In this document: positions 1 to 38,367 of the stretch, in pieces | Layout of the letters: every line of letters begins with the position of its first letter | Position numbering within the stretch: position 1 is the stretch's first letter | Origin: a virus | Lineage: Duplodnaviria > Heunggongvirae > Uroviricota > Caudoviricetes | Reading direction: 5' to 3' (one strand) | IMG/VR virus record: IMGVR_UViG_2713897190_000002 | Length of the DNA: 38,367 nucleotides | The notes under the pieces: generated by a model | The model's database searches: none | Told to the model about the DNA's origin: nothing | Seen by the model: only the letters and a program-made list of their open reading frames with translations | Program-made: the position numbers and the translations under genes

Positions 1-91
1 CACAACATCCGAGGACAGCAACACCCGATACTTTTTCCTGGCTTCCAGCAACGGGGTTTCTTCCTCCGTTGCATATACAGCTCACCTTTTT

Positions 92-385
92 TCACCCACG
101 ATTAACCAACAGCCAGACCAGCAGACACGCCACCACCGGCACAGCAAAATCCATCAGGCTTGCCACATCCCAAGCTCGCGGATCAAAACCGCCCCACCAC
201 GGCATATTCATTCGCTTGCCATGCCCGAACATTTCAATCCAGCGATATTCTGCCTGGGTATGTTCACGCGCAATGAAGAACGTACAACCGGCTATCGCTC
301 CGTAAGCCCAGTTTCCGGTAAAAAGACCAACCAGTATCTGCGCAGCCACAGCACAAAGCGCATGAAGTAAGGGGCTTATATCCAT
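92..385 (-). CDS. hypothetical small membrane protein (97 aa), last gene of the tail fiber cluster
   Basis: ORF with ATG start and a strong Shine-Dalgarno (AAGGAGG) upstream; two or three hydrophobic segments in the translation; no homolog recognised. Confidence 0.5.
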   Translation of the reverse strand: MDISPLLHALCAVAAQILVGLFTGNWAYGAIAGCTFFIAREHTQAEYRWIEMFGHGKRMNMPWWGGFDPRAWDVASLMDFAVPVVACLLVWLLVNRG

Positions 386-397
386 TATTTCCTCCTT

Positions 398-676
398 TCA
401 GCTCCATTCCCGAAGCGGTGTTTCCAGCTCCACGACATAATCAGAGAATACAGAAACATCAAACAAGTCATCAAGAATGCGAATGTTGACAAAATAACCG
501 TCATTCCGGACACAGACAGGTTCTCCCTCTTCTGTTACCCCTGTTTCTGTGTAGGTGAAACCAATTTCATCGACTAACAGTTTATTCTGGAGGTCTTCAT
601 CCTCCTCCCAGTCAAGAGATGACAGGAAGGCCTTAAACTGCAGTTTGTCATGAAACTTCAAAGTTAAATCTTTCAT
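398..676 (-). CDS. hypothetical acidic protein (92 aa), translationally coupled to the tail fiber gene
   Basis: ATG overlaps the stop of the upstream tail fiber ORF (ATGA arrangement); acidic translation; possibly a fiber chaperone or accessory protein, not recognised. Confidence 0.45.
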   Translation of the reverse strand: MKDLTLKFHDKLQFKAFLSSLDWEEDEDLQNKLLVDEIGFTYTETGVTEEGEPVCVRNDGYFVNIRILDDLFDVSVFSDYVVELETPLREWS

Positions 677-2733
677 ACGACCTCTTTTAATTGCCTGTCA
701 TTTAATTCTTTATGCCATATGCGGAAATTGCGAATATGGCCAAACAGATGTCGTTCTCCAGTATTCGTCTGCCCTCCAAATCGGATATTTTTATCAGCGG
801 TCACACCATTATATTCACAATAAACTTCATTAACCGCTTTACCATTTGTCACCACATGAAAGTGACCATCAGCTTTTGCAATACATCCAAATGTGGTTTT
901 CTCTGCAAATACATCTGTCGCTGCGCTATTAACATACAAGCCTGAAGGGTTTGACAGACTCATATATAACTTACCACTACCTCTGTTGATTGCTGCAATT
1001 GCTGATTGCCCGGTATTGGCTGCTGCTATATCCCACACGCGGGGTGCGGCGTTTGGTGCAATATCCCAGTTTTTATGAATCTCAAGTAAAAAAGTAAATG
1101 GTAACTTATAAAGATTATTTCTGGTGGGGATACTAACCAAATCACTGGCTCTTGTCGTTGCGCTGCCTCCTGAAATAATAAATGATGATACACACGGCCC
1201 ATTCTCTACTTGTGGGGTGGCAAGATAAATATAGTCACCAGATACTGTTGCCCCACCCCGCTCAGGAGAATACTGTATCTGAGAGCCTATTTTTAACTCA
1301 CCATCAATTGCCTGAATCGTTGCCTCTGCAAAAATCCAGCCTGTGGTCTTATCCTTCCTGACTCGTGCCGTAATTCTGCCGGCAGCCCCACCTGTCATAT
1401 TAATTTCAAGCGTTTGCGTATCAATGTACGCATCGCCAAGAAAAGTTGTTGCACTACCATCATACTTATCAAACCGTATACGTAACCTTACCTGTCGTTC
1501 TGTTTTAAAACGGCATGAGGTTGTCACGTACTTGTTATCGCCTGAGACATCAACTGACTTTGTTGCAGCAATTGATGCCATATTAATAGCCGAAGTTTGC
1601 CCAACCAGAGAATCGTTGCAGACAAACTTTCCATAAGTAAAACCAAAACTATCTGTCCCGGTTTCGGGCACATCCATGTTTGATGACTTCCCCCAGCTGG
1701 CTGGACTTTCCGAATTGAGCATGTAGTTCGTTCTTTGTCCCTCAATAAGCAGGCCATCACACTCAAATCGCGGCTCATTAATTTCCGCCGTTTTCAGTTC
1801 GCCAGATTTGTTGATATATGTTGCCGTTGATGCGCGACTGAAATTAACCTGTTTATCACTGGCGACCTGAACCACATCGTCACCAATAGCTATTTTTTTA
1901 TAGCCCGGAGAAAAACCCGCAATCATATCCAGTGAATCGTTAAACGGTATCCACACATCAGGCAGCGGCGGCACTATATTCGCATAGGGCTCTGCAGTCA
2001 CTTCCGCTGCGACTTCTGCGCGGTCTGCCGCCTTTTCAGCCCGTGTCGCTGCCGACAGAGCCTCATCCTTTTTCTGCCCGGCCTTTGTTGCGTCTGCTGC
2101 GGCCTCCCGCGCTTTTGTGGTGGCGACTCCGGCATTTTCAGCGGCTGACTCTGCATTACGGCGGGAAGCCTCTTCACTGTCTGCGGAGGCTTCTTCTGAC
2201 GCACGGGCATTTGTCTCTGAACGTTCTGCCGCTGTTGCTGCGTTTTGTGCGGCTGTTTTTGAAGAAGCTGCCGCTTTCGCGCTGTTACCTGCATTCGTCT
2301 CTGATGTTTTCGCCGCATTCCTGGACGATGCCGCTGCTGTTTCTGATTTCTTTGCTGCCGCTGCGCTCTGAGAGGCGGCTTCAGCGTTGCGTGCCACCTC
2401 TTCCACCATCTTTTCAAAACGATACAGTGCCTCCGGACGAACATCATCTTCTGTTGCAGCGCCCAGAAAATCATTCAATGTCCCCGGCTTAGAATCCTCA
2501 TACACGGTGATGGCCCCGGCATGTGAAGGCGGAAAACCTTCAACCAGCAGGATAACGCTGTACTGGCCATACTCGACATCCATGCTGTAACGTCCGGCTT
2601 CATCCGGATTTTCTGAGGCCACCGTGTTCACCACAACCGTGGTGCTGTTACGTTTTGCTTTGAGCTGAATGGTGCAGTTCTGTATCGGTTTTCCTGCACC
2701 GTCTTTCAGCACGCCTGAAATCTGTACTGCCAT
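673..2733 (-). CDS. tail fiber protein with Ala/Ser-rich repeat region
   Basis: Long ORF directly downstream of J; N-terminus MAVQISGVLKDGAGKPIQNCTIQLKA resembles lambdoid prophage tail fiber proteins; long Ala-rich low-complexity stretch. Start set at the internal ATG with GGAG upstream; the track ORF begins 2 codons earlier at GTG (2739). Confidence 0.8.
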   Translation of the reverse strand: MAVQISGVLKDGAGKPIQNCTIQLKAKRNSTTVVVNTVASENPDEAGRYSMDVEYGQYSVILLVEGFPPSHAGAITVYEDSKPGTLNDFLGAATEDDVRPEALYRFEKMVEEVARNAEAASQSAAAAKKSETAAASSRNAAKTSETNAGNSAKAAASSKTAAQNAATAAERSETNARASEEASADSEEASRRNAESAAENAGVATTKAREAAADATKAGQKKDEALSAATRAEKAADRAEVAAEVTAEPYANIVPPLPDVWIPFNDSLDMIAGFSPGYKKIAIGDDVVQVASDKQVNFSRASTATYINKSGELKTAEINEPRFECDGLLIEGQRTNYMLNSESPASWGKSSNMDVPETGTDSFGFTYGKFVCNDSLVGQTSAINMASIAATKSVDVSGDNKYVTTSCRFKTERQVRLRIRFDKYDGSATTFLGDAYIDTQTLEINMTGGAAGRITARVRKDKTTGWIFAEATIQAIDGELKIGSQIQYSPERGGATVSGDYIYLATPQVENGPCVSSFIISGGSATTRASDLVSIPTRNNLYKLPFTFLLEIHKNWDIAPNAAPRVWDIAAANTGQSAIAAINRGSGKLYMSLSNPSGLYVNSAATDVFAEKTTFGCIAKADGHFHVVTNGKAVNEVYCEYNGVTADKNIRFGGQTNTGERHLFGHIRNFRIWHKELNDRQLKEVV

Positions 2734-2744
2734 ATTCACTCCAC

Positions 2745-2772
2745 AAATAAAAAAGGCGCCATTTCTGGCGCC
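2745..2772 (-). terminator. rho-independent terminator after J (tJ-like)
   Basis: On the - strand, GC hairpin GGCGCCAGAAATGGCGCC followed by TTTTTTATTT immediately after the J stop codon. Confidence 0.6.
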
Positions 2773-2791
2773 CGTATCTGGGTTATAAAAT

Positions 2792-5700
2792 TCAACTGAT
2801 ACTGATACCGGCTGTAGATTTCTTCATCACAACAACAAGAAGGTCGCTGATACTGGTCGTTGGCGTCCAGTTATTAGCACCATATGAAGAAACATTGAAA
2901 GTCAGGGTGACATGGCCGTGTCCGGCAGGCATATCAATGACTGATGAAAATACCCTGCTGACATCCGTCGCGGGTTGCTGAAAGATTTCCTGTCCGTTCT
3001 TCAGTACCTGCAGCTTACAGGTTGAATACCAGTATGACTGTTGGTTGTTGCTGTTGAAGTTTTCATGCTTACCCCCACGAAACAGAACGGGGGGGACTAC
3101 TATCTGACGGTCAAAAGCCTGGTCATCGTACACAGTGACCGTTATTGTACCGCTGGCATAACTGCCATTTCTCGGAAAGGCTTTTCCCACCGTTTTGACA
3201 ATATCACCTTCAATCTGGTTAGCTGACAGTTTTCCCAGAATCCGACAGTTCTGATTAATCGTGACGTTGTTGAGCGTCCCGGAGTTCGCGTTCACGTTAC
3301 CGCTGATATCCGCATTTTTCGCAGAAAGTCGACCATCAGGTGTCAGTGAAAACGTTGGGGGATTGCCACCGCTGGTAATGGTGGGAGCCGTCAGATATTT
3401 CAGGAACACTTCGTTCATGAATATCTGATCGCCCTGCCCAACAAACATCGGCTTTGTGTTGCCATTCGCAGGATTAATCATCGCAATCCTGTCCGCCGCC
3501 AGCAGCACCTGACTCTGCATACCGTCAGGAGTATTCTCAACACCGGCACCAATACCCGCGATATAAAGGCGTCCGTCCTGCATCTGCTGCAGCTTCACAG
3601 CCCACATGCTGTTCAGGTTATTATTTGTATCAACCTGAACCTTCTGTATCTGCTGGATCGCTGCACTCTGGTCTTCCAGTTTCTTATTGACGGTCTGCGT
3701 GATTTCATTGCTGACACCCGTAATGGACGTCCTGATTTCAGCCAGGTCAGGCGCAAGCTGACCGTTATCAATCTGCGTCCACAACTCCTGAGCCAGATGG
3801 GTTTTCCCTATCTCTCCTTTGAAAAAATTCAGATAGCCGGATGCATCATCACTCGGCTGGCCAACAGCCTCCACAAATGCCGATTTGCCAACGGTGTTCA
3901 CACTGCGGATGTAAAAATAATAATCATGGCCCGGTTTGATATTGATACTGGCGGCTATCCAGTACAGCGCCGTGCCAAGATAGCGTGCTGTGGTTTCAAC
4001 CTGCCTGATATCCGCAATCCGCTTTTCCGAGAACCAGAACTCAAACTGTACCGTCGGATCATAAACCGCAAGATGCGGCGTGGCGGTTATCTGAAAATAC
4101 CCCGGTGTCAGCTCAATCTGCGACGGCGCTGCCGGTGCGGCAATCCGGAACGATACCGATGCCGGATCGCCCTGCTGCCCCCACGCATTTACCGCCCGGA
4201 CTGTCAGCCTGTAGTTCCCCAGCGCCAGTTGCCTGAAGCGGTATGTGGTTTCCGTCGTCCGGGCCGTGCTGACCAGCCGCTCACTGCCGTCATCCGCTGC
4301 CACGGTCAGGCGAAGCATAAAGCTCACCCCCTTCACCACCTTCGGCGTGTCCCAGCGCGCCAGCACCTGATATTCCCCGCTGTCTGCGGTGACTTCGGCA
4401 GTCAGGTGCTGCACCGCTGGCGGCGTGACACCATTCACCGTGCCGCTCTGGTCGCCGTCAAAGTGCGCCCCGTTATCCACGATGGCCTCTTTTTCCGGTA
4501 CATGCTGCACGGCAGTGATGGCATACGTGCCGTCATCGTTCTCACGGATACTCACACAGCGGAACAGGCGCTGGCGCAACGTTGGCAACTTCAGCCCCCA
4601 CACGCTGTATTCTGCAACGCCGTCAGGAACACGGCTCACTTTTACCTTCACGCCGTCGGTGACGGACTGGACCTCCACGCTGACCGGATTCCCCTGTCCG
4701 TCAGCCAGGCTTATCAGCGTGGTGCCGGAGGATGGCAGCGTGATTTCACGGTCGAGCGTCAGTGTCCGCGTCTGGTTGTTCACCGCCAGCACGCGCCCGC
4801 CGATGCTGATCCCCGCATAGTCATCATCACAGATTTCAATGACATCGCCCGGTACATGGCGAAGCCCTTCTGCACCCACGCTGAAGTCCACGGTCTGCGT
4901 TTCCAGCAGCTCCGTTTTAATCAGCCACAGCCCGGCGCGGTGTGCCTGCCCCCGGCTGGTACAGCCAAAGGCATCCATCTTCGTGACGTTACGACCGTAA
5001 CGGGCAATGGCCTGCGTGTCCTCCACAAGCTCTGTCGCCGTCTCCCAGCCGTTATCCGGGTCAATCCAGTTCACCTCAACGGCATTATGGCGGTCTTTCA
5101 GGGCGCTGAAGCTGTAGCGGAACGGCGCGCCATCATCCGGCATCACCACATTACTGCGGTTATAGGTCCACACCTTATCCGACGGTCGGTCCTGCACGAA
5201 TGTCAGCGTCTGCCCGTTCCATACCGGCATACAGCGCATCGCCGAGCAAAAATCACTGAGCACATCCCACGCCTTGCGCTGTGTGGTCAGGTACGCATTA
5301 CAGGTGATGCGCGGCTCCGTGCCGCCAAAGCCGTCCGGCACTGACTGGTCGCAATTCTGGCCGATGACATACAGCGCCCATTTATCCACATCTGCCGCAC
5401 CAAGACGTTTCCCCATGCCGTAGCGCGGATGGGTCAGCATATCCCACAGACACCAGGCCATGTTGTTGCTGTATGCTGGCTTAAACGTTCCGTCCCAGAT
5501 ACCGCTGTATTGCCGCGTCTGCGGGTTATAGTTCGACGGCACCTGCAGAATGCGCCCGCGAAGATGATAATTACGGCTCACCTGCTGGCTGCCGAACTGC
5601 TCCGAGTCCACCTGTACGCCGACCAGTGCCGTGTTCGGGTAGCACTGTTTCACATCGATGATTTCGGTGTATGACGACCAGAGCGTTTTGTTCTGCAACT

Positions 5701-6274
5701 GGTCTGTGGTGCTGTCCGGCGTCATCCTGCGCATCCGGATATTAAACGGGCGCGGCGGCAGGTTATCCACCACCACCGAGGCCAGATACTGCGACGTGGT
5801 TTTGCCCTTAATGGTGATGTCTTTTTCCGTCACCCAGCCACCGTTACGTTGAATCTGAACCAGCAGGCGGACTTCCGATGGATTCCTGTCCCCCTTTGAG
5901 GTGGTTTCCACCAGTGCCTGCACGCCGAAAGTAAAACGCAGACGGTCAATGTTTGCCGACGTGATGGTCCGGGTGATCGGCGTGTCATATTTCACTTCTG
6001 TACCGAGCACCGTCTCGGAGCCGGAGGATTCAAATCCCTCCGGCGGTGTCTGCTCCTGCTCACCGGCCCGGAACACCACCGTGACGCCGAATATATTGGT
6101 ATTCCCCTCACTGTCCAGCACCGGCGTACTGTTCAGCAGCACGCTTTTTAATCCATCCACCGGACCTTCAACCGGCCCTTCGCTGATGGCGTCTATCACG
6201 CTCAGCATCTGGGATGATTTCAGGTTGTCCTTCGCTTCGCGCGGGGTATGCCCCTTACTGCTGCCTTTACCCAT
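2792..6274 (-). CDS. J: tail tip host specificity protein J
   Basis: 1160 aa; N-terminus [20 protein letters not shown] and long internal stretches match lambda gpJ as recalled; position after I matches lambda order. Confidence 0.95.
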
Positions 6275-6334
6275 TCCTCATGCTCCATAAACGATAAAAC
6301 CGCCCGGAGGCGGTTTCACATAAAACATTTTGCA

Positions 6335-7006
6335 TCAGCGACCAATCACCACAACCTGACCACCATCCCCTTCGTCTGCCGTGCTGATCTCCTGAGAAAC
6401 CACGCGTGACCCCACGCGCATTTCACCGTACAGAACCGGCAGAACATTGCCCTGGGCAACCATGTTATCCAGTGAGGAGAAATAGGTGTTCTGTTTGCCG
6501 TTATCCGTTGTCTGTGTACGGGGAGTTCTGGCTTTCGGTGCCAGCATCTGCGCCACACCACCGAGCACCATACTGGCACCGAGAGAAAACAGGATGCCGG
6601 TCATACCACCGGCCCCAATGGCTGCCCCCCATGCTGCAAGGGTGGCTCCGGCGGTAAAGAATGATCCGGCAATGGCGGCAGCCCCCAGGACAATCTGGAA
6701 TACGCCACCTGACTTGGCCCCGGCGACTCTGGGAACAATATGAATCACAGCGCCATCAGGCAGAGTCTCATGTAACTGCGCCGTTAACCCGGACGTGCTG
6801 ACGTCCCGCCCGGCAATCCGTACCTGATACCAGCCGTCGCTCAGTTTCTGACGAAACACCGGGAGCTGTGTGGCCAGTGCGCGGATGGCTTCAGCCCCCG
6901 TTTTCACACGAAGGTCGATGCGGCGGCCAAATCGTTGTAAATCCCCGTAAAGGCAGATGCGCGCCATGCCCGGTGACGCCAGAGGGAGTGTGTGCGTCGC
7001 TGCCAT
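6335..7006 (-). CDS. I: tail assembly protein I
   Basis: 223 aa, MAATHTLPLASPGMARICLYGDLQRFGRR matches lambda gpI; Gly/Ala-rich hydrophobic C-terminal half. Confidence 0.9.
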   Translation of the reverse strand: MAATHTLPLASPGMARICLYGDLQRFGRRIDLRVKTGAEAIRALATQLPVFRQKLSDGWYQVRIAGRDVSTSGLTAQLHETLPDGAVIHIVPRVAGAKSGGVFQIVLGAAAIAGSFFTAGATLAAWGAAIGAGGMTGILFSLGASMVLGGVAQMLAPKARTPRTQTTDNGKQNTYFSSLDNMVAQGNVLPVLYGEMRVGSRVVSQEISTADEGDGGQVVVIGR

Positions 7007-7647
7007 TTGTCGGTATACCTCTCTCGTTTACTCAGTTGTTCAGGAATATGGTGCAGCAGCTCGCCGTCACCACAGTAAATAGCGGCATGATTCGGCACCG
7101 ATGAACCAAAGCAGCACAGCAGCACATCGCCCGGCTGCGCCGCTGACAACGGCACCTGATACAGCCCTGTGGCCTCCAGATTATCAAGATAGAGATTCTG
7201 GCCGTTACGCCACCAGTCATCCTCACGATGAAAGTCCGGCATCTCAATCCCCGCCAGATGGTAAGCGTCCCGGAACAGCGTGTAACAGTCCGTCACCCCG
7301 TGCTCAAAGCGCCGCCCGGTGAGATGCGGCACACAGCGGAACTTATGAATCGCCCCCCGGCAGACCAGCCACCACGGCAAATCACTCTGCACCTGCAGCC
7401 GCCGGTCGGCCTCACTCAGCCAGGGCAGACCACCGGGATGACTGTGGACCAGCGCCACAATCTCACCCTGCATCTCTGCCTGCAGCCAGTCCTCCGGAGC
7501 CATCCGGAAATACGCCTCCGGCTCACCGGAGATATTCACGCAGGGAAAATATCTTTCCCCCTCCGGCGCTCTCACCACGAAGCCGCACGACTCCGCTGGC
7601 GCACATCGCCGGGCATGCGCCAGAATCGCTGATTCTGTCTCTGTCAT
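6904..7647 (-). CDS. K: tail assembly protein K (JAB/MPN plus NlpC/P60-like)
   Basis: MTETESAILAHARRCAPAESCGFVV with an HSHP metalloprotease-type motif, as in lambda gpK; the ORF overlaps the start of I by about 100 nt. Confidence 0.85.
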   Translation of the reverse strand: MTETESAILAHARRCAPAESCGFVVRAPEGERYFPCVNISGEPEAYFRMAPEDWLQAEMQGEIVALVHSHPGGLPWLSEADRRLQVQSDLPWWLVCRGAIHKFRCVPHLTGRRFEHGVTDCYTLFRDAYHLAGIEMPDFHREDDWWRNGQNLYLDNLEATGLYQVPLSAAQPGDVLLCCFGSSVPNHAAIYCGDGELLHHIPEQLSKRERYTDKWQRRTHSLWRHRAWRASAFTGIYNDLAAASTFV

Positions 7648-7652
7648 GGGAT

Positions 7653-8351
7653 TTACTGCGAAAGTTTGTTAATGGAAAGGAAGCCGCCAAAGTTGCCGAC
7701 GTTATTGCGAAACTTACAGCCGCTCAGGCATTTGCTGCATTTATCCTTCGTGATATCGGAAGTCGGCTGATCATATTCATCCGCGACCGCCGGACCGTGA
7801 TAACCGCACTCATCACCGCGATAGGTCCAGGTGCAGGTATTAGCCAGCATGATGCGCCCCGGAAAAACGGCACCATCCGTTTCCGTCGGTGTGGACAGTA
7901 CAAAGGAGGCACTGACCGCACTCAGTTCGCTGCACTGCTCGATGCGCCAGCGGCTGATCACCTCCTGCTCCGGATCGGCGTCGCTGTTTCCGTTGACGAA
8001 GTTCACCGCATCCAGAAAACGGGCGTAAACCTTACGCCTGACCACCGTTCCGCCGACCAGACTCTGCAGATCTTCCACCATCCCGGTGACCATACCGTAC
8101 AGGTTAGAAACCGTCAGCGTGGGGCGCGTACTGGTGCCTTTGCCATTCAGTTCAAAACTACTCCCCTGAATGGGATACGGCTGATACTGTCGCCCCTGCC
8201 AGGTGACCGGCTCACCTTTTTCGTTCTGCTCATTACAGAAAAAATAACGTTCTCCACCGACCTCTGTCAGATCGATTTCCCAGAGCACCACGCTGGCCGA
8301 CTGCTCCGCACGGGTGCATTCATTCAATGTTTCCTGCCGGATATCCTGCAT
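7653..8351 (-). CDS. L: minor tail protein L
   Basis: 232 aa, same length and position as lambda gpL; ATG overlaps the stop of M. Confidence 0.9.
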   Translation of the reverse strand: MQDIRQETLNECTRAEQSASVVLWEIDLTEVGGERYFFCNEQNEKGEPVTWQGRQYQPYPIQGSSFELNGKGTSTRPTLTVSNLYGMVTGMVEDLQSLVGGTVVRRKVYARFLDAVNFVNGNSDADPEQEVISRWRIEQCSELSAVSASFVLSTPTETDGAVFPGRIMLANTCTWTYRGDECGYHGPAVADEYDQPTSDITKDKCSKCLSGCKFRNNVGNFGGFLSINKLSQ

Positions 8352-8680
8352 CAGTTCACCACCTGTTCAAACTCTGCGCTGAACTCAACACGCAGCATAC
8401 TGACCCGCGACGACCATTTTGCGCAGGTCACCTTTATCTGCCTGTAACCATAAGGCGGCGTCCACAGAAAGGCCTTCCAGCCCCCGTGCTCAGCCAGAAA
8501 CGACTCCAGCGCCGTGGCCTCCTCACGGGAGACAGACAGCGTCACGCTGTACGTTTTCAGGTCAGCGTTCAGCCCGGCAGGCGCACGCTGGGAATAGCCA
8601 TCACCAAAGCGCACCTCCCTGACGGAAGGAGCCGATGTCACATCCATCCCGGGTTTCACTTTCCAGCGGAAGGTTTTCAT
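8351..8680 (-). CDS. M: minor tail protein M
   Basis: 109 aa, same length and position as lambda gpM. Confidence 0.9.
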   Translation of the reverse strand: MKTFRWKVKPGMDVTSAPSVREVRFGDGYSQRAPAGLNADLKTYSVTLSVSREEATALESFLAEHGGWKAFLWTPPYGYRQIKVTCAKWSSRVSMLRVEFSAEFEQVVN

Positions 8681-11238
8681 CGTCCACCTCCGGAGAACAG
8701 ACCACCATCGCGCATCTGTGCCTGGATTTCATCACGGGCACCCTTGCGGGCCATGTCATACACCGCCTTCATCATCTGTGGACCTGGCAGACCATTCGTA
8801 CCGTCGTTCTGAATCACCACGTTGTTGTTCTGCTCAAACCTGATACCCTCTGAACGCCGCATTTGCGCCGGACTTCCGGTGCCACCGACATAACCGCCGG
8901 TGGCATAGCCGCGCATCAGCCGGTAGAGATTTCCCACGCCAATCCGGCTGGTTGCCTCCTTCGTGAAGACAAATTCACCACGGTGAACAATCCCCGCTGG
9001 CTCATATTTGCCGCCGGTTCCCGTAAATCCTCCGGTTGCAAAATGGAGTTTCGCCGCAGCGGCCTGAATGGCTGTACCGCCTGACGCGGATGCGCCGCCA
9101 CCAACAGCCCCGCCAATAGCGCTGCCGATACTCCCGACAATCCCCACCATTGCCTGCTTAAGCAGAATTTCTGTCATCATGGACAGCACGGAACGGGTGA
9201 AGCTGCGCCAGTTCTGTTCACTGCCGGTCAGCATCGCCGCCATATTCTGCGCAATACCATCAAAGGTCTGCGTGGCAGCACTTTTAACCTGCGACATACT
9301 GTCCGTGGCACTCTCTTCCCACTCACTCCAGCCGGACTTCAGGCCTGCCATCCAGTTCCCGCGAAGCAGGTCTTCAGCCGCCCAGGTCTTTTTCTGCTCT
9401 GACATGACGTTATTCAGCGCCAGAGGATTATCGCCATACTGTTCCTTCAGGCGCTGTTCCGTGGCTTCCCGTTCTGCCTGCCGGTCAGTCAGCCCCCGGC
9501 TTTTCGCATCAATAGCGGCCCGTTTTGCCCGTTGCTGCTGTGCGAATTTATCCGCCTGCTGCGCCAGCGCGTTCAGGCGCTCCTGATACGTAACCTTGTC
9601 GCCAAGTGCAGCCAGCTGGCGTTTGTACTCCAGCGTCTCATCTTTATGCGCCAGCAGGGATTTCTCCTGTGCAGACAGCTGGCGACGTTGCGCCGCCTCC
9701 TCCAGTACCGCGAACTGACTCTCCGCCTTCCACAAATCCCGGCGCTGCTGGCTGATTTTCTCATTTGCTCCGGCATGCTTCTCCAGCGTCCGGAGTTCAG
9801 CCTGAAGCGTCAGCAGGGCAGCATGAGCACTGTCTTCCTGACGATCGCCCGCAGACACCTTCACGCCGGACTGTTTCGGCTTTTTCAGCGTCGCTTCATA
9901 ATCCTTTTTCGCCGCCGCCATCAGCGTGTTGTAATCTGCCTGCAGGATTTTCCCGTCTTTCAGTGCCTTGTTCAGTTCTTCCTGACGGGCGGTATATTTC
10001 TCCAGCGGTGTCTGCAGCCGTTCGTAAGCCTTCTGCGCCTCTTCGGTATATTTCAGCCGTGATGCTTCGGTATCGCTCTGCTGCTGCGCATTTTTGTCCT
10101 GTTGACTCTGCTGTTCAGCCTTCTTTCGGGCGGCTTCAAGCGCAAGACGGGCCTTTTCACGATCATCCCAGTAACGCGCCCGCGCTTCATCGTTAACAAA
10201 ATAATCATCCTTGCGCAGATTCCAGATGTCGTCCGCTTTCTTAAACGCAGCCTCTGCCTTAATCAGCATCTCCTGAGCGGTATCAGGACGACCAATATCC
10301 AGCACCGCATCCCACATGGATTTGAATGCCCGTGCTGTCCTGTCTGCCCAGGTTTCCAGCGTGCCCATGTTCTCTTTCAGGCGTCGGGTCTGGTCATCAA
10401 ACCCTTTCGTTGCGGCCTCGTTCGCCGCCTGCAATGCCCCGGATTCATCGCCGGAACGCTGCAACTGAGCAACATACGCAATCTGCTCCGCCGTTACGTT
10501 ATGGAACTGGCGCGCCATCGCCGTCAGCCCCGACGTCGGGTCAGTGGTCAGCTTCCCGAAGGCTTCAGCGACCTTGTCCACCTCCACGCCGGATGCAGAG
10601 GAGAAACGCGCCACACTCTGGCTGATGGATGCAATCTGAGCCTCACCGCTTACTCCCGCCTTAACCAGTGCGCTGAGTGACTCGCTGGTCTGGTTAAACG
10701 TCAGCCCTGCCGCCTGCCCGGCTCTGGACAGGACCAGCATACGATCTGCCGTCAGACCCGACTGATTGCCGGAAAGGACCAGCGTTTTGTTGAAATCGGA
10801 CAGGGTTGAGTTACCCTGATACCAGGCATACGCCAGCGCACCGGTCGCCACCGCCAGCGAGGTGGCCCCGACCATCGGCAGGGTGATCGCACCGGCAAGC
10901 CCCCGGAACATGGGGATCATCCCGCCGAAGGAGTCCTTAACCTGACCACCCTGTTGCAGCAGGATCAGCCACGGGCTTTGCCCGCCTGCAAGCTGCGTGG
11001 CCACGTCGGTGAACTGTGCAGGCAGCATACGCATGGCGGCTTTATACTGCCCGACGGAAATCCCCGCTTTCTGTGCAGCCAGCGCCTGTCGGCTCAGCGA
11101 CTGTTCAACGACTGCCGCTGTTTTTTTCGCATCACTTTCCGTACCGGAAAAATGACGCCTGACTCTGGCCATCTGCTCGTCAAATCTGGCCGCATCCAGA
11201 CTTAAATCAACGACCAGATCGCCTACCGGTTCAGCCAT
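8677..11238 (-). CDS. H: tail tape measure protein H
   Basis: 853 aa (same as lambda gpH); coiled-coil-rich middle, Gly-rich C-terminus; lies between G-T and M. Confidence 0.92.
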   Translation of the reverse strand: MAEPVGDLVVDLSLDAARFDEQMARVRRHFSGTESDAKKTAAVVEQSLSRQALAAQKAGISVGQYKAAMRMLPAQFTDVATQLAGGQSPWLILLQQGGQVKDSFGGMIPMFRGLAGAITLPMVGATSLAVATGALAYAWYQGNSTLSDFNKTLVLSGNQSGLTADRMLVLSRAGQAAGLTFNQTSESLSALVKAGVSGEAQIASISQSVARFSSASGVEVDKVAEAFGKLTTDPTSGLTAMARQFHNVTAEQIAYVAQLQRSGDESGALQAANEAATKGFDDQTRRLKENMGTLETWADRTARAFKSMWDAVLDIGRPDTAQEMLIKAEAAFKKADDIWNLRKDDYFVNDEARARYWDDREKARLALEAARKKAEQQSQQDKNAQQQSDTEASRLKYTEEAQKAYERLQTPLEKYTARQEELNKALKDGKILQADYNTLMAAAKKDYEATLKKPKQSGVKVSAGDRQEDSAHAALLTLQAELRTLEKHAGANEKISQQRRDLWKAESQFAVLEEAAQRRQLSAQEKSLLAHKDETLEYKRQLAALGDKVTYQERLNALAQQADKFAQQQRAKRAAIDAKSRGLTDRQAEREATEQRLKEQYGDNPLALNNVMSEQKKTWAAEDLLRGNWMAGLKSGWSEWEESATDSMSQVKSAATQTFDGIAQNMAAMLTGSEQNWRSFTRSVLSMMTEILLKQAMVGIVGSIGSAIGGAVGGGASASGGTAIQAAAAKLHFATGGFTGTGGKYEPAGIVHRGEFVFTKEATSRIGVGNLYRLMRGYATGGYVGGTGSPAQMRRSEGIRFEQNNNVVIQNDGTNGLPGPQMMKAVYDMARKGARDEIQAQMRDGGLFSGGGR

Positions 11239-11665
11239 ACCGGACTCCTCCTGCGATCCCTTCTGATACTGTCATCAGCATTACGTCATCCTCCGTCATG
11301 CCCGCCATATCCGGGGAAGCGGGGATAACTTCATTTCCGTCCGGGTCAAAGCGGACGCCTCCGGTAAGCCCTGCCGCTTTCTGCATCAGCACATCATCTT
11401 CAGGCTCTTCGTCATCCTCACGCCGGTTCAGCAAACTGAAATCCAGCGGATGCATATCCGGATCGCTGAAAAACAGGCTGAGCACAGTGTACGTCAGCCC
11501 GGAAAAGTGCATATCCAGCAGAACATCATGAAAATAATGGGTACTGTAAAAGCGGTGCCAGTCGGCATACTCCGTGGATGACATCCCGGCAAGCATGGCG
11601 CGCCAGTCAGGTCGCCCCATCTCTCGCGCCAGTTTCAGGGCAAAACTCAGCTCACCGTCGAACAC
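11231..11665 (-). CDS. T: tail assembly chaperone T frame, expressed as a G-T fusion by -1 frameshift
   Basis: 144-aa reading frame overlapping the 3' end of G in the -1 frame, as in lambda; the annotated first codon is only the frame boundary (GTG), not an independent start. Confidence 0.8.
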   Translation of the reverse strand: MFDGELSFALKLAREMGRPDWRAMLAGMSSTEYADWHRFYSTHYFHDVLLDMHFSGLTYTVLSLFFSDPDMHPLDFSLLNRREDDEEPEDDVLMQKAAGLTGGVRFDPDGNEVIPASPDMAGMTEDDVMLMTVSEGIAGGVRYG

Positions 11666-12069
11666 TTTCCCGCAGAAACAGGCTCTGCAGGCCCGGAGTC
11701 CTCTGCCTGGTCAGGGGCATCATTCACCACAAACCCATACATACCGGACAGCCGGTACACCACGTTTTCAGCATGAGAAATTGCCTCCGCGGGCCAGGTG
11801 GTAAGCACTTCCTGCTCAATCTGTTTAACGGCTTCATTCATGGAAGGCTGCTTTGTCTTCTGCGGATGGTTATGCCACAGGGACATCGCCACCACAAAAG
11901 CACCGGTTCTGATGGCGTCTTCCACAGTAACCTGCCGGTTGCTGTCTGACTCCGCCTGTTCTGCCTGCTGTTTCATCAGGGCGAGATGCTCAATACGCTG
12001 CAGGGCTGACAGTTCAGAAAGCGTGACGGTCACGCCGTTATGTTCAAATGATTCGGTTTTCAGGAACAT
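11647..12069 (-). CDS. G: tail assembly chaperone G
   Basis: 140 aa, same length and position as lambda gpG; followed by the slippery site and T frame. Confidence 0.85.
   Translation of the reverse strand: MFLKTESFEHNGVTVTLSELSALQRIEHLALMKQQAEQAESDSNRQVTVEDAIRTGAFVVAMSLWHNHPQKTKQPSMNEAVKQIEQEVLTTWPAEAISHAENVVYRLSGMYGFVVNDAPDQAEDSGPAEPVSAGKCSTVS
11665..11671 (-). other. G-T programmed -1 ribosomal frameshift slippery site (GGGAAAG)
   Basis: Heptamer GGGAAAG on the - strand at the end of G, where the T frame opens; same motif as the lambda G/GT slip site. Confidence 0.8.
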
Positions 12070-12084
12070 CGCTGACTCTCCGGA

Positions 12085-12825
12085 TTAACTGTCGGTGACA
12101 GTGATTTCTGCAACCGCAGCAAGTTCACCATTACCGGATACAACCGGAATGTTGACCTTGCCTGCAGCAACGCCGTTCACGGTGATGGTCATACCACTGA
12201 CCGACACGGTGGCTTTTGTTTTATCCGCTGACACCGCACGGAAGCTCTTGTCAGTTGCGCCCTCCGGCTGGAAGGCCACGGTCAGCGTGGTGCTCTGCCC
12301 TTTCACCACCGAGGAGCTGGCAGGCGTCACGGTCATACCGGTTGCCGCCGTCACCGTACTGCGATCTTCTGCCATTGACGGACGGCCCACATTGGTGACC
12401 TTCACCGTACGGGTGATCACTTCCTTCGCCGTCACCGCCTTACCGATACTGCTGACCCAGCCACGGAACACATCGACCGTGCCGTTCGGGAAGCGGATTT
12501 TATAGGCACGGGTATCACCTTCATTAAACCACGCCAGCAGCGCCTGCTGCCCCTGCTCTCCGGGCATCCACGCCAGCGTGAAGCTGGTATCTCCGGCGGA
12601 TTTCTGCCCCTGCCCGGTCGCGGTCCAGTCCGCATCTTCATCATCGAGATAACTGTCGTCATAGGACTCAGCGGTCAGTTCGCCGGGCGTCAGGTCTTTA
12701 ATTTTTGCCAGACGCGACCAGTCATTGTCTGAAAGCGGGTTTGCATAAGGGTCGCCGCTCCCGTTATAAACCCACAGTGTGGTTCCGGCCCCTTTCACCG
12801 GTGCCAGAGGATTTGGTGTTGGCAT
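12085..12825 (-). CDS. V: major tail tube protein V
   Basis: Start set at the internal ATG ([20 protein letters not shown]...) with GAGGA upstream, giving 246 aa as in lambda gpV; the track ORF extends 10 codons further upstream. Confidence 0.9.
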
Positions 12826-12832
12826 ATCGTCC

Positions 12833-13228
12833 TCACATTTCATAGGTAATGACATAAGTCAGATCGGCTGAACTCCACAGGCCCGCATCATCGTCGCGCC
12901 GGTAGTCATAGCCACTGGCCACCATACTGGTGATCAAATCTGACAGTGCCGGGATATCGCTCATCGCCGGATAAATCCGGCTTTCCATCCACGAATCCAG
13001 CTCTGAATCCGGCACCTGAGCAGGCAGGAAAACTTCAATATGCAGCTCCGCCTGCCAGGTATCGCTGTCCAGCTCTTCGCCCGTGTATTCAGCGCCGGTG
13101 AGATAAACGGCAATTGCCGGAAAATCCGCCTCATCAAAAACAGCGGGGCGACCATCAAAAAGCGTCGCCCCGGTGTCATGTTTTTCCAGTGCATCCAGTA
13201 CGGCTGCACGGAATTCAGTATGTTTCAT
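12833..13228 (-). CDS. U: tail terminator protein U
   Basis: 131 aa, same length and position as lambda gpU. Confidence 0.9.
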
Positions 13229-13803
13229 CGCTTTATTACCATCCTCAGTTGATGCTGCAGCGCATAGCCCAGCTCTTTCGGAAGACGCTCACGCCGTATC
13301 CGCTCAATATTCTGTTTAAACGCCGTGGTCAGCGGCACCGCCATCGGAATTTTCACCACATCAATGGGGTAACGGTTTTTCCCGGCCACACGCTGCATGA
13401 CATGCCAGCGGCCATTTTTCAGTTGCTGAATAAACGCGCCGGGAATACGACGGTTACCCACCACAAGCACGCTGCCGCCACCTTTCAGGGATGAACGCTG
13501 CCCCTTTTTACGACGCCTGCGGCGCGAAAGGACAACCCGCGCATTACCCAGCCTGATTACGGGCAAATCCCCCCGGTTAACTTTGATTCTGGCCTGCGGA
13601 TTTTTGACCGTGGCCCTTTTCAGCCTGGCCCTTTCCTTTACCAGTTTCCGGCGTACCTTTGTCTCACGGGCAACCAGTGACGCCGACTGCGATATCGCGG
13701 ATGAAGCAACGCGGTTAATGGCCATTGCGGCGGCACCAGGCACTGCCGTTTTGCTGATACGGCTGAGGTTTTCAACGGCCTGCTCAAGACCTTTTATGGC
13801 CAT
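13225..13803 (-). CDS. Z: tail completion protein Z
   Basis: Start set at the internal ATG (MAIKGLEQAVENL...), giving 192 aa as in lambda gpZ; the track ORF extends 22 codons upstream. Confidence 0.85.
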   Translation of the reverse strand: MAIKGLEQAVENLSRISKTAVPGAAAMAINRVASSAISQSASLVARETKVRRKLVKERARLKRATVKNPQARIKVNRGDLPVIRLGNARVVLSRRRRRKKGQRSSLKGGGSVLVVGNRRIPGAFIQQLKNGRWHVMQRVAGKNRYPIDVVKIPMAVPLTTAFKQNIERIRRERLPKELGYALQHQLRMVIKR

Positions 13804-13814
13804 ACATCCCCCTT

Positions 13815-14168
13815 TCAGCGGCGACGGCTGGCGGCAGGTGGTTGCCCCCGGTTGAGCCAGAGATAACAACTCCCTCCGTCATCCGGAGAAACACGGTCCA
13901 CCCAGAACATCTCGCCGTTAATGGTCAGCGTGTCACCACGCCGTACAGCACAAACCGTATCCGTAAGCACAAATAATGACGGGTTACTTCCTTCAATACG
14001 GATCCCACTACTGGCAAAACCCAGCGACTCCGGATCGTCAAAAACGCCATGAACCTCGCCGCCACGCTGTGCACCGGAGGTGAACTGCGCACTGATGCCC
14101 ATCACTTCAACAATCGTACTGTCCACCCCGGCAAGGGCGGCATCAAAGGCATTCTGAAAATCACGCAT
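13815..14168 (-). CDS. FII: head-tail joining protein FII
   Basis: Start set at the internal ATG (MRDFQNAFDAALAG...), giving 117 aa as in lambda gpFII; C-terminus VDRVSPDDGGSC...RRR matches. Confidence 0.85.
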   Translation of the reverse strand: MRDFQNAFDAALAGVDSTIVEVMGISAQFTSGAQRGGEVHGVFDDPESLGFASSGIRIEGSNPSLFVLTDTVCAVRRGDTLTINGEMFWVDRVSPDDGGSCYLWLNRGQPPAASRRR

Positions 14169-14535
14169 AAACAGCCATTCCACCATCAACGTGTGTTTTT
14201 GCATCTGAGGACATAATCAGAATCACCCGACCAACATCCGCAAGCTCAACGGATTCCCCCGTTTCACCATCAACGCCACAGAGATGGAGGCAGGTCAGAA
14301 CTCTGATGCGCGTTAACGCGCCGGATGTTTCCTCACGAACATCATGAGCCGCGGTTTCCCGCTCCCGGATATCCATATTCATAACCTGTACATCATCGCC
14401 GGATGACTGCATTTCCTCTTCCCATTCTGCCACCCGCTGCGCTATCTCTGCGGCACTCCCGGATATATCCGGCTCACGCCCCAGAATCAGGGCCAGTTCA
14501 TCAAGCCGTTTCAGATTTTGCTCTTTCGTTGCCAT
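14161..14535 (-). CDS. FI: DNA packaging protein FI
   Basis: Lies between E and FII as in lambda; start set at the ATG preceded by AGGGGG (MATKEQNLKRLDELA...); sequence is more diverged than its neighbours. Confidence 0.65.
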   Translation of the reverse strand: MATKEQNLKRLDELALILGREPDISGSAAEIAQRVAEWEEEMQSSGDDVQVMNMDIRERETAAHDVREETSGALTRIRVLTCLHLCGVDGETGESVELADVGRVILIMSSDAKTHVDGGMAVYA

Positions 14536-14586
14536 ATCAGCCCCCTGTGAAAAAAGACACGGGGGCATTTCGCCCCCGCTCACGGA

Positions 14587-15615
14587 TTATTTCACCTGTA
14601 CCACCACAAACTCATCCGGGTCCGGCAACACCATCAGCGGCGCGGACTGCGTCATGGTAAATTCACGGGCGGGATCCCCTACCGTCAGCCAGTGTTTCGG
14701 ATAACGGGAAGAGGCCACCACACCTTCGGACAACGCCTGAGCATCCTGAATGGCACCGTAACAACGGATCCCATCTGCAGCAGTATTCCCCAGAACCAGC
14801 ATGCCATCTGGAAGATAACGTTTTTCGATACCGTCTTCTGCTATATAAGACGTTTTCGCCACCACAATGGCCAGATCGCCGTAATACCCCTTGAAGGACA
14901 CCACTGCGCCCAGATCTTTCACTGCCGTTTCGAGTTGAGAATTTGAACCGCGACGGGTATCCAGTTTTTCGCGGAACAGCTTAAAACCATTCAGAAGACG
15001 CCAGACGGTACCGTCCATAATGGCAATATTCACAAGACCGCTGGCCAGGTCGCAGTAGAGGTCAATATCATGTGTAGGATCGAACGTGTCACGATCCTGT
15101 TTTGACCACTCCTTACCACTACCCTGAGTGATGTTATTCTTCGTCGACCTGCCAAAATCGACCTCAATTTTCTCGAACTGGTCTCCTTCCATGGTGTATT
15201 TGCCATACAACACAGCATTTACCGCCTGCATTTCTTCCACCTGGACAATCGCGTGCTCTTCCTGTTTGAGGTTATCGGTAATGATACGCAGACGGCGGTA
15301 AGCCGGATCATTCAGTTGAGATGGATCTTCACCAGGAAGGCGCTCAACCGCCTGCTGGTAATTAAATTCGTGTTTCGGCTTGACGTAGCCCGGACGCAAC
15401 ACGCGGGTTTCACCACCACGATGACGCAGCACTTTTCCTTCAACAACCGGGGAGACATAGGCCGCCACCGGCGTTTTTCCGGTAATTTTGTCCAGCATCA
15501 CCTCTTCGGTATGGAAATTCACCGTACGGCGGAAAAACAGCTCCAGAAACAGCGCACGAAATTTAACTTTTTGTTCGGTATAACCGAGTAACTGGCGGGT
15601 CGTAAACAATCCCAT
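14587..15615 (-). CDS. E: major capsid protein E
   Basis: 342 aa (lambda gpE 341 aa); lies between D and FI. Confidence 0.92.
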   Translation of the reverse strand: MGLFTTRQLLGYTEQKVKFRALFLELFFRRTVNFHTEEVMLDKITGKTPVAAYVSPVVEGKVLRHRGGETRVLRPGYVKPKHEFNYQQAVERLPGEDPSQLNDPAYRRLRIITDNLKQEEHAIVQVEEMQAVNAVLYGKYTMEGDQFEKIEVDFGRSTKNNITQGSGKEWSKQDRDTFDPTHDIDLYCDLASGLVNIAIMDGTVWRLLNGFKLFREKLDTRRGSNSQLETAVKDLGAVVSFKGYYGDLAIVVAKTSYIAEDGIEKRYLPDGMLVLGNTAADGIRCYGAIQDAQALSEGVVASSRYPKHWLTVGDPAREFTMTQSAPLMVLPDPDEFVVVQVK

Positions 15616-15672
15616 AAATCAGTTCCTTTCATTCAGAAATCAGTCAGGCCACCGCGGTGGCCTGATAACGTG

Positions 15673-16020
15673 TTACGGCAGCGCCGCGTGACTCAGGGCA
15701 CTGCCAGCAAAGGCGTTGGCCTTTTTGTGTTCATCCACACTTTCAGGCCAGTGGATTGCCTCCGTCGCAAAGGTTCCCGACTTGTAATACGTCAGCGCCG
15801 TCTCTGTGCCTTCAAGCGGCAGTACCAGTATGCCAACCGCACTACCGGCTTTCTGTCCGTCCCAGACCACCAGTTTCCCGGTGGCTTCATCCAGCATCAG
15901 GGGCGTCAGTGCCGGTGTTGGCGAGGAAATCCCGCTGCTGCCTGTGGCGGTATGAGCCGGATCATTACCGGCAAAAATACGTACTTCCGCACGCTGTTCA
16001 GTGATGGTTTTCGTCACCAT
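15673..16020 (-). CDS. D: head decoration protein D
   Basis: 115 aa; motifs DPAHTAT, TPLMLD, YKSGTF, FAG shared with lambda gpD. Confidence 0.85.
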   Translation of the reverse strand: MVTKTITEQRAEVRIFAGNDPAHTATGSSGISSPTPALTPLMLDEATGKLVVWDGQKAGSAVGILVLPLEGTETALTYYKSGTFATEAIHWPESVDEHKKANAFAGSALSHAALP

Positions 16021-16056
16021 ATTGTAAAAACCTCCTATTGATGGTCAGCACTGACT

Positions 16057-17562
16057 TCATGGCATGGCCATGAGCATTTTCACGTCCGCATCACCGTCTG
16101 CTGACGTCTGTGCCACGCCACCCTGTACCGCTGCCGGTGAATGGTTCGCCATGAAATGTTCAAACATGGCGGTTGTGGATGCAGAGACCGGTTCTGCCTT
16201 ACCTGATCCCGCAGCCAGCACAGCCCGGGCGCTCTCCACTGTCATTCCCGGGCAGGCAGCCAGCTGTTCAGCCTGCGCCTCAGCCCCTTTTGCCTCATCC
16301 AGTGCCATGATCTGATCACGGAGTGATGGTCCGGCATCCGCCTGCGGTGAAGCAGCCAGGATCGGGCGGGCTTTTTCCACCGTCATCTCCGGCATCGCCG
16401 CCAGCGTTGCCGCCAGTTGTTCACGACCGTTCGCTTCTTCACACGCCATAATGCGATCGGCTTCACTCTGCGTGGATGCCACCGGCTGCTGCGGTGCCGC
16501 CGCGGCCAGAATCGCCCGGGCCTGTTCAACGCTCATGCCCTGTTGTCCTGCCAGCATCGTGGCAAGCTGTTCACGTCCTTTCGCTTCCTGGCATGTCAGG
16601 ATCCCCATCACTCGCTGGTTCTCCTGCGCGGCGGCTTCCGTTGCAGTTAATTGCGGCATAGTGCCTCCTCTGACATTACTGTTCAGCGCCGTGGCCATCA
16701 CACTGATGGCATCCGACGCATTGATTAATTCATCCGCCAGCCCGGCCTCAATGCCGGACTGACCTTCAAAAACGGCAGCCTCTGTTCCCGTGACGGCATC
16801 AACAGACAGACCGGTATACATCGCCACTTTTTCGGCAAACATCCGGCGCGCCGCATCAATCCGCTGCTGCATGTCCTGGCGAACCTCTGCCGGCAACGCT
16901 TCAAACTGATTGCCATCCACCTTGTGCGCCCCTGAGTAAATCAGCGTGATATCCACACCGGCCTGCGCCAGATGACCGGCATAGCTGACATGGCTCATCA
17001 TCACGCCAATGGAGCCGATACGGGATGTCTGGGTAACCAGCCGTCGGGAGCAGGCCGACGCCAGCAGCATGGCTGCAGAACAGGCCGTGTCATTGCACAG
17101 TGCCCAGACCGGCTTCTGCTGACGGAGGCGGTAAATCATGTCAGCGCAGTCAAACGCGCCGGCGGCCTGCCCGCCCGGACTGTCAATGTCCAGCAGTACG
17201 CCCCGCACCTGGCTATCCGCCATTGCCTGCTGAAGACAGGCGACAATGCCGTCATAGCCTGTCATTCCGGAAAATGGCCGCATACCACCCAGCCGGTGCA
17301 CCAGCGTGCCGGTCACCGGCAGTACAGCAATACCGTTCACCACCCGGTAAACACGGGCCGGTCGTTTACCTCCGGCCATGTACTCGTCCGTTTCAGCCAG
17401 CATTCCGGGAGCATCAAACTGTACCTGCTGTTGTGGTACCGAAAGACTTGCTGCCCCCATCTCGCGCCCGAGCGCGCAAAAGAAAACCCGCGCATAGGCG
17501 GGCTCCAGAAGCAGCGGTTCATTGAATGCTGCGGCAATAATGTGTGAAAGATTACGTCTCAC
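16057..17562 (-). CDS. C: prohead protease / scaffold C (S49-ClpP-like) with C-terminal tandem repeat modules
   Basis: N-terminus ...AFNEPLLLEPAYARVFFCAL resembles lambda gpC; 501 aa versus 439 in lambda; GTG start with GGAGA Shine-Dalgarno; C-terminal part holds three or four helical repeats of about 35-40 aa. Confidence 0.85.
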   Translation of the reverse strand: MRRNLSHIIAAAFNEPLLLEPAYARVFFCALGREMGAASLSVPQQQVQFDAPGMLAETDEYMAGGKRPARVYRVVNGIAVLPVTGTLVHRLGGMRPFSGMTGYDGIVACLQQAMADSQVRGVLLDIDSPGGQAAGAFDCADMIYRLRQQKPVWALCNDTACSAAMLLASACSRRLVTQTSRIGSIGVMMSHVSYAGHLAQAGVDITLIYSGAHKVDGNQFEALPAEVRQDMQQRIDAARRMFAEKVAMYTGLSVDAVTGTEAAVFEGQSGIEAGLADELINASDAISVMATALNSNVRGGTMPQLTATEAAAQENQRVMGILTCQEAKGREQLATMLAGQQGMSVEQARAILAAAAPQQPVASTQSEADRIMACEEANGREQLAATLAAMPEMTVEKARPILAASPQADAGPSLRDQIMALDEAKGAEAQAEQLAACPGMTVESARAVLAAGSGKAEPVSASTTAMFEHFMANHSPAAVQGGVAQTSADGDADVKMLMAMP

Positions 17563-19144
17563 GTGGTGTTGTCTCCTCTTCCGGCCTACGACTCTCCGCT
17601 ATCTGCTGCTGATACGCCTGCTCTATCCACACCGGACGTGAGAGTCCGGCTTTTTGCCGCTCAGCAGATTCCCTGACCTGCTGGCGGAAAATGTCCTGAT
17701 AATCCTCGCCCATCAGCGCCAGCTCTTTCTCATACGTGCTCAGTCCGGCCTCAATGCGCATCACTGATTCCTGGACTTCCTTGAGCCCGTCAATGGCCAT
17801 TCTTCCGGCACCAATCCACTCTGCCCGTGACCAGGCTGATCGCGCCTGATAAAAATCAAAACGTGCCCGTGGCGGACGAATAATCCCCCGAAGAAGTGCC
17901 TCTTCCAGCCAGCAGGAAAACATCTGCGTGGCCAGCCGGGCCGCAATAAATTTTCGCCGCCCCATAAAATAGCGCCACGACTCATTGGCGGAGGCGCGGG
18001 CACTTGAGTAACTGACCTTCGAGTAATCACGGGACAACTGTTCGTAGGAAACGCCAAGACCGGCGGCGATATACCGCAGCAGCGCCTGTTCAAGCGCAGA
18101 AAATCCATTGTCTGAATCCTGCGCAGTCTGTAGTTTCAGATCATCACCAGGGAAAAGGTGCGGAATTTTGACACCGCCCAGTGTCACGTTATTCGTGTCA
18201 TACCAGCTGGAAAACTTCTCCAGAATATTAATAAGCGGATTATCCTTCTGCTCCTGTGGCGCGCCGGCGATATATTCAAAGGCCTTTTCGGTATCAAGTT
18301 CACTTTCAATCGTCGCTGCATACATCGCCTTCACTATGGCCGACTGAAGCTGTGTTGCCTGCAGGGAATCGAGCATCTTCAGCCGTTCCATGACGCTGTA
18401 AAACTGATTAGCCCCACGGGTCTGCCCGTCCTCCACCGGCTCGAAAATATGCAGCATGGCCGGACGCCCGGTGGGAAGTTCACGCGGGATCCGTTCCCAT
18501 CGTCCACTACCAGAGAACGGAAAATCATCCTCACAGATATGGTACGCGACGGCACGGCCATATCGATCGACCTCCACACCGGCCCGCAGAAAACGGTTCC
18601 CCATACCGTGTCCAGGCGTGTCCACCCGTTTCGGACTCACGGCTTTAAAACGCGTACGGAATAACTGCGTGGTTTCCGTATCCCAGACCGGCTGCACAAA
18701 GATTTCGCCGTTAAACGCATGAACGCCCACACCTTCACGGATAAATTCCGTGAACGTGCGTTTTCCTTCCACGTCGATCTCGCCAAACATCCCTTCGGCG
18801 TATTCCGACCAGGCCGCCTCCACCTCATCGACAAAGCTTTTTGCTGCGGTCTCCCGCATCCCCAGCCAGCGCCAGTTCGGACGGTAGCTGATCAGAAACA
18901 TATGCCCGACAATGTGATCCTTATGCAGAGCCACCGCATTAGCCGCTATTCCGTTATTGCGCACCAGATCATCTGCCCGGGCATTCCCCAGACGCAACGC
19001 GGGCAGCAGGGCCGCATCGGCACTCTGCGCCGGTGGCAACCACTCAGCCATTTGCCCGCCAAATCCTGCACCGCCCCCGTTGTAGCTGAGACTCTCACGA
19101 AGCGGAACGCCGTTCACATCAATCAGGACAGGCGTTCGTTTCAT
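17552..19144 (-). CDS. B: portal protein B
   Basis: Start set at the ATG overlapping the W stop (MKRTPVLIDVNGVPL...), about 530 aa (lambda gpB 533 aa); the track ORF begins 10 codons upstream at GTG. Confidence 0.9.
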   Translation of the reverse strand: MKRTPVLIDVNGVPLRESLSYNGGGAGFGGQMAEWLPPAQSADAALLPALRLGNARADDLVRNNGIAANAVALHKDHIVGHMFLISYRPNWRWLGMRETAAKSFVDEVEAAWSEYAEGMFGEIDVEGKRTFTEFIREGVGVHAFNGEIFVQPVWDTETTQLFRTRFKAVSPKRVDTPGHGMGNRFLRAGVEVDRYGRAVAYHICEDDFPFSGSGRWERIPRELPTGRPAMLHIFEPVEDGQTRGANQFYSVMERLKMLDSLQATQLQSAIVKAMYAATIESELDTEKAFEYIAGAPQEQKDNPLINILEKFSSWYDTNNVTLGGVKIPHLFPGDDLKLQTAQDSDNGFSALEQALLRYIAAGLGVSYEQLSRDYSKVSYSSARASANESWRYFMGRRKFIAARLATQMFSCWLEEALLRGIIRPPRARFDFYQARSAWSRAEWIGAGRMAIDGLKEVQESVMRIEAGLSTYEKELALMGEDYQDIFRQQVRESAERQKAGLSRPVWIEQAYQQQIAESRRPEEETTPRET

Positions 19145-29112: not shown

Positions 29113-29549
29113 GCAGCCCGATCTCCCCATCGCGCTTTCCATTCGAGAGCCAGTCGCGCTTCGTCTGACCACTTAACGCCACGCTCTGTACCGAATGCCT
29201 GTATAAGCTCTAATAGCTCCGCAAATTCGCTTACACGCATCCTGCTGGTTGACTGGCCTATTACCACAAAGCCATTCCCGGCAAGGTTAGGAACAACATC
29301 CTGCTGCTTTAATGCTGCGGTAAACACACACTTCCAGCTTTCTGCATCCAGCCAGCGACCATGCCATTCAACCTGACGAGAGACGTCACCTAAGCAGGCC
29401 CATAGCTTCCTGTTTTGGTCTAAGCTGCGGTTGCGTTCCTGAATGGTTACTACGATTGGTTTGGTTGGGTCTGGAAGGATTTGCTGTACTGCGTGAATAG
29501 CGTTTTGCTGATGTGCCGGAGATCGAATTTCAAAGGTTAGTTTTTTCAT
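29109..29549 (-). CDS. ninB: recombination protein NinB
   Basis: 146 aa from the ATG with GGGAGAGGGAAG upstream; MKKLTFEIRSPAHQQNAIHAVQQILPDPTKPIVVTIQERNRSLDQNRKLWA resembles lambda NinB. Confidence 0.85.
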   Translation of the reverse strand: MKKLTFEIRSPAHQQNAIHAVQQILPDPTKPIVVTIQERNRSLDQNRKLWACLGDVSRQVEWHGRWLDAESWKCVFTAALKQQDVVPNLAGNGFVVIGQSTSRMRVSEFAELLELIQAFGTERGVKWSDEARLALEWKARWGDRAA

Positions 29550-29622
29550 GACTTCCCTCTCCCCCAAATAAAAAGGCCTGCGATTACCTGCAGGCCTGTT
29601 ATTAGCTCAGTGATGTAGATGG

Positions 29623-29913
29623 TCATCTTTTAACTCCATATACCGCCAATATCCGTTTCATCGTGGCACTCTGGCGACACTCCTTAAAAATCAAATTCGT
29701 GCTCACCTTTCCTTCCCATTCTTCTCTGGTAGCGAACCGATAATACACCGTTCGCCAGACCTTACCATCAACGACCAGGATTCCTGCCCGCGGCATTTTA
29801 GCCGCAGCCTGATTTATGCTGGTTACGGTTGCACCTGTTACCGCGGCAACGTCCTGCGCACAGAAGTTCTTATGAGTCCCCAAGTAATGAATAATTGCCT
29901 CTTTGCCCGTCAT
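29623..29913 (-). CDS. ren: Ren protein
   Basis: 96 aa; MTGKEAIIHYLGTHKNFCAQDVAAVTGATVTSINQAAAKM... matches lambda Ren; start overlaps the P stop. Confidence 0.85.
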   Translation of the reverse strand: MTGKEAIIHYLGTHKNFCAQDVAAVTGATVTSINQAAAKMPRAGILVVDGKVWRTVYYRFATREEWEGKVSTNLIFKECRQSATMKRILAVYGVKR

Positions 29914-30611
29914 ACAATTGCTCCTTTCAGCCCAAACTTAGCTTTGATTTCTGCGATCTTCGCCAGAGCCTGTGCACGATTTAGAGGTCTACCGCCCATG
30001 ACAGGAAGTTGTTTTACTGGTTCAGGTATCGCCTCACCACGGTTAATTCGCGCGGTCATACAGGACAGTTCATCGGCAGCCTTGCGCCGTAATTCCGCGT
30101 CAGTCAACGCATTGGCCCGCATGTTCTGATACAGGTTGGTAACCAGCCAGTAGTGCGCGTTTGATTTCCACGGATAAGACTCTGCATCCGGATACAGACC
30201 ACGCTTCCGGCAATACTCGTAAACCATATCAACCAGCTCGCTGACGTTTGGCAGCCCGGCGGTAACGGATGCTTCTTCCCGGCACCATGCAACAAACTGC
30301 CCGGGTGATGGCAGAAATGGTCTATTCTGCCGACGGGCAACACGCATTCCGGCGCTCACCTGTTCCATCGTGGTGATCCCGTTTTCCCGGAAAGCCAGAA
30401 CCCACTGGCGGCGGATTTCGTTCAGTTCGTTCTGGTCACGATTAGCCAGGCTCGCCGGGAAAGTTGCCAGTAACTGGCTGAATACACCGTTGATTATCTG
30501 CGCTACCTGCTGTACCTGCGGCTTTTCGTCGTACTGTTCCGGCATGTTGTTGGCGATCCGACGCATCTGCTCACGGTCAAAATTAACCATCTGTGCGGCG
30601 ATGTTTTTCAT
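29910..30611 (-). CDS. P: replication protein P (DnaB helicase loader)
   Basis: 233 aa, same length as lambda P; lies between O and ren; start overlaps the O stop. Confidence 0.92.
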   Translation of the reverse strand: MKNIAAQMVNFDREQMRRIANNMPEQYDEKPQVQQVAQIINGVFSQLLATFPASLANRDQNELNEIRRQWVLAFRENGITTMEQVSAGMRVARRQNRPFLPSPGQFVAWCREEASVTAGLPNVSELVDMVYEYCRKRGLYPDAESYPWKSNAHYWLVTNLYQNMRANALTDAELRRKAADELSCMTARINRGEAIPEPVKQLPVMGGRPLNRAQALAKIAEIKAKFGLKGAIV

Positions 30612-31507
30612 AAATCCACCCCGTAAATCCAGTCAGTGTTTGTCAGGTCGAGTTTTGGTTTGCAGGCTGTCACACCTGCCTGTTGCTTGTTACGGTTGAT
30701 TTCGAGCTGGGTCCACTTGTCGCGGAGTTTGGCCGGGCTCAGCACGTTACCGGACCAGAAGTTGTCCTGGCATGCCCAGCGGAACAGTACACACATGTCG
30801 CGATGGTTACGTCCGTCACGTTCACGCATCAGGCGGATATCGTTAGCCCACCCTGCAAAATTCGGTTTTCTGGCTGATGGCGCGATGGTCTTCACCATGT
30901 CAAACATCCATTCTGCGGCGGTCAGGTCTTCTGCTGTCCCCCACTTGCTGCCGCTCTGAATTGCAGCATCCGGTTTCACCACAGAAAGGTCGTTTTCTGG
31001 CTGGTCAGAGGATTCGCCAGAATTCTCTGACGAATAATCTTTTCTTTTTTCTTTTGTAATAGTGTCTTTTGTGTCCCCCTGTTTTGAGGGATAGCAATCC
31101 CCCAATTTGAGGGATGTTTTATCCCTCGTTTTAGGGGATTTTCCCTCGTTTTGAGGGATACACCATTCTGAGATGTTTTTATTTGGTCCAAACATGCCGC
31201 CTTGCTGCTTGATAATATTCATTCTGACGAGTTCTAACTTGGCTTCATTGCACCGTTTGACGGGTAACTTTGTAATCTCGCTAAGTTGAGAATCGGTGAT
31301 TCTGTCCATTGGTTTATTCCATCCATAGGTTTTACGCAGAATGGCAAGCAGCACTTTAAACTGTCGCTTGGTCAGATCTGCGCCTGAATAAGCCTCAAGC
31401 AGCATATTTGATAGTCTGGCGTAACCATCATCGAGATCTGCCACATTACGCTCCTGTTTGGCAAAGTTACCTCTGCAGAAGTTGAGTATTTTTGCTGTAT
31501 TTGTCAT
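30608..31507 (-). CDS. O: replication initiator protein O
   Basis: 299 aa, same length as lambda O; contains the ori iterons within its coding sequence. Confidence 0.92.
   Translation of the reverse strand: MTNTAKILNFCRGNFAKQERNVADLDDGYARLSNMLLEAYSGADLTKRQFKVLLAILRKTYGWNKPMDRITDSQLSEITKLPVKRCNEAKLELVRMNIIKQQGGMFGPNKNISEWCIPQNEGKSPKTRDKTSLKLGDCYPSKQGDTKDTITKEKRKDYSSENSGESSDQPENDLSVVKPDAAIQSGSKWGTAEDLTAAEWMFDMVKTIAPSARKPNFAGWANDIRLMRERDGRNHRDMCVLFRWACQDNFWSGNVLSPAKLRDKWTQLEINRNKQQAGVTACKPKLDLTNTDWIYGVDL
31075..31160 (-). repeat. ori-lambda iterons (four O-binding repeats) with adjacent AT-rich region (about 31030-31075)
   Basis: Four copies of about 19 bp, TCCCTCGTTTTGAGGGAT-like, on the + strand inside O, flanked by a T-rich tract CTTTTCTTTTTTCTTTTGTAATAG. 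Confidence 0.85.
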
Positions 31508-31539
31508 AATGACTCCTGTGGATTGATCCAGTAATGACC

Positions 31540-31836
31540 TCAGAATTCCATCTGGATTTGTTCAGAACGCTCGGTTGCCGCCGGGCGTTTTTTATTGGTG
31601 AGTCCATCAAGCGCATACTTAAAAGCCCTGCTAATCGGACTGATGTCTGATGCCATTCCGAAAGCACACAAGACCGAAGCAATAAATCTCCAGTCCGTTC
31701 TGCTTATCTTCGATTCATGACAGCCAATCATCTTTGCCAGACCGCGCTGGGTAATAGCTGACAGATTGATAAGTAAATCTGTTTCTGCGCGATCAACGTC
31801 ACGCTGTGATAGTTTGCTGTAACTTGTTCTTTCCAT
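31540..31836 (-). CDS. cII: transcriptional activator CII
   Basis: 98 aa; C-terminus LTNKKRPAATERSEQIQMEF matches lambda CII; the N-terminal region with its helix-turn-helix is diverged; lies between cro and O. Confidence 0.8.
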   Translation of the reverse strand: MERTSYSKLSQRDVDRAETDLLINLSAITQRGLAKMIGCHESKISRTDWRFIASVLCAFGMASDISPISRAFKYALDGLTNKKRPAATERSEQIQMEF

Positions 31837-31875
31837 TTCTTAAGATTTCCAATAGTGAATAGTTAGTTGAAAGGT

Positions 31876-31965
31876 ATGCGTGGAAACGCATATGGCCTTA
31901 GTTGGTCAGATATCTTGGAACTCGCTTTTCAGCGACGTAGGACGAATGTCCGTTGTTACAAACAG
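31876..31965 (-). promoter_or_regulatory. candidate nutR (boxA-like plus boxB hairpin CGCTGAAAAGCG) and tR1-like hairpin
   Basis: On the - strand between cro and cII: CGCTGTTTG (boxA-like), hairpin CGCTGAAAAGCG (P22-type boxB), then hairpin ATGCGTGGAAACGCAT. Confidence 0.3.
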
Positions 31966-31977
31966 CGGATCCGCTTA

Positions 31978-32193
31978 TTAAGCGGCTTTGTGTTCCGGCG
32001 GGAACACGTCATCAAGACTGACTTTTGCGCCTAACTTGTTTAGGCACGCAACAAGAGCACGGCATGTTTTAAGGTCTGGGAAGCGACGACCAGATTCCCA
32101 ATGTCCGATAGCTCCCTGTGTGCATCCAACTGCCTTAGCAAGTGTTGTTTGAGAGATATTCAGTGACTCTCGATATTTTCGTAGGTTGCTCAT
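31978..32193 (-). CDS. cro: Cro repressor (helix-turn-helix)
   Basis: 71 aa from the internal ATG with GGAGG upstream; MSNLRKYRESLNISQTTLAKAVGCTQGAIGHWESGRR; divergent from cI; the track ORF is extended upstream. Confidence 0.8.
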   Translation of the reverse strand: MSNLRKYRESLNISQTTLAKAVGCTQGAIGHWESGRRFPDLKTCRALVACLNKLGAKVSLDDVFPPEHKAA

Positions 32194-32310
32194 ATGCCCT
32201 CCATAGTAAACACGAATAAAAAAATACAATATGTACTTTGCGAATACAAGTAAAAATACACATTGTGCATGGATGGTTCCAGTACAGAGCGTAATAATAA
32301 GGACATGAAA
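32194..32310. promoter_or_regulatory. divergent pR/pRM region with candidate operators (oR)
   Basis: AT-rich intergenic region between cro and cI with TACAAT...ATGTACT and ATACAAGTAAAAATACA repeats; a motif like AGTACATAT(T/C)GTA also occurs upstream of N. Confidence 0.4.
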
Positions 32311-32964
32311 ATGAAATGGTATGAACTGGCTAGATCCAGAATGAAAGAGCTCGGCATAACTCAAGAGAAGTTAGCCGAAGAGCTAGGTATGACGCAGGGT
32401 GGGATTGGACACTGGTTGCGCGGATCTCGTCATCCATCTCTTAGTGATATTGGTGTGGTGTTTAAATACCTTGGTATTGATAACATATCATTCAACCACG
32501 ACGGGACATTTTCACCTGTTGGCGAATACTCATCGGCCCCAGTTAAAAAACAATATGAGTACCCTGTTTTTTCTCATGTTCAGGCTGGGATGTTCTCTCC
32601 AGAACTCAGAACCTTTACCAAAGGCGATGCGGAGAGATTGGTAAGCACAACCAAAAAAGCCAGTGACTCTGCATTCTGGCTTGAGGTTGAAGGTAACTCA
32701 ATGACCGCACCAACAGGTTCCAAACCCAGCTTTCCTGACGGGATGTTAATTCTGGTTGACCCTGAGCAAGCTGTTGAGCCCGGCGATTTCTGCATAGCCA
32801 GACTTGGTGGTGATGAATTTACCTTCAAGAAACTGATCAGGGATAGCGGTCAGGTGTTTCTACAGCCACTAAACCCACAATACCCAATGATCCCATGCAA
32901 TGAGAGTTGTTCCGTTGTGGGGAAAGTTATCGCCAGCCAATGGCCTGAAGAGACGTTTGGGTGA
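32311..32964 (+). CDS. cI: CI repressor (N-terminal helix-turn-helix not lambda-type; C-terminal S24 LexA-like domain)
   Basis: C-terminal about 130 aa ([28 protein letters not shown]...[12 protein letters not shown]) nearly identical to lambda CI as recalled; N-terminal domain differs; start is ambiguous between ATG 32305 and 32311; the track ORF starts at TTG 32263. Confidence 0.88.
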
Positions 32965-33003
32965 TGAAACCACTTTTATCTACAATTTACAGGGCGGTAA
33001 ACA

Positions 33004-33561
33004 TTGGCAAAAATAGATGATTATCAGCCAAGCCAAGTAGAAGTTGATAAAGTACTTTATTGTAAAAAAATAGTTAACTTTTCTGGCGTTAAATGGAAAC
33101 AGAAACCAAGTCGCTCTGATATGTGGCTACAAGCCCATATCATCCCCTTGGATGAGGATTGTATACCTATACAAGGGCTAAAGTTTGAACTGAAATGGAA
33201 ACCAGATCAGGATTCAGAACCTGATGACCCGATTTCTTACCCTAAAATAAATATTATTGCTTTCTATCATAACAAGAGGGTTTTCGCGGTAGATACCTAT
33301 CACTTTGACAAACACACGAATAGTTACAAGGTCGATCATCCGAAGTACCAAGATATCATTTACGGTGCTCACTACCATGTATACTATGAAGAAGCTGGAT
33401 ACTATAGTGATAGAATAGCGTTTCCAATCGAAGATGACATAAACCCAGATGACCTGGTAGGGTATTGGAATTACTTCTGTAAACATCTGAACATAACTTA
33501 CTCTGGGAGAATACCTTTACCGCTTGAAGATGAGTCGGGGCAAATGGGGTTTGGAATATGA
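33004..33561 (+). CDS. unknown protein A (185 aa), first gene of the two-gene cargo in the rexAB slot
   Basis: ORF about 40 nt downstream of cI on the same strand; apparent TTG start (next in-frame ATG at codon 40); AT-rich; Tyr/His/Asp-rich; no motif recognised; its stop overlaps the start of gene B. Confidence 0.6.
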   Translation: MAKIDDYQPSQVEVDKVLYCKKIVNFSGVKWKQKPSRSDMWLQAHIIPLDEDCIPIQGLKFELKWKPDQDSEPDDPISYPKINIIAFYHNKRVFAVDTYHFDKHTNSYKVDHPKYQDIIYGAHYHVYYEEAGYYSDRIAFPIEDDINPDDLVGYWNYFCKHLNITYSGRIPLPLEDESGQMGFGI

Positions 33562-34310
33562 TGTGCTCAACAGTGATCTCACAACTAGGTTTCGAATGCC
33601 ATCCAATAGGCAAGACCTTGAGAATTATCAGTCCATTCACTTACTGTGATGATGGAGAGCATGTCGGTGCCTTTATCCGTGAAGTCAATGGTAGGTATTT
33701 AGTTAGTGACAGATGCGATGCCTTAATGAATATGGAGGCAAGAGGGATCTCGCTTACCAAAAAACGACTTGATGAGATACGACAATTACTGCTTAAAGAA
33801 GGCGCAGAACTCAATGCTCGAGGAGAAATCATTGCTTGGGCAACAGAAAAGGATGTCGGTGCGATTACATCGAACATAATTAGAGCTGGTATACTCGCAT
33901 CAACTTTGTCGTTAGACTGGTATCAGCCAGTTCAAGCTGAAAAGTTTGAAAGTATGGTTATTGATTATCTATATCACACAGAGCTTAGAGACGCACTTTC
34001 TCTTCGTGAAAACGTATATGGCTTGAGTGGACATCAAATTACCGTCCCTGTAACAATAAAAACCGACATACCTAAATACGTTTTTACATCAAGCGTGAAA
34101 CACGGAGGAAGCTGGAATAGTGCTTACTCATTGCTTGGGAAACTAATTGATCTTAAAGCTTCAAGTGAGGAGTATAACAACAGATTTGTTGTTATAGACA
34201 GCGAAGCAATTGGTGATCAAATGCAACAACTCTCCTTACTCTTCCATGAATCAAGCCAAGTTCTACCATTCTCCAAAAGAGAGACTTGGGTTAAGAGACT
34301 TGCAGCATAA
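33558..34310 (+). CDS. unknown protein B (250 aa), second gene of the two-gene cargo in the rexAB slot
   Basis: ATG overlapping the stop of gene A; AT-rich; followed by a rho-independent terminator; no motif recognised. Confidence 0.65.
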   Translation: MMCSTVISQLGFECHPIGKTLRIISPFTYCDDGEHVGAFIREVNGRYLVSDRCDALMNMEARGISLTKKRLDEIRQLLLKEGAELNARGEIIAWATEKDVGAITSNIIRAGILASTLSLDWYQPVQAEKFESMVIDYLYHTELRDALSLRENVYGLSGHQITVPVTIKTDIPKYVFTSSVKHGGSWNSAYSLLGKLIDLKASSEEYNNRFVVIDSEAIGDQMQQLSLLFHESSQVLPFSKRETWVKRLAA

Positions 34311-34315
34311 TACAA

Positions 34316-34341
34316 CCCGGCCTCAGCGCCGGGTTTTCTTT
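34316..34341 (+). terminator. rho-independent terminator after the cargo operon
   Basis: Hairpin CCCGGCCTCAGCGCCGGG followed by TTTTCTTT immediately after the gene B stop. Confidence 0.6.
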
Positions 34342-34345
34342 GCCT

Positions 34346-34560
34346 CACGTTTGCCCACCTAAAAACACATAACCAATTATATTTATTGAAAAATAAATAG
34401 ATGCAACCCACTAAACCACGCAATTCTGATCTCTCCTTACATCGCCGAGGCAATACATCCACGCTAAAAAACAACACTATTAAATACAAAGCGTTATAAA
34501 AAACCACGCCAACTTACAACAAATTGTATTGATCTTGTAAAGTACATATCGTACTATTTA
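34346..34560 (+). promoter_or_regulatory. candidate pL/oL region
   Basis: AT-rich region upstream of N containing the palindrome AGTACATATCGTACT and ACAACAAATTGT, similar to motifs in the cro-cI intergenic region. Confidence 0.3.
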
Positions 34561-34602
34561 ACCGTCAGCAGGACGCTGGAAGCCAAATGGAACAGACTGG
34601 CA

Positions 34603-34648
34603 GGCTCTTTAAACAACGTCGACTCTCGACTACGTGGCTGAAAAGCCA
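34603..34648 (+). promoter_or_regulatory. candidate nutL (boxA-like GGCTCTTTAAA and boxB hairpin TGGCTGAAAAGCCA)
   Basis: In the N leader: boxA-like sequence followed by a short stem-loop with a GAAAA-type loop. Confidence 0.4.
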
Positions 34649-34746
34649 GATCACCCAACCACATAAGCTGTGGGATGCAATGCCGAAGCAACCGTCTCAG
34701 GAGGAGCTTCGAGATTGCATCGCCAAAGTTTATTCGGGAGGAATCC

Positions 34747-35019
34747 ATGTCCAGAAAAACAGAATTTAAAGGCACCGCAGCTTCTCGCCGTAGAGCTCGT
34801 CGCGCAAATCTGCAAAGTCAGGAGGCGATCAGCTCCGACAAGCTACACAGGCCAACCCCTTCACGAGTGGTCTTGCAATGCAAGCTCAAACCAGCAATGA
34901 GAGCAGAAGTGATAACTCTGACAACGTTGACCAGAAAATATGAAGGTTCAACTTGTCTTCCGAACGTAGCTCTTTACGCGGCAGGCTACCGGAAATCAAA
35001 ACAACTGACGGCGAGATGA
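34747..35019 (+). CDS. N: antitermination protein N (P22 gene 24 / phage 21 type)
   Basis: 90 aa from the ATG with GGAGG upstream; Arg-rich motif GTAASRRRARRANLQ; C-terminus VALYAAGYRKSKQLTAR resembles P22 gene 24 as recalled; the track ORF is extended upstream. Confidence 0.8.
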   Translation: MSRKTEFKGTAASRRRARRANLQSQEAISSDKLHRPTPSRVVLQCKLKPAMRAEVITLTTLTRKYEGSTCLPNVALYAAGYRKSKQLTAR

Positions 35020-35035
35020 TAAATTCATTTGCTAA

Positions 35036-35617
35036 TTACTTGTTTTTGCCATGCTTATCCTGAGCGATAAGTTCATCCATAAGGCTGTCTGCCTTCCCGG
35101 CAAACCTAATGTAGCACTCATGTCTATAGCTTTCAGGGATAACGAAACGGTCGGTATCAGGATATCCAACAGCAGGAGGCCTTCGAACGAGGAGTCCTTT
35201 TTTGAGCAATGAAATTGATTCATGAGCGCCCTTTTCCGTTTGTAGCTGGTTATTAGCGGCTACAGCGAATGCCAAATACGCTCTTTCTCCAAGAGTTAAC
35301 GAATCAAACAAATCTTGCACATATTTTTCTTCTTTAGATTTGCGCTTCTGAGCAGCGAATACCTCAATTCTTTCAGTCACAGCGTGATAAGCGGAATTAA
35401 CAACGCCGTTAAGCACATAGCTAACGCAAAACAACAGGATGTAATACATCCAGTAATGAGGAAGGATTTCTGGACTATGCAGGTTTATCCATTCTTTTAC
35501 GCTTACCGGCATAACAATAATCAATATGATCAGGATGATTAGCATATGAATCAACTGTTTAAGTGTCATTCCTTGCAGGAAAAAATGCATTAGTTCCTGC
35601 CACCATGAGTTGTTCAT
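35036..35617 (-). CDS. sieB: superinfection exclusion protein SieB-like (membrane)
   Basis: 193 aa; N-terminal TM segments (LIHMLIILIILIIVMPV, YWMYYILLFCVSYVL); convergent with N, as lambda sieB is; recalled similarity to lambda SieB. Confidence 0.6.
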   Translation of the reverse strand: MNNSWWQELMHFFLQGMTLKQLIHMLIILIILIIVMPVSVKEWINLHSPEILPHYWMYYILLFCVSYVLNGVVNSAYHAVTERIEVFAAQKRKSKEEKYVQDLFDSLTLGERAYLAFAVAANNQLQTEKGAHESISLLKKGLLVRRPPAVGYPDTDRFVIPESYRHECYIRFAGKADSLMDELIAQDKHGKNK

Positions 35618-35830
35618 CGGCGTTTCTCTTTTGCTCTCTGTAGGGGTGAATAGAGTTTATCCGATTTCTCGTTGTAGGGGTACACGAGAACCACCGAGCC
35701 TGATGTGGTTAAAAGACAGGCACAATCTTTACTACCGCAATCCACTATTTAAGGTGATATATGGAAGAAGAATTTGAAGAGTTCGAAGAGCATCCTCAAG
35801 ATGTGATGGAACAATACCAGGACTATCCGT

Positions 35831-36031
35831 ATGACTACGACTATTGATACAAATCAATGGTGTGGACAATTCAAACGATGCAATGGATGCAAGCTGCAAT
35901 CGGAATGCATGGTTAAGCCTGAAGAAATGTTTCCTGTAATGGAAGATGGGAAATATGTCGATAAATGGGCAATACGAACGACGGCAATGATTGCCAGAGA
36001 ACTTGGTAAACAGAACAACAAAGCTGCCTGA
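35831..36031 (+). CDS. ral: Ral-like restriction alleviation protein
   Basis: 66 aa, MTTTIDTNQWCGQFKRCNGCKLQSECMV...; length, Cys motif and position next to sieB fit lambda Ral as recalled. Confidence 0.55.
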   Translation: MTTTIDTNQWCGQFKRCNGCKLQSECMVKPEEMFPVMEDGKYVDKWAIRTTAMIARELGKQNNKAA

Positions 36032-36213
36032 TAGTGGCCTTTATTTTTGGCATAAATAACAGAATAAACACTGCACTGTGTATTCATTCCAACGAGTGAA
36101 TACACGGAGCAATGTCGCTCGTAACTAAACAGGAGCCGACTTGTTCTGATTATTGGAAATCTTCTTTGCCCTCCAGTGTGAGGGCGATTTTTTATCTATG
36201 AGGATATGAATAG

Positions 36214-36582
36214 ATGTCAAACATCAAAAAATACATCATTGATTACGACTGGAAAGCATCAATAGAAATTGAAATTGACCATGACGTAATGACAGAGGAA
36301 AAACTTCACCAGATTAATAATTTCTGGTCAGACTCTGAATACCGACTCAATAAACACGGCTCTGTATTAAATGCTGTATTAATCATGCTGGCGCAACATG
36401 CTCTGCTTATAGCAATTTCAAGCGACTTAAATGCATATGGTGTTGTGTGTGAGTTCGACTGGAATGATGGAAATGGTCAGGAAGGATGGCCTCCAATGGA
36501 TGGTAGTGAAGGAATAAGAATTACCGATATCGATACATCAGGAATATTTGATTCAGATGATATGACTATCAAGGCCGCCTGA
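36214..36582 (+). CDS. ea10: Ea10-like early protein
   Basis: 122 aa, located between ral and cIII as lambda ea10 is; identity by recall only. Confidence 0.5.
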   Translation: MSNIKKYIIDYDWKASIEIEIDHDVMTEEKLHQINNFWSDSEYRLNKHGSVLNAVLIMLAQHALLIAISSDLNAYGVVCEFDWNDGNGQEGWPPMDGSEGIRITDIDTSGIFDSDDMTIKAA

Positions 36583-36654
36583 GCGCGGCGTTACCGCATA
36601 CCAATTACGCTTCACTCGAGGCGTTTTTCGTTATGTATAAATAAGGAGCACACC

Positions 36655-36819
36655 ATGCAATATGCCATTGCAGGGTGGCCTGTTGCTGGCTGCCCTTCCG
36701 AATCTTTACTTGAACGAATCACCCGTAAATTACGTGACGGATGGAAACGCCTTATCGACATACTTAATCAGCCAGGAGTCCCAAAAAATGGATCAAACAA
36801 TTATGGCTATCCAGACTAA
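36655..36819 (+). CDS. cIII: CIII protein (FtsH inhibitor)
   Basis: Found by manual translation (not in the track): [54 protein letters not shown], 54 aa, matches lambda CIII; AGGAG Shine-Dalgarno. Confidence 0.85.
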   Translation: MQYAIAGWPVAGCPSESLLERITRKLRDGWKRLIDILNQPGVPKNGSNNYGYPD

Positions 36820-36931
36820 ATTCACTATCGCCACTTTTATTGGCGATGAAAAGATGTTTCGTGAGGCCGTCGACGCTTATAAAAAATGGATATTAATACT
36901 GAAACTGAGATCAAGCAAAAGCATTCACTAA
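36788..36931 (+). CDS. kil: Kil protein (host killing / FtsZ inhibitor)
   Basis: 47 aa from the internal ATG ([34 protein letters not shown]...), overlapping the cIII 3' end as in lambda. Confidence 0.75.
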
Positions 36932-37006
36932 CCCCCTTTCCTGTTTTCCTAATCAGCCTGGCATTTCGCGGGCGATATTTTCACAGCCATTTTCAGGAGT
37001 TCAGCC

Positions 37007-37303
37007 ATGAACGCTTATTACATTCAGGATCGTCTTGAGGCTCAGAGCTGGGCGCGTCACTACCAGCAGATCGCCCGTGAAGAGAAAGAGGCAGAACTGG
37101 CAGACGACATGGAAAAAGGCCTGCCCCAGCACCTGTTTGAATCGCTATGCATCGATCATTTACAACGCCACGGGGCCAGCAAAAAAGCCATTACCCGTGC
37201 GTTTGATGACGATGTTGAGTTTCAGGAGCGCATGGCAGAACACATCCGGTACATAGTTGAAACCATTGCTCACCATCAGGCTGATATTGATTCAGAGGTA
37301 TAA
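37007..37303 (+). CDS. gam: Gam (RecBCD inhibitor), short GamS-type frame only
   Basis: 98 aa, [39 protein letters not shown]... matches lambda Gam residues 41-138; AGGAG Shine-Dalgarno; the upstream GamL extension is out of frame. Confidence 0.9.
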
Positions 37304-37308
37304 AACGG

Positions 37309-38367: not shown

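What the first reader, a model, noticed from the sequence alone, without database searches (positions are those of the whole stretch)
92..676. Two small coupled genes downstream of the tail fiber gene (acidic protein plus small membrane protein)
The tail fiber gene ends in an ATGA overlap with a 92-aa acidic ORF, followed by a 97-aa membrane protein with a near-perfect Shine-Dalgarno. The position is where tail fiber chaperones (Tfa) or lom-type cargo usually sit, but both proteins are much smaller than Tfa and I recognise neither. A third ORF starts at about position 74 and runs off the window.
Basis: seen in the sequence. Interest (0 to 1): 0.4.

Follow-up and report, generated by a model that had tools for sequence, protein, structure and literature searches.

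The report
Fibre partner gene plus membrane-protein gene
Two small genes of unknown function follow the side tail fibre gene of coliphage 21: the first always accompanies this kind of fibre tip and probably helps it assemble, and the second encodes a separate small membrane protein that many phages carry next to their receptor-binding genes.

Summary
The window is Escherichia phage 21, 100% identical. Both ORFs are real, conserved genes, annotated CPT_21_23 and CPT_21_24. They match no Pfam, NCBIfam, PADLOC or PDB family.

gp23 (398-676, minus strand, 92 aa, pI 4.1) overlaps the stf stop codon. Its family always directly follows a fibre whose C-terminal ~430 aa resemble phage 21 Stf 255-688. 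That region is related to the RcGTA head-spike fibre and ends in a weakly matching LamG-like domain. The pairing holds in lambdoid, T5-like, Queuovirinae, rV5-like and Mu-like phages, including 79 of 80 remote viral loci. In rV5-like phages the alternative fibre allele carries an intramolecular S74 chaperone domain and no small gene. I therefore read gp23 as a fibre-module-specific accessory, most likely an assembly factor acting in trans.

gp24 (92-385, minus strand, 97 aa, three helices) is separable from gp23. Its family is strongly conserved across Proteobacteria. It sits directly after the tailspike in a P22-like phage and after the tail fibre assembly gene in a P2-like phage, and it is a chromosomal gene in Aeromonas. 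Its function is unknown; I guess it acts on the envelope or on phage entry.

The "third ORF" is a 25-32 codon artefact lying over a tfa 3' remnant.

The parts
673..2739 (-). Side tail fibre gene stf (phage 21 gp22, CPT_21_22). It has an N-terminal phage_tail_N anchor, an Ala-rich shaft, and a distal module at residues 255-688.
   Evidence: ORF. Pfam phage_tail_N at residues 3-133, E 1e-68; weak Laminin_G_3 at 562-683, 23.9 bits, below the 27.6-bit cutoff. NCBIfam GTA_spike_fiber domain at 331-531, 55 bits against a cutoff of 36. GenBank annotation 'side tail fiber'.
673..1977 (-). Distal fibre module 'StfC' (Stf residues 255-688). This is the unit that travels together with gp23. It contains a region homologous to the RcGTA head-spike fibre Rcc01080 and a C-terminal LamG/ConA-like part.
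   Evidence: PDB sequence match to 6tb9_F3 (Rcc01080), E 6.5e-10. 54% identical to the C-terminus of an unrelated 704-aa prophage protein. Matched in all 79 upstream proteins of the remote gp23 loci. 228 phage records carry it.
398..676 (-). gp23 (CPT_21_23): a 92-aa acidic cytoplasmic alpha/beta protein, the cognate accessory of the StfC module. It belongs to PHROG 1361/18574. Conserved features include an MKDLxLKF N-terminus, a G(Y/W)(F/H)VN(I/L)R motif and a PxRxW(A/S) C-terminus.
386..397 (-). gp23-gp24 intergenic spacer holding the Shine-Dalgarno AAGGAGG, 5 nt before the gp24 ATG.
   Evidence: Read directly from the sequence. Annotated as an RBS in OL657228.
92..385 (-). gp24 (CPT_21_24): a 97-aa small inner-membrane protein with helices at 4-23, 26-52 and 74-96. 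Its conserved central segment reads AREHTQAEYRWI..FG.GKR.NMPWWGGFD. It belongs to PHROG 1443, function unknown.
   Evidence: ORF. PHROG match. 577 homologue clusters. Alignment A2 with 26 invariant columns. AlphaFold2 pLDDT 92. Genomic contexts.
1..72 (-). Remnant of the 3' end of a tail fibre assembly (tfa) gene. One frame reads ..LEARKKYRVLLSSDVV.
   Evidence: RefSeq annotates the homologous stretch as a tfa pseudogene missing its N-terminus. ORF list of the full phage sequence. IS009 alignment covers window 66-2.

Best explanation
The two genes are the last genes of the phage 21 late (tail) operon and do two different jobs.

(1) gp23 is the dedicated partner of the distal module of the side tail fibre (Stf 255-688). 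That module contains a glycan-binding domain related to the RcGTA head-spike fibre, followed by a LamG-like end. gp23 is made by translational coupling to the fibre. It is a small acidic cytoplasmic alpha/beta protein. I infer that it binds the nascent fibre module and is needed for its folding, oligomerisation or maturation. In that role it would be a chaperone acting in trans, doing the job that an intramolecular Peptidase_S74 chaperone domain does in alternative fibre alleles. The obligate genetic linkage and the allele-swap pattern are shown. Binding and chaperone activity are inferred.

(2) gp24 is an independently mobile, strongly conserved three-helix inner-membrane protein that phages of all three tail types carry immediately 3' of their receptor-binding gene cassette. 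I infer that it acts in the cell envelope of the infected or lysogenic cell, by excluding incoming phage or by altering a receptor or envelope pathway, and not on the fibre itself. Its conservation, distribution and position are shown. Its activity is a guess.
For: Identity and reality of the genes:
- The region is 100% identical to phage 21.
- Both genes are under purifying selection.

gp23 linkage to the fibre module:
- Every close homologue directly follows a StfC-type C-terminus. This holds even in a prophage whose fibre has a different N-terminus and a different genomic setting.
- In 79 of 80 remote viral loci the gp23-like ATG overlaps by 1 or 4 nt the stop of an upstream gene. All 79 upstream proteins match Stf at roughly residues 230-686.
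- One such locus is a Mu-like baseplate cluster.
- The same pair occurs in T5-like, Queuovirinae and rV5-like virulent phages.

Allele swap:
- The CarlMeissner lateral fibre is 91% identical to rV5 gp41 for about 1050 aa. rV5 then ends in a Peptidase_S74 chaperone domain with no small gene after it. CarlMeissner ends in a StfC module followed by a gp23-like gene.
- Short homologues that lack the C-terminal part, RcapMu58 and RcGTA Rcc01080, have no gp23-like gene.

The fibre module:
- It is homologous to RcGTA Rcc01080, which binds capsule polysaccharide (PMC10218006, PMC5026251, PMC7296036).
- It is a mass-spectrometry-confirmed virion protein in phage mar004NP2 (PMC6563131).

gp24:
- 577 clusters, about 60% identical between E. 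coli phage and Comamonas or Aeromonas homologues, with 26 invariant columns.
- It lies directly after the tailspike and before int in P22-like JEP4, where the annotated CDSs overlap by 4 nt.
- It lies after the tail fibre assembly gene and before the sheath gene in P2-like phiHAP-1.
- It lies after fibre or J-like genes in Comamonas, Leclercia and Acidovorax prophages.
- It is chromosomal, with no phage genes nearby, in Aeromonas.
- It is absent from 79 of 80 remote gp23 loci.
Against: - gp23 divergence tracks the conserved proximal part of the module (Stf 255-350, Spearman 0.75) better than the variable middle (0.47) or the C-terminal part (0.55). Classical Tfa chaperones co-vary with the fibre tip, so this is a different pattern. 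It is equally compatible with a constant structural adaptor.
- The LamG-like beta-sandwich and the RcGTA head fibre, reported as a single subunit per spike (PMC7296036), may not need a trimerisation chaperone.
- In several lineages gp23 is followed by a second, S74-type fibre, which fits an adaptor role.
- For gp24, no promoter-like site lies just upstream. Only three sites were found in the 3 kb scanned, against 3.7 expected by chance. Its start is coupled to late genes, so expression from the prophage is unproven.
- gp24 co-occurs with StfC plus a remote gp23-like gene in Comamonas, Pantoea and Chelativorans prophages, so some functional tie to the fibre module is not excluded.
Confidence: 0.5

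Rival explanations
1. gp23 is a structural virion protein. In this reading it is a constant adaptor or cap that stays bound to the conserved proximal part of the distal fibre module, and may serve as the docking site for a second, branched S74-type fibre.
For: gp23 co-varies best with the conserved Stf 255-350 segment and not with the variable tip. In T5-like, Queuovirinae and several lambdoid loci the next gene is an S74-type fibre. The strictly conserved N- and C-termini suggest fixed docking contacts.
Against: gp23 is kept where no second fibre follows: in phage 21 itself, in the Mu-like loci and in rV5-like phages. It was not among the virion proteins detected in mar004NP2 although its fibre partner was. 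That proteome held only 8 proteins, so this is weak evidence (PMC6563131).
Confidence: 0.25
2. gp23 is an inhibitor or immunity-like protein. It would mask an enzymatic or sugar-binding activity of the fibre's C-terminal domain inside the producing cell, as in toxin C-terminus plus immunity gene pairs.
Confidence: 0.07
3. gp23 and gp24 form one two-component cassette, for example a soluble plus membrane exclusion, abortive-infection or toxin-antitoxin pair, as their tight coupling suggests.
For: The genes are 12 nt apart with a strong Shine-Dalgarno. They co-occur in at least 1126 of 5426 complete E. coli genomes. StfC, a gp23-like gene and gp24 also occur together in Comamonas, Pantoea and Chelativorans prophages.
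Against: Only 1 of 80 remote gp23 loci has gp24. T5-like, Queuovirinae, rV5-like and Mu-like phages have gp23 without gp24. gp24 occurs without gp23 after a tailspike, after a tfa gene and in the Aeromonas chromosome. Another gene is inserted between the two in some E. coli prophages. There are no PADLOC hits.
Confidence: 0.05
4. gp24 is a lysis-related membrane protein (holin, antiholin or regulator), or a membrane factor needed for fibre or tail assembly.
For: It has three predicted helices and is about 100 aa long. In a Comamonas prophage it sits just upstream of small membrane-protein genes and further ORFs that look like a lysis cassette; none of these was checked against any family library. 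Its start is coupled to late structural genes in three phage types.
Against: There is no Pfam or PHROG holin match. From established knowledge, phage 21 has its own well-studied lysis genes S21/R21/Rz elsewhere. gp24 lacks the charged C-terminal tail typical of holins. Its sequence conservation across Proteobacteria, about 60% identity, is unlike holins. It is a chromosomal gene with no phage genes nearby in Aeromonas. It is absent from most phages that carry the StfC fibre.
Confidence: 0.1

Closest known systems
Tail fibre assembly chaperones encoded just 3' of the fibre gene (lambda Tfa, Mu U, P2 G, T4 gp38)
   Same: gp23 lies immediately downstream of the fibre gene, is translationally coupled to it, and is inherited as a cassette with the distal fibre module across unrelated phage backbones.
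   Different: There is no sequence relationship in Pfam, NCBIfam or PHROG function. gp23 is about half the size of Tfa. Its alpha/beta fold has no solved relative. It is conserved while the fibre tip varies, where Tfa-type chaperones co-vary with the tip. Its activity is untested.
Intramolecular chaperone domain of fibres and tailspikes (Peptidase_S74; K1F endosialidase, T5 pb1)
   Same: gp23 occupies the equivalent logical position. In rV5-like phages the same fibre ends either in an S74 domain with no small gene, or in a StfC module followed by a gp23-like gene. T5-like phages show the same alternative.
   Different: gp23 is a separate polypeptide. It has no S74 match and there is no evidence of autoproteolysis. 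The functional equivalence is inferred from position only.
RcGTA head-spike fibre GhsB/Rcc01080 (and RcapMu gp58)
   Same: Stf residues about 299-545 are homologous to it: NCBIfam domain above cutoff, and a PDB sequence hit at E 6.5e-10. Rcc01080 mediates adsorption to capsular polysaccharide (PMC5026251, PMC10218006). The matching fibres of coliphages are lateral fibres, proposed to bind O-antigen (PMC8594841).
   Different: The RcGTA and RcapMu proteins are about 325 aa long. They lack the C-terminal LamG-like part and have no gp23-like gene next to them. In RcGTA the fibre sits on the head, not the tail.
Accessory genes next to receptor-binding genes (Cor of phi80/N15, Llp of T5, HK97 gp15, P2 Z/fun, P22 gtrABC, Sf6 oac). 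This comparison is recalled from general knowledge and was not tested here.
   Same: gp24 occupies the same kinds of slots: after the fibre genes in lambdoid phages, between tailspike and int in a P22-like phage, and between the fibre assembly gene and the sheath gene in a P2-like phage. It is a small membrane protein.
   Different: gp24 matches no family in Pfam, NCBIfam or PADLOC, and in PHROGs only families of unknown function. It is far more conserved than typical exclusion proteins and is also a chromosomal gene in Aeromonas. Its start is coupled to late genes, with no promoter-like site just upstream. No phenotype is known.

Membership tests
Tfa-type tail fibre assembly proteins (Pfam Caudo_TAP and relatives) | Sequence membership in the family | tested here: not met
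   gp23 and gp24 have no Pfam-A match at E<=1 apart from noise (LUD_dom, PhoR). NCBIfam gives nothing. The PHROG families matched (1361, 18574, 1443, 34165) are all 'unknown function'.
Tfa-type tail fibre assembly proteins (Pfam Caudo_TAP and relatives) | Gene immediately 3' of the fibre gene and inherited together with the fibre's distal module | tested here: met
   For gp23: ATGA overlap; 12 of 12 close loci and 79 of 80 remote loci paired with a StfC-type protein; allele swap in rV5-like phages. For gp24 this is not met, because it occurs without this fibre.
Tfa-type tail fibre assembly proteins (Pfam Caudo_TAP and relatives) | Binds the fibre and is required for its assembly | not testable with these tools
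   This needs co-expression and pull-down, a deletion phenotype, or complex structure prediction.
Lom/Ail outer-membrane proteins | Ail_Lom / OMP beta-barrel domain and signal peptide | tested here: not met
   Neither protein matches PF06316 or PF13505. The gp23 model is alpha/beta and the gp24 model is all-helical. True Lom genes are found upstream of stf in related prophages.
Peptidase_S74 intramolecular chaperone | S74 domain at the fibre C-terminus | tested here: not met
   Phage 21 Stf, gp23 and the StfC-type fibres of mar004NP2, KurtStettler and CarlMeissner have no PF13884 match. rV5 gp41 and the second fibres that follow gp23 do match it.
GTA head-spike fibre domain (NCBIfam NF048003; RcGTA Rcc01080). 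This row applies to Stf, the partner of gp23. | Domain score above the curated cutoff | tested here: met
   55.3 bits against a cutoff of 36, at residues 331-531. PDB chain 6tb9_F3, E 6.5e-10. RefSeq names the homologous E. coli proteins 'phage head spike fiber domain-containing protein'.
Holins | Membership in a holin family and a position in a lysis cassette | tested here: not met
   gp24 matches no Pfam family above noise and only unknown-function PHROG families. In phage 21 it lies between gp23 and the convergent sitD gene, not in a lysis cassette.
Superinfection-exclusion or lysogenic-conversion membrane proteins | Blocks infection by other phages, or alters the receptor, when expressed | not testable with these tools
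   Only position and the membrane prediction are compatible. There is no PADLOC hit and no independent promoter was found.
Known anti-phage defence systems (PADLOC-DB 2.0) | Match to a defence protein model | tested here: not met
   No families for gp23 or gp24 at E<=1.

The most novel reading that the evidence does not exclude
gp24 founds an unrecognised, very widespread family of inner-membrane proteins linked to receptor-binding genes. The region is present in about a third of complete E. coli genomes, and homologues span alpha-, beta-, gamma- and deltaproteobacteria. In this reading gp24 acts at the periplasmic face of the inner membrane, either to remodel the surface-glycan receptor pathway or to block genome entry. 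That would make it a new class of exclusion or conversion factor carried next to glycan-binding fibres and tailspikes. In parallel, gp23 would be a new chaperone class acting in trans that replaces the S74 intramolecular chaperone.
Probability: 0.2. Interest if true: 0.65.

Novelty: new variant of a known kind. Interest (0 to 1): 0.45.

Why it matters
The fibre module plus gp23 cassette sits in many laboratory and therapeutic coliphages: phage 21, lambda-like gut phages, T5-like phages, Queuovirinae, rV5-like phages and several BASEL collection phages. In every record I read the gp23 gene is annotated 'hypothetical', or not annotated at all. If gp23 is needed for this fibre type, any host-range engineering that transplants the module must carry the 92-aa gene along. 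The module boundaries defined here (a conserved proximal segment, variable domains, then conserved gp23) mark the natural recombination unit.

The gp23-gp24 region is found in 1913 of 5426 complete E. coli genomes, including Nissle 1917. gp24 itself is one of the most conserved small phage-borne membrane proteins with no assigned function. A role in exclusion or envelope remodelling would bear on phage-therapy resistance and prophage biology.

Tried and rejected
- Family searches (Pfam, NCBIfam, PADLOC) and PDB sequence searches with the single proteins and with the gp23 family profile gave nothing for either protein.
- The 72-aa protein upstream of the Comamonas gp24 homologue is not a gp23 relative.
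- I first read RefSeq rows as showing that gp24 follows a classical Tfa in other E. coli prophages. This was wrong: the 'tail fiber assembly protein' there is a pseudogene fragment downstream of gp24.
- The sRNA svsR of a lambdoid prophage (PMC12803456) lies at cI and is unrelated to this locus.
- The Rfam IS009 hit is explained by the tfa 3' remnant and is far below the gathering score.
- Literature searches found no study of either small gene.
- The rV5 proteomics paper could not inform on gp23, because rV5 itself carries the S74 allele without the small gene.
- Promoter and terminator scans found no independent transcription signals for gp23 or gp24.

Full report
**What is there**

The first 800 bases of the window are 100% identical to Escherichia phage 21 (OL657228), in reverse orientation. 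All genes at this end lie on the minus strand. In order they are J (2792-6274), the side tail fibre gene stf (673-2739), gp23 (398-676, 92 aa) and gp24 (92-385, 97 aa).

The gp23 start and the stf stop form ATGA. Twelve bases, AAGGAGGAAATA, separate the gp23 stop from the gp24 ATG. gp23 is acidic, with pI 4.1. gp24 is hydrophobic at both ends and is modelled as three helices with pLDDT 92.

GenBank annotates the two as 'hypothetical protein' and 'putative membrane protein'. Just left of the window the phage carries the convergent sitABCD transporter operon.

The stretch beneath it, window 1-72 on the minus strand, is a relic of the 3' end of a tail fibre assembly gene. RefSeq annotates the homologous sequence as a tfa pseudogene. 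One frame reads LEARKKYRVLL. This relic also explains a weak Rfam IS009 match.

**Both genes are real**

Codon comparisons with homologues show purifying selection. For gp23, dN/dS is about 0.35 against a 91%-identical copy, and dN is 0.26-0.36 where dS is saturated. For gp24, dN/dS is 0-0.23.

Neither protein matches Pfam-A, NCBIfam, PADLOC or any PDB sequence. Both match only PHROG families of unknown function.

**gp23 is tied to one type of fibre end**

A word-indexed search found only 48 clusters, all named ones from Escherichia or Shigella. A profile search of 1.8 billion representative proteins found a wider family of 85-110-aa proteins. They share an M(K/R)DLxL(K/R)F start, a G(Y/W)(F/H)VN(I/L)R motif and a PxRxWA end.

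Stf splits into two parts:
- An N-terminal lambdoid anchor, Pfam phage_tail_N at residues 3-133, followed by an Ala-rich shaft.
- A distal module at residues 255-688.

The distal module contains the NCBIfam 'GTA head spike fiber' domain at residues 331-531, above the curated cutoff. It matches the RcGTA head-spike fibre Rcc01080 in the PDB sequence set (E 6.5e-10). It ends in a weak LamG/ConA-like match that falls below the Pfam cutoff. Rcc01080 mediates adsorption of RcGTA to capsular polysaccharide (PMC5026251, PMC10218006).

Every close gp23 homologue directly follows a protein with this distal module. One example is a prophage in which a 704-aa protein with an unrelated N-terminus lies between head and tail genes. 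Its distal module is 54% identical to that of Stf, and its gp23 homologue is 57% identical.

Among 80 remote viral loci, 79 have the gp23-like ATG overlapping the stop of the upstream gene by 1 or 4 nt. All 79 upstream proteins match Stf at roughly residues 230-686. One of these loci is a Mu-like baseplate cluster, with the order tape measure, hub, fibre-module protein, gp23-like, hub, wedge.

The same pair occurs in several groups of virulent phages:
- T5-like phages EC100 and mar004NP2.
- Queuovirinae, for example KurtStettler and JenP1.
- rV5-like phages, for example CarlMeissner.

All of these small genes are annotated as hypothetical. In mar004NP2 the fibre partner is a mass-spectrometry-confirmed virion protein. 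The small protein was not among the eight proteins detected, which is weak evidence either way (PMC6563131).

**A natural allele swap**

The CarlMeissner lateral fibre is 91% identical to rV5 gp41 over about 1050 residues, and then the two diverge.
- rV5 gp41 ends in a Peptidase_S74 intramolecular chaperone domain and is followed directly by the next tail gene.
- The CarlMeissner fibre ends in the StfC-type module, has no S74 domain, and is followed with a 1-nt overlap by a 110-aa gp23-family gene.

T5-like phages show the same alternative. The short homologues RcapMu58 and Rcc01080, about 325 aa and lacking the C-terminal part, have no such partner gene.

This is why I favour a module-specific assembly factor acting in trans.

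**What does not fit neatly**

In 77 non-identical pairs, gp23 divergence tracks the conserved proximal segment Stf 255-350 (Spearman 0.75). It tracks the variable middle (0.47) and the C-terminal part (0.55) less well. gp23 is therefore a constant partner flanking a variable region, unlike Tfa-type chaperones. Linked genes correlate in any case, so this is only suggestive.

In several lineages the next gene after gp23 is a second, S74-type fibre. A structural adaptor role therefore remains a serious rival.

The gp23 model (pLDDT 89) is a small alpha/beta fold with no significant solved relative.

**gp24 is a separate element**

Its family has 577 clusters. Sequence identity is about 60% between the E. 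coli phage protein and Comamonas or Aeromonas homologues. The alignment has 26 invariant columns, centred on AREHTQAEYRWI..FG.GKR.NMPWWGGFD. Homologues occur in gamma-, beta-, alpha- and deltaproteobacteria.

Its contexts are as follows:
- After gp23, or after gp23 plus an S74-type fibre, in E. coli lambdoid prophages.
- Directly after the tailspike and before int in the P22-like phage JEP4.
- After the tail fibre assembly gene and before the sheath gene in the P2-like phage phiHAP-1.
- After J-like, fibre or tailspike genes in Comamonas, Acidovorax and Leclercia prophages.
- In Aeromonas, a chromosomal gene with no phage genes nearby: Pirin lies upstream and RIO1 downstream in the locus that has annotated gene calls, and similar-length upstream ORFs occur in other Aeromonas species.

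Only 1 of 80 remote gp23 loci also has gp24. Five non-Escherichia gp24 loci do carry a StfC-like gene plus a remote gp23-like gene.

From general knowledge, the P22-like and P2-like positions are known hot spots for lysogenic-conversion or exclusion genes (gtrABC and oac; Z/fun).

Homologues tend to end in basic residues. That suggests a cytoplasmic C-terminus and a periplasmic conserved loop; this is inference.

No independent promoter or terminator was found. Fold search gave only generic helix bundles. The function remains unknown. My best guess is an envelope-directed accessory role, such as exclusion or receptor-pathway modification.

**Distribution**

The region is present in 1913 of 5426 complete E. 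coli genomes, and 1126 carry both genes. It is identical in Nissle 1917 and ATCC 11775. E. coli B carries the module in its Rac prophage next to pinR.

**Verdict**

gp23 is best seen as a new family of fibre-module accessory protein. gp24 is an unrelated, widely mobile small membrane protein. Neither function has been tested experimentally.

Noticed in passing
window 1-94, minus strand: A relic of the 3' end of a tail fibre assembly (tfa) gene lies just downstream of gp24. It gives a sub-threshold Rfam IS009 match (46 bits against a gathering score of 117) whose aligned part is the conserved tfa 3' coding sequence. In E. coli B the same relic abuts pinR, which suggests an old recombination joint.
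   Followed up: partly
L001 2551-6000 (phage 21, immediately left of window position 1): Phage 21 carries a complete sitABCD iron/manganese ABC transporter operon, convergent with the late operon. It is followed by an icd 3' pseudogene and attP. This is metal-uptake cargo in the b region.
   Followed up: no
L143 5381-6085; L005 6341-7369; L148 5289-7019; L149 5289-6821: In many related loci a second fibre gene with a Peptidase_S74 intramolecular chaperone domain sits right after the gp23 homologue. In lambdoid prophages it lies between gp23 and gp24. In Queuovirinae it is annotated 'putative lateral tail fiber chaperone'. This may point to branched fibres.
   Followed up: partly
window 673-1977, minus strand: The distal part of a lambdoid side tail fibre is homologous to the head-spike fibre of the Rhodobacter gene transfer agent. 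RefSeq now names the E. coli homologues 'phage head spike fiber domain-containing protein', although here the domain is on a tail fibre.
   Followed up: partly
GenBank records MG065692, MG065653, MG065676, OR847733 and others: Records labelled Campylobacter phage or Listeria phage carry sequences identical or near-identical to T5-like and rV5-like coliphage genes. For example, they are 100% identical to the CarlMeissner small gene. They look like mislabelled or contaminant assemblies.
   Followed up: no
L039 3526-5587 (Chelativorans prophage): The gene order here appears to be fibre-module gene, then gp24 homologue, then a remote gp23-like gene. This is the reverse of the phage 21 order.
   Followed up: no
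L153 2417-2680 (Aeromonas jumbo phage AVP1); L154 about 2501-2662 (phage HC6, unannotated): Partial homologues of the conserved central segment of gp24 occur in jumbo Aeromonas phages and as unannotated small ORFs in some virulent coliphages and Salmonella phages. The segment is therefore not restricted to temperate phages.
   Followed up: no

Follow-up and report, generated by a model that had tools for sequence, protein, structure and literature searches.

The tandem repeats in the C-terminal part of the prohead protease described here are almost certainly an in-frame triplication of a Nu3-type scaffold module. The triplicated module is already known and is annotated in GenBank as the Tri boxes of phage 21, and since it has been in the database from the time of the phage 21 head-operon record, the repeat itself is of little consequence. 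What our analysis adds is that no element of lambda-type scaffolds is more conserved than this module, and yet it has neither a domain model nor a structure.

The protease gene and the scaffold gene nested in it

The protease gene (gene 5, the homolog of lambda C) lies at positions 16057..17562 on the minus strand of the window, by which we mean the whole 38,367-nucleotide stretch of DNA that was analysed. According to the ORF list it starts with GTG and encodes 501 aa, with the stop codon included in the coordinates, and its product joins an S49 prohead protease to a scaffold domain at the C-terminus. The original prediction had called it a lambda C homolog. This is borne out by 53% amino acid identity to lambda C in BLASTP and by a Pfam match to Peptidase_S49 at residues 146-293 (16684..17127, minus strand), which scores 121.6 bits against a gathering cutoff of 24.9 (E 3.7e-35). 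The protein also matches phrog_53, head maturation protease, with an E-value of 2.8e-229. Its protease domain aligns to the SppA structures 3rst and 4kwb (E about 5e-16), which places Ser162 on the SppA active-site Ser. Tyr209 is aligned with the putative catalytic Lys of SppA, and Lys214 is found five residues downstream, as in lambda. When the 501-aa protein was compared with solved structures by phmmer, the only matches were to SppA and ClpP and these were restricted to the protease part. One flank of the gene is formed by the portal ORF (17552-19174) and the other by the ORF of a 115-aa decoration protein (15673-16020), after which comes the gene of the 342-aa major capsid protein (14587-15615). 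Going by the ORFs here and by the Pfam families assigned to these genes at homologous loci, this order of portal, protease/scaffold, decoration protein and major capsid protein is the lambda-type order.

The 3' part of the gene is predicted, from the sequence and the GenBank annotation taken together, to be expressed also from an internal start. The product would be gene 6, a Nu3-type scaffolding protein of 200 aa (16057..16659, minus strand), which shares its frame and C-terminus with the protease and is a CDS in the phage 21 records. An internal Nu3-like start, which it had been suggested to look for, is found at Met302 of the protease (ATG, 16659-16657) behind an AGGAGG. The Shine-Dalgarno sequence GAGGAGG at 16664..16670 on the minus strand was read directly and is also the RBS of both M81255 and OL657228, and Met302 is the sole in-frame start within residues 225-335 that is strongly preceded by such a sequence. 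In both phage 21 records gene 6 is annotated as a 603-nt CDS with its own RBS, in frame inside gene 5. In 3 stretches the scaffold part has matches to phrog_8399 and phrog_8940, which are families of head scaffolding and capsid assembly proteins respectively, and none of the NCBIfam families matched the 200-aa scaffold part. The repeats thus lie inside a Nu3-type coding part, as originally proposed, and the region first delimited for them, 16200-16660, runs almost exactly from the nested ATG to the end of the last repeat at 16195. With the scaffold gene lying in frame within the 3' end of the protease gene, the body of the scaffold and the C-terminal domain of the 501-aa protein would consist of the same three modules.

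The gene is nearly that of phage 21. At the DNA level it does not differ from phage ev017 (100% identity) and is 99.9% identical over 1506 nt to phage 21 (M81255, OL657228), and positions 1-12000 of the window are 100% identical to ev017 and 99.5% identical to phage 21. Genes 5 and 6 of phage 21 show no substantive difference from the window in the repeats, the nested gene or the RBS. The GenBank record M81255 covers the phage 21 head operon, and its source paper is presumably Smith & Feiss 1993 (Gene 126:1). Inside gene 6 this record marks the Tri1, Tri and Tri3 boxes as repeat_region, each with the label "function unknown; putative". In the window these boxes fall at 16489-16592 (Tri1), 16342-16452 (Tri) and 16198-16311 (Tri3), and they translate exactly to the cores of the repeat units that we call R1, R2 and R3. 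The literature searched, outside which the source paper of M81255 lies, contained no discussion of the Tri boxes.

Three copies of one module

On the minus strand, repeat unit R1 comprises aa 314-366 (16465..16623) and consists of the core ENQRVMGILTCQEAKGREQLATMLAGQQGMSVEQARAILAAAAPQQ and a Pro/Gln-rich linker, R2 comprises aa 367-413 (16324..16464) with the core EADRIMACEEANGREQLAATLAAMPEMTVEKARPILAASPQAD and a linker, and R3 comprises aa 414-456 (16195..16323) with the core LRDQIMALDEAKGAEAQAEQLAACPGMTVESARAVLAAGSGKA. A non-repeat tail of aa 457-501 (16060..16194, minus strand) follows and ends with the hydrophobic peptide KMLMAMP. The local BLOSUM62 scores are 101 for R1/R2, 97 for R2/R3 and 87 for R1/R3. 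Shuffled controls that preserve composition have a mean of about 26 and an SD of 5, which gives the copy pairs a z of 11.6-15.3, and in 2000 shuffles none reached the observed scores. The periodicity in the self-comparison of the protein is therefore significant. Across the three copies 16 columns are invariant and in register, and the consensus computed from them, E.DRIMAC.EAKGREQLA..LAA.PGMTVE.ARAILAA, agrees with the one given in the original prediction. The module length of 35-40 aa proposed there is also close to the conserved core of 35-43 aa that we find. R3 is the most degenerate copy and has lost Arg16, Leu19 and Pro42, which are conserved in the family. The number of copies had been put at three to four. 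There are exactly three and no fourth, since the score of the 45-aa tail against each module copy does not rise above the mean of the shuffles, and the tail thus has no resemblance to the module.

The repeat is a protein-level feature. Repeats of about 120 bp were said to be visible in the DNA, and this does not hold: successive copies begin 53 and 47 aa apart (159 and 141 bp), the DNA of R1-R3 is 49-62% identical in codon register, and Tandem Repeats Finder reported nothing in the repeat region. No exact run in register exceeds 8 nt, and the longest exact repeat anywhere in the region is 9 nt; all that a DNA repeat finder returned was a 12-nt family with spacings of 153/150 nt. In each pair of copies, 11-14 of the 19-25 identical residues have differing codons. 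That most of the identical residues are differently encoded implies that the repeat is old and has been conserved as protein.

Lambda has one module where there are three here, and in BLASTP this module is aligned to R1. The protease part is 301 aa long here and 308 aa in lambda, and the scaffold part of lambda, when counted from the aligned Met309, has 131 aa as compared to 200 aa in the window. The linker before the single module is 36 aa longer in lambda. The difference between 501 and 439 aa is thus accounted for by two extra modules, offset by the 36-aa shorter linker, in keeping with the earlier suggestion that the extra length came from the repeats. Lambda also has an internal start, caggaggg with an ATG at Met309 (coordinate 5342), which is aligned with Met302 here. 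In contrast, the RefSeq start of lambda nu3 (5132, Met239) has no Shine-Dalgarno sequence and corresponds to an ATT Ile codon in our protein, and it is probably not the conserved start. By eye only, the KMLMAMP tail appears to correspond to the lambda tail ...DLLNTPV.

The profile built from R1-R3 matches 471 clusters at 50% identity with a library-wide E-value of at most 1e-3, and a word-indexed search with a 3-row module alignment returned only 17 fragments. Among the best 150 of the 471 clusters, 134 have a single copy, and the median distance from the end of the last module to the C-terminus is about 50 aa. The hosts are proteins of 350-850 aa, those examined being S49 fusions, or stand-alone calls of 110-200 aa. 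The family consensus of the module, about 42 aa long, is R.RImgILaCeEAKGRE.LA..LA.tPGMTVE.AkaILAAAP, and Arg3, Ile7, Glu12, Ala13, Gly15, Arg16, Ala20, Leu23, Ala24, Ala34, Leu38 and Pro42 are each conserved in at least 93% of the family. The module is kept as protein in relatives with no more than 27-55% identity across the aligned region of module and tail, and it is the core of lambda-type scaffolds.

No Pfam or NCBIfam model for the module was found. A 40-sequence module profile searched against the PDB sequences matched designed helical repeat proteins only and no natural solved relative. AF2 run without an alignment models the module as a helix-turn-helix (mean pLDDT 65), and with a 58-row alignment as three short helices (mean pLDDT 62). 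Both are low confidence models with a pTM of 0.24-0.31 and differ on whether there are two or three helices. They do have helical modules divided by low-confidence linkers, and a low pTM is what would be expected for such beads on a string. A Foldseek search with both models against the PDB gave a best E-value of 1.6-4, a weak negative given the low confidence of the models. A helix-hairpin-helix (HhH) motif on R3 was considered and rejected, as the Pfam HHH match (E 0.095) has 13 bits against a cutoff of 24 and thus lies below the gathering score, and HHH_5 recurs in only 1 of 40 diverse family members (E 0.044).

Judged from sequence comparison, the triplication is ancient and stable. The three-copy proteins P0121, P0123 and P0124 represent separate 50%-identity clusters and their copies are positionally orthologous. 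Across these lineages R1 is 66-79% identical to R1, and the copies within one protein are 54-60% identical to each other. As the identity between R1 copies is greater than that between the copies within a protein, the triplication predates these lineages. An independent module duplication is found in the high-GC relative P0167. In the E. coli population, raw fractions of polymorphic sites, which ignore phylogeny, are 28-45% for the module cores and 35% for the S49 core, and by the same raw measure they are 40-70% for the linkers (57-70% for linkers 1 and 2) and 66% for the tail.

Copy-number variants in nature

The number of modules does vary. The best 120 clusters at 90% identity include 93 with three modules, 24 with two, two with four and one with six. 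The 2-module forms fall into at least 4 classes of R1/R2 junction, and the two clusters of 4-module forms encode 551 aa. By segment length, 64 of these 120 clusters have a 482-aa form with a 19-aa deletion inside R2, which is tallied among the 3-module forms in the module count as a partial R2 match remains. There is also one 657-aa form with a 156-aa duplication, as well as several in-frame indels of 4-29 aa, and R2 is the target of most of the natural deletions. These variants come from a protein search, in which only in-frame changes are visible, and their detection is biased to that extent.

The junctions of the variants are microhomologies of 5-8 bp. Locus L004 has a clean 150-bp deletion at an 8-bp in-register match, GAAGCGAA, L006 has a 153-bp deletion at CACCGCAG and L008 has a 57-bp deletion at CTGGC(G/T)GC. 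L005 instead carries a 150-bp duplication, the junction of which contains an N. In L004, with two modules, and L005, with four, the capsid protein (342/342) and the decoration protein (115/115) are identical to those of the window. All the called head genes of L004 have the expected Pfam family and size, so that its head module is apparently intact; the large-terminase ORF of L005 has 692 aa and no Pfam match recorded. The 2-module copies L006 and L007 are from O157:H7 prophages with a truncated capsid gene.

Complete genomes give a measure of how common such alleles are. Of the 5426 complete E. coli genomes, 1870 carry the segment that codes for the scaffold, Nissle 1917 among them. It occurs at a total of 2922 places, and 2851 of these loci (about 97%) have an intact middle of R2. 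Three types of 2-module junction were searched for with probes of 38-42 nt, the halves of which are too short to seed separately, and were found in 0, 1 and 1 of the 5426 genomes. The 57-bp deletion in R2 occurs in 56 complete genomes. The rarity of the junction alleles points to a region that tolerates indels and undergoes occasional slippage at microhomologies, rather than to a recombination hotspot. Ordinary homologous recombination between the copies is unlikely, because they are far too diverged. The suggestion that the repeats make the region recombinogenic therefore survives only in part, for rare copy-number variants at microhomologies and not for homologous recombination.

What the modules may do

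An ancestor of the phage-21 lineage almost certainly triplicated a single module in frame, and the DNA then diverged with the protein being kept. As to the mechanism, we propose the following. Each module would be an independent small helical unit, set apart from the next by disordered linkers of Pro, Gln and Ala, and would carry a conserved charged face made of Arg3, Glu12, Arg16, Glu17 and Lys/Arg35. Each may be a contact site with the major capsid protein, with other scaffold subunits or with both, and three of them would give a longer, multivalent scaffold. On the protease, the modules would pull the enzyme into the assembling prohead, and the protease would afterwards digest the scaffold. 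The rare alleles in which the number of modules is 2, about 2.5 or 4 would be products of slippage or of illegitimate recombination between short microhomologies in register, and not of homologous recombination. In lambda, Nu3 has been reported to interact with itself, with C, with the capsid protein E and with the portal protein B (PMC3224144). We consider the whole statement, that is the triplicated scaffold module together with this mechanism, to be probable. The idea that the modules are interaction units with the copy number setting the valency seems to us, when taken by itself, evenly balanced between right and wrong.

The modules past the first could instead be redundant padding in a largely disordered scaffold, their number having little or no effect and being kept by descent. 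A single module suffices in lambda, which builds its capsid from a homologous 341-aa capsid protein, and as alleles with two and four modules also occur beside an identical capsid protein, three copies are not obviously required. The 2-module allele of this kind sits in an apparently intact head module. The in-frame forms with 2, about 2.5 and 4 modules, the indels of 4-29 aa, the 56 complete genomes with the 57-bp deletion and the loss of conserved residues from R3 all fit such redundancy, and so does the title of Medina et al. 2011, as cited in PMC9295703, which calls lambda Nu3 "intrinsically disordered". Against redundancy, three positionally orthologous copies have been kept across separate 50%-identity clusters, and each core is under about the constraint seen in the protease core, linkers 1-2 and the tail being less constrained. 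R2 is intact in about 97% of the loci in complete genomes, and the 2-module junctions are found in only 2 of the 5426 genomes, one of these cases being in defective prophages. On balance we think it unlikely that the additional modules are redundant.

Two other readings concern the nature of the repeat itself. It might act as DNA or RNA, as sites for a regulatory protein such as CII or as a recombination or packaging signal. OL657228 does mark two matches to the CII motif (TTGYN6TTGY) in gene 6, and two matches stand in the window at 16407 and 16641, but over the whole window there are 5 matches to the motif where 8.7 would be expected by chance, and we judge the CII sites of that record to be chance matches. 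The weak DNA identity of the copies, the mostly different encoding of their identical residues, the conservation of the module as protein in relatives that are only 27-55% identical and the failure of Tandem Repeats Finder to report a DNA array further make a nucleic acid function very improbable. The possibility that the repeat is a chance similarity or a low-complexity artefact is raised by the 23.5% Ala content of the 501-aa protein and by the designed helical repeat proteins that were the only PDB sequence matches of the module profile. It is practically negligible in view of the composition-preserving shuffles, the 16 invariant in-register columns in the three copies and the occurrence of the same motif in 471 clusters.

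The nested design has well known parallels. In herpes simplex UL26/UL26.5 and in phage Mu I/Z an in-frame internal start gives rise to an abundant scaffold that is identical to the C-terminal domain of the protease, which is a way to co-assemble protease and scaffold. The UL26 and Mu I proteases belong to families that are unrelated to the S49/SppA-like protease here, and we know of no comparable tandem module in either system. As a working analogy the module can be likened to phage P22 gp8, in which a short helical domain bearing conserved basic residues is also located near the C-terminus of an otherwise flexible scaffold. No similarity of sequence or fold between the module and the gp8 domain was detected in the PDB sequence searches or by Foldseek on the low-confidence models, and gp8 differs in having one coat-binding helix-turn-helix, with neither a protease fusion nor tandem copies.

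How lambda-like scaffolds and a tethered protease engage the shell is still poorly defined. The rare alleles with fewer or more modules beside an unchanged capsid provide a cheap handle on this engagement of the shell by scaffold and protease. If the modules are indeed interaction units, such an allelic series could show the effect of scaffold valency and length on the fidelity of assembly and on protease loading. More tentatively, and in our view less likely than not, the Tri module may serve every lambda-type S49 protease/scaffold system as its interaction unit, for capsid binding or for a scaffold lattice. The alleles of the phage-21 lineage, with 2, about 2.5, 3 and 4 modules, would then form a natural series in which the capsid protein stays identical.

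Translation start of nu3 in lambda

In the lambda genome (locus L001, NC_001416; locus positions 2333-2938), both RefSeq and GenBank start nu3 at Met239, coordinate 5132, which gives a scaffold protein of 201 aa. There is no Shine-Dalgarno sequence before this ATG, and the matching codon in the present phage is ATT (Ile; window 16857-16859). The conserved pair of AGGAGG and ATG is found in lambda at Met309 (coordinate 5342, 131 aa), which aligns with the start of the nested scaffold gene 6 of phage 21. Judging from these sequence features, the lambda annotation probably makes Nu3 70 residues too long.

Active site and motif matches within the gene

When the S49 prohead protease is aligned to SppA, the catalytic serine of SppA pairs with Ser162 (window 17077-17079). 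The position of what we take to be the catalytic lysine of SppA is occupied by Tyr209, both here and in lambda, and a conserved lysine, Lys214, is found five residues downstream (aa 209-214, YSGAHK; window 16921-16938). Given this arrangement, the general base of the proteases of the lambda and phage 21 type may be placed differently from that of SppA.

The annotation of phage 21 (OL657228) also marks two 'CII binding sites' (TTGYN6TTGY) within gene 6, which correspond to window 16407-16420 and 16641-16654 on the plus strand. These are probably chance matches, since the motif is rarer in the window than expected (5 observed vs 8.7 expected by chance).

Module number and rearrangements in related genes

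The tandem scaffold modules are expanded in a 657 aa relative (P0001), where a tandem duplication of 156 aa (468 bp) begins where the protease domain ends (ELVNASDAIS...) and stops halfway through the third module, R3, giving five full modules and one partial. The genome is finished and is probably that of E. coli O145:H28 RM12581 (NZ_CP007136.1), in which the gene region lies near 1149728-1150065; the corresponding region of RM13514, a sister strain, overlaps two features annotated as S49 peptidases. A high-GC, non-enteric relative of 198 aa (P0167) has two module copies that are 63% alike and closer to each other than to any other copy, a resemblance indicating that the module was duplicated independently in another lineage.

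The two-module allele is carried by two prophage copies in E. coli O157:H7 strain 7636 (CP038421; loci L006 and L007). In each (locus positions 5801-6789), the major capsid gene is shortened to 88 aa and abuts the gene for the major tail protein, FI, FII, Z and U having been lost. Both prophages are defective, and they are uninformative on the function of a two-module scaffold.

Two distinct chimeric ORFs, P0080 (721 aa) and P0084/P0085 (577 aa), match the protease/scaffold protein exactly up to ...ARAVLAAGSG and break at a shared point just past R3 (about window 16200), beyond which they run into unrelated sequence that by eye is tail-fibre-like. This breakpoint, common to independent assemblies, may be a site of recombination or of misassembly.

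Follow-up and report, generated by a model that had tools for sequence, protein, structure and literature searches.

The intergenic stretch between the cro and cI genes of a tailed virus (Caudoviricetes; IMG/VR record IMGVR_UViG_2713897190_000002) raises the question of which DNA sites the two divergently encoded regulators are likely to read, and of whether the immunity specificity set by these sites is that of bacteriophage lambda, that of another known phage or a new one. A preliminary description of the whole 38,367-nucleotide stretch of DNA (hereafter, the window) had proposed a specificity distinct from that of lambda, pointing to a palindrome upstream of the N gene that recurs in the cro-cI gap.

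The early region and its two regulators

The layout of a lambdoid CI/Cro switch is present in the window (Table 1): the divergent cI and cro genes flank a series of tandem dyads, and a second cluster of dyads is found at pL. The cro ATG is at position 32193, the first intergenic base being 32194.

Table 1. Features of the immunity region, in the coordinates of the window; promoters are inferred and operators predicted.
Feature	Position	Strand	Remarks
Lambda-like early region	O to N		reversed orientation
O	30608-31507	-	early region
cII	31540-31836	-	early region
cro	31978-32193	-	ORF; 71 aa, all-alpha HTH_3, recognition helix TQGAIGHW
pR (inferred)	32221-32249	-	-35 TTGTAT 32249-32244, -10 TATTTT 32226-32221, spacer 17 nt
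oR1	32222-32238		AAATACAATATGTACTT (cro-sense AAGTACATATTGTATTT); best match to the consensus; overlaps -10 and spacer of pR
oR2	32254-32270		AAATACACATTGTGCAT; centre at -42/-43 from the presumed pRM start; clear of the pR -35
pRM (inferred)	32270-32298	+	weak -35 at about 32269-32275, -10 TAATAAT 32292-32298; from sequence and AP000422 annotation
oR3	32280-32296		CAGTACAGAGCGTAATA; overlaps the pRM -10
cI	32305/32311-32964	+	HTH_3 N-terminal domain (helix TQGGIGHW) and Peptidase_S24 C-terminal domain
Two unrelated genes at the rex position	33004-34310	+	between cI and terminator
Intrinsic terminator	34314-34335	+	closes the operon of cI and the rex-position genes; equivalent feature in AP000422
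oL3	34482-34498		AAATACAAAGCGTTATA; one base off the VT2-Sakai site
oL2	34515-34531		TACAACAAATTGTATTG; one base off the VT2-Sakai site; 3-bp overlap with the pL -35
pL (inferred)	34529-34557	+	-35 TTGATC 34529-34534, -10 TACTAT 34552-34557, spacer 17 nt
oL1	34540-34556		AAGTACATATCGTACTA; holds the palindrome of the preliminary description; overlaps spacer and -10 of pL
nutL region	34603-34647	+	AP000422 'putative N-utilization leftward' mapped onto the window, plus sequence
N antiterminator	34747-35019	+	first gene of the pL operon; Pfam N_peptide, E=1.5e-32

CI combines an HTH domain with a LexA-like S24 domain, the domain plan expected for a lambdoid switch (Pfam). It had been noted that the C-terminal domain looks like that of lambda CI while the DNA-binding domain and Cro differ, and the comparison agrees on each count. 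Over residues 82-217, identity to lambda CI is 135/136 (388/420 nucleotides), whereas the N-terminal domain is about 30% identical to its lambda counterpart and aligns with it weakly (E=0.0026 for the N-terminal domain alone); it is without lambda's N-terminal arm and carries a glycine at the residue aligned with lambda Ser45. Cro, for its part, is an all-alpha HTH_3 protein of 71 residues (Pfam, E=4e-12) whose nearest relatives of solved structure are 28tn_A (about 50% identity), followed by a HigA antitoxin and the N-terminal domain of P22 C2 (E about 0.01), with the 434 repressor as a weak sequence relative (E=0.25-0.3); these matches to HTH_3, P22 C2 and 434-type folds indicate that it does not adopt the lambda Cro fold. 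Cro and the N-terminal domain of CI are 35% identical to each other and their recognition helices are nearly so (TQGAIGHW and TQGGIGHW, respectively), which fits two proteins reading one set of operators.

A relationship to the P22/L c2 group is visible in the cI N-terminal domain, whose coding sequence resembles the repressor genes of phages L and SEN22 (about 71% similarity at the nucleotide level, over about 125 nt); likewise, the record of phage VT2-Sakai (AP000422) describes the Cro of that phage as 'similar to bacteriophage L C2'. The recognition helix of P22 C2, however, differs in the alignment from that of the window Cro, and the operators of P22, which are 18 bp long with TTAAG-type half-sites, are unrelated in sequence to those of the window.

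On the N side, the nutL region contains a boxA-like GCTCTTTAA and two hairpins, GTCGAC..GTCGAC and GGCTGAAAAGCC. The latter (34636-34647), with its loop GAAAA, is a lookalike of a lambda-type boxB and runs just beyond nutL as mapped from VT2-Sakai (34603-34643), an annotation that may therefore cut through the real boxB. Directly past N, as in lambda, a homologue of the superinfection-exclusion protein SieB is encoded on the minus strand (35036-35617; PF14163, E=9e-22).

Six 17-bp pseudo-dyads in the window

The palindrome AGTACATATCGTACT upstream of N (34541-34555, plus strand) and its recurrence AGTACATATTGTA in the cro-cI gap (32225-32237, minus strand) are present exactly as the preliminary description had given them, in sequence and in coordinates; they form the cores of oL1 and oR1, respectively. 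Taken alone, the shared 13-mer stands only marginally above chance: the pattern AGTACATATYGTA, with up to two mismatches allowed, has three matches in the window against 0.82 expected, three matches being obtained in 4 of 100 shuffles; when the two intergenic regions, whose GC contents are 33% and 43%, are shuffled, 5.5-8% of trials yield a pair of 13-mers that differ at one position at most.

The observation becomes decisive when it is read as that of one family of six sites. Six 17-bp pseudo-dyads with the consensus wARTACR-nnn-YGTAYTw are present, three between cro and cI and three upstream of pL and N; within the half-site w-A-R-T-A-C-R, the positions A2, A5 and C6 are kept in 11, 12 and 12 of the 12 half-sites of the window, respectively, the half-sites that fit the consensus poorly being TACAACA (oL2, left) and TATAACG (oL3, right). 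The dyad ARTACRNNNYGTAYT, again with up to two mismatches, has 27 matches in the window against 9.5 expected, a number reached in none of 100 shuffles; in this six-site form, the enrichment over shuffled sequence on which the idea of a shared operator motif depends is clear. All six sites are among these matches, and oR1, oL1 and oR3 are the only ones with no or one mismatch; the non-operator matches, 21 at two mismatches against about 9.5 expected, include none in a regulatory position and none that scores near the six sites with a symmetrised weight matrix.

Over the 38,351 positions scored with this matrix, the six sites take the six top places (15.2-20.8), the next match scoring 11.5. Since a test of this kind is circular, the two clusters were cross-validated against each other. 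A matrix built on the oR sites only ranks the oL sites 2, 5 and 6 of 38,351, with the training sites filling the other top places, and a matrix built on the oL sites only ranks the oR sites 1, 6 and 10 of the same number of positions. Judged by motif, the data support oR1 and oL1 as the strongest of the predicted operators.

Promoters, conservation and the unit of recognition

Neither pR nor pL was called by a sigma-70 consensus scan, because the scan demands 9/12 consensus positions while pR has 7/12 and pL 8/12; both promoters were placed by hand and then compared with the annotation of AP000422 and with the relatives. pR falls in the same place as the 'putative major rightward promoter' of that record, and pL maps exactly to its 'putative major leftward promoter'. 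Among the relatives, the -35 hexamer of pR reads TTGTAT, TTGGAT (Nil2) or TTGCAT (720R6, phi458 and Erwinia), and that of pL TTGACC or TTGACT.

The start of pRM is predicted near 32304/32305, from which the cI mRNA would be leaderless at the first ATG, as in lambda. There are two candidate ATGs for cI, 32305 and 32311: the former (MKMKW) is kept in the Erwinia relative (MKRQW), in which the distance of 7 nt between TAATAA and ATG is also the same, while the start annotated in VT2-Sakai and Nil2 is the equivalent of 32311. Given that Erwinia keeps the ATG at 32305, the annotated VT2-Sakai and Nil2 start may be two codons short. The cI frame is also open further upstream, through oR2 and oR3, to a TTG at 32263 and an ATG at 32269; so it is in the relatives from Enterobacteriaceae and Erwinia, and the long form is the one annotated in AP005153. 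As a candidate N-terminal arm, this extension was set aside: it has no Shine-Dalgarno sequence, and the apparent conservation of its peptide (T-x-R-N-N) is explained by conservation, at the DNA level, of oR3 and of the pRM -10.

The conservation of the sites was examined in an alignment of the window with phages VT2-Sakai, Nil2, vB_EcoP-720R6 and phi458 (the latter two about 94% identical). In these five phages, 3 of the 72 columns at core operator positions (2-7 and 11-16) are variable, against 36 of the 99 non-operator intergenic columns (Fisher p=2e-7), and within operators it is positions 1, 7, 8 and 9 that take most of the substitutions, the one at position 7 being an A-to-G change by which the sites also differ among themselves. 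The sequences of 720R6 and phi458 become homologous to the window abruptly, just upstream of oL3, a point that is, to judge from the alignment, the edge of the immunity module. As regards single bases, oL2 has a G in the window where VT2-Sakai has a C (…TTGTTGTA against …TTGTTCTA), a change that gives perfect TACAA/TTGTA arms, and oL3 has a T in place of a C (TATAACG against TACAACG); 720R6 and phi458 have the oL3 variant in common with the window, not the oL2 variant.

More distant relatives were sought by using the Cro protein as query in a scan of species-representative genomes, which returned an Enterobacteriaceae prophage (Cro 80% identical) and a prophage of Erwinia phyllosphaerae (76%). 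In both of them, the matrix derived from the window finds two sets of three sites, one between cI and cro and the other in a cluster 1.2-2.3 kb away. Over the 25 distinct sites of five lineages, A2 is kept in 45 of 50 half-sites, A5 in 49/50, C6 in 50/50 and a purine at position 7 in 50/50. The spacings, too, are similar across genera: 32-34 bp for oR1-oR2, 26 bp for oR2-oR3 in all five lineages examined, 25-26 bp for oL1-oL2 and 29-33 bp for oL2-oL3, the window and VT2-Sakai being identical in this respect (32/26 in oR, 25/33 in oL). The existence of the six sites, their positions, their statistics and their conservation are established on these data, and so, from the protein comparisons, is the domain make-up of CI and Cro. 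Two further contigs, JAJXBQ010000280.1 and JAEZIN010000021.1, encode a Cro that is 99-100% identical; they belong to metagenome-assembled genomes named Segatella copri and 'Bacillota bacterium', and most likely represent mis-binned E. coli phage contigs.

A relative in Avibacterium, with a Cro that is 48% identical and has SQPRIANY in place of the recognition helix TQGAIGHW, is associated with different dyads (AATTTCAnnnTGAAATT), which is the covariation expected of an operator and its repressor. In this prophage of Avibacterium paragallinarum (L012, 3900-4000 and 720-800), the dyads AATTTCAAAATGAAATT, AATCACAATTGGAAATT and AATTTCATTTTGAAATT lie partly between cI and cro and partly in another cluster, about 3.1 kb distant, and appear to form an undescribed putative operator set.

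These comparisons bear on the possibility that the likeness of oR1 and oL1 reflects two related AT-rich early promoters, or chance, rather than repressor sites. Each of the two sites does overlap a -10 and a spacer, both regions are AT-rich, and the bare 13-mer, as mentioned above, is marginal in the window and in the intergenic shuffles alike. Yet four more sites carry the same dyad at other positions with respect to the promoters, the dyad symmetry with its free central triplet is not needed by a promoter, the cores are conserved while the -35 hexamers vary, and the motif shifts when the recognition helix does, as seen in Avibacterium; promoter likeness is thus a most improbable account of the six sites.

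A second possibility concerns the unit of recognition. Besides the palindrome, additional TACAA/TTGTA half-sites had been noted in both regions, and the operators might be shorter TACAA-N(x)-TTGTA dyads, of the 434-like ACAA/TTGT kind, in a register other than that of the 17-mers. In the window, the 5-bp arms of oL2 are indeed perfect (TACAA-CAAA-TTGTA), and TACAATATGTA occurs within oR1; those of the half-sites that lie within oR1 and oL2 are therefore parts of predicted operators. The perfect arms of oL2 are, however, specific to the window, the sequence being TAGAA in VT2-Sakai, Nil2, 720R6 and phi458, and the elements at 32244-32249 and 34535-34539 do not hold as half-sites: TACAA at 32245-32249 is part of the -35 hexamer of pR and varies in the relatives (TCCAA or TGCAA), while TTGTA at 34535-34539 lies within a spacer and is not conserved in them. 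The operators of phage 434 are 14-bp ACAA-N6-TTGT sequences. The comparison with them that the preliminary description had suggested gave no likeness of this kind, ACAA-N6-TTGT having 0 matches in the window; the two systems share ACA/TGT-rich dyads and an all-alpha Cro of the repressor fold, but differ in site length and register. The invariant positions being A2, A5 and C6 of the 17-bp frame, we regard shorter dyads as hardly credible, and the analysis supports the 17-bp pseudo-dyad with half-site w-A-R-T-A-C-R, rather than the TACAA/TTGTA half-site, as the true unit.

Two other candidate sites were discarded. A fourth site between oR1 and oR2 (AATACAAGTAAAAATAC, a direct repeat) has a gap of 15 bp and a mismatched right half, and its TACAA varies among relatives, the element being the pR -35. 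For an alternative oR2 placed 24-25 bp from oR1, no acceptable half-sites were seen by eye, and the annotated oR2 is the one kept in five lineages.

A known immunity type and its predicted switch

The proposal of a non-lambda specificity stands, on the evidence of the motif, of the absence of lambda operators and of the differences in Cro and in the CI N-terminal domain; what does not stand is its novelty, the specificity being, as read from the sequence, that of the already known VT2-Sakai (Sp5) immunity type, whose operators are putative. Indeed, Cro is identical to that of VT2-Sakai (AP000422) in 71/71 residues, CI differs at 1 of 217 residues (S209G, in the C-terminal domain, the N-terminal domain being identical) and N at 1 of 90. 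Of the six operators, oR1-3 and oL1 have the same sequence in both phages, and oL2 and oL3 show a single-base difference each; pR, pRM and pL have the same positions, whereas several bases differ in the inter-operator spacers. The immunity region as a whole is 99.9% identical to that of Escherichia phages ev207, ev017, PhiR57_1 and PhiR63_2, all non-Stx, which are the best full-length matches over the region; cro-oR-cI and oL-N are about 97-99% identical to VT2-Sakai, to the Morioka V526 Stx1/Stx2-II phages, to Nil2, to 2851 and to the Stx2a phages of the PA series, all of which have this immunity type. The region was found in 776 of 5,426 complete E. coli genomes.

The VT2-Sakai and Stx1-phage records AP000422 and AP005153 carry 'putative operator' features for the same six 17-mers, oR1 among them, and further features for pR, pRM, pL and the nut sites. 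The 17-mers are tabulated in Table S5 (Additional file 6) of Yin et al. 2015, citing Fattah et al. 2000 (PMC4587872), where the N-proximal sites are labelled OR1-3 and the cro-proximal ones OL1-3; these labels are swapped with respect to the gene order and to Table S1 of a later paper (PMC10742460), in which the VT2-SA operators are listed again and OR1 and OL1 are identical to oR1 and oL1 of the window. The six sites having already been predicted and annotated for VT2-Sakai, the finding is correct but ordinary: the window contributes one more instance of an operator set that had been predicted and annotated before, with no new element, and what is gained is that the operator prediction is now backed by a cross-validated, cross-genus comparison. 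In a literature search that did not extend to Fattah et al. 2000, the only binding data to emerge were for lambda CI, neither footprints nor EMSA being found for the cognate CI or Cro; querying full texts with the operator 17-mers gave no match, and a search on the names of the closest phages returned unrelated papers only. The switch is of interest since a very common family of E. coli prophages depends on it for the control of induction; the Stx2a phage of O157:H7 Sakai, in which phage induction drives toxin release, is one of them.

The resemblance to lambda is one of architecture. In lambda, too, 17-bp pseudo-dyads form two groups of three, pR and pRM diverge, and pL is about 2.3-2.4 kb distant; A2, A5 and C6 of the half-site are common to both systems (wARTACR here, TATCACCG in lambda), and in both oR2 is at about -42 of pRM and oL1 and oL2 at about -16 and -41 of pL. 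Lambda operators proper are absent, as had been claimed: with a lambda matrix, the scores of the six sites run from -11.6 to -1.2 and those of the operators of lambda itself from +13.6 to +22.3, and none of the eight best matches to this matrix (lambda consensus TATCACCGCCGGTGATA) in the window lies in oR or oL. The spacings differ as well, lambda having 24, 23, 24 and 20 bp for oR1-oR2, oR2-oR3, oL1-oL2 and oL2-oL3 where 32-34, 26, 25-26 and 29-33 bp are found here. With 32 bp instead of 24 between oR1 and oR2, the latter is clear of the -35 of pR, and cooperativity between adjacent sites in the style of lambda is not guaranteed; oR1 and oR2 are about 3 helical turns apart and oR2 and oR3 about 2.5, despite an oligomerisation domain identical to that of lambda in 135/136 residues. 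The non-lambda spacing is found with a lambda-like C-terminal domain, as in the window, and with one that is 46% identical to lambda's, as in Erwinia.

It is highly unlikely that the sites are nevertheless lambda-compatible and the phage in practice cross-immune with lambda, although some observations point that way. In EMSA experiments, lambda CI shifted all six VT2-Sakai operators with an apparent KD of 3.7-6.4 uM, and Fattah et al. are cited for cross-immunity (PMC10742460); moreover, A2, A5 and C6 are common to the half-sites, and the two repressors have homologous HTH regions and nearly identical C-terminal domains. In the same assay, however, lambda's own sites gave 0.2-3.1 uM; the apparent affinities for the VT2-Sakai sites are 10-25 times weaker than those for lambda OR1/OL1 and weaker than that for lambda's weakest site, and the main text of that paper mentions no non-specific DNA control (PMC10742460). 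The lambda matrix gives a negative score to every one of the six sites, positions 4 and 7-8, (nearly) invariant in lambda half-sites, differ here, and the equivalent of lambda Ser45 is a glycine.

Very probably, then, oR and oL each consist of three 17-bp dyad operators that would be bound by CI and Cro dimers, in an immunity system of the VT2-Sakai type carried here on a lambdoid phage. What we infer beyond the sites themselves, namely actual binding, the order in which the sites are occupied, activation of pRM, cooperativity and looping, is modelled on lambda. CI at oR1 would block the -10 and spacer of pR and, at oL1 and oL2, the -10 and -35 of pL, leaving the lytic genes silent; CI at oR2, at about -42/-43 of pRM, would stimulate its own promoter, and Cro, or CI in excess, bound at oR3 over the pRM -10 would turn cI off. 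To the C-terminal domain of CI would fall dimerisation, cooperativity between dimers and RecA-stimulated self-cleavage on induction; probably, as in lambda, the same domain also allows looping between oL and oR across 2.3 kb.

The preferred lambda-like operation of this switch has one competitor, less far-fetched than those discussed above and still rather unlikely, according to which the switch is wired unlike that of lambda and CI could form mixed dimers or oligomers with the lambda-family CI of co-resident prophages. A different wiring is suggested by the non-lambda geometry, conserved from E. coli to Erwinia, and mixed oligomers by a C-terminal domain that is lambda's own. The repressor of phage 933W has been reported to be non-cooperative, which is a hint of such a wiring in Stx phages. 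If so, cooperation between CI dimers might be lacking at oR1 and oR2, or might instead occur at oR2 and oR3, a pair whose spacing is in the lambda range, and mixed CI oligomers would couple the stability of heteroimmune lysogens.

The cargo carried between cI and oL distinguishes the window from VT2-Sakai, which has H0093 and H0092 where the window has a pair of DUF6978-like and DUF1828 genes; at the rex position, VT2-Sakai, 720R6 and phi458 carry different genes or none. The two plus-strand genes of the window (33004-33561 and 33558-34310) have a stop/start overlap; the first has a DUF6978 match below the Pfam cut-off and a PADLOC candidate PDC-M24A (E=5e-4), the second matches DUF1828 and PDC-M24B (E=5e-10), and the pair is a candidate for a defence system encoded by the prophage. 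The Avibacterium prophage has a relative of the second gene (L012, 1694-2467; 21% identity), which likewise follows cI.

What the first reader, a model, noticed from the sequence alone, without database searches (positions are those of the whole stretch)
33004..34341. Unrecognised AT-rich two-gene operon in the rexAB slot downstream of cI: candidate novel phage-defence or exclusion system
In lambda the genes immediately downstream of cI, co-transcribed with it in lysogens, are rexA/rexB, an abortive-infection system. Here the flanks are conserved (a cI with lambda-like C-terminal domain upstream; pL, nutL, N and sieB downstream), but the slot holds two ORFs of 185 and 250 aa that resemble neither Rex protein nor anything I recognise. 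They are on the cI strand, about 40 nt after the cI stop, with overlapping stop and start codons and a clean terminator after gene B. By eye they are markedly more AT-rich than the surrounding phage backbone, which suggests recent acquisition. Gene A appears to use a TTG start and is rich in Tyr, His and Asp; neither protein has obvious TM segments or a classic catalytic motif.
Basis: partly seen in the sequence, partly recalled or inferred. Interest (0 to 1): 0.85.

Follow-up and report, generated by a model that had tools for sequence, protein, structure and literature searches.

The report
Unknown two-gene cassette replacing lambda rexAB
A lambda-like prophage of E. coli, also found in the probiotic Nissle 1917 and the reference strain ATCC 25922, carries two uncharacterised, always-paired genes exactly where phage lambda keeps its rexAB exclusion genes; they are a strong but untested candidate for a new kind of prophage-encoded anti-phage system.

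Summary
Gene A (33004-33561, 185 aa, TTG start) and gene B (33558-34310, 250 aa, ATGA overlap) lie 39 nt after the cI stop and end at a clean terminator. Alignment to lambda shows that they replace rexA-rexB base for base.

Neither protein is related to RexA or RexB, and neither has a TM segment. A has no structural match in PDB or BFVD. It has an invariant Asp/His/Asn/His-x-His cluster and a conserved, probably disordered C-terminal tail. B is DUF1828: a YbjN/type-III-chaperone-like N-domain plus a restriction-endonuclease-fold C-domain that lacks the canonical PD-(D/E)xK residues.

The pair is inseparable: A lies directly upstream of B in 80 of 80 viral loci, and pairing holds down to about 22%/31% identity. 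It sits directly behind prophage repressors falling into about 19 sequence clusters, from E. coli to Aeromonas and Pseudomonas.

It is a remote homologue of PADLOC's untested candidate PDC-M24, so it is not fully "unrecognised".

A defence function is well supported by association but not shown (about 0.55). The mechanism is inferred only. I found no report that it has been tested, but Brenes & Laub 2025, the likely source of two phages carrying it, could not be read.

The parts
32194..32268 (.). Divergent cI-cro control region (OR/PRM/PR equivalent). This is the inferred source of the lysogenic transcript that covers cI, A and B.
   Evidence: It lies between the cro-like HTH gene (31978..32193, minus strand) and cI, as in PGAP's annotation of the identical Nissle locus. 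A 15-mer at 32225-32239 recurs in inverted orientation at 34539-34553 with one mismatch, as expected for shared OR/OL operators. Promoter activity was not tested.
32269..32964 (+). cI-type prophage repressor, the first gene of the inferred operon.
   Evidence: Pfam HTH_3 (E 2e-10) and Peptidase_S24 (E 1e-28). Bases 32554-32965 are 93.4% identical to lambda 37637-37226, the 3' half of cI. The PGAP start corresponds to 32269; the longest ORF starts at 32263.
32965..33003 (+). 39-nt cI-A spacer holding the left junction of the cassette and a GGGCGG Shine-Dalgarno-like element.
   Evidence: Homology to lambda ends at 32965. No terminator-like site lies in the spacer. Sequence read.
33004..33561 (+). 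Gene A: 185 aa, soluble and acidic (pI 5.3). It is a beta-hairpin-rich sheet with no match to known folds. Residues K22, W31, R92, D97, N106, G121, H123, H125, F158 and P173 are invariant and H104 nearly so. The C-terminal tail (175-185) is conserved but modelled with low confidence. The start codon is weak (TTG).
   Evidence: It belongs to phrog_2017 (E 6e-67). Its only other family hits are weak: DUF6978 (22 bits, below the gathering score of 29.6) and PDC-M24A (E 5e-4). Only 20 cluster representatives were found among 1.84 billion proteins.
33558..34310 (+). Gene B: 250 aa and soluble. The N-domain (DUF1828, about residues 1-120) is YbjN/type-III-secretion-chaperone-like. The C-domain (about 128-250) has a restriction-endonuclease-like alpha-beta-beta-beta-alpha-beta fold without the canonical PD-(D/E)xK residues. 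It ends in ...RLAA and is translationally coupled to A through an ATGA overlap.
   Evidence: DUF1828, 33.5 bits against a gathering score of 22; PDC-M24B, full length, E 5e-10; best family member 2e-15; phrog_1960, E 2e-106.
34314..34343 (+). Rho-independent terminator that closes the cI-A-B unit. It belongs to the conserved lambdoid backbone (equivalent to the terminator after lambda rexB), not to the cassette.
   Evidence: Hairpin AACCCGGCC-TCAG-CGCCGGGTT followed by TTCTTTG. Bases 34314-34435 are 89.3% identical to lambda 35826-35708, starting at the rexB stop codon. The same hairpin follows B in E. coli ST130, Klebsiella, Salmonella, Izhakiella, Yersinia, Pantoea and a 62%-GC metagenome locus.

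Best explanation
A and B form a prophage accessory cassette that is expressed in the lysogen and most likely acts as a two-protein, cytoplasmic anti-phage system (exclusion or abortive infection). It is a divergent, prophage-borne branch of the untested PADLOC candidate PDC-M24.

Proposed working, with the status of each step:
1. Position (shown from sequence). The cassette sits between cI and the terminator that precedes OL/pL, on the cI strand, with no terminator between cI and A.
2. Transcription (inferred). The only upstream same-strand promoters are therefore the PRM/PRE equivalents, so A and B would be made together with the repressor in lysogens, as rexAB is in lambda.
3. Dosage (shown from sequence). 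A starts with TTG or GTG in nearly all homologues and B is coupled to it by an ATGA overlap. Expression should therefore be low and the A:B ratio fixed.
4. Complex formation (inferred). A and B form a complex. The conserved, probably disordered C-terminal tail of A ([SG]-G-Q-x-x-[LF]) is the best candidate for docking into B's chaperone-like N-domain, a fold that binds extended peptides in type III secretion chaperones.
5. Trigger and effect (inferred, least certain). A heterologous phage disturbs this complex, either because a phage protein competes for the chaperone-like domain or because one subunit is lost. This frees a harmful activity that stops phage development. That activity would reside either in A's invariant Asp/His/Asn/His-x-His cluster (a putative metal or phosphate site) or in B's nuclease-fold domain.
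For: Exact replacement of rexA-rexB:
- Homology to lambda stops at the cI stop codon and resumes at the rexB stop codon.

Obligate pairing:
- A lies directly upstream of B in every locus that contains B: L001-L013, L016-L028 and L030, 80 of 80 IMG/VR loci, and Pseudomonas phage phPA-G. Locus L020 is the exception in how this was established. tblastn with the window's A found nothing there, and pairing rests on the profile hit P0091 that lies next to B.
- Pairing holds down to 21-23% (A) and 31% (B) identity.

Position behind repressors:
- In 73-74 of 80 viral loci the next upstream same-strand ORF is an HTH and/or S24 repressor.
- These repressors fall into about 19 clusters at 60% identity. 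About 13 clusters were checked with Pfam; the rest were judged from length and the G-D/N-S-M motif.
- The same arrangement occurs in Salmonella, Klebsiella, Aeromonas, Yersinia, Xenorhabdus and Pantoea genomes.
- An identical A allele lies behind unrelated repressors: the 131-aa HTH protein of L086 and the 253-aa S24 protein of L089.
- The identical CI protein WP_001302016.1 is followed in strain ST130 by an allele only 41% (A) and 51% (B) identical.

Variable slot:
- Phage 2B8 has a NYN-domain gene there, HK542 has two other genes and lambda has rexAB.
- The cI-N interval is a published hotspot holding RexAB and BstA (PMC8585504).

Link to a defence candidate:
- B matches PDC-M24B over its full length (10 of 11 diverse homologues; best E 1.8e-15). 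A matches PDC-M24A weakly.
- PDC-M24 has the same A>>B gene order and was nominated because it is embedded in BREX, DISARM or type I RM loci.
- Four of eight randomly chosen PADLOC candidate systems (seven PDC, one HEC) protected against phage when tested.

Other points:
- A diverges faster than B in every comparison: 70/84, 44/65, 36/54, 41/51 and 22/31% identity.
- The Nissle 1917 study concluded that an unidentified factor of this same prophage must contribute to resistance to lambdoid phages (PMC5987069).
Against: - There is no phenotype, expression or interaction data for these genes, or for PDC-M24, in any paper I could read.
- All the evidence for defence is by association. The cI-adjacent slot can also carry non-defence cargo.
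- The A-B contact and the trigger are pure inference.
- One distant pair (L020) lies in what looks like an ordinary chromosomal neighbourhood (MerR, RsmJ, cation efflux).
- Plaque-forming phages (ev017, ev207, PhiR57_1, PhiR63_2) carry the cassette, so it does not block its own phage.
Confidence: 0.55

Rival explanations
1. A toxin-antitoxin-like addiction or stress module that stabilises the prophage, or responds to loss of repressor-operon transcription, without a dedicated anti-phage role. One subunit is a labile neutraliser and the other is harmful when freed.
For: - Two small genes with an ATGA overlap and a weak first start codon.
- A has a conserved tail modelled at low confidence, as many antitoxins do.
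- B ends in ...LAA, IAA or LVA in nearly all homologues. This resembles the ssrA-type ClpX recognition end (my own knowledge).
- One chromosomal, non-prophage context exists (L020).
Against: - Neither protein has a DNA-binding antitoxin domain or a known toxin fold.
- The strict association with the repressor-downstream slot in about 19 immunity types is not needed for addiction.
- Many TA-like modules in prophages are in fact defence systems, so this rival overlaps with the best explanation.
Confidence: 0.15
2. An accessory regulator of the phage's own lysis-lysogeny decision or induction. This would resemble the second role described for lambda RexA and RexB, which bias the switch towards lytic growth.
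For: - Same operon position as rexAB.
- RexA is reported to bind DNA and to modulate the bistable switch (abstract of PMC11077077; text of PMC12894663).
- B has a DNA-enzyme-like fold without the catalytic residues, which would suit a DNA-binding role.
Against: - The identical cassette serves unrelated repressors, both S24-type and short non-cleavable HTH types (128-148 aa). The same repressor also takes a 41%/51% allele or entirely different cargo. This argues against a specific partnership with the switch proteins or operators.
- Remote relatives are reported embedded in RM, BREX and DISARM loci, where there is no switch.
Confidence: 0.12
3. A lysogenic-conversion factor that changes host physiology (regulation, stress tolerance or colonisation) and is unrelated to phages.
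For: - B's N-domain resembles YbjN-family and DUF2170 regulators, namely PA14_16140 (a biofilm operon regulator) and AmyR.
- This allele is present in 241 of 5,426 complete E. coli genomes. They include Nissle 1917, ATCC 25922, NU14 and the type strain.
- The same prophage carries other morons: bor and a porin gene.
Against: - Both proteins are cytoplasmic, with no signal peptide or TM segment.
- The pair occurs in hosts as different as Aeromonas, Pseudomonas, Xenorhabdus and Thorsellia. This fits a phage-directed function better than a host-niche function.
- The link to PDC-M24 also points away from this reading.
Confidence: 0.1

Closest known systems
Lambda RexA/RexB exclusion system
   Same: Exactly the same genomic slot, from the cI stop codon to the terminator before OL/pL. 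Two genes on the cI strand, presumably co-transcribed with the repressor in lysogens. Both are cargo of the same variable hotspot.
   Different: No sequence relationship (hhalign probability below 1%). RexB is described as a membrane ion channel (PMC8585504), whereas neither A nor B has a TM segment. RexA is structurally similar to RdgC according to PMC12315714, whereas A is a beta-hairpin sheet with no fold match. A membrane-depolarisation mechanism is therefore not expected.
PADLOC phage-defence candidate PDC-M24 (cassette FAM_00129>>FAM_00065; Payne et al. 2024, bioRxiv 10.1101/2024.01.29.577857)
   Same: A two-gene cassette in the same order. B aligns over the full length of the PDC-M24B models (E 5e-10; best relative 2e-15). 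A hits PDC-M24A around the His-x-His region.
   Different: The relationship is remote. The A hit has E 5e-4 and covers only about a third of the protein. The Pfam counterpart DUF6978 scores below its gathering threshold. PDC-M24 was nominated from embedding in BREX, DISARM or type I RM loci, whereas this branch lives in prophage immunity regions. PDC-M24 is listed among the untested candidates, and I found no later test.
BstA of Salmonella prophage BTP1
   Same: Encoded directly downstream of the prophage repressor, and that position is conserved across diverse Gram-negative prophages. BstA is a proven abortive-infection system expressed in lysogens (PMC8585504).
   Different: BstA is a single protein with a DNA-based self-immunity element (aba). 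No BstA-type model hit A or B in PADLOC or Pfam.
Toxin-antitoxin-chaperone (TAC) defence systems
   Same: This is an analogy of logic only. In TAC systems a chaperone recognises an extension of its partner, and the systems act in phage defence (abstract of bioRxiv 10.1101/2024.02.24.581848). Here a chaperone-like domain (B) is paired with a protein that has a conserved, probably disordered tail (A).
   Different: TAC systems have three genes and a SecB-like chaperone. Here there are two genes, and the chaperone-like fold is of the YbjN/type-III-secretion type fused to a nuclease-fold domain. No interaction has been shown.
PD-(D/E)xK nucleases (type II restriction enzymes PspGI, NgoMIV and Cfr10I; CRISPR ancillary nuclease Can2)
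   Different: The acidic and lysine catalytic residues are not conserved in the B family. The invariant residues are G155, S157, G158, P164, G194 and D198, with H159 nearly invariant. There is no CARF domain. Catalysis is therefore doubtful or non-canonical.

Membership tests
Lambda RexAB | A RexA homologue is present | tested here: not met
   hhalign of the A and B family profiles against lambda RexA gave probabilities of 0.4% and 0.3%. No Rex model hit in Pfam or PADLOC.
Lambda RexAB | A RexB-type membrane protein is present (RexB is described as an ion channel in PMC8585504) | tested here: not met
   hhalign of B against RexB gave a probability of 0.1%. The maximum 19-residue hydropathy is 0.45 for A and 1.19 for B, so neither has a TM segment.
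Lambda RexAB | Location between cI and the terminator before OL/pL, on the cI strand | tested here: met
   Homology to lambda breaks at the cI stop codon and resumes at the rexB stop codon.
PADLOC candidate PDC-M24 | The B component matches the PDC-M24B models | tested here: met
   PDLC04540, E 4.7e-10, protein residues 2-249 against model positions 4-254 of 256. Ten of 11 diverse homologues hit, with a best E of 1.8e-15.
PADLOC candidate PDC-M24 | The A component matches the PDC-M24A models | tested here: inconclusive
   PDLC04536, E 4.8e-4, 18 bits, residues 104-163 only. Only 3 of 15 family members reach E 1e-2 for any one model.
PADLOC candidate PDC-M24 | Two adjacent genes in the order A then B | tested here: met
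   The cassette is listed as FAM_00129>>FAM_00065. Here A is immediately upstream of B with a 4-nt overlap.
PADLOC candidate PDC-M24 | Embedding within BREX, DISARM or type I RM loci (the criterion used for its discovery) | tested here: not met
   In this window, and in every related locus whose neighbouring genes were examined, the neighbours are prophage immunity genes. In the 80 IMG/VR loci only the next upstream ORF was checked, and it is a repressor in 73-74 of them.
Pfam DUF1828 | Score above the Pfam gathering threshold | tested here: met
   B scores 33.5 bits against a threshold of 22, over residues 26-110. All 11 diverse homologues hit.
Pfam DUF6978 | Score above the Pfam gathering threshold | tested here: not met
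   A scores 22.0 bits against a threshold of 29.6, for the C-terminal part only. Five of 15 relatives hit, with a best E of 1e-4.
PD-(D/E)xK nuclease superfamily | Restriction-endonuclease-like core fold | tested here: met
PD-(D/E)xK nuclease superfamily | Conserved catalytic Asp ... (Asp/Glu)-x-Lys residues on strands 2 and 3 | tested here: not met
   The start of strand 2 reads S-G-H. Strand 3 reads K-Y-V-F-T-S, with K173 and position 176 variable in distant homologues. Only D198 (invariant) and the acidic residue at 213/214 are conserved.
YbjN / type III secretion chaperone-like fold | Fold similarity of B's N-terminal domain | tested here: met
Type II toxin-antitoxin systems | A recognisable toxin fold plus an antitoxin with a DNA-binding domain | tested here: not met
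   No TA family hit in Pfam, NCBIfam or PADLOC. Toxicity and protein stability cannot be tested with these tools.
BstA | A BstA-type protein | tested here: not met
   No hit other than PDC-M24 in PADLOC, and none other than DUF1828 and DUF6978 in Pfam.

The most novel reading that the evidence does not exclude
A and B are the founding, experimentally tractable example of a mechanistically new prophage immunity system. In it, a chaperone-like and nuclease-fold protein (B) together with an orphan-fold protein carrying a His cluster (A) sense heterologous phages without any known sensor or effector domain. The system would be the unidentified 'prophage 3' factor behind the resistance of E. coli Nissle 1917, and of other strains carrying this allele such as ATCC 25922, to lambda and Stx phages.
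Probability: 0.3. Interest if true: 0.8.

Novelty: new variant of a known kind. Interest (0 to 1): 0.6.

Why it matters
- The rexAB position is the classic site of prophage-encoded exclusion. Showing that a conserved, unrelated two-gene unit fills exactly that site behind about 19 repressor types gives a well-defined new candidate for prophage immunity.
- Both proteins lack known functional domains, and one has no fold match. A positive phenotype would therefore open a new mechanism rather than add another member to a known one.
- It is directly testable. The identical cassette is present in Nissle 1917, ATCC 25922, the E. coli type strain and plaque-forming phages (ev017, ev207, PhiR57_1, PhiR63_2).
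- It could explain the unidentified prophage-borne component of Nissle's resistance to lambda and Stx phages (PMC5987069).
- It would also be the first functional evidence for the PDC-M24 family.
- For phage therapy and engineered probiotics, such cassettes affect which phages can infect these strains.

Tried and rejected
- **PDB sequence searches, gene A.** Both A profiles gave nothing credible. The hit to a nicotinamide-nucleotide adenylyltransferase had E 0.21. The hit to the designed Kelch-type repeat protein 8pjr (E 3e-12) had no single stretch passing on its own, so it is a repeat-summing artefact.
- **PDB sequence searches, gene B.** Only chance-level hits.
- **Nuclease reading for B.** I rejected B as an active canonical PD-(D/E)xK nuclease because the catalytic positions are not conserved.
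- **NCBIfam.** Nothing for either protein.
- **Internal promoters.** Promoter-like sites were fewer than in shuffled sequence (5 found against 7.1 expected), so I make no claim of an internal promoter.
- **Rfam and tRNA scans.** Nothing in the cassette.
- **Locus search with the divergent A alignment.** It failed because no stretch was conserved enough.
- **Literature.** There were no hits for PDC-M24 or for the two WP accessions. DUF1828 and DUF6978 gave only incidental mentions.
- **Nissle 'phage repressor (pr)'.** This is not part of the cassette. Its primers map to the cII ORF.
- **Brenes & Laub 2025.** This paper (Cell Host Microbe, PMID 40409266) is probably the source of phages PhiR57_1 and PhiR63_2. 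It is not held in the library. Their GenBank records call both genes 'hypothetical protein'.
Full report
**1. What is there**

The window carries a lambdoid prophage immunity region, read in the direction of lambda's leftward transcription. The gene order is:
- cro-like gene (minus strand);
- cI (32269/32263..32964, plus strand);
- a 39-nt spacer;
- gene A (33004..33561, 185 aa, TTG start);
- gene B (33558..34310, 250 aa), overlapping A by ATGA;
- a hairpin terminator (34314-34335 plus a T-run);
- an operator-like and promoter-like region;
- N (34675..35019);
- sieB (35036..35617, minus strand).

PGAP annotates A and B with the same coordinates in E. coli Nissle 1917, as 'hypothetical protein' and 'DUF1828 domain-containing protein'.

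A+B is 39.6% GC, against 50.8% for the window and 45.4% for the 3-kb flanks. That places it in the lowest 0.7% of equal-sized windows. Both proteins are soluble and acidic, and neither has a TM-like segment.

**2. It replaces rexAB base for base**

Against lambda, homology (93.4%) runs through the 3' half of cI and stops at the cI stop codon (window 32965 = lambda 37226). It resumes (89.3%) at window 34314 = lambda 35826, which is the stop codon of rexB.

The terminator therefore belongs to the shared backbone, not to the cargo. The cargo (32966-34313) is an exact substitute for rexA-rexB.

Other phages with the same flanks hold other cargo. Phage 2B8 has a NYN-domain gene, and HK542/HK244 have two unrelated genes. 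The cI-N interval is already described as a hotspot of mosaic diversity that holds RexAB and BstA (PMC8585504).

Profile comparison shows no relation of A or B to RexA or RexB (probability below 1%).

**3. The pair is one unit with a conserved address**

- B has 47 relatives at 90% clustering, from Enterobacterales and Aeromonas.
- A belongs to a very small family: 20 cluster representatives among 1.84 billion proteins.
- B was found in only 8 loci among the representative genomes of 185,579 species. One of those is a 518-bp contig that looks like contamination.
- A lies directly upstream of B, usually with the ATGA overlap, in every locus that contains B. This includes all 80 IMG/VR loci and two metagenomic pairs that are only 22-23% (A) and 31% (B) identical. 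In the most distant pair, L020, the A partner was detected only by the family profile (P0091), not by tblastn.
- A temperate Pseudomonas phage also has the pair. Its A homologue is not annotated in the GenBank record.

In 73-74 of the 80 viral loci, the next upstream ORF on the same strand is an HTH and/or Peptidase_S24 repressor. These repressors fall into about 19 clusters at 60% identity. About 13 clusters were verified with Pfam; the rest were judged by length and the G-D/N-S-M motif. In five further loci a DUF3024 gene lies between the repressor and A.

Genome contexts in Salmonella, Klebsiella, Aeromonas, Yersinia, Xenorhabdus and Pantoea show the same arrangement.

Two observations argue for cassette exchange:
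- An identical A allele sits behind unrelated repressors, in L086 and L089.
- The identical CI protein (WP_001302016.1) is followed in E. coli ST130 by an allele only 41% (A) and 51% (B) identical.

A always diverges faster than B.

This exact allele is present in 241 of 5,426 complete E. coli genomes. They include Nissle 1917, ATCC 25922, the type strain ATCC 11775, NU14 and clone D i2. It is also carried by the plaque-forming phages ev017, ev207, PhiR57_1 and PhiR63_2.

**4. What the proteins look like**

Protein A:
- The model has a mean pLDDT of 82. It is a sheet of beta-hairpins with two helices.
- Across the whole family, K22, W31, R92, D97, N106, G121, H123, H125, F158 and P173 are invariant and H104 nearly so. 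The motif reads G-x-H-x-H-x(3-4)-E/D.
- The last 11 residues are modelled at pLDDT below 50 but carry a conserved [SG]-G-Q-x-x-[LF] motif. That is the signature of a short partner-binding tail.
- The N-terminus Met-Ala-Lys is invariant among the close homologues. The start codon is TTG or GTG in nearly all lineages.

Protein B:
- The model has a mean pLDDT of 83.5 and two domains.
- The canonical PD-(D/E)xK residues are not conserved. The invariant positions are G155, S157, G158, P164, G194 and D198, with H159 nearly invariant and a conserved acidic residue at 213/214.
- B ends in LAA, IAA or LVA in most homologues.

**5. Link to known catalogues**

- PADLOC-DB gives one family for each gene, and both belong to the same candidate system. 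B matches PDC-M24B over its full length (E 5e-10; 10 of 11 diverse homologues; best E 2e-15). A matches PDC-M24A weakly (E 5e-4, around the His motif).
- In Pfam, B is DUF1828 above threshold and A is DUF6978 below threshold.
- PDC-M24 is the cassette FAM_00129>>FAM_00065. It is one of 145 untested candidates nominated because they are embedded in BREX, DISARM or type I RM loci (bioRxiv 10.1101/2024.01.29.577857).
- In an independent study, four of eight randomly chosen PADLOC candidate systems (seven PDC, one HEC) protected E. coli. PDC-M24 was not among those tested.
- I found no paper that tests PDC-M24, DUF1828, DUF6978 or these accessions.

**6. Most likely function and mechanism**

Two independent lines of guilt by association point to an anti-phage role. 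One is the rexAB/BstA slot behind many repressor types. The other is remote homology to a cassette embedded in defence loci.

From the architecture, only the PRM/PRE equivalents can transcribe A and B. The weak start codon and the translational coupling imply low, fixed-ratio expression.

I propose that A and B form a cytoplasmic complex through A's tail and B's chaperone-like domain. A heterologous phage would disturb this complex and release a harmful activity. I cannot say which subunit is the effector:
- A has the only invariant catalytic-looking polar cluster.
- B has a nuclease fold with a degenerate active site.

I put about 0.55 on the defence function and about 0.2 on the specific docking-and-release model.

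The rivals are:
- a TA-like addiction module (0.15);
- a modulator of the phage's own switch (0.12), weakened because the same cassette serves unrelated repressors, including non-cleavable ones;
- a host-physiology conversion factor (0.10).

**7. Novelty and caveats**

This is not a member of any characterised family. It is a divergent, prophage-borne branch of a catalogued but untested candidate, sitting in a known hotspot. I therefore rate it 'new variant of a known kind'.

Caveats:
- Everything about function is inferred.
- No A-B complex prediction could be run.
- AFDB could not be searched.
- Brenes & Laub 2025, the paper probably tied to phages PhiR57_1 and PhiR63_2, is not in the library. 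Their GenBank records still call both genes hypothetical.

The Nissle 1917 study attributed part of that strain's resistance to lambda and Stx phages to an unidentified factor of this same prophage. The gene it tested ('pr') maps to cII, not to this cassette. A/B is therefore an obvious untested candidate for that factor.

Noticed in passing
window 31540..31836 (-): The 'phage repressor (pr)' gene EcN_1294 of the Nissle 1917 study (PMC5987069) gave about 200-fold lower plating of lambda and Stx phages when cloned on pUC19. Both its cloning primers and one of its two qPCR primers map to the cII-family ORF of this prophage, not to a repressor gene.
   Followed up: yes
L030:3841-5889 (E. coli ST130, NZ_CP043478): The identical CI protein (WP_001302016.1) is followed by a divergent allele of the cassette (A' 41% and B' 51% identical). 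About 31 of the 5,426 complete E. coli genomes carry a divergent allele of this kind.
   Followed up: yes
L021:4044-5001; L023 and L024:4052-5001; IMG/VR loci L069-L072 and L074: In Izhakiella and Providencia prophages a DUF3024 gene lies between the repressor and gene A. In L021 a short 'WPDETFG-stop' remnant of a lambda-like cI 3' end sits immediately before A, which suggests that the cassette moved together with the end of cI.
   Followed up: partly
L111:2920-4256 (Pseudomonas phage VB_PaD_phPA-G, PP083311): A distant copy of the pair lies downstream of the CI-like repressor and a 216-aa gene. The A homologue has an internal Met-Ala-Lys start, the H-x-H motif and the GQ tail, but it is not annotated in the GenBank record.
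   Followed up: partly
window 34296..34310 (C-terminus of B) and homologues: B ends in ...RLAA, and nearly all homologues end in LAA, IAA or LVA. This resembles the ssrA-type C-terminal signal recognised by ClpX (from my own knowledge). It may mean that B is a labile subunit, or it may simply be the end of a helix.
   Followed up: no
window 34314..34343; lambda 35826 and leftwards; L006, L010, L018, L021, L022, L026, L030 after gene B: The terminator hairpin AACCCGGCC-N4-GCGCCGGGTTTTT is conserved after the cargo in lambda, in many lambdoid phages and even in a 62%-GC metagenomic locus. Together with the 3' end of cI it may act as the homologous anchor for cassette exchange.
   Followed up: partly
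window 33004 and gene A starts in L002-L030 and L031-L110: Gene A uses TTG or GTG in almost every lineage. ATG was seen only in Thorsellia, in two distant metagenomic or chromosomal loci and in one IMG/VR locus. This points to selection for weak translation initiation.
   Followed up: partly
window 23490..23831 (+), 25562..26704 (+), 24321..24818 (-): Other moron-like cargo lies near the lysis genes. There is a small lipoprotein-like ORF that I take to be Bor-like and a 380-aa ORF that reads like an OmpC/NmpC-type porin. They lie beside a second low-GC patch (about 24.6-25.4 kb, about 39.5% GC). These identifications come from reading the translations only, with no family search.
   Followed up: no
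window 36642..36700 (+): Rfam finds the lambda cIII thermoregulator RNA element (88.5 bits) at the start of the cIII ORF (36655..36819).
   Followed up: no
L028 (NZ_JBHSON010000334.1, 'Actinomadura rugatobispora', 518 bp): A 518-bp contig in an actinomycete assembly encodes the end of A and the start of B at 64% and 82% identity to the E. coli proteins. This is almost certainly enterobacterial contamination of that assembly.
   Followed up: no
window 34587..35019 (+): The annotation of N is inconsistent between records. PGAP calls two overlapping 'hypothetical proteins' in Nissle 1917, and PhiR57_1 annotates a 90-aa N. The 114-aa ORF starting at 34675 matches the Pfam N_peptide model from residue 23 onwards.
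   Followed up: no

What the first reader, a model, noticed from the sequence alone, without database searches (positions are those of the whole stretch)
35036..35617. SieB-like membrane protein convergent with N
This 193-aa membrane protein sits where lambda carries sieB, a superinfection-exclusion/abortive-infection gene, convergent with N. Together with the cargo in the rex slot it would give the immunity region two exclusion functions.
Basis: partly seen in the sequence, partly recalled or inferred. Interest (0 to 1): 0.35.

Follow-up and report, generated by a model that had tools for sequence, protein, structure and literature searches.

The report
Known P22-type sieB exclusion gene
This is an intact copy of the long-known prophage gene sieB (the phage P22 version, not the reference lambda version), which makes infected cells abort the growth of rival phages; it is common in E. 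coli and already annotated, so the finding is correct but ordinary.

Summary
The ORF is real: 35036..35617, minus strand, 193 aa, 16 bp from the stop codon of N and convergent with it. It is SieB: Pfam PF14163 at E=9e-22, PHROG 1301 over its full length at 1e-121, and 82% identity to the experimentally studied P22 SieB. To reference lambda SieB it is only about 21% identical (pairwise E=0.022), although a profile comparison shows homology (96.8%, E=2.6e-10). It is therefore the P22-type allele sitting in lambda's sieB slot.

The P22 regulatory anatomy is conserved. This covers the promoter and RNA-start region, the in-frame internal Esc start (Met25, invariant in 22 diverse homologues), and the region matching the P22 antisense sas RNA (+ strand 35613..35738), which covers the SieB start codon but not the Esc start.

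The identical DNA occurs in phages ev017 and PhiR57_1. The allele is present in 577 of 5,426 complete E. coli genomes, where RefSeq already names it SieB.

New but modest observations:
- The N-terminal 24 residues and the membrane hairpin are nearly invariant, while the cytoplasmic domain diverges to about 20% identity.
- That domain gives only sub-significant MarR-like winged-helix matches.

Verdict: supported, already known, low interest.

The parts
35036..35617 (-). sieB coding sequence (193 aa incl. Met1; stop codon at 35036-35038), P22-type allele
   Evidence: ORF. Pfam SieB E=9e-22, 77.7 bits against a cut-off of 26. PHROG 1301 residues 1-193 of 193, E=1.2e-121. 82% identity to P22 SieB. 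100% identical in phages PhiR57_1 and ev017, where it is annotated SieB.
35036..35545 (-). nested in-frame esc reading frame (residues 25-193, 169 aa), the inhibitor of SieB in P22
   Evidence: P22 records annotate esc starting 72 nt (codon 25) into sieB. The window has an in-frame ATG at 35545. Met25 is invariant in 22 homologues down to 38% identity and aligns with Met27 of lambda SieB. The product itself was not observed here.
35654..35684 (-). equivalent of the annotated P22 sieB promoter (PsieB)
   Evidence: P22 feature at 29690-29720, mapped through alignment A1. 52 of 53 bases identical to P22 over 35648-35700. Not picked up by the generic sigma-70 consensus scan.
35647..35647 (-). equivalent of the mapped P22 sieB RNA start site
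   Evidence: P22 misc_feature 'sieB RNA start site' at 29727, mapped through alignment A1.
35613..35738 (+). region equivalent to the P22 antisense sas RNA; overlaps the sieB 5'UTR and the first 5 nt of the SieB coding sequence (35613-35647), but not the Esc start codon (35543-35545)
   Evidence: The 127-nt P22A-sas sequence from PMC13397905 Table 2 aligns with 4 substitutions and 1 indel. Its predicted fold is no more stable than shuffled sequence (z=-0.47). No + strand promoter consensus lies upstream.
35639..35681 (-). two copies of ACCCCTACA (35673-35681 and 35639-35647), 34 bp apart, in the promoter and at the RNA start
   Evidence: 2 matches in the window against 0.14 expected. The same pair with the same spacing occurs in P22, reference lambda, PhiR57_1 and L005. 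Role unknown.
34747..35019 (+). antiterminator N gene (90 aa), convergent partner; pL transcription through N runs antisense across all of sieB
   Evidence: Pfam N_peptide E=9.7e-33 on the longer ORF. Start taken from the PhiR57_1 annotation. 40% identical to P22 gp24.
35761..35847 (+). orf28 (28 aa), identical to lambda orf28; left neighbour together with ral (35831-36031)
   Evidence: Translations are identical. Ral Pfam E=1.7e-48.

Best explanation
The ORF is the P22-type sieB gene of a lambda-like prophage.

What follows from homology with P22, where these steps were shown:
- In the lysogen the gene is transcribed from its own weak promoter, against the direction of the repressed pL operon.
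- It yields full-length SieB, an inner-membrane protein.
- When certain other lambdoid or P22-like phages superinfect, the cell's macromolecular synthesis stops midway through their lytic cycle. This is abortive infection, not a block to DNA entry.
- The same reading frame also yields Esc (residues 25-193) from an internal start. Esc antagonises SieB.
- A phage carrying this cassette protects itself by making the antisense sas RNA. sas pairs with the SieB ribosome-binding site and start codon but leaves the Esc start free, so translation switches from SieB to Esc.

Inference from this work:
- The near-invariant 24-residue N-terminal peptide plus the two-helix membrane hairpin is the effector module.
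- The variable cytoplasmic C-terminal domain is the part that recognises the invading phage.
- Esc, lacking the N-terminal peptide, works as a dominant-negative partner, much as the two products of the lambda S gene antagonise each other.
For: Identity:
- Pfam SieB E=9e-22; PHROG 1301 full length, 1e-121.
- 82% identity to P22 SieB.
- Profile homology to lambda SieB, 96.8%, E=2.6e-10.
- All 116 database homologues carry PF14163, and NCBI names them SieB.

Position:
- Between N and orf28/ral, convergent with N, as in lambda and P22.
- Two relatives with only about 20% identity in the C-terminal domain sit in the same place.

Regulatory anatomy:
- Promoter and RNA-start region 52/53 identical to P22.
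- Esc Met25 invariant in 22 of 22 sequences.
- sas region 96% identical to the sequenced P22 sas RNA, with its 5' end on the SieB start codon.
- Third-codon positions are identical in all four compared loci at 17/25 sites for codons 1-25 but 12/47 for codons 26-72 (Fisher p=0.00085). This indicates an RNA-level constraint running from the promoter up to the Esc start.

Phenotype in P22:
- The SieB/Esc/sas switch is summarised in PMC10002423 and PMC13397905. SieB-Esc is listed for lambda in PMC3224144.

Modularity:
- Residues 1-24 are 96% identical and residues 76-193 are 19-21% identical in P0107/P0108.
Against: - No experiment was done on this allele. The C-terminal domain is only about 77% identical to P22's, so the range of excluded phages may differ.
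- The generic promoter scan finds neither PsieB nor a sas promoter.
- Whether sas has its own promoter or is processed from the pL transcript could not be checked, because the primary papers are not held.
- The sas-equivalent RNA has no unusual predicted stability.
- PADLOC has no model that matches SieB.
- The biochemical mode of killing is unknown in the literature read here.
- The effector/sensor split and the antiholin analogy are my inference.
- The prophage carries an IS insertion in bet, so it may be defective. That does not by itself affect a lysogen-expressed gene.
Confidence: 0.88

Rival explanations
1. The gene is an intact SieB homologue whose target range, or even whose activity, has changed. 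The variable C-terminal domain, or residence in an IS-damaged prophage in E. coli, could mean it excludes a different set of phages from P22 SieB, or none that matter.
For: The C-terminal domain is 75-77% identical to P22-type Salmonella proteins, while the N-terminal part is 96-100% identical. The family's C-terminal domain diverges to about 20%. bet is cut by an IS21-family element.
Against: The reading frame, promoter region, Esc start and sas region are all intact. The same allele at >=99% identity is kept in 307 E. coli records and in inducible phages ev017 and PhiR57_1, which argues for maintained function.
Confidence: 0.08
2. The protein blocks DNA entry at the membrane, as a true superinfection-exclusion protein such as P22 SieA or T4 Imm does, instead of aborting infection after entry.
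For: It is a small inner-membrane protein with a two-helix hairpin, like many entry blockers. Its family name says 'superinfection exclusion'.
Against: For the 82%-identical P22 protein, the block comes midway through the lytic cycle with arrest of macromolecular synthesis, and it is explicitly contrasted with SieA, which blocks injection. A self-protection device that acts on translation after the phage has begun to express genes (Esc/sas) makes sense only for a post-entry mechanism.
Confidence: 0.03
3. The ORF is an incidental frame antisense to the pL transcript and has no protein function.
For: It lies entirely antisense to the N-antiterminated pL operon transcript.
Against: It shows strong protein-level conservation across Escherichia, Salmonella, Citrobacter, Yersinia, Leclercia and others, with synonymous change downstream of codon 25. 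It hits a curated Pfam family. The C-terminal domain gives a confident fold, pLDDT 89.
Confidence: 0.01

Closest known systems
Salmonella phage P22 SieB / Esc / sas (Susskind et al. 1974; Ranade & Poteete 1993, cited via PMC3224144 and PMC13397905)
   Same: - 82% protein identity over 191 residues.
- Same length and same position, convergent with the N-type antiterminator.
- Near-identical promoter, RNA start, SieB start, Esc start at codon 25 and sas region.
- The C-terminal domain model superposes on the predicted P22 SieB structure Q38660 with TM 0.95.
   Different: - The host is E. coli and the phage backbone is lambda-like, with orf28 identical to lambda's, ral, ea10, and a different N that is 40% identical to gp24.
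- The C-terminal domain differs at about a quarter of its residues.
- There are 4 substitutions and 1 indel in the sas region.
Reference phage lambda SieB (NP_597779, NC_001416 34482..35036)
   Same: - Same slot between N and orf28/ral, and same orientation.
- Same Pfam family, with profile-level homology over 154 columns and the internal Met conserved.
- The upstream control region is almost identical up to the RNA start, including both ACCCCTACA motifs.
   Different: - Only about 21% identical; pairwise BLAST E=0.022.
- The DNA diverges immediately downstream of the RNA start, so the 5'UTR that sas would pair with is different.
- Not recovered by fold search of the viral library.
- PHROGs places the two in separate families (1301 versus 6399).
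Lambda S holin / antiholin dual-start motif (S105/S107; listed in PMC3224144)
   Same: One reading frame gives two membrane proteins that differ only at the N-terminus, and one antagonises the other. This is a resemblance in how it works, not in ancestry.
   Different: No sequence relationship was tested or claimed. In S the longer product is the inhibitor and the difference is 2 residues. Here the shorter product is the inhibitor, the difference is 24 residues, and the choice is set by an antisense RNA.
Lambda RexA/RexB abortive-infection system
   Same: A prophage-expressed, immunity-region, membrane-associated abortive-infection function. This is a functional analogy resting on established knowledge.
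   Different: Rex is a two-protein system in the cI operon. There is no sequence similarity, and in this window the rex slot holds two unrelated genes.

Membership tests
SieB (Pfam PF14163, superinfection exclusion protein B) | Score above the curated family threshold | tested here: met
   77.7 bits against a gathering score of 26, E=9.1e-22, residues 24-146. P22 and lambda SieB score 101.4 and 103.5 bits in the same test.
SieB, P22 type (PHROG 1301) | Full-length similarity to the experimentally defined P22 SieB | tested here: met
   156/191 identical, no gaps, E=5e-111. PHROG 1301 residues 1-193 of 193, E=1.2e-121.
SieB, lambda type (PHROG 6399; NP_597779) | Close similarity to reference lambda SieB | tested here: not met
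   Pairwise 21% identity over 82 residues, E=0.022. PHROG 6399 only E=5e-4. Homology is visible only at profile level. It is a member of the wider family but not of the lambda-type subfamily.
SieB | N-terminal membrane anchor followed by a soluble domain | tested here: met
   The hydropathy peak is 3.03 at residues 22-40. A second segment at 55-73 peaks at 1.53, which is borderline. A basic cluster at 91-95 follows. Model helices are at 19-35 and 55-105. Topology was not determined experimentally.
SieB | Location in the early-left operon region next to the N-type antiterminator gene, on the opposite strand | tested here: met
   The 16-bp gap to the N stop makes the genes convergent. The arrangement is the same in lambda, P22, PhiR57_1, L005 and L006.
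SieB/Esc dual-product gene | In-frame internal start that gives Esc | tested here: met
   There is an ATG at 35545, which is codon 25 as in the P22 annotation. It is invariant in 22 of 22 homologues and aligned with lambda Met27. This is met at the sequence level only; the product is not testable with these tools.
SieB/Esc/sas switch | Antisense sas RNA covering the SieB translation start but not the Esc start | tested here: met
   Window 35613-35738 (+) matches the sequenced P22 sas RNA with 4 substitutions and 1 indel. The Esc ATG lies 68 nt outside the overlap. Whether the RNA is expressed in this phage was not testable.
SieB | Own promoter active in the lysogen | tested here: inconclusive
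   The sequence is 52/53 identical to the P22 region that contains the annotated PsieB, but the generic sigma-70 scan does not call it. Activity is not testable here.
SieB | Abortive-infection phenotype against heteroimmune phages, and self-protection of phages that carry the cassette | not testable with these tools
   Known for P22 only, from literature.
MarR-type winged-helix domain (considered for the C-terminal domain) | Significant structural similarity to solved MarR-family structures | tested here: inconclusive
   Nearly all top PDB hits are MarR-family regulators, but the best E-value is 0.011, TM is 0.40-0.45, and no hit reaches E<=0.001, whether the query is the full-length model or the domain-only model. 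There is no Pfam MarR/HTH hit.

The most novel reading that the evidence does not exclude
SieB may be a modular sensor-effector. An almost invariant N-terminal amphipathic peptide plus a membrane hairpin would be the killing module, silenced by Esc, which lacks that peptide. It would be fused to a rapidly diversifying, membrane-tethered, MarR-like winged-helix domain that recognises a nucleic acid or protein of the invading phage. Alternative sieB alleles would be exchanged as cassettes under one conserved promoter marked by a paired ACCCCTACA motif. None of this is excluded by the evidence, but the fold match is below significance, and the biochemical steps are conjecture.
Probability: 0.2. 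Interest if true: 0.5.

Novelty: already known. Interest (0 to 1): 0.12.

Why it matters
As an annotation it matters little. The gene is already called SieB in RefSeq and in phage records, and about one in ten complete E. coli genomes carries it.

It is useful as a correction: lambda-like coliphages commonly carry the P22-type allele, not the allele of the reference lambda sequence, so the experimentally dissected SieB/Esc/sas switch of P22 probably applies directly to them.

The molecular mechanism of SieB killing has, as far as the literature read here shows, never been worked out. The domain split seen here (invariant N-terminal peptide and membrane hairpin, variable cytoplasmic domain) gives a concrete design for domain-swap and truncation experiments.

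Tried and rejected
- The two primary papers (Ranade & Poteete 1993, J Bacteriol PMC204922 and Genes Dev PMID 8339929) are not held. Details such as the origin of sas (own promoter or pL processing) rest on secondary sources and stay open.
- A literature search for the phages with identical DNA (ev017, ev207, PhiR57, PhiR11) returned only unrelated papers.
- The generic promoter scan found neither PsieB nor any + strand promoter for sas. Its single hit (- strand 35569..35541, overlapping the Esc ATG) is fewer than expected by chance (1 found versus 4.5 expected) and was not pursued.
- Folding the sas-equivalent RNA gave z=-0.47 against shuffles, so no structural claim is made.
- Rfam has no family for it; the only window hit is the cIII thermoregulator.
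- PADLOC has no profile that matches SieB.
- Foldseek against the PDB gave no significant neighbour for either the full-length or the domain-only model. The MarR resemblance is kept only as a lead.
- BFVD did not link the domain to lambda-type SieB.
- I considered whether the ORF should start at Met10, because many automatic gene calls give 184 aa. I kept Met1, because the P22 annotation uses it and residues 1-9 are nearly invariant.

Full report
**1. The observation**

The ORF listing gives an ORF at exactly 35036..35617 on the minus strand, 193 aa, with an ATG start.

- On the plus strand the antiterminator gene N ends at 35019. The longer ORF gives Pfam N_peptide E=9.7e-33, and its start at 34747 follows the annotation of the identical phage PhiR57_1.
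- The two genes are therefore convergent and 16 bp apart.
- The protein has one strongly hydrophobic segment (residues 22-40, Kyte-Doolittle 3.03) and a second, weaker one (55-73, 1.53). These are followed by a KRKSK cluster and a hydrophilic tail of about 115 residues.

**2. What it is**

Family and closest relatives:
- The protein passes Pfam SieB (PF14163) at 77.7 bits against a cut-off of 26.
- It matches PHROG 1301 from residue 1 to 193, E=1.2e-121.
- A 2.4-kb stretch around it is 100% identical to Escherichia phages ev017 and PhiR57_1, where the gene is annotated SieB.
- Against the experimentally studied P22 SieB it is 156/191 identical, with no gaps.

Relationship to reference lambda SieB:
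- Against the reference lambda SieB (NC_001416 34482..35036) pairwise BLAST gives only 21% identity over 82 residues, E=0.022.
- Both reference proteins belong to the same Pfam family.
- A profile of 22 P22-type sequences aligns with lambda SieB over 154 columns at 96.8% probability, E=2.6e-10.

So the window carries the P22-type allele in the slot where lambda has its own, very divergent, allele. Many natural 'Lambda_' isolates and Stx phages also carry the P22 type at about 91% identity.

The allele is common. 577 of 5,426 complete E. coli genomes have it at >=80% coverage, 307 records at >=99% identity, and RefSeq calls it 'super-infection exclusion protein B'. All 116 database homologues carry PF14163.

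**3. Anatomy beyond the ORF**

P22 records annotate a sieB promoter, a mapped RNA start, and a nested product Esc that begins at codon 25.

- Aligning the window with P22 shows the promoter-to-start region is 52/53 identical. It places the promoter at 35684..35654 and the RNA start at 35647.
- The window has the in-frame ATG of Esc at 35545.
- This Met is invariant in 22 homologues down to 38% identity and aligns with Met27 of lambda SieB.

A 2026 RNA-seq study lists the 127-nt P22 sas RNA (PMC13397905).

- The window's plus strand 35613..35738 matches it with 4 substitutions and 1 indel.
- Its 5' end sits on the SieB start codon, so it is complementary to the SieB ribosome-binding region and 5'UTR.
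- The Esc start lies 68 nt outside that duplex.

At the DNA level, third-codon positions are identical in all four compared loci (window, P22, and two distant relatives) at 17 of 25 sites for codons 1-25, against 12 of 47 for codons 26-72 (Fisher p=0.00085). This points to an RNA-level constraint from the promoter to the Esc start, as expected for a translational switch.

Two copies of ACCCCTACA, 34 bp apart, sit in the promoter and at the RNA start.
- The window has 2 matches against 0.14 expected.
- The pair is kept with the same spacing in P22, lambda, PhiR57_1 and L005.
- Their role is unknown.

Reference lambda shares the upstream DNA almost base for base up to the second motif and diverges immediately after. 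The two alleles are therefore alternative cassettes under one promoter.

**4. How it most likely works**

Shown for P22 in the literature:
- The prophage expresses SieB.
- Superinfecting P22-like phages, but not P22 itself, suffer an arrest of macromolecular synthesis midway through the lytic cycle.
- sieB encodes SieB and its inhibitor Esc.
- The antisense sas RNA made by the infecting P22 blocks SieB synthesis while Esc continues.
- SieB-Esc is also listed for lambda.

Given 82% identity and conservation of every sequence element of that switch, the same scheme most likely applies here. This is an inference by homology; nothing was measured on this allele.

My own additions are inferences:
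- Residues 1-24 (absent from Esc) and the membrane hairpin stay 96% and about 75% identical in relatives whose C-terminal domain is only about 20% identical.
- This suggests an invariant membrane effector joined to a variable recognition domain, with Esc acting as a dominant-negative partner. In logic it resembles the two products of lambda S.
- Because pL transcription, once N is made, runs antisense through the whole of sieB, transcriptional interference probably adds to the switch.

Whether sas has its own promoter or is cut from the pL transcript could not be settled. No plus-strand promoter consensus is found, and the primary papers are not held.

**5. Structure**

- AlphaFold2 on a 22-sequence alignment gives mean pLDDT 77.7, low in the membrane part and about 90 in the C-terminal domain.
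- The domain alone (residues 76-193) gives pLDDT 89.1, pTM 0.75. Its layout is a long helix, a helix, a strand, a helix, two strands and two helices.
- Foldseek against the PDB returns almost only MarR-type winged-helix regulators. The best E-value is 0.011, TM is 0.40-0.45, and nothing reaches E<=0.001.
- The viral library returns P22 SieB itself (TM 0.95) and no significant other protein.
- The MarR-like reading is therefore only a lead.

**6.

The window is a lambda-like genome in reverse map orientation. Its order is tail, head, terminase, lysis, nin, P/O, cII, cro, cI, two cargo genes, N, sieB, orf28, ral, ea10, cIII, kil, gam, bet.

The two genes in the rex slot (33004..33561 and 33558..34310) follow cI on the same strand and end at a terminator-like hairpin at 34314..34335.
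- They match PHROGs of unknown function.
- They also match DUF6978 (below threshold) and DUF1828.
- They weakly match the two components of the PADLOC candidate system PDC-M24: A at E=4.8e-4, B at E=4.7e-10.

'Two exclusion functions in the immunity region' is thus plausible, but only one of the two (SieB) has a characterised relative.

**7. Comparison with what is known, and verdict**

The gene is a member of the SieB family, P22 subtype. It fails only the test of close similarity to the lambda subtype. It is already annotated as such in public records.

The finding is correct and ordinary: novelty 'already known', interest 0.12.

The small additions here are:
- the allele assignment;
- the mapping of esc, sas and the promoter;
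- the invariant-N/variable-C modularity;
- the cassette junction at the RNA start;
- the paired motif.

Noticed in passing
window 33004-34335 (+): The lambda rexA/rexB slot holds two overlapping genes of 185 and 250 aa. They lie directly downstream of cI on the same strand and end at a terminator-like hairpin (34314-34335). They match PHROG 2017 and 1960 (unknown function), DUF6978 (below threshold) and DUF1828, and weakly match both components of the PADLOC candidate defence system PDC-M24 (A: E=4.8e-4; B: E=4.7e-10). The same pair is present in phage PhiR57_1.
   Followed up: partly
window 37309-38367: The recombination gene bet is cut short (201 aa instead of the 261 aa in PhiR57_1). Identity to PhiR57_1 stops at 37897. 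An IS21-family IstB ORF follows (37963..38355, minus strand; Pfam E=3.7e-36, profile positions 117-235 of 238), and its upstream part runs off the window end. None of 5,426 complete E. coli genomes contains this junction. The prophage is therefore probably recombination-defective.
   Followed up: partly
window 35639-35647 and 35673-35681 (-): The 9-mer ACCCCTACA occurs twice, 34 bp apart, in the sieB promoter and at its RNA start, and nowhere else in the window (2 matches versus 0.14 expected). The same pair with the same spacing is found in P22, PhiR57_1, L005 and reference lambda, although lambda's SieB protein is only 21% identical. On the other strand it reads UGUAGGGGU twice inside the sas-equivalent RNA. 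Function unknown.
   Followed up: partly
window ~35639-35647; L001 1972-1985: The mosaic junction lies exactly at the sieB RNA start. Reference lambda and the window are almost identical from orf28 through the sieB promoter, and become unalignable immediately after the second ACCCCTAC motif. The P22-type and lambda-type sieB alleles therefore behave as exchangeable cassettes under one promoter. The GeneMark TTG start annotated for lambda sieB (34482) falls only 3 nt after that motif, which makes that start doubtful.
   Followed up: partly
window 35036-35617 (-); alignment A3: Across the P22-type SieB family, residues 1-24 and the membrane hairpin are nearly invariant (96% and about 75% identical). 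The C-terminal domain falls to about 20% identity in some relatives (P0107, P0108, P0112). Synonymous sites of codons 1-25 are also unusually conserved: 17/25 versus 12/47, p=0.00085.
   Followed up: yes
window 36642-36700 (+): The only Rfam hit in the window is the lambda cIII thermoregulator element (RF01804, 88.5 bits, E=1.8e-20), upstream of and overlapping the start of cIII.
   Followed up: no
window 34747-36582: This is a typical lambdoid mosaic. orf28 is identical to lambda's. ral and ea10 are lambda-like. sieB is P22-type. N is a third type, only 40% identical to P22 gp24, with the C-terminal LP.VALYAAG.RKSKQ.TAR motif shared.
   Followed up: partly
window 35437-35451 and 35541-35569 (-): Two features lie inside sieB on its own strand. 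One is a terminator-like hairpin (GGATGTATTACATCC followed by a T-rich tail). The other is the only sigma-70-like consensus hit of the region (ATGACA-17-TATGCT), which overlaps the Esc ATG. Promoter-like hits are fewer than expected by chance (1 versus 4.5), so both may be incidental.
   Followed up: no
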